Positions 1 through 32,000 of a stretch of DNA of 32,000 nucleotides are shown here, piece by piece. Source of the DNA: Erysipelotrichaceae bacterium (GTDB lineage Bacteria > Bacillota_I > Bacilli_A > Erysipelotrichales > Erysipelotrichaceae); the NCBI GenBank assembly GCA_030604855.1, contig JAUVVC010000006.1, forward strand, positions 67,672-99,671, written 5' to 3'. Both the position numbers and the translations under genes were made by a program. The number at the start of each line of letters is the position of its first letter. Within the stretch, counting starts at the first letter, position 1. The notes beneath the pieces were generated by a model, which was not told the origin of the DNA, made no database searches, and was given only the letters and a program-made list of their open reading frames with translations.

Positions 1-377
1 TCGAGTACGGCACCCAGTGAAACATTGAAGGTATTTTGACTAAGACTTGCCCAGTCCCGTGCGAAGACTAGTAGATCGATCAAGTTTTGATCGACTTCGA
101 CGGCTTTGATGCCAGCTTGATCGTTGATGGTTTTAAGGTTGTTTAGGTTTGGGTAGTCGTTGTATCGATCAAACAACTGACCGAGATAGGACATCTCTGT
201 CTTCAATTGTTCAAAGTATTTATCAAACTCTGCCTGACTGTTGGTATAGGCCACAAAGGTTACGGGCGCATCGTTGAAGCCAAGATTGATGGCCACATTG
301 CTGTAACGATCAGGGGCTTTTGCACAGCCGACGATCAGTAGACTGAGGGTAAGGATTAAGAGCATTTTTCGTTTCAT
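1..377 (-). CDS. apbE: FAD:protein FMN transferase (ApbE family) lipoprotein; N-terminal part only, runs off the window
   Basis: The reverse complement from ATG at 377..375 reads MKRKMLLILTLSLLIVGCAKAPDRY...EFDKYFEQLKTEMSYLGQLFDRYNDYPNLNNLKTINDQAGIKAVEVDQNLIDLLVFARDWASLSQNTFNVSLGAVL. It has a signal peptide with lipobox IVGC. The ...LFDRY...L..IN..AG...V.V...L..LL..A...... pattern resembles the ApbE N-terminal region. GGAG sits upstream on the minus strand. The ORF is open to position 1 and is absent from the ORF track because it is truncated. Confidence 0.65.
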   Translation of the reverse strand, partial: MKRKMLLILTLSLLIVGCAKAPDRYSNVAINLGFNDAPVTFVAYTNSQAEFDKYFEQLKTEMSYLGQLFDRYNDYPNLNNLKTINDQAGIKAVEVDQNLIDLLVFARDWASLSQNTFNVSLGAVL

Positions 378-448
378 ATTGGTCTCCTGGGTTATTATAC
401 CATATGCATATTGCTTTACAAAAATGTGTTTTTGTGTGTGCTCGAGTA

Positions 449-457
449 TGCTATAAT
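449..457 (+). promoter_or_regulatory. Extended -10 promoter candidate for the rnf operon
   Basis: TGcTATAAT (TG 449-450, TATAAT 452-457) lies about 50 nt upstream of the rnfC start. There is only a weak T-rich -35. Confidence 0.4.
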
Positions 458-508
458 TATCATTGATTCGATAAACTATTCACGAATTAGGAAAGGTTGG
501 GTGAAGGT

Positions 509-1801
509 ATGTCTTTTTTGACTGGACCAGGTAGAGAACATCTTAATGGTCACAAAGAGGAAACCCTGCATAATGAGATCGTGCGGGTTAAACCAAAAAA
601 AGAAGTTTTTGTGCCTTTAAATAATGGGTCAGCAACGAAAGTTGATGTCTATGTTAATGAAGGGGACAAGGTTCTTGTCGGTACGCTTTTAGCGCGTCGC
701 AATGACCATTTCAATGTGCCAATCTATTCACCGGTATCCGGTGTCGTTGGGGCAAAGAAGAATATGATGCATTCTGTGTTGAAACCACAGGAACATCTCA
801 TCATCGAAGATGATGGTAAGTATGAGAAAGTGGAATCTTTCAAACCGCTTGATTATACCGTCGCATCTCGTGAAGAATTGGTAAACTTCATGATGGAAGC
901 CGGTATCGTGGGCTGTGGTGGAGCAGGTTTCCCATCTTACTTAAAGTATAAAAATCCAGTTGACATCAACACCTTGATCATCAATGCGGTTGAATGTGAA
1001 CCTTATATCACGTCCGATTATCGCTTCACCAAAGAAAGCTTGGAGGATTTGTTGGTTGGGGTTCGTGCTTTGCTTAAGATGAGCACCGCACCTAAGGCCA
1101 TCATTGCGATCAAGAAGTCGAAGAAAGAAATGTGTGAACAACTTGAAGCAGTGTTGAAGGGCGATCCTTCGATTTCAGTCTTCAAGACACCGGATGTCTA
1201 TCCAATGGGTTGGGAGCGCACCTTGGTTTATGAGTTTGCCAAGAAACGCTACAACCGTCTACCCTCTGAAGTCGGCATCATCGTTAATAATGTCACAACC
1301 GCGATTGCATTTGCACGTGCTTTGCAATATGGTGAAGGCATTGTCGAAAAAGTCGTTACCTTCTCCGGTGATGGCTTGAAGAGCCCAACCAATGTGCGTG
1401 TACCTTTTGGTACGAAAGTATCGGAAATCGTTGCGCAGATCGGTGGTTATGCCAGTGAAGATGTTTTGGTCATTGCGGGTGGTCCTATGATGGGTAAAAC
1501 AATTCCTACGGATGAATTCGTCATTACCAACTATTCCAATGCGATCACAATCTTAAAGAATGTCAAAGTCGAAGAAATGGCGTGCATGCGTTGTGGACGT
1601 TGTAACGATACCTGTCCTGCAGGTTTGTTGCCGGTACGTATCAACAATGCGGAAAAAGCTAAGGATTTGGATTTGATTGTTAAATTGAGTGCGGACCAAT
1701 GTATCGAATGTGGTCTATGTACCTATGTCTGTCCTTCGAAGATTGATGTGACGGAAGGTGTACGTCGTGCGAAACGCGCTTTGGCGTTGAGAAAGGGTTA
1801 A
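509..1801 (+). CDS. rnfC: Rnf electron transport complex subunit C
   Basis: The ORF runs 497..1801; ATG at 509 (MSFLTG) follows AGGAAAGG. It has the GCGGAGFPSYLK nucleotide-binding-like motif and two ferredoxin-type clusters, CMRCGRCNDTCP and CIECGLCTYVCP, at the C-terminus. It is the first gene of an rnf cluster. Confidence 0.9.
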   Translation: MSFLTGPGREHLNGHKEETLHNEIVRVKPKKEVFVPLNNGSATKVDVYVNEGDKVLVGTLLARRNDHFNVPIYSPVSGVVGAKKNMMHSVLKPQEHLIIEDDGKYEKVESFKPLDYTVASREELVNFMMEAGIVGCGGAGFPSYLKYKNPVDINTLIINAVECEPYITSDYRFTKESLEDLLVGVRALLKMSTAPKAIIAIKKSKKEMCEQLEAVLKGDPSISVFKTPDVYPMGWERTLVYEFAKKRYNRLPSEVGIIVNNVTTAIAFARALQYGEGIVEKVVTFSGDGLKSPTNVRVPFGTKVSEIVAQIGGYASEDVLVIAGGPMMGKTIPTDEFVITNYSNAITILKNVKVEEMACMRCGRCNDTCPAGLLPVRINNAEKAKDLDLIVKLSADQCIECGLCTYVCPSKIDVTEGVRRAKRALALRKG

Positions 1802-1807
1802 TTCGAA

Positions 1808-3310
1808 ATGAAATTCAACTTTAGAGTATCACCGAACTATCGCACACCCTTATCGACACAACGTGTTATGTGGGAAGTCACTGCGGCGATCAGTGTGGTC
1901 TTGGCCTTTGCAGTATTCTATTACTTTACGGAATTGGGTACGGATTATGGCATTCATGCCGTATTGATGATCCTTACGTCTTTAGCGGTTGCGATTGGAA
2001 CCGAAGTGCTCTGGGCTTTGTTCTATAAGAAGAACATCCTCAAACATTTGAATACATCGTTCCCTTGGGTCATTGCTTTGATCTTCGTTGGTACGATGAG
2101 CATCAATCGTCCTTTATATGTTTCTGCTGTGAGTGTGTTTGCCGGGGTTTTCTTTGGTAAACTCGTCTTCGGTGGTTTTGGATATAACATCTTCAACCCA
2201 GCGGGTGTTGGTCGTGCAGTGGCGGCATTGTCCTTCAGTGGTTTTGTGACCAATAAGTTTGCGGATGTGGTTACAGGTGCGACAGCAAACCAAGTCATGC
2301 AAGGCTTGGGCTGGGTCATCACAAAGCCTGAAGCCGTTGATGCGTTCTTAAATCAATTTGGTGGTTTAAGTGGACTAGCGATTGGTTTCTATCCTGCAAG
2401 TTTGGGTGAGACCAGTACGATTCTCTTGTTGTTGGTTGGTATTTATCTCTCTGTCCGTAAAATCATCGATTGGAAGGTTCCATTGACCTTCATCGGTTCG
2501 ATTTTCATCTTTACATATGCCATTGCATTATTCAAAGGCATGGGTGTCTGGTATCCTTTGTTCCATATCGTCAGTGGTGGTGCGATGTATGCGGCGGTCT
2601 TCATGATCACCGATCCCGTCACGACACCGACGTCGAGCATCGGACGGATCTTGTTTGCGATGGGGGTTGCCATCTTCGTGGTCATCATCCGTATCAAAGC
2701 TAATCTTCCTGAAGGTGTTGTTTATGGAATTCTATTCATGAATATGTTGTCTCCTTTATTGGATCAAATCACGGATGGTTGGGTCTTTAAGGAAATGAAG
2801 AAATTCTATATTCAAATCGGTACCTTGTTTGTGGCTGGCTTGGCGGTGATCTTATTGGTCGCAAGTCAAATCTCCTACAATGAACCGGTTGTCGAAGTTG
2901 AACCTGTCGTTGTCATCAACTTGAAGGGTGAACCGGTTGTGGTATTGGCAGAAGCAGTATCGCCAACGGCTCTCGTTGTTTCTGAAACGGCTGAAGGTGA
3001 TGTTACGACTTTTGTTGTAAACATCAATGGTTATGCGTTCCAAAGCGATCACGATGATGATCCTCAACCGAATACATTGGAGATCAAGGTCAATACTGCG
3101 ACGCAAACGGTTGAAAGTGTCAGCTATGTGACTTTCTCAGATTCTCCGAATATCGGGGATAAAACGAATTCAGATGTCTTCTTGTCTCAATTTGTTGGCT
3201 TATCCATTGTGGATGAAGCCGCAAGTGTGGATGTCGTATCTGGAGCCACCATTACATCTCAGTCGGTTGTTCGTGCTGTTCGTGCCGCAATTGCAGCGGC
3301 TTTGGATTAG
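1808..3310 (+). CDS. rnfD: Rnf subunit D fused to a C-terminal FMN-binding (RnfG/NqrC-like) domain
   Basis: The 500 aa polytopic membrane protein carries the RnfD flavinylation motif ADVVTGATANQ. After the last TM (about aa 345) there is a roughly 150 aa extension ending in VDVVSGATITSQSVVRAVRAAIAAAL, a second Dxx(S/T)GAT FMN_bind-type motif. Confidence 0.9.
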   Translation: MKFNFRVSPNYRTPLSTQRVMWEVTAAISVVLAFAVFYYFTELGTDYGIHAVLMILTSLAVAIGTEVLWALFYKKNILKHLNTSFPWVIALIFVGTMSINRPLYVSAVSVFAGVFFGKLVFGGFGYNIFNPAGVGRAVAALSFSGFVTNKFADVVTGATANQVMQGLGWVITKPEAVDAFLNQFGGLSGLAIGFYPASLGETSTILLLLVGIYLSVRKIIDWKVPLTFIGSIFIFTYAIALFKGMGVWYPLFHIVSGGAMYAAVFMITDPVTTPTSSIGRILFAMGVAIFVVIIRIKANLPEGVVYGILFMNMLSPLLDQITDGWVFKEMKKFYIQIGTLFVAGLAVILLVASQISYNEPVVEVEPVVVINLKGEPVVVLAEAVSPTALVVSETAEGDVTTFVVNINGYAFQSDHDDDPQPNTLEIKVNTATQTVESVSYVTFSDSPNIGDKTNSDVFLSQFVGLSIVDEAASVDVVSGATITSQSVVRAVRAAIAAALD

Positions 3311-3319
3311 GAGGCTAAG

Positions 3320-3823
3320 ATGAAAAAGATTATCACATTAACATTATTCTTAGCGATTATCAGTGGTTTGGCCGGGGCAACCTTGGCATTCGTCAATAAT
3401 ATGACAAGCCCGATTATTGAAGAGCGTAAGATTGCGGCTGTCAAAGCTACACTTGAAGCGATCTTCCCGGGCGCAAGTGAATATAAAGAAATTGCATTTG
3501 AAGATGCCAGTGGGACGGTAACGAACGTTTATGAAGCAGTAGGTGCCGGTTATGCGTTCAATGTCAATGTCCAAGGTTATAAGGATGTCATCACGTTCAT
3601 CGTTGGAATTGATGAGGCCGGTGAAATCGTTGGTTTCACTGTCAACTATGTCAACGATACACCGGGCTTAGGCTCAAAAGTAGCTGACCCTGAATTTGCG
3701 AATTCGATCATTGGTTCAAAAGTTGGAGATAAAGTGGATACCATTGCGGGTTCAACTGTTTCTTCAGCGGCTGTCGTGAAAGGGATTGATGCGGCTTCGG
3801 CTGTTTATCAATCGCTAAAGTAG
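3320..3823 (+). CDS. rnfG: Rnf subunit G (membrane-anchored FMN-binding protein)
   Basis: AGGAGG RBS. It has an N-terminal TM anchor (ITLTLFLAIISGLAGATLAF) and the FMN_bind-like C-terminus VDTIAGSTVSSAAVVKGI. The position in the rnf cluster supports the call. Confidence 0.85.
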   Translation: MKKIITLTLFLAIISGLAGATLAFVNNMTSPIIEERKIAAVKATLEAIFPGASEYKEIAFEDASGTVTNVYEAVGAGYAFNVNVQGYKDVITFIVGIDEAGEIVGFTVNYVNDTPGLGSKVADPEFANSIIGSKVGDKVDTIAGSTVSSAAVVKGIDAASAVYQSLK

Positions 3824-3833
3824 GAGGTTCGTC

Positions 3834-4475
3834 ATGAAATCATTAGTCAATTATGGAATGAGCCTTTTGAAGGAAAACCCAGTATTTGGTCTATACCTTG
3901 GTCTTTGCTCAAGTTTGGCCATTACCACAAATCTCGATAATGCGGTAGGTATGGGTATTTCAGTATTGTTGGTTTTAACGGTGTCCAACGTTGTTATTTC
4001 GTTGTTAAGAAAACTTACACCGGATGAGATTCGTATTCCTGTATACATCGTCGTCATTGCGACTTTGGTCAAAGCGGTTGAGTTGTTGATCAAGGCTTAT
4101 GCACCAGCGATCGATGCGGCTTTGGGTGTTTTCATTCCGTTGATCGTTGTCAACTGCATCATTCTGGGACGTGCGGAAGCATTTGCCAGTAAGAATGGTG
4201 TTGTTTCATCCGCTTTGGATGGTTTGAATATGGGGGTTTCCTACACCTTGAGTATTGTTGCTTTATCGTTGATTCGTCAATTGTTGGCAACAGGTATTCT
4301 AAATATGAATAATCCATTCAATGATACGGTTATCTTTGATATCACGATCATTCCAGCTGATTTTACGATTCCAATGTTCAGCAGTCCAATCGGGGCGTTT
4401 CTAACCTTTGCCTTATTGGCTGCGGGTGTTGCGGCAATCAACAATCGCGACCAAAAGAAAGTGAAGGGTGCGTAA
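3834..4475 (+). CDS. rnfE: Rnf subunit E
   Basis: AGGAGG RBS. It is a polytopic membrane protein of the RnfA/RnfE family with IPLIVVNCIILGRAEAFA, and it sits directly before rnfA. Confidence 0.9.
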   Translation: MKSLVNYGMSLLKENPVFGLYLGLCSSLAITTNLDNAVGMGISVLLVLTVSNVVISLLRKLTPDEIRIPVYIVVIATLVKAVELLIKAYAPAIDAALGVFIPLIVVNCIILGRAEAFASKNGVVSSALDGLNMGVSYTLSIVALSLIRQLLATGILNMNNPFNDTVIFDITIIPADFTIPMFSSPIGAFLTFALLAAGVAAINNRDQKKVKGA

Positions 4476-4476
4476 C

Positions 4477-5052
4477 ATGGAAGGTTTCTTCACATTATTC
4501 ATCTCTGCTATTTTAATCAATAACATCGTTCTGACGAAGTTCTTGGGCATGTGTCCAATCATGGGTGTATCCCGTAAAACCAGCTCAGCTTTGGGTATGG
4601 GTGCTGCGGTCGTCTTTGTCATTTTTGGCTCATCTGTTTTCACATATGTACTTTATTACAATGTGTTGGTTCCAATGAGCCTTGAGTATATGGATTTGAT
4701 CACGTTCATTCTCGTCATCGCGGCGTTTGTCCAATTTGTCGAAATGGTCATGAAGAAGTTCACGCCAGCTTTGTATAAGGCTTTGGGAATCTTCTTGCCT
4801 TTGATCACAACGAACTGTGTCGTCTTGTATGTGACTTTGGTCAATATTACCAATGGTTATAGTTTTATGGAAATGGTTGTTTATTCCATTGCGGTTCCTT
4901 TAGGTTTTACCTTGGTTCTCTACATCTTCTCAACAATTCGTGAGCGTTTGGACAGTGCTCCTGTTCCTAAGGCATTTGAAGGCAATCCGATTGCTTTGAT
5001 CGTCATGGCGATCATGGCAGCGATCTTCACTGCTTTCGCTGGTTTGGTTTAA
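4477..5052 (+). CDS. rnfA: Rnf subunit A
   Basis: The ORF track starts at GTG 4468. ATG 4477 (MEGFFTLFISAILINNIVLTKFLGMCP) has GAAGGG 8 nt upstream and is preferred. The LPLITTNCVVL motif is typical of RnfA. Confidence 0.9.
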   Translation: MEGFFTLFISAILINNIVLTKFLGMCPIMGVSRKTSSALGMGAAVVFVIFGSSVFTYVLYYNVLVPMSLEYMDLITFILVIAAFVQFVEMVMKKFTPALYKALGIFLPLITTNCVVLYVTLVNITNGYSFMEMVVYSIAVPLGFTLVLYIFSTIRERLDSAPVPKAFEGNPIALIVMAIMAAIFTAFAGLV

Positions 5053-5053
5053 G

Positions 5054-5248
5054 ATGGAAGCCGTCATTTATATCGCGGCCTTAGGTGGGTTCTATGCTTT
5101 GGTTTATTATTTGAACCACAAGACGCCGAAACCTGAGGGATGTGAATACATCGATGCGGCCTGTAATTCGTGCAGTGTAGGTATTTGCAGCAATCATCCA
5201 TCGCAAAATATCATCAAGGAGGATATGATTCATGTTGAGCGCAGTTAG
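5054..5248 (+). CDS. Small Cys-rich single-pass membrane protein (FeoB-associated-Cys-rich-like architecture)
   Basis: The ATG is 1 nt after the rnfA stop, suggesting translational coupling. One TM (AVIYIAALGGFYALVYYL) is followed by a basic linker and a CX6CX2CX4C cluster (GCEYIDAACNSCSVGICSNH). The 3' end overlaps rnfB by 17 nt. Confidence 0.5.
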   Translation: MEAVIYIAALGGFYALVYYLNHKTPKPEGCEYIDAACNSCSVGICSNHPSQNIIKEDMIHVERS

Positions 5249-5540
5249 TATGATGTTGGTCCTTGGGGCGGCTTTGGGTTTGCTCTTGGCGATTGCAGGT
5301 AAAGTCTTCTATGTGGAAATCGATACGCGTGTTGAACAGATCACGAACATGTTGCCAGGATACAACTGTGGCGCATGTGGTTATCCGGGATGCGCAGGTT
5401 TAGCCGATGCGTTGGTCAGTGGAGAGGCAAAGAGTCCAACTCAATGCAAACCTTCGACTGAGGCCCATCGTTCTCGGATCACCGCTTTCATGGAAACCGG
5501 TGTGGATCCACAAGCTCCAAAAGAGTCTGTACAAGCTTAA
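5232..5540 (+). CDS. rnfB: Rnf subunit B, minimal form (N-terminal TM plus Fe-S domain only)
   Basis: AAGGAGG lies 8 nt upstream. It has an N-terminal TM helix and then LPGYNCGACGYPGCAGLADALVSGEAKSPTQCKP, the RnfB N-terminal Cys motif. The protein ends at 102 aa with no CxxCxxCxxxCP ferredoxin repeats. Confidence 0.8.
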   Translation: MLSAVSMMLVLGAALGLLLAIAGKVFYVEIDTRVEQITNMLPGYNCGACGYPGCAGLADALVSGEAKSPTQCKPSTEAHRSRITAFMETGVDPQAPKESVQA

Positions 5541-5546
5541 TTTCTT

Positions 5547-5572
5547 AAAGATCGTGAAAGCGATCTTTTTTT
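5547..5572 (+). terminator. Rho-independent terminator after rnfB
   Basis: A 7-bp stem AAGATCG/CGATCTT with loop TGAAAG is followed by T7. Confidence 0.7.
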
Positions 5573-5621
5573 ATTTTAGGGGAAGTTCATGGAGGTGCGT
5601 ATCTAGTAGTGAGGTGTTTGT

Positions 5622-5987
5622 ATGAAGGGTGTGATTCAGGCTTATGCATTGTTGGTTGTGTGTCTGGGTGTATCGCTCGGCATGATGATTGCGGTTCAAT
5701 ATGATGTCCTATTTTATAAGCATCAGTTCATTCTGAAACAAAGCATGCAAGAAAGTATGCTGGAAAGTTTGGATCTGCCTTATCAGGAACGCGATCTGTA
5801 TACGTTCAATCGTTTAATTGAACTCTTGAGCATGCGTATGGGTTCAAATCGAAGCGTAAATGTCAGTTTGATGGGATTCAATGCACAACCCTTGGCACTC
5901 AGAGTCAAATTAAGTGTATCCGATGAGAATCACATCATCCCTTATTCCATTCATCTCGATAAAACCATGATAGAGGTATCCCCATGA
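5622..5987 (+). CDS. Pilin-like / membrane-anchored protein of unknown function; first gene of the Tad-like locus
   Basis: GTGAGG RBS. The N-terminus MKGVIQAYALLVVCLGVSLGMMIA resembles the N-termini of the two pilin-like ORFs at 9127 and 9270. The stop overlaps the next start (ATGA at 5984). Confidence 0.5.
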   Translation: MKGVIQAYALLVVCLGVSLGMMIAVQYDVLFYKHQFILKQSMQESMLESLDLPYQERDLYTFNRLIELLSMRMGSNRSVNVSLMGFNAQPLALRVKLSVSDENHIIPYSIHLDKTMIEVSP

Positions 5988-6685
5988 AACAGAAGTATTC
6001 TTTATTGCATTTCGGTGTCGCTTTAGGTTTGTGTTTACTCTTTATGGGTGGAAGCTTGTTGTACATTCACAATCAACTTGAGCTGGTGGAAGTCTATGTC
6101 GCAAGAGAAAACTTACCGGCACGGACGCACATCAGTGAGAACAGTCTATCTAAAATCAAAGTTCCCAAAGCGTATCTCAGTGAAGATGCGATTACGGATA
6201 AAGCTCAAATGTTGGGAAAATACGTCAAAATCAATGCATCGATTCCAAAGGGAAGTCTTGTGTACACTTCAACGATTGAAGCTTTGGATGAAAGCATCGA
6301 TCAACCCAGTCTTTTATTGAAAAACAATCAGGCAGTCTATGCGATTGATGTCAGTTTGACCAGTACATCTGGAAATACATTGCAGATTGGATCGAAAGTA
6401 GATATTTACGGAACTTTGAAAGTCGGACGTGAGACAAAGGTCGATTTACTTTTCAAACAGGTTCGAGTGATCAGTGTCAAAGATAAGAATGGTAATGAGG
6501 TCGATCGTAAAAGCAATCAGATGCCCAAGCTATTATTGGTTGCATTTGATCAAACTGAAATCCCGTTGATTACCAAATTGATCGCAATGGGCGAGATCAC
6601 CATCACACCAACTGCGGAGTTCTTGAGTGAGGATGAGTGTGTCCTCAATGAACATTCACTTCTATTGGAAATCCTCTATGCTTGA
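5984..6685 (+). CDS. cpaB: CpaB/RcpC-like Flp pilus assembly protein (SAF domain)
   Basis: An N-terminal TM anchor is followed by a SAF-like segment (VEVYVARENLPARTHISENSLSKIKVPKAYL...IPKGSLV) and a beta-rich C-terminal half, as in CpaB. It sits directly upstream of the TadA-like ATPase. Confidence 0.65.
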   Translation: MKQKYSLLHFGVALGLCLLFMGGSLLYIHNQLELVEVYVARENLPARTHISENSLSKIKVPKAYLSEDAITDKAQMLGKYVKINASIPKGSLVYTSTIEALDESIDQPSLLLKNNQAVYAIDVSLTSTSGNTLQIGSKVDIYGTLKVGRETKVDLLFKQVRVISVKDKNGNEVDRKSNQMPKLLLVAFDQTEIPLITKLIAMGEITITPTAEFLSEDECVLNEHSLLLEILYA

Positions 6686-7694
6686 TAACTTTGATTTTGG
6701 AGTGATTCAGTCGTATGTCGATGATCCAATGGTTACGGATATCAATTACAATGGTCGCCAATGTTGGATCGATCATCTTCGTAAAGGACGATATCCTTTA
6801 GCACCTTTTGATGCCCATGAAGCGATGCAGATACTGGTTTATAAAATTGCGAACTATGTGAATCTACCTTTCAATGCGACCAGTCCTGTCTTGGAAGCAG
6901 AAACTGAAAGTCTGCGTATCAGTCTATTGCACCCCAGTGTTTCGAAAGGGGGATTAAGCCTCTCTTTACGCAAAACACCTGCGCTCTGTCGTTTACACGA
7001 TGCAGAGACGGGGATTAAGGCTTATGCGCCGGAATGGGTGATCAGTTTATTGCAGGAAGCTGTCAGGCATCGTAAGAACATCTTAGTAAGTGGGCTTCCG
7101 GGTTCAGGTAAAACCGAATTTGTAAAGTTTCTGATGGAGAGCATTCCAGCTCAAGAACGCGTGATTACGATTGAGGATAGTCTTGAACTTCGTTATGGTG
7201 ATATCCATCCGACAAAAGATCACGTGATGCTTAAGGTTCAGGAGCGCTTTGGCTATGAGCAAGCCATCAAAACAAGTCTGCGCCAAAGACCGGATTGGAT
7301 CTGTGTCTCTGAGGTCAGGGGTGCCGAAATCATGTATCTTCTGCAGAGTATTTCAACGGGAACCAGTTTGATCAGTACAATTCATGCGGAGAGCGCAATA
7401 GCGATACCAGCGCGGATGTTGATGCTCATGCCAGGGTTTGATCTGAACAATCAAAGTCTGCTTACCATGATTCATGATTGCATCGACTTTGGCATTCATT
7501 TGGAGGTCAATCATGATGGACAGAAAGTCGTACGATCGATTCGAGAGTTGGTCCAATTTAAAATCAATGAGAACTATGAACAAGAAAAGAAAACAATCTA
7601 TCAAAGCGATGATAAAAACAAAGCCGTTCGCTACCAAAGCCTATTTGCAAGTAAAAAAGCTAAAACTCAAAGAACTCCTTTGGATCTTCAGTGA
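6678..7694 (+). CDS. tadA: TadA/CpaF-family type IV filament secretion ATPase
   Basis: ATG at 6678 (MLDNFDFGVIQSYVDDPMVTDINYNG) overlaps the cpaB-like stop. Motifs present: Walker A GLPGSGKT, Asp box ITIEDSLEL, Walker B PDWICVSEVRGAE, His box STIHAES. At 338 aa it is short and has no N-terminal accessory domain. Confidence 0.85.
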   Translation: MLDNFDFGVIQSYVDDPMVTDINYNGRQCWIDHLRKGRYPLAPFDAHEAMQILVYKIANYVNLPFNATSPVLEAETESLRISLLHPSVSKGGLSLSLRKTPALCRLHDAETGIKAYAPEWVISLLQEAVRHRKNILVSGLPGSGKTEFVKFLMESIPAQERVITIEDSLELRYGDIHPTKDHVMLKVQERFGYEQAIKTSLRQRPDWICVSEVRGAEIMYLLQSISTGTSLISTIHAESAIAIPARMLMLMPGFDLNNQSLLTMIHDCIDFGIHLEVNHDGQKVVRSIRELVQFKINENYEQEKKTIYQSDDKNKAVRYQSLFASKKAKTQRTPLDLQ

Positions 7695-8388
7695 GTTGGC
7701 TATAACCATTTGGATCGCCACACGCTTTGGACTCCCACGACAATCTATCTTTATTCTTTTCATCACGACGATCGCACTGACCCCTCTGTTCTTTCGTTAT
7801 CAATTGCAATGGATCAAACAAGAACAAGCCTTTTTCAATCTGACGGATTTTCTCCAACAATTCATTGCGAGCTTTAAGTCACACCCAAAAATATACGCTG
7901 CGCTATTGGAATGTGAGGACATCACACAACATCAATTACACAAGGATGTGAGGTTTTGGATCGAGGGACTCGAGAAGGGTGGATACCCTCAGGAACACGC
8001 CAAAGCGTTCATGGCGAAATATGGTCATTTCACTATTGGGAATATGGTGCATCTCATGTTGGCGGTGGAGAATTATGGAAGTTTCCAGTATGCCGAAGGA
8101 TTTGAAATCATTCAAGATGACATTGAGGAATGGATTGAAGATACCTATGCCTTCAAACAGGAACAAGTCCAGACGCAACGGAAGATTCAGATACTCTCCT
8201 TATTTTCAATGGGCATCGCTTACATGAGCCACAACATGCTTTTCAAATCGGATCTGGTCAGTGAACTTGGTTTCTACCATACCAGTCTGATGTTGTTCTT
8301 CGGCTTGATTCTGCTCACACTCTTCTTTGCGCAAAAGATGATCGCGGTGCCTTGGATTGAGAAGAAGGAGTTGATATGGAGCGCTTGA
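7609..8388 (+). CDS. tadB: TadB-like pilus platform membrane protein (T2SS-F domain); start uncertain
   Basis: The reading frame is open from 7474. It is a TM-rich protein with a central soluble helical domain, which fits the T2SSF/TadB layout. Candidate starts are 7513 (GGAGG 6 nt upstream), 7567, 7576 and 7609, and all of them overlap the tadA 3' end. Confidence 0.6.
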   Translation: MIKTKPFATKAYLQVKKLKLKELLWIFSELAITIWIATRFGLPRQSIFILFITTIALTPLFFRYQLQWIKQEQAFFNLTDFLQQFIASFKSHPKIYAALLECEDITQHQLHKDVRFWIEGLEKGGYPQEHAKAFMAKYGHFTIGNMVHLMLAVENYGSFQYAEGFEIIQDDIEEWIEDTYAFKQEQVQTQRKIQILSLFSMGIAYMSHNMLFKSDLVSELGFYHTSLMLFFGLILLTLFFAQKMIAVPWIEKKELIWSA

Positions 8389-9122
8389 TCTTTAGTTTGA
8401 TCATCTTAGTCTTATGGAGATTGGGTGATCCTTGGTTGAATGACCACTTGATGAACATACGCGAGAAAGACTGTGTTCGACTGGAAAATGTTCTTAAAAT
8501 CAAGTTGGACCATACCTGGATGCTGGAGCGTATCCAACGTTTGAAACATCTTCGATATGCGATTCTATTGGTCACATTCGATATTCGTTTTGCTTATCTG
8601 GTTCTCTTTGTTTGGATCTTTGTTTATAAATCACCGTATCTTCGTTTGAAACATCAAGCGCGCAAACACATTCAATTGGTGCGTTACCAATTTCCTATCT
8701 ATCTTCGTCAGCTCCAGATCCTCCTACAAAACAACACCGTTGTAAATGCGGTGGAGCAGTCGTTGGCGTATGTGCCCGAAGTGCTTAAAGACGATATCCA
8801 TGTCTTTCATTCGGCACTCTTGGAAGATTCACGTTCACTCTCCACCTACATCACACAAATGCAGGCTTACCAACTTCCTGAGATCACCCGTGCTTTCAAA
8901 TGGCTCTATCGTTACCAAAGCATTGGTTCTCAGGATGCTTATCGTCAGTTTAATCGTATGATTCTATCGACATCGAAATGGTTGCGTCAAGCACGCATCC
9001 ATCAAAAACAGAATGCCGTTGGAATATATCAATGGATGGGAATGTTGCCTCTGGTGGGTGTCACCGTGGTCTTCATTTCAGCCATGTTAAGTGTCGCACT
9101 GACACTCTTTGAAAGGGGGTGA
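8376..9122 (+). CDS. tadC: TadC-like pilus platform membrane protein (T2SS-F domain)
   Basis: AAGGAG lies 7 nt upstream and the start overlaps the tadB-like gene by 13 nt. It has N- and C-terminal TM segments flanking a helical soluble domain, and it forms the second member of a TadB/TadC-type pair. Confidence 0.6.
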   Translation: MERLIFSLIILVLWRLGDPWLNDHLMNIREKDCVRLENVLKIKLDHTWMLERIQRLKHLRYAILLVTFDIRFAYLVLFVWIFVYKSPYLRLKHQARKHIQLVRYQFPIYLRQLQILLQNNTVVNAVEQSLAYVPEVLKDDIHVFHSALLEDSRSLSTYITQMQAYQLPEITRAFKWLYRYQSIGSQDAYRQFNRMILSTSKWLRQARIHQKQNAVGIYQWMGMLPLVGVTVVFISAMLSVALTLFERG

Positions 9123-9126
9123 ACAC

Positions 9127-9270
9127 ATGAAGGCGTTTTTTGAAGAATATGGTTTGGTTTTGGTCGTAACCGTCATCGCAACAGGCATGATTACGTTCTC
9201 GGAGACATTTAAGACAACGATGCAAACAACTCTCGAAACTCAATGGTCGGAAATGACGACAGGTAGCTGA
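9127..9270 (+). CDS. flp: Flp-type (type IVb/c) pilin, 47 aa; not in the supplied ORF track
   Basis: AGGGGG RBS at about 9113-9118. Translation by hand gives MKAFFEEYGLVLVVTVIATGMITFSETFKTTMQTTLETQWSEMTTGS. The EEYGL(V/I/L) motif plus hydrophobic helix is the Flp signature (xEYGLI..). The position after tadC matches canonical tad loci. Confidence 0.6.
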   Translation: MKAFFEEYGLVLVVTVIATGMITFSETFKTTMQTTLETQWSEMTTGS

Positions 9271-9608
9271 TGAAAGGTGCATTTGAAACGGCTTTAGTGA
9301 TGTTGTTTGGCATGATGTTCATGGTTATGGGAATGGATTACATGAAGGTTGTTATGATGAATAATCAGGCACGCTTGTTGGCTGAAAGCAGTTTGGCAAT
9401 CTTGGAAAACCAAAATCGTTACGACGCAGCGGTTCAAGTCTTGATCGATCATACCAAAGACACTTGTACATCCTGCATCTTGTTGATTGAACCGCATCTC
9501 GATCATCCTGGACGTTACCGTGTCATCGTAAACTATCCGATCGAATTGAAGCATATCCGTTATCACACCATGGCGAAACTCGAGTTATTAAGCCGTCCCT
9601 TAAGTTAG
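9270..9608 (+). CDS. tadE: TadE-like pseudopilin / minor pilin
   Basis: The start overlaps the flp stop (TGATG). The N-terminus MKGAFETALVMLFGMMFMVMG resembles the TadE-family G-x-x-x-E-x-A-L hydrophobic N-terminus. Confidence 0.5.
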   Translation: MKGAFETALVMLFGMMFMVMGMDYMKVVMMNNQARLLAESSLAILENQNRYDAAVQVLIDHTKDTCTSCILLIEPHLDHPGRYRVIVNYPIELKHIRYHTMAKLELLSRPLS

Positions 9609-9630
9609 TGCAGGAATCTGCACTTTCTTT
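9607..9630 (+). terminator. Rho-independent terminator after the Tad-like locus
   Basis: A 7-bp stem AGTGCAG/CTGCACT with loop GAAT is followed by TTCTTT. It overlaps the stop codon. Confidence 0.6.
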
Positions 9631-9658
9631 GCTTGTGATTTTACGGTAAAATTGAAGC

Positions 9659-10420
9659 ATGTTAATCACCATTGATGTCGGCAATTCCAATATTGTCTGT
9701 GTAGTCTATTCCAAACTGAAAGAACGTCTTTACGATAAACGTTTTGAAACCATCAAAGAGAACATTGAGGAAGCGTATCCAACGTTTGTCAAAGAAGAGT
9801 TGTTGTTTTTAAAGGAGCGATTTGCATGTGAGGCGGTCATGTTGAGCAATGTTGTTCCCGCAATCGATCAAGTCTTAGTAAATGCTTTAAAAGAAGGTTT
9901 GGGAATCGATGTTTATCGCTGTGATTTGAGCACCGTACCAGAGTTCAAAGTGCTTTTGGAGGATCCTCGTGAACTGGGGGCGGATTTTATTGCGACCAGC
10001 TATGGTGCGATGGCAAAGTATCCTTTACCGATCATTGTAGCGGATCTCGGATCTGCGACGAAAGTAAGTGCGTTGAACCTAGAGGGTGATTTCGCAGGTG
10101 GAATCATCATGCCGGGTTTGCGAATCGCTCAAGATGCACTGAATCGTTTCATCCCACATCTCCCTCAGATTCCACTTGTCGTACCGAAATCCGTTTTGGG
10201 AAGTGATACGATCACGGCAATGCAAGCAGGTTTGATGTATTCTACGATTGATTCCGTTGAAGGCATTGCACGTAGAATCGAACTCAGTTTCAATGCAAAG
10301 TGTTCAAAAATCCTAACAGGTGGCTTGTCTGTATTGATTCATGAGGATACGGAAGACTTCGTTTATGAACCGTATTTATTGAATGAAGGCTTGTTTGAAA
10401 TCTTCCAACTTTTAAAGTGA
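9659..10420 (+). CDS. coaX: Type III pantothenate kinase
   Basis: The N-terminus MLITIDVGNSN is the CoaX hallmark. The 253 aa length and later ASKHA-fold Gly-rich segments (ADLGSATK, GGIIMPG) also fit. Confidence 0.85.
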   Translation: MLITIDVGNSNIVCVVYSKLKERLYDKRFETIKENIEEAYPTFVKEELLFLKERFACEAVMLSNVVPAIDQVLVNALKEGLGIDVYRCDLSTVPEFKVLLEDPRELGADFIATSYGAMAKYPLPIIVADLGSATKVSALNLEGDFAGGIIMPGLRIAQDALNRFIPHLPQIPLVVPKSVLGSDTITAMQAGLMYSTIDSVEGIARRIELSFNAKCSKILTGGLSVLIHEDTEDFVYEPYLLNEGLFEIFQLLK

Positions 10421-10492
10421 ATATTTTGGCTTAAAATTGCGTTTTGGACTTTACTTTGAATCGCAAATACGCTAAAATAACACTTGCCTTAT

Positions 10493-10571
10493 GGCGATCG
10501 TGGCGAAGTTGGTTAACGCACCGGATTGTGGTTCCGGCATTTCGCGGGTTCGAGCCCCGTCGGTCGCCCCA
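10493..10571 (+). tRNA. tRNA-His (GTG)
   Basis: Hand-folded cloverleaf. It has the extra G-1 opposite C73, acceptor stem GCGATCG/CGGTCGC, anticodon loop TTGTGGT, T-loop TTCGAGC, and an encoded CCA. Confidence 0.9.
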
Positions 10572-10582
10572 TTAGAGTAAAC

Positions 10583-10606
10583 AAAGAAGCAATGCTTCTT
10601 TTTTTA
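10583..10606 (+). terminator. Rho-independent terminator after tRNA-His
   Basis: The stem AGAAGC/GCTTCT is followed by a T8 run. Confidence 0.65.
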
Positions 10607-10694
10607 TCGTTTTCAGAGTGGATGTAATAGAATGTAAAATTTACATTGTGTGAAAGAAAAGTGAAAGTAAAATGACGGAATAGTGAAATAATTG

Positions 10695-10722
10695 TTGACA
10701 TGGTATTTTCATACGCTATAAT
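10695..10722 (+). promoter_or_regulatory. Sigma-A type promoter of the opp operon
   Basis: TTGACA (10695-10700), a 16-nt spacer, then TATAAT (10717-10722), about 30 nt upstream of the oppA RBS. Confidence 0.6.
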
Positions 10723-10753
10723 AACGACATATAAAGGAAAGGAAGTTGAAGAT

Positions 10754-12397
10754 ATGAAGAAAATACTGATTTTCATCTTAGCTTCGTTGTTGTTTGTCGG
10801 CTGTTCTTCTGCCACTCCAACACCTGAAGCTGCCAAAAAGGTTCTTCGTGTAGCGTATAGTGGAGATGTTCTATCCTTGGATTCAAGTGTAGCGACCGAT
10901 GGGGTTTCATTTGAAGTCCTGACCGCTTTCACGGAAGGCTTGGTAGAATACGATGCGAACGATGCAATGTTGCCTGGATCTGGGGCTGCAGAAAGTTGGG
11001 ATGTATCGGAAGATGGTTTAGAATATGTGTTTAATCTTAAGAAAGATGCTGTCTGGTCCAATGGTGATCCTGTTACAGCTCATGACTTTGTCTTCGCATG
11101 GCGTCGTTTAGCGGATCCTGCAATGGCAAATGAATACTCCATGATGATCTTGAATGCGAAGTTGAAGAATGGTGAAGCGGTTGTCGCCGGTACATTACCA
11201 TTGGATCAATTGGGCGTTGAAGCAGTTGATGACTATACTTTGAAAGTGACATTGGAGGCTCAAGTACCATGGTTCATCGCCTTGATGACCTTCCCATCCT
11301 TCTTCCCATTGAATGAAAAATTCGTTAAGGAAGCAGGAGACAACTATGCGACCGGTCCAGATTTCTTGTTATCGAACAGTGCGTTCGTATTAACAGAGTG
11401 GATCCAAGGATCGAAGATCGTCTTTGCTAAAAATGATAAATACTACGATGCGGATAAGATTGCAATCGATGGCATTGACATCACCGTAATCGCAGATCCT
11501 CAAACTGTTAAGTTACAATACGACCAAGGCAATTTGGATGTCGCTGCGATGTCCGGAGATTTGGTAAGTGGTTATGTCGGTACAGATGATTTCACTCCGA
11601 TTCGCAAAGGTTACACATGGTTCATGCCTTTCAACCAGAAATCGCCCAATGCAGCGGTCAAAAATGAGAATTTCCGCTTGGCGATTGCTTGGGCATTCGA
11701 TCGTAGCTTTATCGTTGATGAAAAATTAAATGATGGATCCATTGTTGCGGATGGCTTTGTCCCTCGTGGTTTGGCTTCAAGCGCACAAGGTGAGGATTTC
11801 CGAGATACGGCTCCGAAATACTTTGGTTACGACCCAGCGAAATCACTTGCGTATTGGGAAGCTGCTAAAGCTGAACTTGGTACTGACAAAGTGACTTTCG
11901 AACTCTTGGTGGGTACACCTGGGGATGACAGTGGTTTAGCAACCGGTGCTGCAGAATACATCAAGGCTGAAGTTGAGAAAAACATGCCTGGTGTGACTGT
12001 AAACATCAAAACCGTTCTTAAGAAAGAGCGTTTGGAATTGATGAATCCTTCACGTGGCGAATACGATGTCGCATTGACACGTTGGGGTCCTGACTATGCC
12101 GATCCTCTGACCTACCTACAAGACTTATTGGTTTCGACTTCGAATTACAACTACGGACAATGGGTTGATCCTGCTTACGATGCTTTGGTAGCGGATGTGG
12201 CTCCAGGTGGTGCATTTGCAGCGGATGCGGATGTACGTTGGGCTAAGTTGGTCGAAGTAGAAGCATATGCATTGAATAAAGCTGTTGTGGTTCCAATGTG
12301 GCAAACCGGTGCGGCAATGGTCATCAAACCAAATGTCGACGGCATTGAATACCATGTCTTAGGTTTAACCAATTACAAACGCACAACGATTAAATAA
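10754..12397 (+). CDS. oppA: Oligopeptide ABC transporter substrate-binding lipoprotein (family 5 SBP)
   Basis: ATG 10754 (MKKILIFILASLLFVGCSS, lipobox FVGC) follows AAAGGAAAGGAAG. The roughly 547 aa SBP_bac_5-like sequence, with its W/Y-rich conserved blocks, is followed by oppBCDF. Confidence 0.85.
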   Translation: MKKILIFILASLLFVGCSSATPTPEAAKKVLRVAYSGDVLSLDSSVATDGVSFEVLTAFTEGLVEYDANDAMLPGSGAAESWDVSEDGLEYVFNLKKDAVWSNGDPVTAHDFVFAWRRLADPAMANEYSMMILNAKLKNGEAVVAGTLPLDQLGVEAVDDYTLKVTLEAQVPWFIALMTFPSFFPLNEKFVKEAGDNYATGPDFLLSNSAFVLTEWIQGSKIVFAKNDKYYDADKIAIDGIDITVIADPQTVKLQYDQGNLDVAAMSGDLVSGYVGTDDFTPIRKGYTWFMPFNQKSPNAAVKNENFRLAIAWAFDRSFIVDEKLNDGSIVADGFVPRGLASSAQGEDFRDTAPKYFGYDPAKSLAYWEAAKAELGTDKVTFELLVGTPGDDSGLATGAAEYIKAEVEKNMPGVTVNIKTVLKKERLELMNPSRGEYDVALTRWGPDYADPLTYLQDLLVSTSNYNYGQWVDPAYDALVADVAPGGAFAADADVRWAKLVEVEAYALNKAVVVPMWQTGAAMVIKPNVDGIEYHVLGLTNYKRTTIK

Positions 12398-12407
12398 TGC
12401 GTGATGC

Positions 12408-12439
12408 AATGGGAACCTTCTAAAAGAGGTTCCCATTTT
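12408..12439 (+). terminator. Intercistronic stem-loop (partial terminator or mRNA stabiliser) between oppA and oppB
   Basis: An 11-bp perfect stem AATGGGAACCT/AGGTTCCCATT is followed by a short TTTTA. Confidence 0.5.
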
Positions 12440-12460
12440 ACACGATGAAAGGAGACCACT

Positions 12461-13396
12461 ATGCTTAAATTCATTACCAAACGATTCTTTTGGTCAATGG
12501 TAACTTTGTTCACAATCTTGATCCTTCTTTTTCTATTGCTCCAGTTTTTACCGGGGACTCCTTTTAATGACGAAAAACTCAGTGAGGCTTCAAAAGCTCT
12601 CTTGAATGCGAAATATGGTTTAGACCAACCGTTCTTTTCTCGATTCTACATTTATATGAAAAACATCCTTACGGAATTCGACTTTGGTATATCGTTGTCG
12701 ATTCAACGCAACTGGATGGTCAAGAATATCGTTCTTCCTCGCTTGGGTATTTCGGTTCGTATCGGACTTCAAGCGTTAGCGCTTGGAACTGGAATGGGCG
12801 TACTTTTTGGGGTCGTTTCCGCATCCAATAAGAATACTTGGTTGGACACCATGGCTACGGTTGTGGCCATCATCGGAGTCAGTATCCCGTCATATGTCTT
12901 TGCACTCCTGCTCAGCTATACTTTTGGATACAAGCTTCCATTCTTCAGTATCATCTTTGATTTCAGTGACCCGATCAAGTCATCGATCCTACCTACCATT
13001 GCTTTATCCATGTTCGTCATGGCTCAAGTGACGCGTTTTCTAAGGACGGAACTGATCGAAGTCTTAGGCTCAGATTACATCCGTTTGGTTGAAGCCAAAG
13101 GGGTCAATCGCTTCAAAGTCATTGCACGCCATGGTCTTCGCAATGCCTTGATTTCCGTCATTACGATCTTGGGACCTTTGACGGTCACCTTATTGACGGG
13201 GTCCTTGGTGGTTGAAAAAGTGTATGCGGTGCCGGGCATCGGCAGTTTATTGGTCAATGCGATTCTAACCAACGACTATAATGTCATCGTTATGATTGCC
13301 TTTGTTTACAGTGCCTTGTATATCACGATGAACTTAGTCGTAGATATTCTCTATGGCATCATCGATCCACGAATTCGTGTTGCGAAAGGAGCTTAA
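12461..13396 (+). CDS. oppB: Oligopeptide ABC transporter permease
   Basis: AAAGGAG RBS. It is a polytopic BPD_transp_1-type permease with an N-terminus typical of OppB/DppB (MLKFITKRFFWSMVTLF..LPGTPF). Confidence 0.9.
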   Translation: MLKFITKRFFWSMVTLFTILILLFLLLQFLPGTPFNDEKLSEASKALLNAKYGLDQPFFSRFYIYMKNILTEFDFGISLSIQRNWMVKNIVLPRLGISVRIGLQALALGTGMGVLFGVVSASNKNTWLDTMATVVAIIGVSIPSYVFALLLSYTFGYKLPFFSIIFDFSDPIKSSILPTIALSMFVMAQVTRFLRTELIEVLGSDYIRLVEAKGVNRFKVIARHGLRNALISVITILGPLTVTLLTGSLVVEKVYAVPGIGSLLVNAILTNDYNVIVMIAFVYSALYITMNLVVDILYGIIDPRIRVAKGA

Positions 13397-13398
13397 TC

Positions 13399-14403
13399 AT
13401 GCGTGAATATCGTAAAGAAGAATTCAAGCGATTAGAAATGCGTGAATATGCCCAACAAGAGATGTTGCTAGGAGAAGATCCTAAGTTCTTCCGTGATGCA
13501 TTCCGTCGTTTCAAGCGCAATAAAGGCGCACATGTCGCTTTATACATGATCATCTTGATTTTGACCTTGGCTGCGTTTGGTCCTTATTTTGGAGGCCATG
13601 TATACAATGAAGTCATCACCACACACATCAATCTGCCACCACGTGTTCCATTTCTTGAGAACTTTGGCCTTTTCAATGGTTTACGTATGGGTGAAAATAT
13701 TTATCTCAAAAAGGGTTTTGATGATCTCTATTATTGGTTCGGAACCGATGGTCTAGGCCGTGACCTTTGGGCACGTGTCTGGATGGGAACACGCATCTCA
13801 TTCTTGGTCGCATTCGTTGCGGTCATCATCGATGTCTTGTTTGGCATCACGTATGGTCTGGTCTCTGGCTATTTCGGTGGTAAAGTGGATCTTTTTATGC
13901 AGCGCTTTGTCGAAATCATTTCTGGGATTCCAAACTTGGTTGTGGTCATCCTCCTGGTCTTGGTTCTGAAACCAGGTCTTCAATCAATTATTTTCGCATT
14001 GATGATCACAGGCTGGATTTCCATGAGTCGCGTCGTGCGCTCACAAGTTCTAAAGCTTAAAGAGTTCGAGTTTGTCTTGGCTGCACGGACTTTAGGTGCG
14101 AATTCATTCACGATCATCTTGAAAGAAATGTTGCCGAACATCATCGGCCAGATCATCGTCATGACGATGTTCTCGATACCCAATGCCATTTTCTATGAAT
14201 CTTTCTTAGCTTTTGTTGGTCTAGGTCTACAACCCCCTTTGGCTTCCTTAGGGGTCTTGATCTCAACCGGATATCAATCACTTTTGATCTATCCGCATAT
14301 GGTCATCTTCCCCGTAGTTGTTTTATCGATCCTCATGTTGAGTTTCAATCTGGTTGCAGATGGTTTAAGGGATGCGTTTGATCCCAAAATGAAAGGGTTC
14401 TAG
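13399..14403 (+). CDS. oppC: Oligopeptide ABC transporter permease
   Basis: AAAGGAG RBS. It has an OppC-type N-terminal extension and a permease core (GTDGLGRDLWARVWMGTRISF). Confidence 0.9.
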   Translation: MREYRKEEFKRLEMREYAQQEMLLGEDPKFFRDAFRRFKRNKGAHVALYMIILILTLAAFGPYFGGHVYNEVITTHINLPPRVPFLENFGLFNGLRMGENIYLKKGFDDLYYWFGTDGLGRDLWARVWMGTRISFLVAFVAVIIDVLFGITYGLVSGYFGGKVDLFMQRFVEIISGIPNLVVVILLVLVLKPGLQSIIFALMITGWISMSRVVRSQVLKLKEFEFVLAARTLGANSFTIILKEMLPNIIGQIIVMTMFSIPNAIFYESFLAFVGLGLQPPLASLGVLISTGYQSLLIYPHMVIFPVVVLSILMLSFNLVADGLRDAFDPKMKGF

Positions 14404-14408
14404 GTGCA

Positions 14409-15485
14409 ATGATGGAAACAAATCAAATTCTTGAAGTCAAAAACCTTCAATTATCTTTCCGTTTGGATGCAGGTGTGAACCATGTCATCCGTGATATCAG
14501 CTTCAATCTGTTCAAAGGTGAAACACTTGCGATCGTCGGTGAATCGGGTTCAGGAAAATCCGTCACCACCAAAGCGATTTTAGGTTTGATTGATGACAAT
14601 GGAGCGGTTGAAGAAGGATCGATCCTCTTTCGTTTACGTGAGAACGATAAGGAAGAAATCGTCGACCTTTTACACCAATCCAAAAGCTACATGCAGAAAC
14701 ATATTCGTGGCCGAAAGATCGCCATCATCTTTCAAGATCCGATGACATCTTTGGATCCAACCATGACCATTGGCAAGCAAATCATGGAAAGCATGTTGGA
14801 ACATAAACTCGTTAAATCCAAACAAGAAGCCAAAGATCGAACGAAAGTTCTCTTGGAATTGGTTGGCATCGATCATCCTGAGAAGAGGATGAAGCAGTAT
14901 CCTCACCAATTATCCGGTGGGATGCGGCAACGCGTCGTCATTGCGATTGCCTTAGCCTGTGAACCCGATCTCTTGATTGCGGATGAACCAACAACGGCCT
15001 TGGATGTGACGATTCAGTCTCAAATATTGGAATTGATCAAGGACATTCAAAAGAAGACCGGTGTCGCCATCATCTTCATCACCCATGATTTAGGGGTCGT
15101 GGCGAATGTGGCGGATCGGGTTGCGGTCATGTATGCTGGCAAACTGGTGGAAGAAGGTTTGGCTGAAGAGATCTACTATAATCCTAAACATCCCTACACT
15201 TGGGGATTACTATCAAGCATTCCATCCATGGATTCAAAGGAAGAAGAAATCGAATCCATTCCGGGTAGTCCACCCAACCTCATCAATCCACCCAAAGGGG
15301 ATGCCTTTGCTTATCGATCCAATTATGCTTTAGCCATCGATTTCGAAGAGATTCCACCGTTCTTTAAGATCAGTGAGACTCATTCCGTGGCCAGCTGGTT
15401 GTATCATCCTATGGCTCCAAAAGTAGAGATGCCAGAAGTCTTACAAAAACGTTTAGCAAAATATCGTACGCAGAAGGAGGTTTGA
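14409..15485 (+). CDS. oppD: Oligopeptide ABC transporter ATP-binding protein
   Basis: Walker A GESGSGKS, signature LSGGMRQR, Walker [13 protein letters not shown], and the oligopeptide-type C-terminal domain (HPYTWGLL). Confidence 0.9.
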
Positions 15486-15486
15486 C

Positions 15487-16431
15487 ATGAGCACCAACAA
15501 CGTACTCTTAGAAGTCAAAAACTTAAAGCAATTCTTCCGAGTCGATCGTAAAACTACGACACGTGCCGTCGATGATGTCAGCTTTCACATTTATGAAGGG
15601 GAAACATTCAGTGTGGTTGGTGAATCCGGAAGTGGGAAATCCACATTGGGTCGTACCTTGATTCGAATCTACGATGGTAACAGTGGTGAAGTGACCTTCA
15701 TGGGTAAGAAGATTTCAGGTAAGCTCAATGAAGAAACCCGTCAGTTTTTAAGGAAGAACATGCAGATGATCTTTCAAGATCCGATGGCCTCCCTCAATCC
15801 CCGCAAAAAGGTTTTGGATACGGTCGCTTTTGGTTTGGATGTCAATAAGATGACAAGCTCTGCAGAAGAGCGCAAGGAACGTGTCTTGGAGGTTCTGAAG
15901 TCCGTAGGGCTTCATGAGGATCATCTCAATCGTTTCCCTCATCAATTTTCAGGGGGACAACGTCAACGTATTGGGGTTGCACGTGCTTTGGTTCTACAAC
16001 CGAAGTTCATCATTGCGGATGAAATCATCTCAGCACTCGATGTGTCCATCCAGGCTCAAGTCATCAACTTGATGAAGAAGCTTCAACGTGAAATGGGTTT
16101 GACCTATATGTTCATTGCCCATGATTTGTCCATGGTCCGCTACATCTCCGATCGTGTCGCCGTCATGCATGTCGGACACATCGTTGAGATGGGAACGGTG
16201 GATGATGTCTATAACAATCCCATGCATCCGTATACCCGATCTTTGTTGTCGGCGATTCCGCATCCGGATCCCGTTCGTGAAAAAAGCCGTAAACGTTTCG
16301 TCTACGACATCTCAAATGTTATTTACAATGATTCGCATATGAAGAAGTTGAGTGATACCCATTCCGTATTGACCACGGATAAGGATTTTGAAATGTGGTC
16401 CAAAGGGGATTATTCATTAAGTCTAAAATAA
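15487..16431 (+). CDS. oppF: Oligopeptide ABC transporter ATP-binding protein
   Basis: GAAGGAGG RBS. Walker A GESGSGKS, signature FSGGQRQR, Walker B FIIADEIISALD, C-terminal HPYTRSLL. Confidence 0.9.
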   Translation: MSTNNVLLEVKNLKQFFRVDRKTTTRAVDDVSFHIYEGETFSVVGESGSGKSTLGRTLIRIYDGNSGEVTFMGKKISGKLNEETRQFLRKNMQMIFQDPMASLNPRKKVLDTVAFGLDVNKMTSSAEERKERVLEVLKSVGLHEDHLNRFPHQFSGGQRQRIGVARALVLQPKFIIADEIISALDVSIQAQVINLMKKLQREMGLTYMFIAHDLSMVRYISDRVAVMHVGHIVEMGTVDDVYNNPMHPYTRSLLSAIPHPDPVREKSRKRFVYDISNVIYNDSHMKKLSDTHSVLTTDKDFEMWSKGDYSLSLK

Positions 16432-16455
16432 AACCGAGTTAATTCTCGGTTTTTT
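16429..16455. terminator. Bidirectional terminator between oppF and the convergent lapA-like gene
   Basis: The stem AAACCGAG/CTCGGTTT with loop TTAATT is flanked by an A-run upstream and T5 downstream. Confidence 0.7.
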
Positions 16456-16807
16456 CGACGACAGGTTTTTGTACAACGGTATTCTGTAATGTGTTCACTT
16501 CTGCTTTCAAGCGTTCGATTTCTTGTTCAAGTGTCTTGTTTCGACTATTCAAGCTTTCATTGCTTGCCTTAACGGAGACCACTTCGTTGTTGAGGTTGCG
16601 TAGAGTGAATTGTGTTTTTACACTTTTATACAAGCCGAACACCAAGACCAATAACGCACCGAGTGCGACTGAAATCAAGATGACCAATGAGCCGGATAAC
16701 TGGTAGGTCCAAAAGAAAAGACGTACGGTCATCACTTCCGCATTGGTCAAAGCAAAGATTGCGACGATGATTGAAACGAGAATCAAGAAAATAAATTGTT
16801 TTTGCAT
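16439..16807 (-). CDS. LapA-domain (DUF1049) membrane protein with C-terminal coiled coil
   Basis: There are two N-terminal TM helices (FIFLILVSIIVAIFALT; GSLVILISVALGALLVLVFGL). A heptad-like region follows (NESLNSRNKTLEQEIERLKAEVNTLQN). AAGGATGG RBS. Confidence 0.7.
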   Translation of the reverse strand: MQKQFIFLILVSIIVAIFALTNAEVMTVRLFFWTYQLSGSLVILISVALGALLVLVFGLYKSVKTQFTLRNLNNEVVSVKASNESLNSRNKTLEQEIERLKAEVNTLQNTVVQKPVVEKTEN

Positions 16808-16828
16808 ACAAGTTCCATCCTTACTTCA

Positions 16829-16857
16829 AGTATAAGACAAAGGTTCTGAACTTACAA
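16829..16857 (-). promoter_or_regulatory. Promoter candidate for the lapA-like gene
   Basis: On the minus strand: TTGTAA (16857-16852), a 17-nt spacer, then TATACT (16834-16829). Confidence 0.45.
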
Positions 16858-16885
16858 AGAAACCATCAAAATTTGATGGTTTCTT
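16857..16885 (-). terminator. Terminator hairpin downstream of fba
   Basis: A 10-11 bp stem AGAAACCATC/GATGGTTTCT has a U-rich tail on the minus strand (UUCUUUGU). Confidence 0.6.
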
Positions 16886-16907
16886 GTGTGTGTGTTGATG
16901 AATGAGA

Positions 16908-17840
16908 TTAAACAGCTTTGCCTTCACTACCCAAAACTTCGGTGATCTTGTGTTTGACCAAGTCCTTGATGTTTGCGCGTGCAGGTTTCAAATAAGTACG
17001 TGGATCGAAGACTTCAGGTTTGTCATTGAATGTCTTACGGATACCAGCGGTGAAAGCCAAACGTAAGTCGGAATCGATGTTGATCTTACAAACAGCAGAA
17101 CGTGCCGCTTGACGCAACATGTCTTCTGGAATACCGATCGCATCTTTCATCGATCCACCATTTTCTTGGATGATCTTGACGTATTCTTGCGATACGCTGG
17201 AAGCACCATGCAAGACGATTGGGAATTCAGGTAAACGACGTGTGATTTCTTCCAAGATGTCAAAACGCAATTGTGGGTTTTGACCTGGTTTGAATTTGAA
17301 TGCACCATGGCTTGTCCCAATGGCGATTGCCAAGGAGTCGACACCGGTACGAGTCACAAATTCTACGACGTCATCTGGATTGGTATAACTGTGGTGTTCA
17401 ACGCTGATTTCATCTTCGACACCAGCCAATTGACCCAATTCACCTTCAACGGTGACACCGTGAGCATGTGCATACTCAACAACTTTTTTGGTCAATGCGA
17501 CATTGTCTTCAAAGGATAAATGCGAACCGTCGATCATGACGGAAGTGAAACCACTATCGATGCAAGATTTGCAGAGTTCAAAGGTATCCCCGTGATCCAA
17601 GTGCAAAGCGATTGGAATATCACTGGTTTCAACAGCTGCTTCAACCAACTTCTTCAAATAAACTGGATTGGCATAGTCGCGAGCTCCCTTTGAAGCTTGT
17701 AGAATAACAGGGGACTTCAATTCATTGGCTGCTTCGACGATGGCTTGGACGATTTCCATGTTGTTGACATTGAATGCTCCAATTGCATAACCACCTTCGT
17801 AAGCCTTTTTAAACATTTCTTTTGTAGATACTAAAGGCAT
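16908..17840 (-). CDS. fba: Class II fructose-1,6-bisphosphate aldolase
   Basis: MPLVSTKEMFKKAYEGGYAIGAFNVNNME..., Zn ligand region ALHLDHG, VLHGASSV. GGAGGAA RBS. Confidence 0.95.
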   Translation of the reverse strand: MPLVSTKEMFKKAYEGGYAIGAFNVNNMEIVQAIVEAANELKSPVILQASKGARDYANPVYLKKLVEAAVETSDIPIALHLDHGDTFELCKSCIDSGFTSVMIDGSHLSFEDNVALTKKVVEYAHAHGVTVEGELGQLAGVEDEISVEHHSYTNPDDVVEFVTRTGVDSLAIAIGTSHGAFKFKPGQNPQLRFDILEEITRRLPEFPIVLHGASSVSQEYVKIIQENGGSMKDAIGIPEDMLRQAARSAVCKINIDSDLRLAFTAGIRKTFNDKPEVFDPRTYLKPARANIKDLVKHKITEVLGSEGKAV

Positions 17841-17914
17841 ATTTATTTCCTCCTGTCCTTATTTTAACGCAAATGGAATTAATTAACTAGCAAAAAACAC
17901 TGGAGGTACTCAGA

Positions 17915-17943
17915 TTGTAAAATATTGCAAGATTGACTATAAT
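17915..17943 (+). promoter_or_regulatory. Sigma-A type promoter of pduL
   Basis: TTGTAA (17915-17920), a 17-nt spacer, then TATAAT (17938-17943). Confidence 0.6.
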
Positions 17944-17966
17944 AAAAGCGTTAAAAGGAGTTCACC

Positions 17967-18542
17967 ATGAGTAAAGAAATGATTTTAATTGAAGTATCAG
18001 CCCGTCACGTTCATGTGACAACAGAAGATTTAGAAACATTATTTGGAAAAGGGTATCAATTGACCCCTAAAAAGGACTTATCCCAACCTGGCCAATATGC
18101 CGCTGCGGAACGTGTCGATCTCGTCGGTCCACGCTCAACCATCAAGAATGTCAGTATCTTAGGCCCTGTTCGCTCGGCTTCACAAGTTGAAGTGTCGATG
18201 TCCGATGCACGCACTTTGGGTTTGAATCCATCGATTCGTGAATCTGGAAACATTGATGGGACGATCGGTGTCCAATTGGTGGGTCCTGCCGGATCCATTA
18301 CTTTGGATAAAGGGTTGATCGTTGCGAAACGTCATGTGCATTTGACACCAGAAGCAGCGGATGCGCAAGGTGTGGTGAATGGACAAGTCGTTGGAGTCAA
18401 AGTTCATACGGATGATCGCTCGATGACCTTCGGGGATGTCGTGATCCGTGTAAGTGAGAAATTTGCGCCTGCGATGCATATTGATACCGATGAAGCCAAT
18501 GCGGCTGGCATCACTTCGACCGCTTGGGGCGAAATTGTCTAA
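17967..18542 (+). CDS. pduL: Phosphate acyltransferase PduL (phosphate propanoyl/acetyl-transferase)
   Basis: It has the duplicated PduL half-domains, each with RHVH (SARHVHV; AKRHVHL). It also has HIDTDEANAAG, and the 191 aa length fits. AAAGGAG RBS. Confidence 0.85.
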   Translation: MSKEMILIEVSARHVHVTTEDLETLFGKGYQLTPKKDLSQPGQYAAAERVDLVGPRSTIKNVSILGPVRSASQVEVSMSDARTLGLNPSIRESGNIDGTIGVQLVGPAGSITLDKGLIVAKRHVHLTPEAADAQGVVNGQVVGVKVHTDDRSMTFGDVVIRVSEKFAPAMHIDTDEANAAGITSTAWGEIV

Positions 18543-18545
18543 AAT

Positions 18546-18566
18546 AACCGAGAATTCGGTTTTTTT
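18546..18566 (+). terminator. Rho-independent terminator after pduL
   Basis: The stem AACCGA/TCGGTT with loop GAAT is followed by T7, which runs directly into the first ATG of the ygiQ ORF. Confidence 0.7.
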
Positions 18567-18575
18567 ATGTTGAAC

Positions 18576-20441
18576 ATGCATCCGATCAATCAAAAAGAAA
18601 TGCACGAAAAAGGCTGGGATTCAGTCGATTTTGTGTTGGTGAGTGGGGATGCCTATGTGGATCATCCTTCTTTTGGGCATGCGATCATTGCCCGTGTCTT
18701 AGAAGCGTATGGATTTACCGTAGCCATATGTCCGCAACCCGATTGGAAAAAAGATGAAGATCTACTTCAATTTGGGAAGCCAAATTATGGATACATGGTG
18801 ACTGGTGGAAACATCGATTCAATGGTCAATCATTATTCCGTGAATAAGAAACGACGTTTAAAAGATAATTATACCAATCATGGTGAGATGGGGAAACGTC
18901 CCGATCGTGCAACAATCGTGTACAGTCAATGGATCCGTAAAGTCATGCCCAATGTGCCCATCATCATCGGAGGAATCGAGGCTTCTTTACGTCGCTTGGC
19001 GCATTATGATTATTGGGATGATAAGGTTCGTCAGTCCATTCTAATGGATTCCCAAGCGGATCTTTTGGTCTATGGCATGGCTGAGAATTCCATCATCGAA
19101 GTTGCGGAAGCGTTGCGTTCAGGCATGGCCATTGAAGACATCACTTACGTGCGAGGAACAGTTTGGAAGACAAAGACCAAAACCTTGCCTGAAAATGCCA
19201 TCATCCTACCGAGTTTTTCAGACATCAAACAAAGCAAGGATGAGTTCTCCAAATCTTTCTTGATTCAATATCGTAACACGGATGCTTTTACCGCCAAGCC
19301 TATGGTTGAGATGTATGGGAATGTGGCGATCGTTCAAAACCAACCCTCCTTTGCTTTGAAGCAAGAGGAGATGGACTGGGTCTATGGACTACCGTTCACA
19401 CGAAAGTTTCATCCGAGTTATACCGAGATTCCTGCCATTGAAGAAGTCCAATTCTCATTGATCAGTAATCGAGGCTGTTTCGGCTCCTGCAGTTTTTGTG
19501 CATTGACTGCTCATCAAGGACGGATGATCAGCTCACGCAGCAGTGAATCCTTAATTAATGAAGCGAAACTGATTACCGAGATGCCCGACTTTAAAGGTTA
19601 TATCCATGATGTGGGTGGACCAACGGCCAACTTCAATCAAGTGAGTTGCCAGAAACAACTCAAACTGGGTACCTGTCAGACTAAAGAATGTCTCCATCCT
19701 GAACCCTGTCGTCAGTTGGAAGTCAGCCACAGTGCTTACCTTCAAACCTTGAGACAACTCAGAGCTCTTCCAAAAGTGAAGAAAGTATTCGTTCGCTCAG
19801 GAATCCGTTATGACTACTTGATGTACGATAAAGATGAAAGCTTCTTTGATGAGTTGATTCAACACCATATTTCAGGTCAATTGAAAGTTGCCCCGGAACA
19901 CATTTCGGAGCGTGTCCTCAATTTGATGGGTAAACCGAAGCGTCAATTGTATGAAGCCTTTGTCGATAAATATGAAAAGAAGAACAAGGAATTCAATAAG
20001 AACCAGTTCTTGGTTCCGTATATGATTTCATCCCATCCAGGCAGTGAGCTTAAGGATGCGATCGAATTGGCTTTATATCTTAAGAAAATCAAGCATACCC
20101 CCCAACAAGTCCAAGACTTCTATCCAACGCCTTTCACAATGAGCACCTGCATGTATTATACAGAGAAGAATCCTTTGACTGGTGAAAAGGTCTATGTGGC
20201 CAAGACGATCAAAGAAAAGACCTTACAAAGAGTTTTAATGCAATACACCTATCCACAGAACCAACGCTTGGTCTTTGAAGCACTCAGACAAGCCAATCGC
20301 TTGGATTTGGTGGGATTTGGCAATCATTGTCTGATTAGACCCTTGAAAGAAGGAGGACATCATGATCATTCAAAGCAGAAGAGTATGGCTTCAGGAACAA
20401 TGGGCAAGCGTCCAAGTCGAAATCATAGGCCCAAGAATTGA
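18576..20441 (+). CDS. ygiQ: YgiQ-family (UPF0313) radical SAM protein
   Basis: The ORF is open from ATG 18567. ATG 18576 (MHPINQKEMHEKGWDSVDFVLVSGDAYVDHPSFG) matches the usual YgiQ N-terminus better. It has the radical SAM CX3CX2C motif (CFGSCSFC) and a basic low-complexity C-terminal tail. Confidence 0.85.
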   Translation: MHPINQKEMHEKGWDSVDFVLVSGDAYVDHPSFGHAIIARVLEAYGFTVAICPQPDWKKDEDLLQFGKPNYGYMVTGGNIDSMVNHYSVNKKRRLKDNYTNHGEMGKRPDRATIVYSQWIRKVMPNVPIIIGGIEASLRRLAHYDYWDDKVRQSILMDSQADLLVYGMAENSIIEVAEALRSGMAIEDITYVRGTVWKTKTKTLPENAIILPSFSDIKQSKDEFSKSFLIQYRNTDAFTAKPMVEMYGNVAIVQNQPSFALKQEEMDWVYGLPFTRKFHPSYTEIPAIEEVQFSLISNRGCFGSCSFCALTAHQGRMISSRSSESLINEAKLITEMPDFKGYIHDVGGPTANFNQVSCQKQLKLGTCQTKECLHPEPCRQLEVSHSAYLQTLRQLRALPKVKKVFVRSGIRYDYLMYDKDESFFDELIQHHISGQLKVAPEHISERVLNLMGKPKRQLYEAFVDKYEKKNKEFNKNQFLVPYMISSHPGSELKDAIELALYLKKIKHTPQQVQDFYPTPFTMSTCMYYTEKNPLTGEKVYVAKTIKEKTLQRVLMQYTYPQNQRLVFEALRQANRLDLVGFGNHCLIRPLKEGGHHDHSKQKSMASGTMGKRPSRNHRPKN

Positions 20442-21504
20442 GCGGGTCCTCGCGTATAACCAAGAACCGGTGGATGTGGACTATGGGGATCTAAGGATTT
20501 ATCCTGGCTTCATCGATACCCATCTTCATGGCATCAAGGGTGTGGATGCGACCGATGCGGATGCGGAAACCTTGATTGAAATCGCAAAAGAGTTGCCTAA
20601 AGAAGGCATCACAGGCTTCTGTTTGACCACGGTCACCCAAAGTGAAGATGTTCTTATGAAAGCTTTGAAAGAATGTGCGCATGCGATCAAGAATCAAAAT
20701 GAAGGTTCTCAAATGTTGGGCATCCACTTTGAAGGCCCCTATCTCAATAAGATCTATAAAGGCGCACAGCCTGAACCTTTCATTGTCGATGCCGATCTGG
20801 AACAATTCAAACGTTACCAAGCCAGCGCTGAAGGCAACATCAAAATCATCACGATGGCACCTGAAAAAGACAAAGACTTCAGCTTGACACGCTACTGTGC
20901 TCAAAATGGGGTCTGTGTGAACATGGGACACAGTGACAGTAGCTATGAAACGGCACTCTTGGCATCTGCCAATGGGGCAAAAAGCATGACGCATACCTTC
21001 AATGCCATGTCTCCGTTGCATCATCGTAAAACTGGACTCGTTGGGGCGACAATGCGCTTGAGCAATGTCTATGCCGAAGTCATCGGTGATGGCAATCATG
21101 TGAGTTGGCCAGCGGTAAATATTCTTGCCAGAACCAAAGGAAAAGATCACCTTGTCTTGGTCAGTGATTCCTTGTGTGCCAAAGGCATGCCTGAAGGTGA
21201 GTTCGAACTGGGAGGGCAGATTCTGGACATCCATGCCAATGGTGGAGCCTATCTCCATCATACTGAAACCTTGGCTGGAAGCACGATGGTCTACAACCAT
21301 GGTTTGCGTAATCTGATCCAGAAAGCAGAGCTTCAGGAAGTCGTCGCCATCAATGCCTGCACCATCAATCCAGCTAAAATCTTACAACTTGAAGACCGCA
21401 AAGGCCTTATCAAAGCAGCATATGACGCGGATATCACCATCTTGGATGAAAACTATGATGTCGTAAGTACGATGATCTTAGGGAAAGTCGTTTATAATCG
21501 TTGA
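20362..21504 (+). CDS. nagA: N-acetylglucosamine-6-phosphate deacetylase
   Basis: AAGGAGG lies 6 nt upstream. It has PGFIDTHLHG (the HxH metal site), an amidohydrolase fold pattern, and a length of 380 aa. Confidence 0.9.
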   Translation: MIIQSRRVWLQEQWASVQVEIIGPRIERVLAYNQEPVDVDYGDLRIYPGFIDTHLHGIKGVDATDADAETLIEIAKELPKEGITGFCLTTVTQSEDVLMKALKECAHAIKNQNEGSQMLGIHFEGPYLNKIYKGAQPEPFIVDADLEQFKRYQASAEGNIKIITMAPEKDKDFSLTRYCAQNGVCVNMGHSDSSYETALLASANGAKSMTHTFNAMSPLHHRKTGLVGATMRLSNVYAEVIGDGNHVSWPAVNILARTKGKDHLVLVSDSLCAKGMPEGEFELGGQILDIHANGGAYLHHTETLAGSTMVYNHGLRNLIQKAELQEVVAINACTINPAKILQLEDRKGLIKAAYDADITILDENYDVVSTMILGKVVYNR

Positions 21505-21548
21505 ATCGCTTTATTTTAGCGATCTAAACTTGTAAAATTAAGATACAC

Positions 21549-22448
21549 ATGAAGCACATCTTCATCATCAACCCGACATCGGGCAAACATCATGCGATTC
21601 AACTGATTCCCGTCATCGAGCGTTATTTTGAGTCGCATTCAGACCCCTATTCAATCATTCGTACCGAGAGACCCGGTCATGCGACGGAGATCGCCAAACA
21701 TTATAAAGCTGAGGATGATGTGACACTCTATGTGCTCAGTGGCGATGGGACGGCCAATGAGGTTCTCAATGGTTTGAGACCCGATGTGCCCATGGCAGTG
21801 ATCCCAGTGGGATCCGGCAATGATTTCTTTCGCGTGCTGGAAGTACCATTCATGCCTCTGGAACAGTTGCTCATCGAAACCATTGAAGGTAAGGAAGTCA
21901 TCGTAGATTATGGGATGGCCAATAAACGTCGTTACTTGAACTGCTCATCCATGGGGTTCGATGCGGATATCGGCATCTATGCACATGCGATTAAAATGAA
22001 GTATCCGTTTCTATCCGGTCTCTCGTATGTCATCGCAACCATCGCATTGTTGATCAAACGCAAGCCGATGAAGATGCATCTTATATTCAACGATGAAGAT
22101 ATTGAAGTCGAGTGCCTCCTGGTTGCGATCATGAATGGCCGCTTCTATGGGGGTGGTTTCAATCCGACACCCATGGCATCGATTCAAGATGGAAGTTTGG
22201 ATCTGTGTGTCATCCGGAATACGAATCTCTTACGAATCTTAAGCCTATTACCCAAATTCAAAGTGGGTAAACACATTCATGAGGATATCGTAACATTTTA
22301 TAAGATTAAAGCCTTGAAGCTCAGCAGTGCTGAAATCATCAATACCCAATGTGATGGGGAAGTCTACCCACAACAACATCTAGATTTTAAGCTTGTGGAA
22401 CGTGGTCTGAAGCTACGAGTCCCACAACGTTCGCAATTAAAGGAGTGA
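21549..22448 (+). CDS. Diacylglycerol kinase family lipid kinase (DagK/YegS-like)
   Basis: MKHIFIINPTSGK..., the catalytic loop SGDGTANEV, IPVGSGNDF, and a length of 299 aa. Confidence 0.8.
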   Translation: MKHIFIINPTSGKHHAIQLIPVIERYFESHSDPYSIIRTERPGHATEIAKHYKAEDDVTLYVLSGDGTANEVLNGLRPDVPMAVIPVGSGNDFFRVLEVPFMPLEQLLIETIEGKEVIVDYGMANKRRYLNCSSMGFDADIGIYAHAIKMKYPFLSGLSYVIATIALLIKRKPMKMHLIFNDEDIEVECLLVAIMNGRFYGGGFNPTPMASIQDGSLDLCVIRNTNLLRILSLLPKFKVGKHIHEDIVTFYKIKALKLSSAEIINTQCDGEVYPQQHLDFKLVERGLKLRVPQRSQLKE

Positions 22449-22452
22449 TGAA

Positions 22453-23301
22453 ATGATTCTAGAAAATGATCGATTTCGATTGGAAGTCAGCTTAAAAGCA
22501 GCCGAAATGCATTCGCTTGTGGATAAACGAACCCAAAAGGAATGGCTATGGCAAGGCGATCCGAACTTCTGGACGGGTCGTAATCCCGTTTTGTTCCCTA
22601 TTGTCGGTTCAACCCATGATAAACTTTTGCACATCGAGGGTAGAACGTATCCGATTGGCAATCACGGGTTCTTACGGCATGCGATGTTCGATTTGATCGA
22701 ACAAGATGATGAACACATTACCTTGGGATTCACTTCCAATGCGGAAACCTTGGTTCAATATCCCTATGCATTCAATTTCGAAGTGGAATATCGTATCCAT
22801 CCATTGGGAATCGATATCATCTATCGTATCGAGAATCGTGATGAAAAGGGGATGCCATTCAACTTCGGTTTACATCCAGCCTTCAGCACCACTCACAATG
22901 GTGTGGAGGGCTCAATCGATATCGAATTCCCTTGTCATGAGGACAATCTTCCGAGTGAGATCCTCGTCAAAGGAGATAAGCCACTGTTGAAGTTTACCGA
23001 TGCTTATTTTGAAGGGATGCCGACCTTGGTCTTGGATCAAGTTAATTCACCTTATGTTCGTTTGAAGGATGCGGGCGAGAGCATTCTCGTCAGTGTGCTG
23101 GGCTATCGTTGGCTGGCATTCTGGAAGAAACCGAAGGCTCATTTCATTTGCATCGAACCGTGGTATGGACATGATGATTTCATTCCATTTGAGGGGGAAT
23201 TCAAGGATCGTGAAGGTACGCAGTTCCTCGATCCAAAACTCAGCTTCACCACAACATATCAAATATTACCGGAAGGTAAAGAAGGAGCACGCCATGTTTA
23301 A
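22453..23301 (+). CDS. Aldose 1-epimerase family protein (LacX-like mutarotase)
   Basis: AAAGGAG RBS. RNPVLFPIVG, GNHGF, GLHPAF and EPW..HDD blocks are typical of the short aldose-epimerase family. Confidence 0.7.
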   Translation: MILENDRFRLEVSLKAAEMHSLVDKRTQKEWLWQGDPNFWTGRNPVLFPIVGSTHDKLLHIEGRTYPIGNHGFLRHAMFDLIEQDDEHITLGFTSNAETLVQYPYAFNFEVEYRIHPLGIDIIYRIENRDEKGMPFNFGLHPAFSTTHNGVEGSIDIEFPCHEDNLPSEILVKGDKPLLKFTDAYFEGMPTLVLDQVNSPYVRLKDAGESILVSVLGYRWLAFWKKPKAHFICIEPWYGHDDFIPFEGEFKDREGTQFLDPKLSFTTTYQILPEGKEGARHV

Positions 23302-24019
23302 AGTCATCGTTTGTGAAGATTACGAAGCAATGAGTCAGAAAGCATTTGAAGTCATGGAGTCCGTGGTCAAACAAGGACCTGTGACCTTGGGGCTGGCAAC
23401 GGGTTCAAGTCCAGAGGGTCTCTATCGTTATATGGTTGAGGCACATAAGAATGGTTTGTCGTACAAAGACGTTCAAAGTTTCAACTTAGATGAGTACGTT
23501 GGTTTGCCTCGCGATCATGCTCAAAGTTACTATACCTTCATGTTTGAACATTTCTTCAAACATGTGGATATGAATCTTGAAAACATCCATTTGCCTAAGG
23601 GTGAAGGTTCACTTGAAGAAGTTGCGGATGAGTATGAAAACTTATTGGCCAAGAATCCTCAAGATCTTCAATTGTTGGGCATCGGTTCCAATGGCCATAT
23701 CGGTTTCAATGAACCGGGTACCAGCTTTGATTCAACGGTTCATGTGATTCGTTTGAAAGAAACCACACGTAAGGACAATGCACGTTTCTTTGATTCTTTG
23801 GATGAAGTACCTCACTTTGCCATCACCATGGGCATCAAGGACATCCTGCGTGCGAAGAAAATCTTGTTGGTTGCGTATGGCAAAAACAAAGCCCAAGCCA
23901 TTAAACAAATGTTAGAAGGGGAAGTCCACGAGGATGTACCATGCACCATCCTGCAGAAGCATCCGGATGTGGTGGTCGTCTTAGACAAAGAAGCGGCTTC
24001 ATTACTCAAAAATGATTAA
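23294..24019 (+). CDS. nagB: Glucosamine-6-phosphate deaminase
   Basis: ATG 23294 (MFKVIVCEDYEAMS) follows GAAGGAG. It has GLATGSSP, FNLDEYVG and LLGIGSNGHIGFNEPG. The longer ORF-track start at 23069 lies inside the upstream gene. Confidence 0.9.
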   Translation: MFKVIVCEDYEAMSQKAFEVMESVVKQGPVTLGLATGSSPEGLYRYMVEAHKNGLSYKDVQSFNLDEYVGLPRDHAQSYYTFMFEHFFKHVDMNLENIHLPKGEGSLEEVADEYENLLAKNPQDLQLLGIGSNGHIGFNEPGTSFDSTVHVIRLKETTRKDNARFFDSLDEVPHFAITMGIKDILRAKKILLVAYGKNKAQAIKQMLEGEVHEDVPCTILQKHPDVVVVLDKEAASLLKND

Positions 24020-24893
24020 ATTGATTGTCAGTGACTTAGACGGAACACTCTTAACACAATTCAAATCGGTATCCAAAGAGAACCAAGACGCCATACACGA
24101 GGCACAGAAACAAGGCATCATCGTAGCCTTGGCAACGGGACGTGGTCATGACAGTACGCATCAGTTCGCCAAAATGTTTGATTTTGCGAAATACAATGGG
24201 TATTTGGTGACCAACAATGGTCAACGTGTCATTGATGTTAAAAACGATACGACCACGATCAACGGTTATATTTCTATTGAGGAGGCACAAGCGGTCTTGA
24301 GTTTCGCTCAGAAACACAATCTGCAGTTGGTTTTGGATTCCGATCAAGGCTTTGCGTTCTATACGCCAAAGAATCTGCGCTTCTATCGCGATGTCTATCG
24401 CTTCTTGATCAAACTGCTTCCAATATTCAGACCGGTATTGAGTCGCATCCATATCTTTGCACTCTTTGGTTTCTTGAAGCACCATAAGGTGAAGATCATC
24501 AATACCGCTGAAGACATCACACTTCCTTATGATAAAGTAGGCTTGGCCCATACCAAAGCCAGTCTGGATCGCAGCTTTGAGGAGTTGTTCGAACAATTCG
24601 AAGGAAAGCTTGAAGTCATGCGTGTAGGTGAGATGTGGATCGATATCAGTCCCAAAGGCTTGACGAAAATCGTGGGTATCCGTCAGATCATGGAAAAGCA
24701 TGGCATTCAAGATGATGAAGTCTTGGTTATGGGTGATTCGGATAATGATGTGAGCATGTTGTCGGCATTTCCGTATGGGGTTGCGATGGGCAACGCGAAT
24801 GCGAATGCCCGTAAGGCTGCGAAATTGAGCACGAAAGCAAACAATGAACATGGAGTTGCGCATGCGATTCGCACCTATGCATTGAAAAAGTGA
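24012..24893 (+). CDS. Cof-type HAD-IIB family phosphatase
   Basis: Motif I SDLDGTLL, ATGR, motif IV GDSDNDVSM. The start overlaps the nagB stop. Confidence 0.8.
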   Translation: MIKLIVSDLDGTLLTQFKSVSKENQDAIHEAQKQGIIVALATGRGHDSTHQFAKMFDFAKYNGYLVTNNGQRVIDVKNDTTTINGYISIEEAQAVLSFAQKHNLQLVLDSDQGFAFYTPKNLRFYRDVYRFLIKLLPIFRPVLSRIHIFALFGFLKHHKVKIINTAEDITLPYDKVGLAHTKASLDRSFEELFEQFEGKLEVMRVGEMWIDISPKGLTKIVGIRQIMEKHGIQDDEVLVMGDSDNDVSMLSAFPYGVAMGNANANARKAAKLSTKANNEHGVAHAIRTYALKK

Positions 24894-24954
24894 GCATTTC
24901 AGAACTAAATTGATTTGAATCTTGATATACTCAAACTGAGGATAGGAGAAAATT

Positions 24955-25269
24955 ATGAAAACAGTTACTGCATTAGAATTCGATGCCACTACAAAAAAAG
25001 GTGTTGTCTTGGTTGATTTCTCAGCCGAATGGTGTGGACCATGTAAGATGATCGCACCCGTCTTGGAACAATTGTCAAAAGAAATGGCGGATAAAGTAAA
25101 AATCATCACCGTCGATGTGGATGTCGAACAAGAATTGGCGCAACGCTACAATGTCATGTCGATTCCAACTTTGCTTTTGTTTAAAGATGGTTCGGTCATC
25201 GGTCAAGTCGTTGGGTTCCAATCCAAAGCGATGCTTGAAAAATTCATTCAAAGAGCTTACGTGAACTAG
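24955..25269 (+). CDS. trxA: Thioredoxin
   Basis: 104 aa with the WCGPCK active site and a C-terminal IPTLLLFKDG. TAGGAGA RBS. Confidence 0.9.
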   Translation: MKTVTALEFDATTKKGVVLVDFSAEWCGPCKMIAPVLEQLSKEMADKVKIITVDVDVEQELAQRYNVMSIPTLLLFKDGSVIGQVVGFQSKAMLEKFIQRAYVN

Positions 25270-25298
25270 AGGGTAAAACCTCTTTTTTATTTTTTTTA
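25268..25298 (+). terminator. Rho-independent terminator after trxA
   Basis: The stem AGAGG/CCTCT with loop GTAAAA is followed by a T6AT8 tract. Confidence 0.7.
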
Positions 25299-25307
25299 GC
25301 ATAGCTC

Positions 25308-25335
25308 TTGCATTCTAGTGCAATTGTTTTATAAT
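25308..25335 (+). promoter_or_regulatory. Promoter of the XRE-cupin regulator / pot operon
   Basis: TTGCAT (25308-25313), a 16-nt spacer, then TATAAT (25330-25335). Confidence 0.55.
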
Positions 25336-25344
25336 GTTCCTTGT

Positions 25345-25384
25345 GTTTAGTATAAAATGCTAAATAGTTTAGTAAAGCTAAACA
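25345..25384 (+). promoter_or_regulatory. Candidate operator: two adjacent inverted repeats GTTTAG-N9-CTAAAT and GTTTAG-N5-CTAAAC
   Basis: Read directly from the sequence: GTTTAGtataaaatgCTAAATaGTTTAGtaaagCTAAAC, between the -10 and the RBS of the regulator gene. Confidence 0.4.
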
Positions 25385-25394
25385 AAGGAGACCA

Positions 25395-25928
25395 ATGGAA
25401 ATTGGACACAGAATCAAACAACTGAGAACCAAGAATAAGCTGACCCTTGAAGAATTGGCCAGTCGTTCGGAATTGTCGAAAGGTTTTCTATCGCAAGTTG
25501 AACGTGATTTGACATCGCCATCCATCGCGACCTTGAGTGATATCGTTGAGGCCTTGGGGGTGACCCTGGCACAATTCTTTCAAGGTGAGAAAGATGAGAA
25601 GATCGTCTTTGTTCAGGAAGATTACTTCGTCGATGAGCGTGAAGATGGGACGGTTCATTGGATCGTACCCAATGCTCAGAAAAATGACATGGAACCCATC
25701 TTATTGGATCTTAAACCAGGTCAACGCTCGCAAGTGATTCAACCGCATAACGGTGAAGAATTCGGTTATGTCTTGAGTGGTAAGGCGTGTTTGGTTGTGG
25801 ATGGGAAGAAACATCTTGTTAAGAAGGGTCAAACCTTTTACATCAAAGGGGCTCATGATCATTATTTGACGAATGAGACCAAATCGGAATTAAAATTACT
25901 GTGGGTTTGTACCCCACCACTGTTCTAG
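25395..25928 (+). CDS. XRE-family HTH plus cupin domain transcriptional regulator (PuuR-like architecture)
   Basis: The N-terminal HTH_3 is [32 protein letters not shown]. The C-terminal cupin is [31 protein letters not shown]. It lies 8 nt upstream of potA. Confidence 0.8.
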
Positions 25929-25936
25929 GAGGCACT

Positions 25937-26980
25937 ATGCGAAAACTGATTGAATTTAAAAATATCGTTAAAAGCTTTGATGATAGCTTGGTTCTCAAAG
26001 GCATCAATTTATCCATTCATGAGAATGAATTCGTGACCTTGTTGGGACCCAGTGGTTGTGGGAAGACGACTCTTTTAAGAATATTGGGAGGTTTCATTTC
26101 TCAGAATGAAGGACATGTGTATTTCGATGACATCGAAATCAGCAACGTCCCTCCGTATAAGCGCGAGATCAATACGGTCTTCCAACGCTATGCCTTGTTT
26201 CCACATATGAATGTGCATGACAACATTGCCTTTGGTTTGCACATCAAAAAGCAAGATAAGCAGATGATTGAGCAAAAAGTAAAGAAGATGTTGAAGCTGG
26301 TCAATCTTCAAGGTTATGAAGATCGTCCAGTCACACTGCTTTCCGGTGGTCAGCAACAACGTGTCGCGATTGCACGTGCTTTGGTCAATGAACCGATGGT
26401 TCTGCTCTTGGATGAGCCTCTGGGAGCCTTGGATCTTAAATTACGTAAAGAAATGCAAGTTGAATTGAAGAAGATCCAACAAGAAGTCGGCATCACCTTC
26501 ATTTATGTCACGCATGACCAAGAAGAAGCCTTGACAATGTCGGATACGATCGTTGTCATGAACAACGGGGAGATCCAGCAGATCGGCAGTCCTACGGATA
26601 TCTACAATGAACCGGAGAATCGCTTCGTTGCGGACTTCATCGGGGAATCGAATATCTTGGAAGGTGTCATGTTGGAAGATTATAAAGTCAAATTTGATGA
26701 TCAGACCTTTGAATGCGTCGATTATGGATTTGAAGACAATCTGGAAGTGGACATCGTCTTACGTCCGGAAGATATTGATATCGTTCCCTTGGATATGGGT
26801 CGCATCAAAGGTGTGATCAAATCCGCCATCTTCAAAGGCGTACATTTCGAAGTCGTTGTCGAGACACCGTATCGTGAATGGATCATCCACACAACGGATA
26901 AGGTTGAATTGGATAAAGAAGTAGGGCTCCATTTCTTCCCAGAAGACATTCACATCATGTATAAGATGGGAACGTACTAA
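25937..26980 (+). CDS. potA: Spermidine/putrescine ABC transporter ATP-binding protein
   Basis: ATG 25937 follows TAGGAGG. Walker [10 protein letters not shown], signature LSGGQQQR, Walker B VLLLDEP, and a C-terminal TOBE-like domain. Confidence 0.9.
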
Positions 26981-26981
26981 G

Positions 26982-27833
26982 ATGAAGGGTTACGCTAGTT
27001 TAGTCAAGCCCTACATCCTTTGGATGAGTTTGTTCATTGTCGTACCGATGTTGTTGATCGTGCTCTATGCCTTCACAACCAGTGGCAATGAATTGATCTC
27101 GTTTCGTTTCACTTTAGACAACTTCTTCCGTTTCTTTGATCCCGTCTTCATCAAGGTCTTATTGAAATCCTTGGAAGTCGCCTTGATCACGACACTCTTA
27201 TGCATCATCATCGGTTACCCGATTGCTTACATCATTGCGAATGCCTCAGAGAAATCACAAACCTTATTGATTCTATTGATCACCTTGCCGATGTGGATCA
27301 ACATGTTGGTTCGAACTTATGCTTGGATCAGCATCTTATCGGATGGTGGTTTGTTGAACAGTTTATTGGGCTTCATTGGTTTACCCCAAATGAAGTTGAT
27401 GTACACCGACTTTGCGGTCATGTTGGGGATGGTCTACAACTTTCTGCCCTTCATGATCATCTCGATCTATACAGTCTTGGCAAAGTTGGATAAAGCCTTG
27501 ATTCATGCCAGTCATGATTTGGGTGCTAATCCTTTGCAGACCTTCCTGCGTGTCGTCTTGCCATTGTCGTTGCCAGGGGTCATCTCTGGAATTACCTTGG
27601 TTTTCTTACCCGCCGTCAGTACCTTCGTCATTCCTAAGTTCTTAGGGGGTGGACAGTACATGTTGATTGGGAACTTGATTGAGAATCAGTTCATCACCGT
27701 AGGCGAATGGAACTTCGGAAGTGCAATCTCCTTGATCATGGCCTTCATCATCATGGCATCCATGATGATGACACGTAAGATGGATCGTGATGCATCCGAG
27801 AACACCGGAAGTGAAGGAGGTAAGCTATGGTAG
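26982..27833 (+). CDS. potB: Spermidine/putrescine ABC transporter permease
   Basis: A six-TM permease with the EAA-loop region (ASHDLGANPLQTFLRVVLP), following potA. Confidence 0.9.
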   Translation: MKGYASLVKPYILWMSLFIVVPMLLIVLYAFTTSGNELISFRFTLDNFFRFFDPVFIKVLLKSLEVALITTLLCIIIGYPIAYIIANASEKSQTLLILLITLPMWINMLVRTYAWISILSDGGLLNSLLGFIGLPQMKLMYTDFAVMLGMVYNFLPFMIISIYTVLAKLDKALIHASHDLGANPLQTFLRVVLPLSLPGVISGITLVFLPAVSTFVIPKFLGGGQYMLIGNLIENQFITVGEWNFGSAISLIMAFIIMASMMMTRKMDRDASENTGSEGGKLW

Positions 27834-28630
27834 GCGCAAAGTCCCATAAAGTCCTTATCTTCGTCTTGATGGCGCTGATTCTAACATTTTTCTATCTTCC
27901 CATCCTCAGTTTGATGGTCTTCTCGTTCAATGATTCACGTTCGTTGACCTCATGGTCAGGCTTCTCACTACAATGGTATGAAGCCTTGTTCAAGAATCGT
28001 GAAATGATGATGGCCATCACAACAACTCTAAGCATTGCCTTGATGTCCACCTTTGTGGCAACGATCCTTGGGACCTTGGCTGCGATCGGGGTATCCAAAT
28101 CGAAGCGTTTGGTCAAGGAAATCGTCCTCAGTGTGAACAACTTCCCGATTTTGAATCCTGAAATCGTAACGGCGATTGGCTTGATGTTGTTGTACTCATC
28201 CTTGAATATTCAGAAGGGCTACATGACGATGTTGTTGGCACACATCATCTTCAGTACACCGTATGTCATTTTATCGGTTCTACCGAAACTCAGACGTTTG
28301 GATCCAGACATCGCAGAAGCGGCTTTGGATCTGGGGGCCACACCCCTTGAAGCCTTGTGGAAAGTCATCGTGCCAATGATTTTACCCGGTATCATATCGG
28401 GAGCTTTGATCGCTTTCACCATGTCGTTTGATGACTTTGTCATCTCCTACTTCGTGAGTGGGAACGGTGTTAAGAATATCTCGATCTTGGTTTATACCAT
28501 GTCGAAGCGGATCAATCCAACCATCAATGCCTTATCAACCATCTTGGTTGTGATCATTACCGTGGTGTTGTTGATTGTGAATCTTTATCCGATGTTGAAT
28601 AAGAAAAAAGAACTTAAGGAGGCAGAATGA
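27827..28630 (+). CDS. potC: Spermidine/putrescine ABC transporter permease
   Basis: GAAGGAGG RBS. Permease with EAA loop AALDLGATPLEALWKVIVP. Confidence 0.9.
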   Translation: MVGAKSHKVLIFVLMALILTFFYLPILSLMVFSFNDSRSLTSWSGFSLQWYEALFKNREMMMAITTTLSIALMSTFVATILGTLAAIGVSKSKRLVKEIVLSVNNFPILNPEIVTAIGLMLLYSSLNIQKGYMTMLLAHIIFSTPYVILSVLPKLRRLDPDIAEAALDLGATPLEALWKVIVPMILPGIISGALIAFTMSFDDFVISYFVSGNGVKNISILVYTMSKRINPTINALSTILVVIITVVLLIVNLYPMLNKKKELKEAE

Positions 28631-29658
28631 AGAAATTAAGCATGCTAATCCTGGTCATGGTGTTTATCCTGACCGGATGCAACAGTAACGAGAAAACATT
28701 GAAAGTATTCAATTGGGGTGTCTATATCGATGAAACCTTGATTGAGGAATTTGAAGAAAAATATGGTATGCGTGTCGTCTATGACACCTTTGATTCCAAT
28801 GAATCGATGTACACCAAGCTGATGAGCGGTGAAGTCTATGATGTCTTGGTTCCATCCGATTACATGGTCCAACGTTTGATTGAAGAGAATCTACTACAAA
28901 AATTAGACAAGTCTGTAGTGAACATGGCAGATGTCATGCCTCATGTGATGAATCAAAGCTTTGATCCAAACAACCAGTATAGTGCGCCGTATTTTTGGGG
29001 CAACGTCGGAATCATCTACGATACGACACAAGTCGATGAAGCAGATCTGACGGGGTGGGATGTGCTCTTGAACACCAAGTACAAGGGAAATGTCTATTTC
29101 TATGATTCGGAACGCGATGCCTTCATGGTTGCTTTGAAAGCTTTGGGCTATTCTGCGAATTCAAAAGATGATGCTCAGCTCCAAGCCGCGTTTGATTGGT
29201 TGACACAGCTGAACTCCACAATGGATCCAATCTATGTCACCGATGATGTCATTGACAACATGATTGCGGGCAATAAAGCCTTGGCGATCGTCTATTCAGG
29301 CGATGCGGCGTATATTTTGGATGAGAATGAAGACATGGGTTATTTTGTGCCTGAAGAAGGTACGAACATTTGGGTTGACAGCTTTGTCATCCCAGCCAAT
29401 GCGCAAAATCCAGAGATGGCCAACGCTTGGATTGAATTCATGTTGAGTGAAGACGCTCAAACACGGAATACCTTGGAAGTGGGATACACCACGGTCCACC
29501 AAAGTGTTTGGGAAGCCATGATTGCGGAAGATGGAGACTATGCTGGAAACGTGGCATATGAAGTCCGTCTTGCCAATCCAAAGGATGAAATCTTCATGTA
29601 TGATGAAGAGCTGAAGGTTAAGATGGCGGACCTTTGGTTAAAAGTAAAAGCACAATAA
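28627..29658 (+). CDS. potD: Spermidine/putrescine-binding lipoprotein, copy 1
   Basis: AAGGAGG RBS and lipobox LTGC. PotD-like blocks are present: LKVFNWGVYID, YDVLVPSDYM, YFWGNVGIIY, EGTNIWVDSFVIP. Confidence 0.85.
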   Translation: MKKLSMLILVMVFILTGCNSNEKTLKVFNWGVYIDETLIEEFEEKYGMRVVYDTFDSNESMYTKLMSGEVYDVLVPSDYMVQRLIEENLLQKLDKSVVNMADVMPHVMNQSFDPNNQYSAPYFWGNVGIIYDTTQVDEADLTGWDVLLNTKYKGNVYFYDSERDAFMVALKALGYSANSKDDAQLQAAFDWLTQLNSTMDPIYVTDDVIDNMIAGNKALAIVYSGDAAYILDENEDMGYFVPEEGTNIWVDSFVIPANAQNPEMANAWIEFMLSEDAQTRNTLEVGYTTVHQSVWEAMIAEDGDYAGNVAYEVRLANPKDEIFMYDEELKVKMADLWLKVKAQ

Positions 29659-29668
29659 AAGGAAATAA

Positions 29669-30712
29669 ATGAAAAAGATATTGATCGTAACGATTCTTGC
29701 ACTGCTTGTTTTGTCGGGCTGTGCCGGAGAAGAGAAGAAAGTTTTAAAAGTATACAATTGGGGAGCATACATCGATGAAACGGTCATCACCGAGTTTGAA
29801 GACATGTACAATGTCCGTGTTATCTATGATAACTATGACTCCAATGAATTGATGTACACCAAGATTCAAAGTGGTGAGTACTACGACATTTTAGTTCCAA
29901 CCGATCACATGGTTGAACGTTTGATAGCGGAAGATTTCTTGCAACCTTTGGATTTGAGTAAATTGAATAATTTGGGAAATCTTTACCCAGACTTGTTGAA
30001 TCGTTCATTTGATCCCAACAACCAATACAGCATTCCTTATTTCTGGGGCAACATCGGGATCATCTATAACAAAAACACCGTTGATGTCGCAGATCTTGAA
30101 AATGAAGGTTGGATGGTTCTGAACAATCCGAAATATGCAGACCGTATTTACATCTATGACTCAGCACGTGATGCCTTCATGGTCGCTCAAAAAGCTTTAG
30201 GATACTCTGTGAATTCCACCGATACGGCTGAGATTGAAGCAGCGTTTGAACTTCTTAAACAAATCAATGAAACAACACGTCCAATCTACATCGATGAAAC
30301 CATCATCGACAACATGATCACGGAACAAAAAGACCTTGCGGTTGATTTCTCGGGGGATGCGGCGTATATCATCTCACAAAATGAGAATCTGTCGTTCTTT
30401 GTCCCTAAAGAAGGAACCAACATCTGGATGGATTCCATGATCATTCCGAAGAATGCCAAAGAAGTTGACTTGGCACACAAATGGATCGATTTCATGTTGG
30501 ACAATGAAGTGGCTTTGAAGAATACGATCTATGTAGGGTACACTTCACCCAACATCTCCGCGTTTGAAACCGTAACCGGTCCAGGTGGGGATTATGAATG
30601 TAACATTGCATACCAACCTCGCATGGATAATCCAAATGACGAAGTCTATAAGTACGATGATGCCTTGAAAGAAATCATCACAGATAAGTGGACACGTGTA
30701 AAAGCTCAGTAA
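29669..30712 (+). CDS. potD: Spermidine/putrescine-binding lipoprotein, copy 2 (tandem paralog)
   Basis: Lipobox LSGC. It is collinear with copy 1 (LKVYNWGAYID, YDILVPTDHM, YFWGNIGIIY, EGTNIWMDSMIIP) and roughly 55-60% identical by eye. Confidence 0.85.
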   Translation: MKKILIVTILALLVLSGCAGEEKKVLKVYNWGAYIDETVITEFEDMYNVRVIYDNYDSNELMYTKIQSGEYYDILVPTDHMVERLIAEDFLQPLDLSKLNNLGNLYPDLLNRSFDPNNQYSIPYFWGNIGIIYNKNTVDVADLENEGWMVLNNPKYADRIYIYDSARDAFMVAQKALGYSVNSTDTAEIEAAFELLKQINETTRPIYIDETIIDNMITEQKDLAVDFSGDAAYIISQNENLSFFVPKEGTNIWMDSMIIPKNAKEVDLAHKWIDFMLDNEVALKNTIYVGYTSPNISAFETVTGPGGDYECNIAYQPRMDNPNDEVYKYDDALKEIITDKWTRVKAQ

Positions 30713-30725
30713 TGAGCTTTTTTTT
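30701..30725 (+). terminator. Rho-independent terminator after potD copy 2
   Basis: The 8-bp stem AAAGCTCA/TGAGCTTT has loop GTAA, with the stop codon TAA in the loop. A T-run follows. Confidence 0.7.
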
Positions 30726-30878
30726 CACTTGAGTGAGTTTACTGAGCTTTTGTGCTCAAGTAATGAGCTTATTTTTCACTTGAGTGAGTTTACTGAGCTT
30801 TTGTGCTCAAGTAATGAGCTTATTTTTCACTTGAGTGAGTTTACTGAGCTTTTGTGCTCAAGTAATGAGCTTTTTTCT
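30726..30878. repeat. Tandem repeat: 3 copies of a 51-bp unit
   Basis: The unit is CACTTGAGTGAGTTTACTGAGCTTTTGTGCTCAAGTAATGAGCTTATTTTT. Copies at 30726-30776 and 30777-30827 are identical, and the copy at 30828-30878 differs only in its last 8 nt. The unit's 3' part resembles the potD terminator. Confidence 0.95.
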
Positions 30879-30890
30879 TTGCGATTGAGC

Positions 30891-30919
30891 TTGCATAATG
30901 GTAGGCATAATCGTAGAAT
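30891..30919 (+). promoter_or_regulatory. Candidate upstream promoter (P1) facing the tRNA operon
   Basis: TTGCAT (30891-30896), a 17-nt spacer, then TAGAAT (30914-30919). Confidence 0.35.
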
Positions 30920-31004
30920 AGAAACGCAAGCAAAGTGCAGCGTTGATGTGAAATCGGGATAAATCACTTATTCTGCGAATTCACAAAAAAGCATAAGTTC
31001 AGTC

Positions 31005-31032
31005 TTGCAATTTAGTAAGGTTTTGTTATAAT
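31005..31032 (+). promoter_or_regulatory. Promoter (P2) of the tRNA operon with extended -10
   Basis: TTGCAA (31005-31010), a 16-nt spacer, then TGtTATAAT (TG 31024-25, TATAAT 31027-31032). The first tRNA starts 20 nt downstream. Confidence 0.6.
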
Positions 31033-31051
31033 AAAAAGGCACCGTTTCAAC

Positions 31052-31125
31052 GGTTCCTTAGCCAAGTGGTAAGGCAATAGACTGCAACTCTGTGACCGTC
31101 GGTTCAAATCCGACAGGAACCTCCA
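31052..31125 (+). tRNA. tRNA-Cys (GCA)
   Basis: Acceptor GGTTCCT/AGGAACC, anticodon loop CTGCAAC, discriminator U73 (the Cys identity element), CCA encoded. Confidence 0.9.
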
Positions 31126-31127
31126 TT

Positions 31128-31214
31128 GGGGATGTGGCGGAATAGGCAGACGCAACGGACTTAAAATCCGTTGATGGTAACATCGTGTGGGTTCAAGTCC
31201 CACCATCCCCACCA
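31128..31214 (+). tRNA. tRNA-Leu (TAA)
   Basis: Acceptor GGGGATG/CATCCCC, anticodon loop CTTAAAA, a long variable arm, T-arm GTGGG-TTCAAGT-CCCAC, CCA encoded. Confidence 0.9.
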
Positions 31215-31259
31215 TCGTATACTTGTTAAGGAATTGGATTGGTGTCGCATTGAAAAAAT

Positions 31260-31336
31260 GCGCCTATAGCTCAATTGGATAGAGCGTTTGACTACGGATC
31301 AAAAGGTTGTGGGTTCAACTCCTGCTAGGCGCGCCA
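31260..31336 (+). tRNA. tRNA-Arg (ACG)
   Basis: Acceptor GCGCCTA/TAGGCGC, anticodon stem TTTGA/TCAAA, loop CTACGGA, CCA encoded. Confidence 0.9.
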
Positions 31337-31355
31337 TTTTATTTTATTTTTATGT

Positions 31356-31432
31356 CGGGATGTAGCACAGCTTGGTAGTGCACTTGATTTGGGATCAAGG
31401 GGTCGCAGGTTCAAATCCTGTCATCCCGACCA
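31356..31432 (+). tRNA. tRNA-Pro (TGG)
   Basis: Acceptor CGGGATG/CATCCCG, anticodon stem CTTGA/TCAAG, loop TTTGGGA, CCA encoded. Confidence 0.9.
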
Positions 31433-31443
31433 TTATTGTTTAC

Positions 31444-31520
31444 GGCGGGATAGCTCAGTTGGCTAGAGCAATCGGTTCATACCCGGTCGGTCGTGAGTTC
31501 GAGTCTCACTCCCGCTACCA
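31444..31520 (+). tRNA. tRNA-Met elongator (CAT)
   Basis: Acceptor GGCGGGA/TCCCGCT, anticodon loop TTCATAC. The GGTTCATACCC context matches Firmicute elongator tRNA-Met. CCA encoded. Confidence 0.8.
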
Positions 31521-31524
31521 ATCT

Positions 31525-31601
<77 letters not shown>

Positions 31602-31609
31602 ACCCCAAT

Positions 31610-31698
31610 GGAGGAATACCCAAGTGGTTGAAGGGACTGGTCTTGAAAACCAGCAGATGTGCGAGCATGCGTGGGTTCGAATCCCACTTCCTCCGCCA
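31610..31698 (+). tRNA. tRNA-Ser (TGA)
   Basis: Acceptor GGAGGAA/TTCCTCC, anticodon stem CTGGT/ACCAG, loop CTTGAAA, a long variable arm, CCA encoded. Confidence 0.9.
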
Positions 31699-31727
31699 GA
31701 ATTTCCTTCAAAATTAATTTAAGTTAT

Positions 31728-31804
31728 CGCGGGGTAGAGCAGTCTGGTAGCTCGGCGGGCTCATAACCCGGAGGTCGTGGGTGCAAATCCTTCCCCCGCA
31801 CCCA
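31728..31804 (+). tRNA. Initiator-type tRNA-fMet (CAT) with an atypical T-arm
   Basis: It has the C1xA72 mismatch (CGCGGGG...CCCCGCA) and three G-C pairs next to the anticodon loop (GGG-CTCATAA-CCC), both initiator hallmarks. The T-arm, however, reads GTGGG-TGCAAAT-CCTTC. See findings. Confidence 0.7.
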
Positions 31805-31807
31805 TCT

Positions 31808-31880
31808 GGCTCTGTAGCTCAGTAGGTTGAGCATCGGACTGAAAATCCGTGTGTCGCCAGTTCAATTCTGGCCGGAGGCA
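31808..31880 (+). tRNA. tRNA-Phe (GAA); no encoded CCA
   Basis: GGCTCTGTAGCTCAGTAGGTTGAGCATCGGACTGAAAATCCGTGTGTCGCCAGTTCAATTCTGGCCGGAGGCA. The anticodon loop is CTGAAAA. The acceptor stem has one G2:G71 mismatch in my fold. Confidence 0.75.
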
Positions 31881-31895
31881 CGTTTTCGTTTGATT

Positions 31896-31917
31896 CCTGT
31901 CCTCGGCAGGTTTTTTT
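31896..31917 (+). terminator. Terminator candidate after the tRNA operon
   Basis: A short stem CCTG/CAGG with loop TCCTCGG is followed by T7. Confidence 0.45.
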
Positions 31918-31959
31918 ATGCTTTATAAGCTATAATAGATAGTGAAAAAGGAGACTTTT

Positions 31960-32000
31960 ATGAACAAAGCGTTTCCAGAATCTTTCTTATGGGGTGGGGC
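31960..32000 (+). CDS. Glycoside hydrolase family 1 (6-phospho-beta-glucosidase/beta-glucosidase); first 13 codons only
   Basis: AAAGGAG RBS. MNKAFPESFLWGG matches the GH1 N-terminal FPxxFLWGxAxAA block. It runs off the window. Confidence 0.55.
   Translation, partial: MNKAFPESFLWGG

What the first reader, a model, noticed from the sequence alone, without database searches (positions are those of the whole stretch)
5622..9608. Compact, highly diverged Tad/Flp-like pilus locus in a monoderm, with no prepilin peptidase or TadZ/CpaE
Seven co-oriented, mostly overlapping genes sit between the rnfB terminator and a terminator at 9607. In order they are:
- a 121 aa membrane/pilin-like protein
- a SAF-domain CpaB-like protein
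- a short (338 aa) TadA/CpaF ATPase with all four ATPase boxes
- two T2SS-F-like platform proteins
- a 47 aa Flp-like pilin
- a TadE-like protein

A secretin is expectedly absent in a monoderm. The locus also has no A24-family prepilin peptidase (TadV/CpaA) and no ParA-like TadZ/CpaE. Apart from the ATPase, the proteins show only architectural similarity to known Tad components by eye. This could be a minimal or previously uncharacterised branch of the type IV filament superfamily. Its position directly downstream of a flavin-rich Rnf operon is intriguing, but nothing here shows a functional link.
Basis: partly seen in the sequence, partly recalled or inferred. Interest (0 to 1): 0.75.

Follow-up and report, generated by a model that had tools for sequence, protein, structure and literature searches.

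The report
Minimal Tad-like pilus cassette, leaderless pilin
A seven-gene cassette kept at one chromosomal spot across the gut and soil family Erysipelotrichaceae looks like a stripped-down Tad-type pilus machine whose 47-residue subunit is made without the leader peptide that all known type IV filament subunits need, and its closest relatives sit in the conjugation operons of Gram-positive plasmids.

Summary
Seven co-oriented, overlapping genes (5622-9608) lie between two terminator-like hairpins.

The cassette is conserved in order across about 80 Erysipelotrichaceae species, nearly always between rnf and coaX.

Support by component:
- ATPase: solid, T2SSE 96 bits, CpaF/VirB11 family.
- CpaB-like SAF protein: solid.
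- Two paralogous platform proteins: remote but consistent T2SSF evidence, from weak family-level Pfam hits, an AlphaFold model matching EpsF/OutF, and TadB similarity.
- g7: not TadE by profile. It is DUF4320-like with a pilin-shaped model.
- g1: DUF5411-like.
- g6: carries the Flp EYG core but starts M-K-AFFEEYG, with a strong Shine-Dalgarno site. It has no leader and no glycine at -1.

No A24 peptidase or TadZ was detected within 10 kb in any of the 80 loci.

The closest relatives are the pXO1 Tad-like locus, the pLS20 gene 36-41 "VirB11" module, and an uncharacterised Lachnospiraceae system.

The Rnf adjacency is inherited synteny. Erysipelothrix loci lack rnf beside the cassette but keep the cassette.

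Verdict: a new variant of a known kind, a diverged minimal Tad-like filament system that is probably peptidase-independent. Filament formation and function are inferred, not shown.

The parts
5547..5568 (+). Terminator-like hairpin plus T-run after the truncated rnfB. It marks the upstream boundary of the cassette.
   Evidence: 9-bp stem followed by TTTTATTTTA. No sigma-70-like site was found between it and g1, so read-through from rnf cannot be excluded.
5622..5987 (+). g1: a 121-aa protein anchored by an N-terminal helix, DUF5411-like. It is the positional and sequence equivalent of pLS20 gene 36.
   Evidence: One hydrophobic segment at residues 7-25. DUF5411 scores 13.3 bits here and matches 12 family members, best E 2e-4. 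The family HMM hits pLS20-family gene 36 at 17.4-17.7 bits, against 9.3 for the best reversed decoy. g1 is present in 75 loci. Residue 3 varies (G/S/A/I/T), so there is no class III cleavage site.
5984..6685 (+). g2: a CpaB/RcpC-like SAF-domain protein with an N-terminal membrane anchor.
   Evidence: SAF scores 26.2 bits (cut-off 21). RcpC scores 26.4 (cut-off 28.8). TIGR03177 CpaB scores 54.6 (cut-off 71). Ralstonia CpaB hits the family, best E 1.7e-6. The family HMM scores 111.7 bits on the annotated pXO1 CpaB. About a dozen loci lack g2.
6678..7694 (+). g3: a short (338 aa) secretion ATPase of the CpaF/VirB11 family.
   Evidence: T2SSE scores 96 bits. The best NCBIfam matches are TIGR03819 at 125.8, VirB11 at 123.2 and TrbB at 111.6, all below their cut-offs. 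PDB ranking: CpaF 70.7 bits, archaeal GspE 68.3, VirB11 63.9. Firmicutes plasmid ATPases score 105-140 bits, proteobacterial CpaF 97-122, and VirB11/TrbB 62-86. NJ tree.
7576..8388 (+). g4: first platform protein, TadB-like with a single T2SSF-type domain. The start is uncertain. The ORF is open from 7474 and overlaps the 3' end of g3.
   Evidence: The window protein has no Pfam hit. T2SSF is the top family across 51 relatives, matching 16, best E 1.4e-4. The AlphaFold model has pLDDT 82 and pTM 0.73. Its only compact Foldseek matches are EpsF 2vmb (TM-score normalised to target length, TMt, 0.66-0.68; rmsd 3.4 over 113 columns) and OutF 5nbg (TMt 0.64). hhalign against Ralstonia TadB gives P = 7e-4 over 132 columns of the correct domain. 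The top 8 of 29 hits of Ralstonia TadB among 9251 ORFs are all g4/g5 ORFs; only the best is significant, E 1.1e-4.
8376..9122 (+). g5: second platform protein, TadC-like and a paralogue of g4.
   Evidence: The iterated g4 HMM recovers both g4 and g5, 150 hits in 79 loci. T2SSF is the top family, matching 12 of 45 members, best E 4e-4. g5 aligns to the C-terminal half of the fused 436-aa Lachnospiraceae protein, hhalign probability 98%. Its HMM prefers the second platform gene of the plasmid modules, 25.5-45.4 bits in three of the four plasmids and 14.7 in Enterococcus.
9127..9270 (+). g6: a 47-aa leaderless Flp-like protein, the candidate filament subunit.
   Evidence: The N-terminus MKAFFEEYGLVLVV is nearly invariant. 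The codon before the K is ATG in 58, GTG in 5, TTG in 4 and ATA in 4 of 71 loci. Every upstream sequence inspected carries a GGAGG/GGGGG Shine-Dalgarno motif about 5-8 nt upstream. hhalign against Ralstonia Flp gives P = 0.0025, starting at EYG. Flp_Fap matches only 2 of 40 members. An exhaustive HMMER search finds only 8 cluster representatives, all with the same N-terminus.
9270..9608 (+). g7: a 112-aa DUF4320-like protein with a pilin-shaped architecture, the candidate minor subunit. It is the equivalent of pLS20 gene 40.
   Evidence: DUF4320 matches 23 family members, best E 1.4e-3, with no TadE hit. The family HMM hits the plasmid DUF4320 proteins at 18.9 and 13.7 bits, against 4.5 for the best decoy. 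The AlphaFold model has pLDDT 87.8: a helix at 2-48, a helix at 53-65 and three strands. Foldseek against PDB gives nothing at E <= 1e-3 and no pilin in the top 50. M1, K2, G3, F5 and E6 are invariant among close relatives.
9607..9624 (+). Terminator-like hairpin at the end of g7. It marks the downstream boundary, before coaX.
   Evidence: 7-bp stem with 4 GC pairs, followed by TTCTTTGCTT.

Best explanation
The cassette most likely encodes a minimal, strongly diverged Tad-like (type IVc-like) filament machine of a monoderm.

Proposed mechanism:
1. A hexameric CpaF/VirB11-family ATPase (g3) sits on a membrane platform. The platform is built from two paralogous single-domain T2SSF-fold proteins, g4 and g5, equivalent to TadB and TadC.
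2. A membrane-anchored CpaB-like SAF protein (g2) forms the extracytoplasmic collar.
3. The 47-residue g6 protein is the polymerised subunit. It inserts N-in/C-out and carries the Flp hydrophobic core (EYGLV...). It is translated already 'mature': only Met-Lys precedes the position where Flp prepilins are cut.
4. The machine therefore probably works without a prepilin peptidase.
5. g7 (DUF4320-like) and g1 (DUF5411-like) are helix-anchored accessory proteins or minor subunits that prime or tip the fibre.

What is shown: the gene content, the homologies, the conservation, the leaderless start, and the absence of a peptidase and TadZ from the locus.

What is inferred: that a fibre is made, that g6 is its subunit, that no processing occurs, and the biological role. 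The role is most likely surface adhesion or cell-cell contact. DNA uptake is the alternative.
For: - ATPase: T2SSE 96 bits; CpaF is the best solved relative.
- g2: SAF/CpaB, 111.7 bits to pXO1 CpaB.
- g4 and g5 are paralogues. T2SSF is the top Pfam family in both families. A confident model of g4 has EpsF and OutF as its only compact structural matches. There is TadB similarity.
- g6: invariant MKAFFEEYG, with a Shine-Dalgarno motif and a start codon directly before the K. It aligns to Flp from EYG onward. The Lachnospiraceae relatives MTEFLQEYG and MSEMIKEYG carry EYG in the same register. One of them matches Pfam Flp1_like only from profile position 11, so it lacks the leader part.
- g7: the model is one long N-terminal helix plus a small sheet.
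- Ralstonia TadV and TadZ find nothing among 9251 ORFs of the 80 loci plus the window.
- Flanks are rnfB and coaX in more than 40 loci.
- The cassette is conserved in order across the family down to 43% ATPase identity, which argues for a working unit under selection.
Against: - No window protein other than g2 and g3 reaches any curated threshold.
- The Flp similarity of g6 rests on a short motif: hhalign P = 0.0025, phmmer E about 6.
- g7 matches no pilin or TadE by profile or by Foldseek.
- All Foldseek E-values for g4 are above 0.1.
- The peptidase search used a single proteobacterial TadV and covered only 10 kb on each side. The rest of the genome could not be searched. Erysipelotrichales are reported to carry comG loci (PMC12786226), so a ComC-type peptidase may exist elsewhere.
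- Every studied type IV filament needs leader cleavage, so a leaderless subunit has no precedent.
- About a dozen loci lack g2.
Confidence: 0.55

Rival explanations
1. This is an ordinary Tad pilus whose missing parts are encoded elsewhere. An A24 peptidase (TadV, or ComC shared with the Com pilus) and perhaps a ParA-like organiser lie at another locus, and g6 is processed at an unusual site.
For: Peptidases shared between systems are well known; for example, MSH loci lack one (PMC6668835). comG loci are reported in Erysipelotrichales. Only 10 kb on each side was searched.
Against: g6 has only Met-Lys before the Flp-equivalent +1 position. Residue -1 would be Lys, and residue 3 varies (A/I/M/S), so no Gly/Ala/Ser -1 site is conserved. 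g1 also lacks a conserved small residue at position 3. A two-residue leader offers essentially nothing to cleave.
Confidence: 0.15
2. This is a domesticated relative of the 'VirB11-like' module of Gram-positive conjugation operons (pLS20 genes 36-41). It is a membrane translocation or envelope-spanning complex energised by the ATPase, for example for DNA or protein passage through the wall, and it does not polymerise a fibre. g6 would be a small structural membrane subunit.
For: The family HMMs hit the positional equivalents in plasmids of the pLS20 family, Paraclostridium and Enterococcus. g4 and g5 score 23-29 bits in the pLS20-family and Paraclostridium plasmids. In Enterococcus, g4 scores 27.6 and g5 14.7. 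g1 scores 17 bits and g7 19, all above reversed decoys. The ATPase groups with these plasmid ATPases. Those plasmids also carry 47-53-aa one-helix proteins.
Against: The flanks are rnf, coaX, tRNA-His and opp, so no conjugation genes lie nearby. The locus sits at a fixed chromosomal site across a whole family, which indicates vertical inheritance. T2SSF-type platforms and CpaB are hallmarks of filament machines, not of type IV secretion. g6 has no similarity to the plasmid 47-aa proteins. The function of the plasmid module is itself unknown (PMC8557374).
Confidence: 0.17
3. The same machine is present, but its role is DNA uptake (competence) rather than adhesion, as reported for Flp-type pili of Micrococcus luteus (reviewer's recollection, not checked here).
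For: Type IV filaments of monoderms often serve transformation (titles and abstracts). The system is chromosomal, vertically inherited and minimal, with no adhesin gene next to it in the window.
Against: No comEA/comEC-like genes lie beside the cassette. Related modules in plasmids and in Lachnospiraceae sit next to adhesin-like genes: Tie, a SpaA-like protein and a beta-helix/Listeria-repeat protein. Erysipelotrichales are reported to have a separate comG system.
Confidence: 0.1
4. The cassette is a decaying remnant without function.
For: The window proteins fail curated thresholds. g2 is lost in one clade, and the N-terminal helix of g4 is missing in the window's clade.
Against: All seven ORFs are intact with coupled junctions. 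Order is conserved in about 50 complete loci at 43-94% ATPase identity. The g6 N-terminus and the catalytic boxes are invariant.
Confidence: 0.03

Closest known systems
Tad/Flp (type IVc) pilus of Aggregatibacter, Caulobacter and Ralstonia (TadA/CpaF, TadB, TadC, CpaB/RcpC, Flp, TadE/F, TadV, TadZ)
   Same: - An ATPase of the CpaF lineage.
- A platform split into two single-domain paralogues.
- A SAF/CpaB protein.
- A very short subunit of about 45 residues, with the EYGL core followed by one hydrophobic helix.
- Tight operon organisation.
   Different: - No TadV and no TadZ in the locus.
- The subunit has no leader and no G/XXXXEY cleavage site.
- No TadE/TadF/TadG Pfam signatures; DUF4320-like and DUF5411-like proteins take their place.
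- The ATPase lacks the N-terminal domains of CpaF (338 aa against 420-500).
- No secretin, TadD or RcpB, as expected for a monoderm.
pXO1 Tad-like locus of Bacillus anthracis (CpaB, an AAA/TadZ-like ATPase, CpaF/VirB11, two platform genes, three 67-aa prepilins)
   Same: It gives the best-scoring relatives of g2 (111.7 bits) and of g4 and g5 (43.7 and 45.4 bits) among the references examined. The gene order CpaB, ATPase, platform, platform, small subunit is the same.
   Different: pXO1 has a ParA-like AAA ATPase. Its prepilins carry a 21-residue leader ending in Gly (…SSENG|MLIAL). No DUF5411 or DUF4320 relatives were found in the stretch examined. It is plasmid-borne.
pLS20-family conjugation operon genes 36-41 ('putative VirB11' and five genes of unknown function), with the equivalent modules on Paraclostridium and Enterococcus plasmids
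   Same: The modules share a DUF5411-like protein, a short CpaF/VirB11 ATPase, two platform-like membrane proteins of about 250-285 aa, a DUF4320-like protein, and 47-53-aa one-helix proteins. Homology was detected for four of the five non-ATPase positions.
   Different: - The plasmid modules are embedded in conjugation operons with VirD4 and VirB4, and with adhesin genes upstream.
- They have no CpaB.
- Their small proteins are unrelated in sequence to g6 and lack EYG.
- The order of the small gene and the DUF4320 gene is swapped.
- In the literature the module is treated as part of a type IV secretion system, with genes 36 and 38-41 listed as 'Unknown' (PMC8557374).
Uncharacterised CpaF + PilC/GspF + DUF5411 system of Roseburia, Ruminococcus and Eubacterium, predicted by gene-embedding (Miller et al. 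2022, PMC9523054)
   Same: It has the sister ATPase clade (100% NJ bootstrap). It carries g7-like and g1-like (DUF5411) genes, and leaderless Flp-like proteins with EYG at residues 7-9.
   Different: Its platform is fused into one 436-aa protein. It has no CpaB. It has two small subunits and an adjacent large beta-helix/Listeria-repeat surface protein. It sits in a different genomic context.

Membership tests
Tad/Flp (type IVc) pilus system | TadA/CpaF-type secretion ATPase (Pfam T2SSE) | tested here: met
   T2SSE scores 96.1 bits against a cut-off of 24.9. CpaF is the top solved relative at 70.7 bits. No equivalog-level NCBIfam model is reached, and the protein lacks the N-terminal domains of CpaF.
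Tad/Flp (type IVc) pilus system | Two single-domain T2SSF platform proteins (TadB and TadC) | tested here: inconclusive
   The window proteins have no Pfam or NCBIfam hit. In favour:
- T2SSF is the top family across relatives, matching 16/51 and 12/45 members, best E 1.4e-4 and 4e-4.
- The AlphaFold model (pLDDT 82) matches the EpsF and OutF domains at TMt 0.64-0.68, but with Foldseek E > 1.
- hhalign against TadB gives P = 7e-4.
- g4 and g5 are paralogues.

The evidence is consistent but remote.
Tad/Flp (type IVc) pilus system | Flp prepilin with a class III signal peptide and a G/XXXXEY processing site | tested here: not met
   The EYG core is present, but only Met-Lys precedes the +1-equivalent residue. 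There is no Gly at -1. The start codon and Shine-Dalgarno site are conserved. Flp_Fap matches 2 of 40 members at E 0.027.
Tad/Flp (type IVc) pilus system | Dedicated A24 prepilin peptidase (TadV/CpaA) | tested here: not met
   Ralstonia TadV finds nothing, best E 1.1, among 9251 ORFs within 10 kb of the cassette in 80 loci plus the whole window. The neighbours are rnfB and coaX. The rest of the genome could not be searched.
Tad/Flp (type IVc) pilus system | ParA/MinD-like TadZ/CpaE | tested here: not met
   Ralstonia TadZ gives no hit, best E 0.72. No gene lies between g2 and g3, the position where pXO1 has its AAA ATPase.
Tad/Flp (type IVc) pilus system | CpaB/RcpC SAF-domain protein | tested here: met
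   SAF scores 26.2 bits, above its cut-off of 21. RcpC (26.4) and TIGR03177 (54.6) are below their cut-offs. The family HMM scores 111.7 bits on pXO1 CpaB. About a dozen related loci lack this gene.
Tad/Flp (type IVc) pilus system | TadE/TadF pseudopilins (Pfam TadE, PF07811) | tested here: not met
   TadE is not among the 25 families listed for the 52 g7 and 52 g1 family members scanned. Ralstonia TadE finds nothing. g7 has a pilin-like helix-plus-sheet model but no Foldseek pilin match.
Gram-positive conjugation 'VirB11-like' module (pLS20 genes 36-41) | Homologues of genes 36, 37, 38, 39 and 40 in one block | tested here: met
   Family HMM scores against the plasmid genes:
- g1 to gene 36: 17.4 bits.
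- g3 to gene 37: 209-228 bits.
- g4 to gene 38: 28.7 bits.
- g5 to gene 39: 25.5-29.5 bits.
- g7 to gene 40: 18.9 bits.

The best reversed decoys score 9.3 and 4.5 bits for g1 and g7, with none in the top 7 for g4 or g5. Both sides hit DUF5411 and DUF4320 weakly.
Gram-positive conjugation 'VirB11-like' module (pLS20 genes 36-41) | Located in a conjugation operon with a coupling protein, VirB4 and a relaxase | tested here: not met
   The window flanks are the rnf operon, coaX, tRNA-His and opp. The same chromosomal site is found in more than 40 species.
Gram-positive conjugation 'VirB11-like' module (pLS20 genes 36-41) | The gene 41-type 47-aa protein | tested here: not met
   The g6 HMM gives no hit to the plasmid small proteins (<= 0.6 bits), and they lack EYG.
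Type IV secretion VirB11/TrbB ATPase | Equivalog-level match to VirB11 or TrbB, with VirB/Trb partners nearby | tested here: not met
   TIGR02788 scores 123 bits against a cut-off of 250, and TIGR02782 scores 112 against 305. True VirB11 and TrbB give the lowest tblastn scores, 62-86 bits. No VirB genes are nearby.
Com (competence) pilus of monoderms | ComGA ATPase, two-domain ComGB, and ComGC-type pilins with G|F...E5 | tested here: not met
   ComGA NF041000 scores 64 bits against a cut-off of 300. The platform is split. The subunit is of the Flp type, not the ComGC type.

The most novel reading that the evidence does not exclude
The cassette represents a distinct, peptidase-independent branch of the type IV filament superfamily. 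Its subunits would be synthesised without a class III signal peptide and assembled by a short CpaF-like ATPase and a split T2SSF platform. The same branch would include the 'VirB11' modules of the pLS20 family, Enterococcus plasmids and Paraclostridium plasmids. If so, many Gram-positive conjugation systems would build a so-far unseen Tad-like filament or pseudopilus for mating contact.
Probability: 0.3. Interest if true: 0.85.

Novelty: new variant of a known kind. Interest (0 to 1): 0.66.

Why it matters
Leader cleavage by an A24 prepilin peptidase is treated as a defining, universal step of type IV filament assembly. A conserved machine whose subunit is translated without a leader would show that the step is dispensable, and would give a very small model system of seven genes and a 47-residue subunit.

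Standard detection would probably miss this locus. TXSScan's 'generic' model needs profile hits to an ATPase, a platform and a pilin. Here the platform and subunit fail curated Pfam and NCBIfam profiles, which suggests blind spots in surveys of monoderm surface appendages.

The homology to pLS20 genes 36-41 makes a long-standing question directly testable: how Gram-positive conjugation systems, said to lack a pilus, make mating contact.

The carriers include common gut Erysipelotrichaceae (Dielma, Traorella) and relatives of the pathogen genus Erysipelothrix. A conserved surface fibre in them would be relevant to colonisation.

Tried and rejected
1. Profile search of PDB sequences with the g4 family gave only a spurious coiled-coil match to CENP-Q.
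2. Foldseek of the g7 model against PDB gave no meaningful match, so 'TadE-like' could not be supported structurally.
4. A functional link to Rnf was rejected. The ancestral order is apbE | rnfCDGEAB | cassette | coaX. Erysipelothrix loci have no rnf beside the cassette but keep the cassette. Some Traorella loci have rnf on the other side, inverted.
5. A conductive-pilus idea was considered, prompted by the aromatic residues in g6 and the neighbouring flavin and electron-transfer genes in Erysipelothrix. It was dropped because there is no support beyond adjacency.
6. The g1, g6 and g7 'MKG' N-termini were considered as a minimal three-residue class III leader. This was rejected because residue 3 is not a conserved small residue in any of the three families.
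7. The upstream TTG at 9109 was rejected as the g6 start. The in-frame 'KGGE' is the Shine-Dalgarno sequence, and many loci have no upstream start.
8. The canonical 13-gene tad locus described for Bulleidia extructa is a different, horizontally acquired system that includes tadV.
9. The look-up of the 100%-identical g7 protein returned only a 1.6-kb contig and gave no extra context.

Full report
**1. What is there**

- g1: 5622-5987, 121 aa.
- g2: 5984-6685, 233 aa.
The ORF is open from a GTG at 6627.
- g4: ORF open from 7474. The probable start is 7576 (270 aa), which is the length of the 93%-identical database protein P0121. It ends at 8388.
- g5: 8376-9122, 248 aa.
- g6: 9127-9270, 47 aa.
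- g7: 9270-9608, 112 aa.

Junctions overlap or abut.

Terminator-like hairpins with T-runs lie at 5547-5568 and 9607-9624. No sigma-70-like site was found between the first hairpin and g1, so read-through from the upstream operon cannot be excluded.

The upstream genes are:
- rnfC.
- An rnfD fused to an extra FMN-binding domain.
- rnfG, rnfE and rnfA.
- A 64-aa Cys-rich ORF.
- A 102-aa RnfB reduced to its Fe-S domain.

Downstream are a type III pantothenate kinase gene (coaX), tRNA-His and an opp-type transporter.

**2. Conservation**

An alignment-based scan of one genome per species found 427 stretches encoding relatives of the ATPase. The best 80 were fetched with 10-kb flanks. Nearly all are Erysipelotrichaceae: Dielma, Traorella, Copranaerobaculum, Erysipelothrix and many MAGs.

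Iterated HMM searches seeded with the seven window proteins against all ORFs of these loci recovered every gene in 64-79 loci. The order g1-g2-g3-g4-g5-g6-g7 is complete in 49 loci, and most exceptions are contig ends. About a dozen loci lack g2, with g1 abutting g3.

The iterated g4 model recovers g4 and g5 together, 150 hits in 79 loci, so the two are paralogues.

The cassette sits at a fixed chromosomal site. rnfB is directly upstream in 42-43 loci, and coaX is directly downstream in 46. The ancestral order is apbE(-) | rnfCDGEAB | cassette | coaX.

In Erysipelothrix no rnf genes lie next to the cassette. There apbE, with ndh2-, hepT- and menA-like genes, lies directly upstream, and the cassette and coaX remain.

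The Rnf adjacency is therefore inherited synteny, not evidence of a functional link.

**3. Components with solid assignments**

g3 is a secretion ATPase.
- T2SSE scores 96 bits.
- The four boxes are readable in the sequence.
- The best NCBIfam models are TadA-family TIGR03819, VirB11 and TrbB. All are far below their cut-offs.
- Among solved structures the ranking is CpaF 70.7 bits, archaeal GspE 68.3, VirB11 63.9 and FlaI 51.
- Against plasmids, Firmicutes 'CpaF/VirB11 family' ATPases score highest at 105-140 bits. Proteobacterial CpaF follows at 97-122, and true VirB11/TrbB score lowest at 62-86.
- In a crude NJ tree, Erysipelotrichaceae plus Lachnospiraceae form a clade with 100% bootstrap. 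They group with the Firmicutes plasmid ATPases at 66-78%.

g2 is CpaB-like.
- SAF is above the Pfam cut-off. RcpC and TIGR03177 are below theirs.
- Ralstonia CpaB hits the family.
- The family HMM scores 111.7 bits on the annotated CpaB of pXO1.

**4. Platform proteins**

Neither window protein hits any Pfam or NCBIfam model. Four independent weak signals agree:
- T2SSF is the most frequent Pfam family across relatives, matching 16 of 51 g4 members (best E 1.4e-4) and 12 of 45 g5 members (best E 4e-4).
- An AlphaFold model of g4 has pLDDT 82 and pTM 0.73. Its only compact Foldseek matches are the cytoplasmic T2SS-F domains of EpsF (TM-score normalised to target length, TMt, 0.66-0.68; rmsd 3.4 Å over 113 columns) and OutF (TMt 0.64). 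All E-values are above 0.1.
- Ralstonia TadB returns 29 hits among 9251 ORFs. Its top 8 are all g4/g5 ORFs, and only the best is significant, E 1.1e-4.
- hhalign of the g4 family against TadB gives P = 7e-4 over 132 columns of the correct domain.

In Lachnospiraceae the two genes are fused into one 436-aa protein, and its C-terminal half aligns to g5 with probability 98%.

I accept g4 and g5 as a split TadB/TadC-like platform, at remote-homology confidence.

**5. The small proteins**

g6 starts MKAFFEEYGLVLVVTVIATGMI. This N-terminus is nearly invariant across the family.
- The codon before the Lys is ATG in 58, GTG in 5, TTG in 4 and ATA in 4 of 71 loci. Every upstream sequence inspected carries a GGAGG/GGGGG Shine-Dalgarno motif about 5-8 nt upstream. 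The apparent upstream 'KGGE' extension is the translated Shine-Dalgarno sequence.
- Aligned to Flp (G|ATAIEYGLIA...), the EYGL cores coincide (hhalign P = 0.0025). That leaves only Met-Lys before the position that is +1 in mature Flp.
- There is no Gly, Ala or Ser at -1, and residue 3 varies (A/I/M/S).
- An exhaustive HMMER search of 1.84 billion representatives found only 8 clusters, all with this N-terminus.
- In a Lachnospiraceae relative, two small proteins (MTEFLQEYGKIIV and MSEMIKEYGRVIV) carry EYG at the same residues, 7-9. One matches Pfam Flp1_like only from profile position 11, so it lacks the leader part.

g6 is therefore Flp-like in its core but leaderless.

g7 is not TadE-like by any test.
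- TadE is not among the families listed for the g7 and g1 members scanned. DUF4320 matches 23 members.
- Its model has pLDDT 87.8 and has the shape of a pilin: a helix at 2-48, a short helix and a three-stranded sheet.
- Foldseek finds no pilin.

g1 is DUF5411-like, with 12 members matching at best E 2e-4.

**6. Missing parts**

Ralstonia TadV and TadZ, taken from an annotated Tad locus, find nothing among all ORFs within 10 kb of the cassette in 80 loci plus the whole window. The best E-values are 1.1 and 0.72. The flanks are housekeeping genes.

A peptidase elsewhere is therefore not excluded. Erysipelotrichales are reported to carry comG loci (PMC12786226).

**7. Relatives outside the family**

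The best plasmid matches to the ATPase led to a pLS20-family plasmid (pBatNRS213), a Paraclostridium plasmid and an Enterococcus plasmid. All three carry the same block inside conjugation operons:
- a 126-129-aa helix-anchored protein;
- the ATPase;
- two membrane proteins of 240-285 aa;
- a 120-122-aa DUF4320-type protein;
- one-helix proteins of 47-53 aa.

The Erysipelotrichaceae family HMMs hit the positional equivalents:
- g4 to the first membrane protein: 27-29 bits.
- g5 to the second: 25.5-29.5 bits in the pLS20-family and Paraclostridium plasmids, 14.7 in Enterococcus.
- g1: 17 bits.
- g7: 19 bits.
- Reversed decoys score at most 9.3 bits.

pXO1 has a fuller Tad-like locus: CpaB, a ParA-like AAA ATPase, CpaF, two platform ORFs (43.7 and 45.4 bits) and three prepilins with a 21-residue leader ending in Gly.

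The pLS20 literature lists gene 37 as 'putative VirB11' and genes 36 and 38-41 as 'Unknown' (PMC8557374). [quoted passage not shown]

The Lachnospiraceae relative corresponds to an uncharacterised CpaF + PilC/GspF + DUF5411 system predicted by gene embeddings (PMC9523054).

Full-text searches for Erysipelotrichaceae with Tad, Flp and pilus, for DUF4320, and for leaderless Flp pilins found no description of this cassette.

**8. Interpretation**

The best-supported reading is a minimal, strongly diverged Tad-like filament machine made of the ATPase, a split platform and a CpaB collar. Its subunit, g6, would be made without a leader and so probably needs no prepilin peptidase. g7 and g1 would be accessory or minor subunits.

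Shown: gene content, homologies, conservation, the leaderless start, and the absence of a peptidase and TadZ from the locus.

Inferred: fibre formation, g6 as the polymer, lack of processing, and the role (adhesion or cell contact, alternatively DNA uptake).

Rivals:
- An ordinary Tad pilus using a peptidase encoded elsewhere.
- A non-filament envelope complex related to the plasmid 'VirB11' module.
- A competence function.
- Decay, which is very unlikely given the conservation.

**9. Verdict**

The Tad-like core is right. 'TadE-like' and an ordinary 'Flp prepilin' are not supported, the Rnf link is not supported, and the plasmid relatives were missed.

Novelty: a new variant of a known kind. 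Interest: 0.66. The score rests on two points. A leaderless type IV filament subunit would contradict a defining rule of the superfamily. The plasmid homology also makes the question of Gram-positive mating contact testable.

Noticed in passing
L082 5440-9497 (pBatNRS213, pLS20 family); L081 5389-9638; L085 3747-7574: Conjugation operons of pLS20-family, Paraclostridium and Enterococcus plasmids contain a Tad-like block. It consists of a DUF5411-like protein, the 'VirB11-like' ATPase, two platform-like membrane proteins, a DUF4320-like protein and tandem one-helix proteins of 47-53 aa. Published tables list the non-ATPase genes as 'Unknown'.
   Followed up: partly
L086 2480-8214 (pXO1): pXO1 carries CpaB, a ParA-like AAA ATPase, CpaF, two platform ORFs and three 67-aa prepilins with the leader ...SSENG|MLIAL. 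The second platform ORF (6516-7262; 40-45 bits to the g4 and g5 HMMs) is missing from the PLSDB gene table.
   Followed up: partly
window 1808-3310 and 5054-5540: The rnf operon is unusual. RnfD (500 aa) carries an extra C-terminal FMN-binding domain. RnfB is reduced to a 102-aa Fe-S domain and is preceded by a 64-aa Cys-rich ORF. Both small ORFs are conserved in more than 40 related loci.
   Followed up: partly
L074 2625-8889 (Erysipelothrix inopinata), also L061, L065, L067, L072: Where rnf is missing, the cassette is preceded by apbE(-), an LPXTG surface protein, menA-like and heptaprenyl-diphosphate-synthase-like genes, and a large NADH-oxidoreductase-like gene. From memory, this resembles flavin-based extracellular electron transfer loci.
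   Followed up: no
L020-L025, L049, L050, L053, L058, L059, L064, L075: These loci lack the CpaB-like gene g2, with g1 abutting the ATPase gene. In L020-L025 a LytS/LytTR pair, a CstA-like transporter and other genes are inserted between rnfB and g1.
   Followed up: partly
L078 2629-9336 (Lachnoclostridium MAG): The related locus has a fused 436-aa platform and two leaderless Flp-like proteins (64 and 46 aa, EYG at residues 7-9). It also has an unassigned 172-aa ORF and g7-like and g1-like genes. An 873-aa beta-helix/Listeria-Bacteroides-repeat protein lies directly upstream.
   Followed up: partly
L061, L062, L065, L068 (g6 start): In four Erysipelothrix-type loci the codon at the conserved g6 start position is ATA, with the usual Shine-Dalgarno site 7 nt upstream. 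This is either a rare ATA initiation codon or a start at a GTG lying inside the Shine-Dalgarno sequence.
   Followed up: no
window 7474-7694: In the window's clade the g4 reading frame overlaps the 3' end of the ATPase gene by about 120 nt. It also lacks the first N-terminal hydrophobic helix that g4 has in most other lineages, where g4 starts 4 nt before the g3 stop.
   Followed up: no
window 10494-10722: tRNA-His (10494-10571) follows coaX. A perfect TTGACA-16-TATAAT promoter match lies at 10695-10722, inside the longest ORF of the opp substrate-binding gene. That gene probably starts at the downstream MKKILIF... lipoprotein signal.
   Followed up: no

Follow-up and report, generated by a model that had tools for sequence, protein, structure and literature searches.

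A 47-residue Flp-like candidate pilin without a class III leader in a divergent Tad-like locus of Erysipelotrichaceae

Can a pilin of the Flp type be made without a leader peptide? A canonical Flp prepilin carries a leader of 10-25 aa ending in Gly (G/XXXXEY), and tools for finding pilins rely on this class III motif. To our knowledge, a class III leader and an aspartic prepilin peptidase are treated as universal among type IV, Tad and competence pili, type II secretion pseudopili and archaeal filaments. The question is raised here by a short ORF within a 32,000-nucleotide stretch of Erysipelotrichaceae DNA, hereafter called the window. The original prediction for this ORF, made from the sequence alone, described a Flp-type pilin with essentially no leader in a locus without a peptidase gene, and suggested that the pilin may not need class III signal processing. 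Two features define the ORF:

9127 to 9270, plus strand: 47-aa gene (ATG 9127-9129, TGA 9268-9270), a Flp-like candidate pilin without a class III leader
9112 to 9122, plus strand: extended Shine-Dalgarno element AAAGGGGGTGA, ending 4 nt 5′ of the ATG at 9127 and containing AGGGGG at 9114-9119

The 47-aa product (MKAFFEEYGLVLVVTVIATGMITFSETFKTTMQTTLETQWSEMTTGS) begins MKAFFEEYGLVLVV... and is laid out as MK, the motif AFFEEYGL, a hydrophobic helix and an amphipathic tail. The ORF, its AGGGGG ribosome-binding site and the tight packing that had first drawn attention to it are all present in the sequence. The last three bases of the Shine-Dalgarno element (9120-9122) are the stop codon of the gene in the TadC position, and the ATG of the 3′ neighbour (9270) shares bases with the stop of the 47-aa gene in the arrangement TGATG. 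As had been claimed for the N-terminus, M-K alone precedes the XXXXEY segment, and Gly is absent. Upstream of the ATG at 9127 the frame is shut nine codons away by TGA 9100-9102, and at most six extra residues are possible. The sole alternative start, TTG 9109 (+6 aa), has no ribosome-binding site and sits within the upstream gene. In the AF2 model of the monomer, the product is predicted to form one helix over residues 2-45 (pLDDT 92). A Foldseek search with this single-helix model returned zero matches, a PDB sequence search with a profile of the 47-aa family gave nothing meaningful, and Rfam places no RNA element at the position of the gene.

The ORF is conserved in related genomes beyond what chance would allow. 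A search of 5.8 billion proteins yielded 151 homologues of the product, nearly all of them 47-51 aa in length and, where a source is named, from Erysipelotrichaceae or Erysipelothrix. By a scan of one genome per species, the gene is carried by at least 93 Erysipelotrichaceae species, including Erysipelothrix tonsillarum, E. inopinata, E. urinaevulpis, Copranaerobaculum, Massilicoli, Traorella and many MAGs. From these carriers, 80 related loci were fetched, the window itself being excluded. The pilin in three MAG loci (L001-L003, the first from Erysipelotrichaceae bacterium UBA8511) is 100% identical to the window copy. Identity to the window copy spans 59-100% for the 47-aa pilin, 44-94% for the ATPase of the same locus, 24-86% for the TadC-like protein and 19-93% for the TadB-like protein, which makes the 47-aa protein the best-conserved product of its unit. 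It is uncommon for a pilin exposed at the surface to be more conserved than its ATPase.

Residues K2 to I22 are near-invariant across the loci, and so too are F24, F28, W40 and M43. The codons for V11 are nevertheless GTA in 30 loci, GTT in 24, GTG in 19 and GTC in seven, with all four bases at the four-fold degenerate site, and the equivalent sites of G9, T15, A18 and G20 likewise carry all four bases, meaning that synonymous sites are saturated. Residues that hardly change while four-fold sites vary indicate very strong purifying selection on the 47-aa frame.

The start of the gene is also fixed by comparison. The codon 5′ of K2, readable in 79 of the 80 related loci, is ATG in 64, TTG in five, ATA in five, GTG in four and CTG in one, and this turnover of start codons at a single position confirms that translation begins at the codon before K2. 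The Shine-Dalgarno element lies at a constant distance from the start codon, most related loci have in-frame stops 1-14 codons upstream, and in four species (L004, L050, L051 and L052) a stop codon stands immediately 5′ of the ATG. Upstream stops, start-codon turnover and constant Shine-Dalgarno spacing together exclude a conserved longer leader or upstream start, the very feature that would have given the pilin a normal leader. The 53-97 aa versions in public annotations read through the Shine-Dalgarno element and have no conserved length, and the 'KGGE' that recurs in these extended calls is this element translated as protein. Similarly, an in-frame GTG that produces 'MDAIK...' predictions lies inside the Shine-Dalgarno element and is not a start. 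On comparative sequence evidence, 9127-9270 is a real gene whose predicted start is ATG 9127.

The likeness of the product to Flp pilins comes from alignment and not from curated models. The window protein gives no match to the Pfam family Flp_Fap (PF04964, cut-off 32.2 bits) even at E <= 10, none to Flp1_like (PF16982, cut-off 33.5 bits), and none to the NCBIfam pilin models. Since no curated pilin model is matched, the protein falls outside the Flp family as formally defined. Matches to DUF1697, FAM210 and CopD in Pfam and NCBIfam are sub-threshold noise, and the 'DUF1697 family' label that JGI attaches to homologues stems from it. Distant relatives come closer to the pilin models at sub-threshold scores. 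Three of them reach 13-16 bits against Flp_Fap (E 0.014-0.08, residues 7-33 on HMM positions 12-36), and against Flp1_like (E 0.0013) P0128 scores 18.6 bits and P0130 15.8 bits. The register of these weak matches agrees with that of the profile-profile alignment below.

For profile-profile comparison by hhalign, the reference was a set of three annotated canonical Flp proteins from plasmids (Ralstonia L089, Phyllobacterium L085, L086); the first two annotated plasmid Flp matches are orphan genes, and the Ralstonia megaplasmid locus was taken as the canonical tad reference. The 47-aa family aligns with these proteins at 75% probability (P 2.6e-5), residues 3-47 falling on residues 15-57, as compared with P 0.025-0.28 when unrelated 47-aa membrane proteins from pLS20-type plasmids serve as the control. 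Ala3 pairs with the residue that directly follows the ...DE[Q/S]G cleavage site, and the alignment continues to the C-terminus. M1-K2 are thereby placed at −2/−1, and the Gly is missing. Measured from Ala3 the protein has 45 aa, the three canonical proteins fetched being 41-45 aa long when mature, and its motif AFFEEYGL corresponds to ATAIEYGL. The Flp pattern of Glu-Tyr at +5/+6, a hydrophobic stretch of about 20 aa and a product of about 40-50 aa is found here as E7-Y8-G9-L10 followed by hydrophobic sequence to residue 24. The class III signal peptide, with its charged leader, Gly at −1 and G/XXXXEY, is lacking. Lys occupies −1 throughout the 80 loci and the distant relatives, and none has Gly there. 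Hence the Flp pilin core of the original prediction is borne out by the hhalign match to mature Flp and by EYGL, but not by the Flp_Fap HMM. From profile-profile similarity, motif, size and context, we infer that the 47-aa protein is probably a member of the Flp family.

The genomic context adds to this picture. Seven tightly packed genes (5622-9608), of which the 47-aa gene is number six, form a unit between the rnf genes and coaX. Look-ups of the genes at either end of the window returned no record. Terminator-like hairpins lie at both ends of the unit, although their positions are suggestive at most because the number of such sites in the consensus scan is not above shuffled expectation. 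The remaining features of the unit are as follows:

5547 to 5568, plus strand: terminator-like hairpin with a T-run, 3′ of the rnf genes, the likely upstream boundary of the seven-gene unit
5622 to 5987, plus strand: first gene, for a pilin-like 121-aa protein without a leader, N-terminus MKGVIQAYALLVVCLGVSLG... (MKGVIQAYALLVV), candidate minor subunit
5984 to 6685, plus strand: CpaB/RcpC-like protein with SAF and RcpC domains (Pfam, NCBIfam, hhalign)
6678 to 7694, plus strand: TadA/CpaF/VirB11-type secretion ATPase of about 338 aa, start at GTG 6627 or ATG 6678, T2SSE 96 bits
7609 to 8388, plus strand: polytopic membrane protein in the TadB position, start uncertain, the ORF opening at 7474 inside the ATPase gene
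8376 to 9122, plus strand: polytopic membrane protein of 248 aa in the TadC position
9270 to 9608, plus strand: 112-aa gene overlapping the pilin stop, pilin-like N-terminus MKGAFETALVMLFG... (MKGAFETALVMLF) with no leader, candidate minor subunit
9607 to 9624, plus strand: terminator-like hairpin directly 3′ of the last gene of the unit, from a consensus scan

Two components typical of a Tad (type IVc) system are present. The first is the CpaB/RcpC-like protein, with a Pfam SAF match above its cut-off (26.2 bits), an RcpC match just below (26.4 bits), a match to TIGR03177 (cpaB) at E 9e-15 that is below its cut-off, and 95% hhalign probability against Ralstonia CpaB. The second is the TadA/CpaF-type ATPase, whose best solved relatives are CpaF (1e-18), then archaeal GspE2 and then VirB11. 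It matches the NCBIfam TadA and VirB11 models below their equivalog cut-offs, and is nearer to the 'CpaF/VirB11' ATPases of Firmicutes conjugative plasmids. TadV and TadZ/CpaE are absent from the seven-gene unit and from the rest of the window.

The two putative platform proteins are more divergent. The protein in the TadB position has no Pfam (T2SSF) match, and its hhalign similarity to Ralstonia TadB over the T2SSF region is marginal (P 1.2e-3). Together with the protein in the TadC position, it corresponds to a fused 507-aa protein of another locus (L082), each matching one half (E 5e-11 and E 3e-14, respectively). The TadC-position protein has no Pfam or PDB sequence match, and Pfam domains are found in none of its 120 homologues among the matches listed. 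By hhalign it resembles a 245-aa protein of pLS20-type plasmids (96%) and gives P 0.025 against Ralstonia TadC. The sole structured Foldseek match of its AF2 model (pLDDT 80) is SpoIIIAB, with probability 0.94, TM 0.60 and E 0.86. SpoIIIAB has been described as GspF-like, and the model may thus offer a hint of the same kind. The neighbour named tadC in the original prediction does occupy the TadC position, but with no Pfam or NCBIfam match this label is weaker than stated. The 'TadE-like' label for the 112-aa gene is not supported, given that no Pfam (including TadE) or NCBIfam model is matched and that hhalign against Ralstonia TadE gives P 0.39. The 121-aa protein has a weak Pfam match to DUF5411 (E 0.08), and by hhalign (P 5.7e-4) it weakly resembles the 126-aa protein encoded first in the pLS20-type module.

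The order of cpaB, ATPase, TadB-like, TadC-like, pilin and 112-aa genes is kept in essentially all 80 loci, and rnf and coaX often still flank the unit. The conserved order and flanks indicate vertical inheritance in Erysipelotrichaceae.

The short N-terminus is kept in every relative found, including distant ones in other types of locus. When 1.84 billion representative proteins were searched in full with the HMM, 16 profile matches emerged, all of which align from profile residue 1 and none of which has a longer conserved leader. In the protein-like matches, MK-x-[FS]-x-EE-[Y/M]-G opens the protein itself or, for five entries, follows an upstream extension added by the gene finder. A second search, with a profile of the distant members, mostly recovered the same Erysipelotrichaceae set. 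Within the pilin family, residue 3 varies among Ala, Thr, Ser, Ile and Met. Two distant members belong to other locus types (L082 and L090), which encode a related ATPase, a fused TadB-TadC-like protein and giant surface proteins. All of the further small proteins at these two loci start M-[K/R]-x-x-x and continue into a hydrophobic helix, and a 137-aa paralogue among them starts (M)KSFLEEYGM. Counting the window type, an M[K/R]xxx start is thus seen for paralogues and candidate minor subunits of three locus types.

The two flanking genes of the unit, which encode the candidate minor subunits, have comparable starts. Orthologues of the 112-aa gene always begin M-K-x-x-[hydrophobic]-E, with E6 invariant, and in the 121-aa gene MK[G/S] leads into a hydrophobic helix in all 28 orthologues. 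When the window copies are counted with the orthologues, the flanking-gene starts are MKG in 57 of 61 and MK[G/S] in 29 of 29. Residue 3 is usually Gly in both genes, and is Gln or Leu in some 112-aa orthologues (L061, L074 and L080). Rule-based finders look for [K/R]-G/A and then a hydrophobic stretch with E/D at +5, and the MKG of these genes, which precedes a hydrophobic stretch and an E at position 6, could be read as a minimal 3-aa [K/R]-G leader. The Glu5 register that is implied for the major subunit differs by one residue from that of the minor subunits.

We consider it an even bet (probability roughly 0.5) that the product of the 47-aa ORF is the major subunit, of Flp type, in a divergent Tad-like (type IVc-like) filament machine, and that this subunit is made already mature and needs no peptidase. 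A filament machine is supported by the predicted CpaF-like ATPase, by CpaB, and by two platform-like proteins that in related loci are fused as TadB and TadC would be. The missing Pfam and NCBIfam pilin matches and the marginal similarity of the putative platform proteins to TadB and TadC count against this interpretation. We hypothesize that the protein is independent of class III processing. According to the mechanism we envisage, the 47-aa protein would be synthesised essentially mature, with its N-terminal amine and Lys2 holding the N-terminus in the cytoplasm while the helix enters the membrane. Given a length of 47 aa, insertion would probably be post-translational and occur via YidC. 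The ATPase and platform would then pull subunits out into a helical fibre in which Glu6 or Glu7 could take the role of Glu5 against the N-terminus of the neighbouring subunit. No cleavage by a prepilin peptidase would be required, and Met1 would presumably be retained because Lys at position 2 disfavours its removal under the general specificity of methionine aminopeptidase. The two flanking proteins that begin with MK would serve as minor or priming subunits.

An alternative, which we regard as unlikely, is that the same pilin is processed after all. An unlinked ComC/PilD-like or TadV-like peptidase would cut a minimal leader of 2-3 residues, which would be MK or MKA in the major subunit and MKG in the flanking subunits. 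The locus would then specify an ordinary Tad pilus, remarkable for a class III leader shorter than any known. A cut after K2 would reproduce the exact XXXXEY spacing, Lys2 is invariant, and the MKG or MK[G/S] of the flanking genes mimics a [K/R]-G cleavage context. However, the residue at −1 would then be Lys, or else Ala, Thr, Ser, Ile or Met, and it would be Gln or Leu in some of the 112-aa orthologues. We know of no A24 enzymes that accept such residues at −1. The variants at residue 3, Q or L in some 112-aa orthologues and I, M, T or S among the distant relatives of the pilin, argue against cleavage at a canonical site, and the one-residue offset between the registers of major and minor subunits speaks against processing as well. 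Neither the variation at residue 3 nor this mismatch fits a conserved A24 recognition site.

The search for a peptidase gene bears on the same alternative. As the original prediction had it, the locus lacks such a gene: Pfam identifies no Peptidase A24 among window ORFs of at least 90 aa, and an A24 motif search of about 1.2 Mb of sequence flanking the 80 loci (within about 10 kb) found none. A search by phmmer with Ralstonia TadV and by a two-motif pattern, covering 2494 ORFs of the window and of every locus fetched, recovered the positive control only, and the L082 and L090 loci have no A24 gene either. Known tad systems may have tadV away from the locus, and comG operons need a peptidase. 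Such operons have been reported in Erysipelotrichales (PMC12786226), in favour of processing, and an unlinked A24 peptidase elsewhere in the genome, for example a ComC serving a comG operon, is possible.

Equally improbable in our estimation is that no filament is involved. The 47-aa product would in that case be a single-pass membrane protein acting as a stator, ring or regulatory part of an ATPase-platform complex. Such a complex would serve in secretion or DNA transfer and be a relative of the VirB11 module that Gram-positive conjugative plasmids carry. This would accord with the 47-aa protein being the most conserved of the locus, at 59-100% identity where the ATPase shows 44-94%, and with the fact that no curated pilin model is matched. 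Moreover, the closest plasmid relatives of the ATPase and TadC-like protein reside in pLS20-family conjugation operons that have 47-aa membrane proteins at the same position, yet these plasmid proteins are not detectably related to the 47-aa pilin. The end-to-end alignment to mature Flp, with EYGL and equal length, counts against this alternative. Larger paralogues share the N-terminus, as is typical of minor pilins, and CpaB is present as in Tad pili.

Finally, the idea that the ORF arose by chance, or that it belongs to a longer gene with its start mis-called, is refuted, for although public callers give versions of 53-97 aa that extend upstream, these extensions cross the Shine-Dalgarno element and differ in length, stops 1-6 codons 5′ of the ATG leave no room for them in about 19 loci, and the pattern of synonymous substitution proves selection on the 47-aa frame.

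In the literature searched there is no description of leaderless Flp proteins or other leaderless pilins, of Tad pili in Erysipelothrix, or of the pLS20 VirB11 module acting in a pilus. Read more broadly, and only tentatively, the loci might represent a whole clade of Gram-positive type IV filament machines whose subunits never carry a class III signal peptide and never meet a prepilin peptidase. This clade would comprise the Erysipelotrichaceae chromosomal locus, L082 and L090 with their fused TadB-TadC proteins, and possibly the VirB11 module of the pLS20 family. If this is true, leader cleavage, which is taken as a defining step of the superfamily, would be dispensable, and motif-based finders would systematically report no pilin.

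A Flp-like subunit that starts at its mature N-terminus would provide a natural test of what the leader is for, whether topology, timing of assembly or quality control. A system of this type would also be a simple seven-gene candidate for expression in another host without a peptidase. Erysipelothrix includes an animal and human pathogen, and the presence of the locus in this genus makes experiments feasible. The challenge to the universality of leader processing is what should interest specialists. The homology to the pLS20-type conjugation module raises the further question of whether a related fibre takes part in Gram-positive conjugation. Absence of the leader would likewise explain why pilins appear to be absent from some Gram-positive tad-like loci (PMC3244431).

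Among known systems, the nearest comparison is with the Flp/Fap pilins of Tad (type IVc) pili, such as A. actinomycetemcomitans Flp1, Caulobacter PilA and the products annotated 'Flp family type IVb pilin' at L085, L086 and L089. The 47-aa protein resembles them in its putative mature length of about 45 aa, its E-Y-G-L motif, its run of about 16 hydrophobic residues, its amphipathic tail and its predicted all-helix fold, and its gene adjoins those for a CpaF-type ATPase, CpaB and two platform-like proteins. In contrast to these pilins, it starts with M-K and has neither a leader of 10-25 aa nor Gly at −1, it carries two consecutive Glu residues, and it falls below Pfam and NCBIfam thresholds. 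Its locus also differs from Tad loci in having no tadV or tadZ.

Gram-positive tad-like loci without a recognisable prepilin, and tad clades with 'no Flp', were described by Imam et al. 2011 (PMC3244431). In C. kluyveri, C. bolteae and others, tadV and tadZ were reported and no pilin candidate was proposed (PMC3244431). The window locus resembles these loci in being a Firmicutes tad-like locus with divergent tad genes and with no prepilin visible to motif-based finders; the 47-aa gene is missed by motif searches because its product lacks a leader. Unlike those loci (PMC3244431), it has an identified and conserved Flp-like gene.

The gene order of the window unit is collinear with that of the 'VirB11-like ATPase' module of pLS20-family plasmids (pBatNRS213, L088; a Paraclostridium plasmid, L087). 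In this module, an MKG protein of about 125 aa is followed by the ATPase, two membrane proteins of about 250 aa and small membrane proteins, some of them 47 aa long. The window ATPase matches its plasmid counterpart at E 1e-47, and the hhalign probabilities are 96% for the TadC-like and 68% for the TadB-like protein. The plasmid 47-aa proteins (MLDQNADRMYW...) were considered as pilin homologues and rejected, as they have no EYGL and are not detectably related (hhalign P 0.025-0.28). The pLS20-type module also differs from the window locus in being plasmid-borne, in lying within a VirD4/VirB4-type conjugation operon and in having no CpaB.

Closest in taxonomy is the canonical tad locus of Bulleidia extructa (Erysipelotrichales), which begins with tadV, contains pilA1 and pilA2, and is described as horizontally acquired (PMC12786226). 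Besides belonging to the same bacterial order, it resembles the window locus in having TadA, pilins that lack a globular domain, and minor pilins (PMC12786226). Unlike the Bulleidia locus, the window locus has no peptidase and resides in a conserved chromosomal neighbourhood that runs from rnf to coaX.

Across the 80 fetched Erysipelotrichaceae loci that carry the pilin gene (L001-L080), the 47-aa product (window 9127-9270, plus strand) retains 59-100% identity to the window copy, compared with 44-94% for the ATPase (window 6678-7694). The 47-aa product is better conserved than its would-be assembly ATPase, which is unusual for the subunit of a surface fibre.

The codon at the start position of the pilin gene departs from the common pattern in several Erysipelothrix species. 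In these cases, the codon preceding Lys2 is ATA (L061, L064, L067, L071 and L074) or CTG (L080) in place of ATG, GTG or TTG, and the spacing to the Shine-Dalgarno sequence is as usual. For the majority of these loci, the codon sits at about position 10001. Translation starts there either from a non-canonical codon or from a GTG within the Shine-Dalgarno sequence; the latter would add a four-residue extension (MDAIK...). Public gene calls often lengthen the pilin ORF upstream through the Shine-Dalgarno sequence to yield products of 53-97 aa (homologues P0026, P0035, P0038, P0049, P0139, P0143 and others). Many copies carry the JGI label 'DUF1697 family' because of a sub-threshold Pfam match (15.7 bits versus a cut-off of 24.4), and a few have been annotated as 'Flp pilus assembly pilin Flp'.

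The longest ATPase ORF overlaps the preceding gene by 59 bases (window 6627-6685), and the longest TadB-like ORF overlaps its own predecessor by 221 bases (window 7474-7694). The true start of the ATPase gene is probably the ATG at 6678, and that of the TadB-like gene probably falls somewhere within 7609-7700.

Elsewhere in the window, there is an atypical Rnf cluster (1808-3310, 5054-5248 and 5232-5540). Its 500-aa RnfD has an FMN_bind domain at the C-terminus (residues 423-495) in addition to the FMN_bind domain of a separate RnfG-like protein. The RnfB-like product is just 102 aa, with the PF04060 Fe-S domain as its sole domain, and a 64-aa Cys-rich ORF lies upstream of its gene. The window also includes tRNA genes at two places:

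10494-10568, single tRNA gene just downstream of coaX
31052-31880, nine clustered tRNA genes at the window's 3' end

More distant loci are present on two metagenomic contigs:

L082 1267-9370, distant locus
L090 7069-15635, distant locus

Both encode a related ATPase together with a TadB-TadC-like fusion protein (507 aa in L082, 544 aa in L090), several small pilin-like proteins initiated by M[K/R], and giant surface proteins (1366 and 1165 aa), with domain matches to Flg_new, Big_2 and fn3 in L082. No A24 peptidase was found near either locus. L082 may be mobile because it also encodes a resolvase.

Plasmids of the pLS20 family, and related plasmids of Firmicutes, have conjugation operons with a module that is collinear with, and partly homologous to, window 5622-9608, as in two examples:

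L088 7440-11497, module of Bacillus atrophaeus pBatNRS213 (pLS20 family)
L087 7389-11638, module of a Paraclostridium plasmid

The first protein encoded by the plasmid module is initiated by MKG and has approximately 126 aa. It is followed, in order, by an ATPase labelled 'VirB11-like' (E 1e-47 against the ATPase of the locus), two membrane proteins of approximately 250 aa (hhalign 68% and 96% against their counterparts), DUF4320, and a tandem pair of 47-aa membrane proteins with no detectable relationship to the Flp-like gene. This module may represent a Tad-like device inside Gram-positive conjugation.
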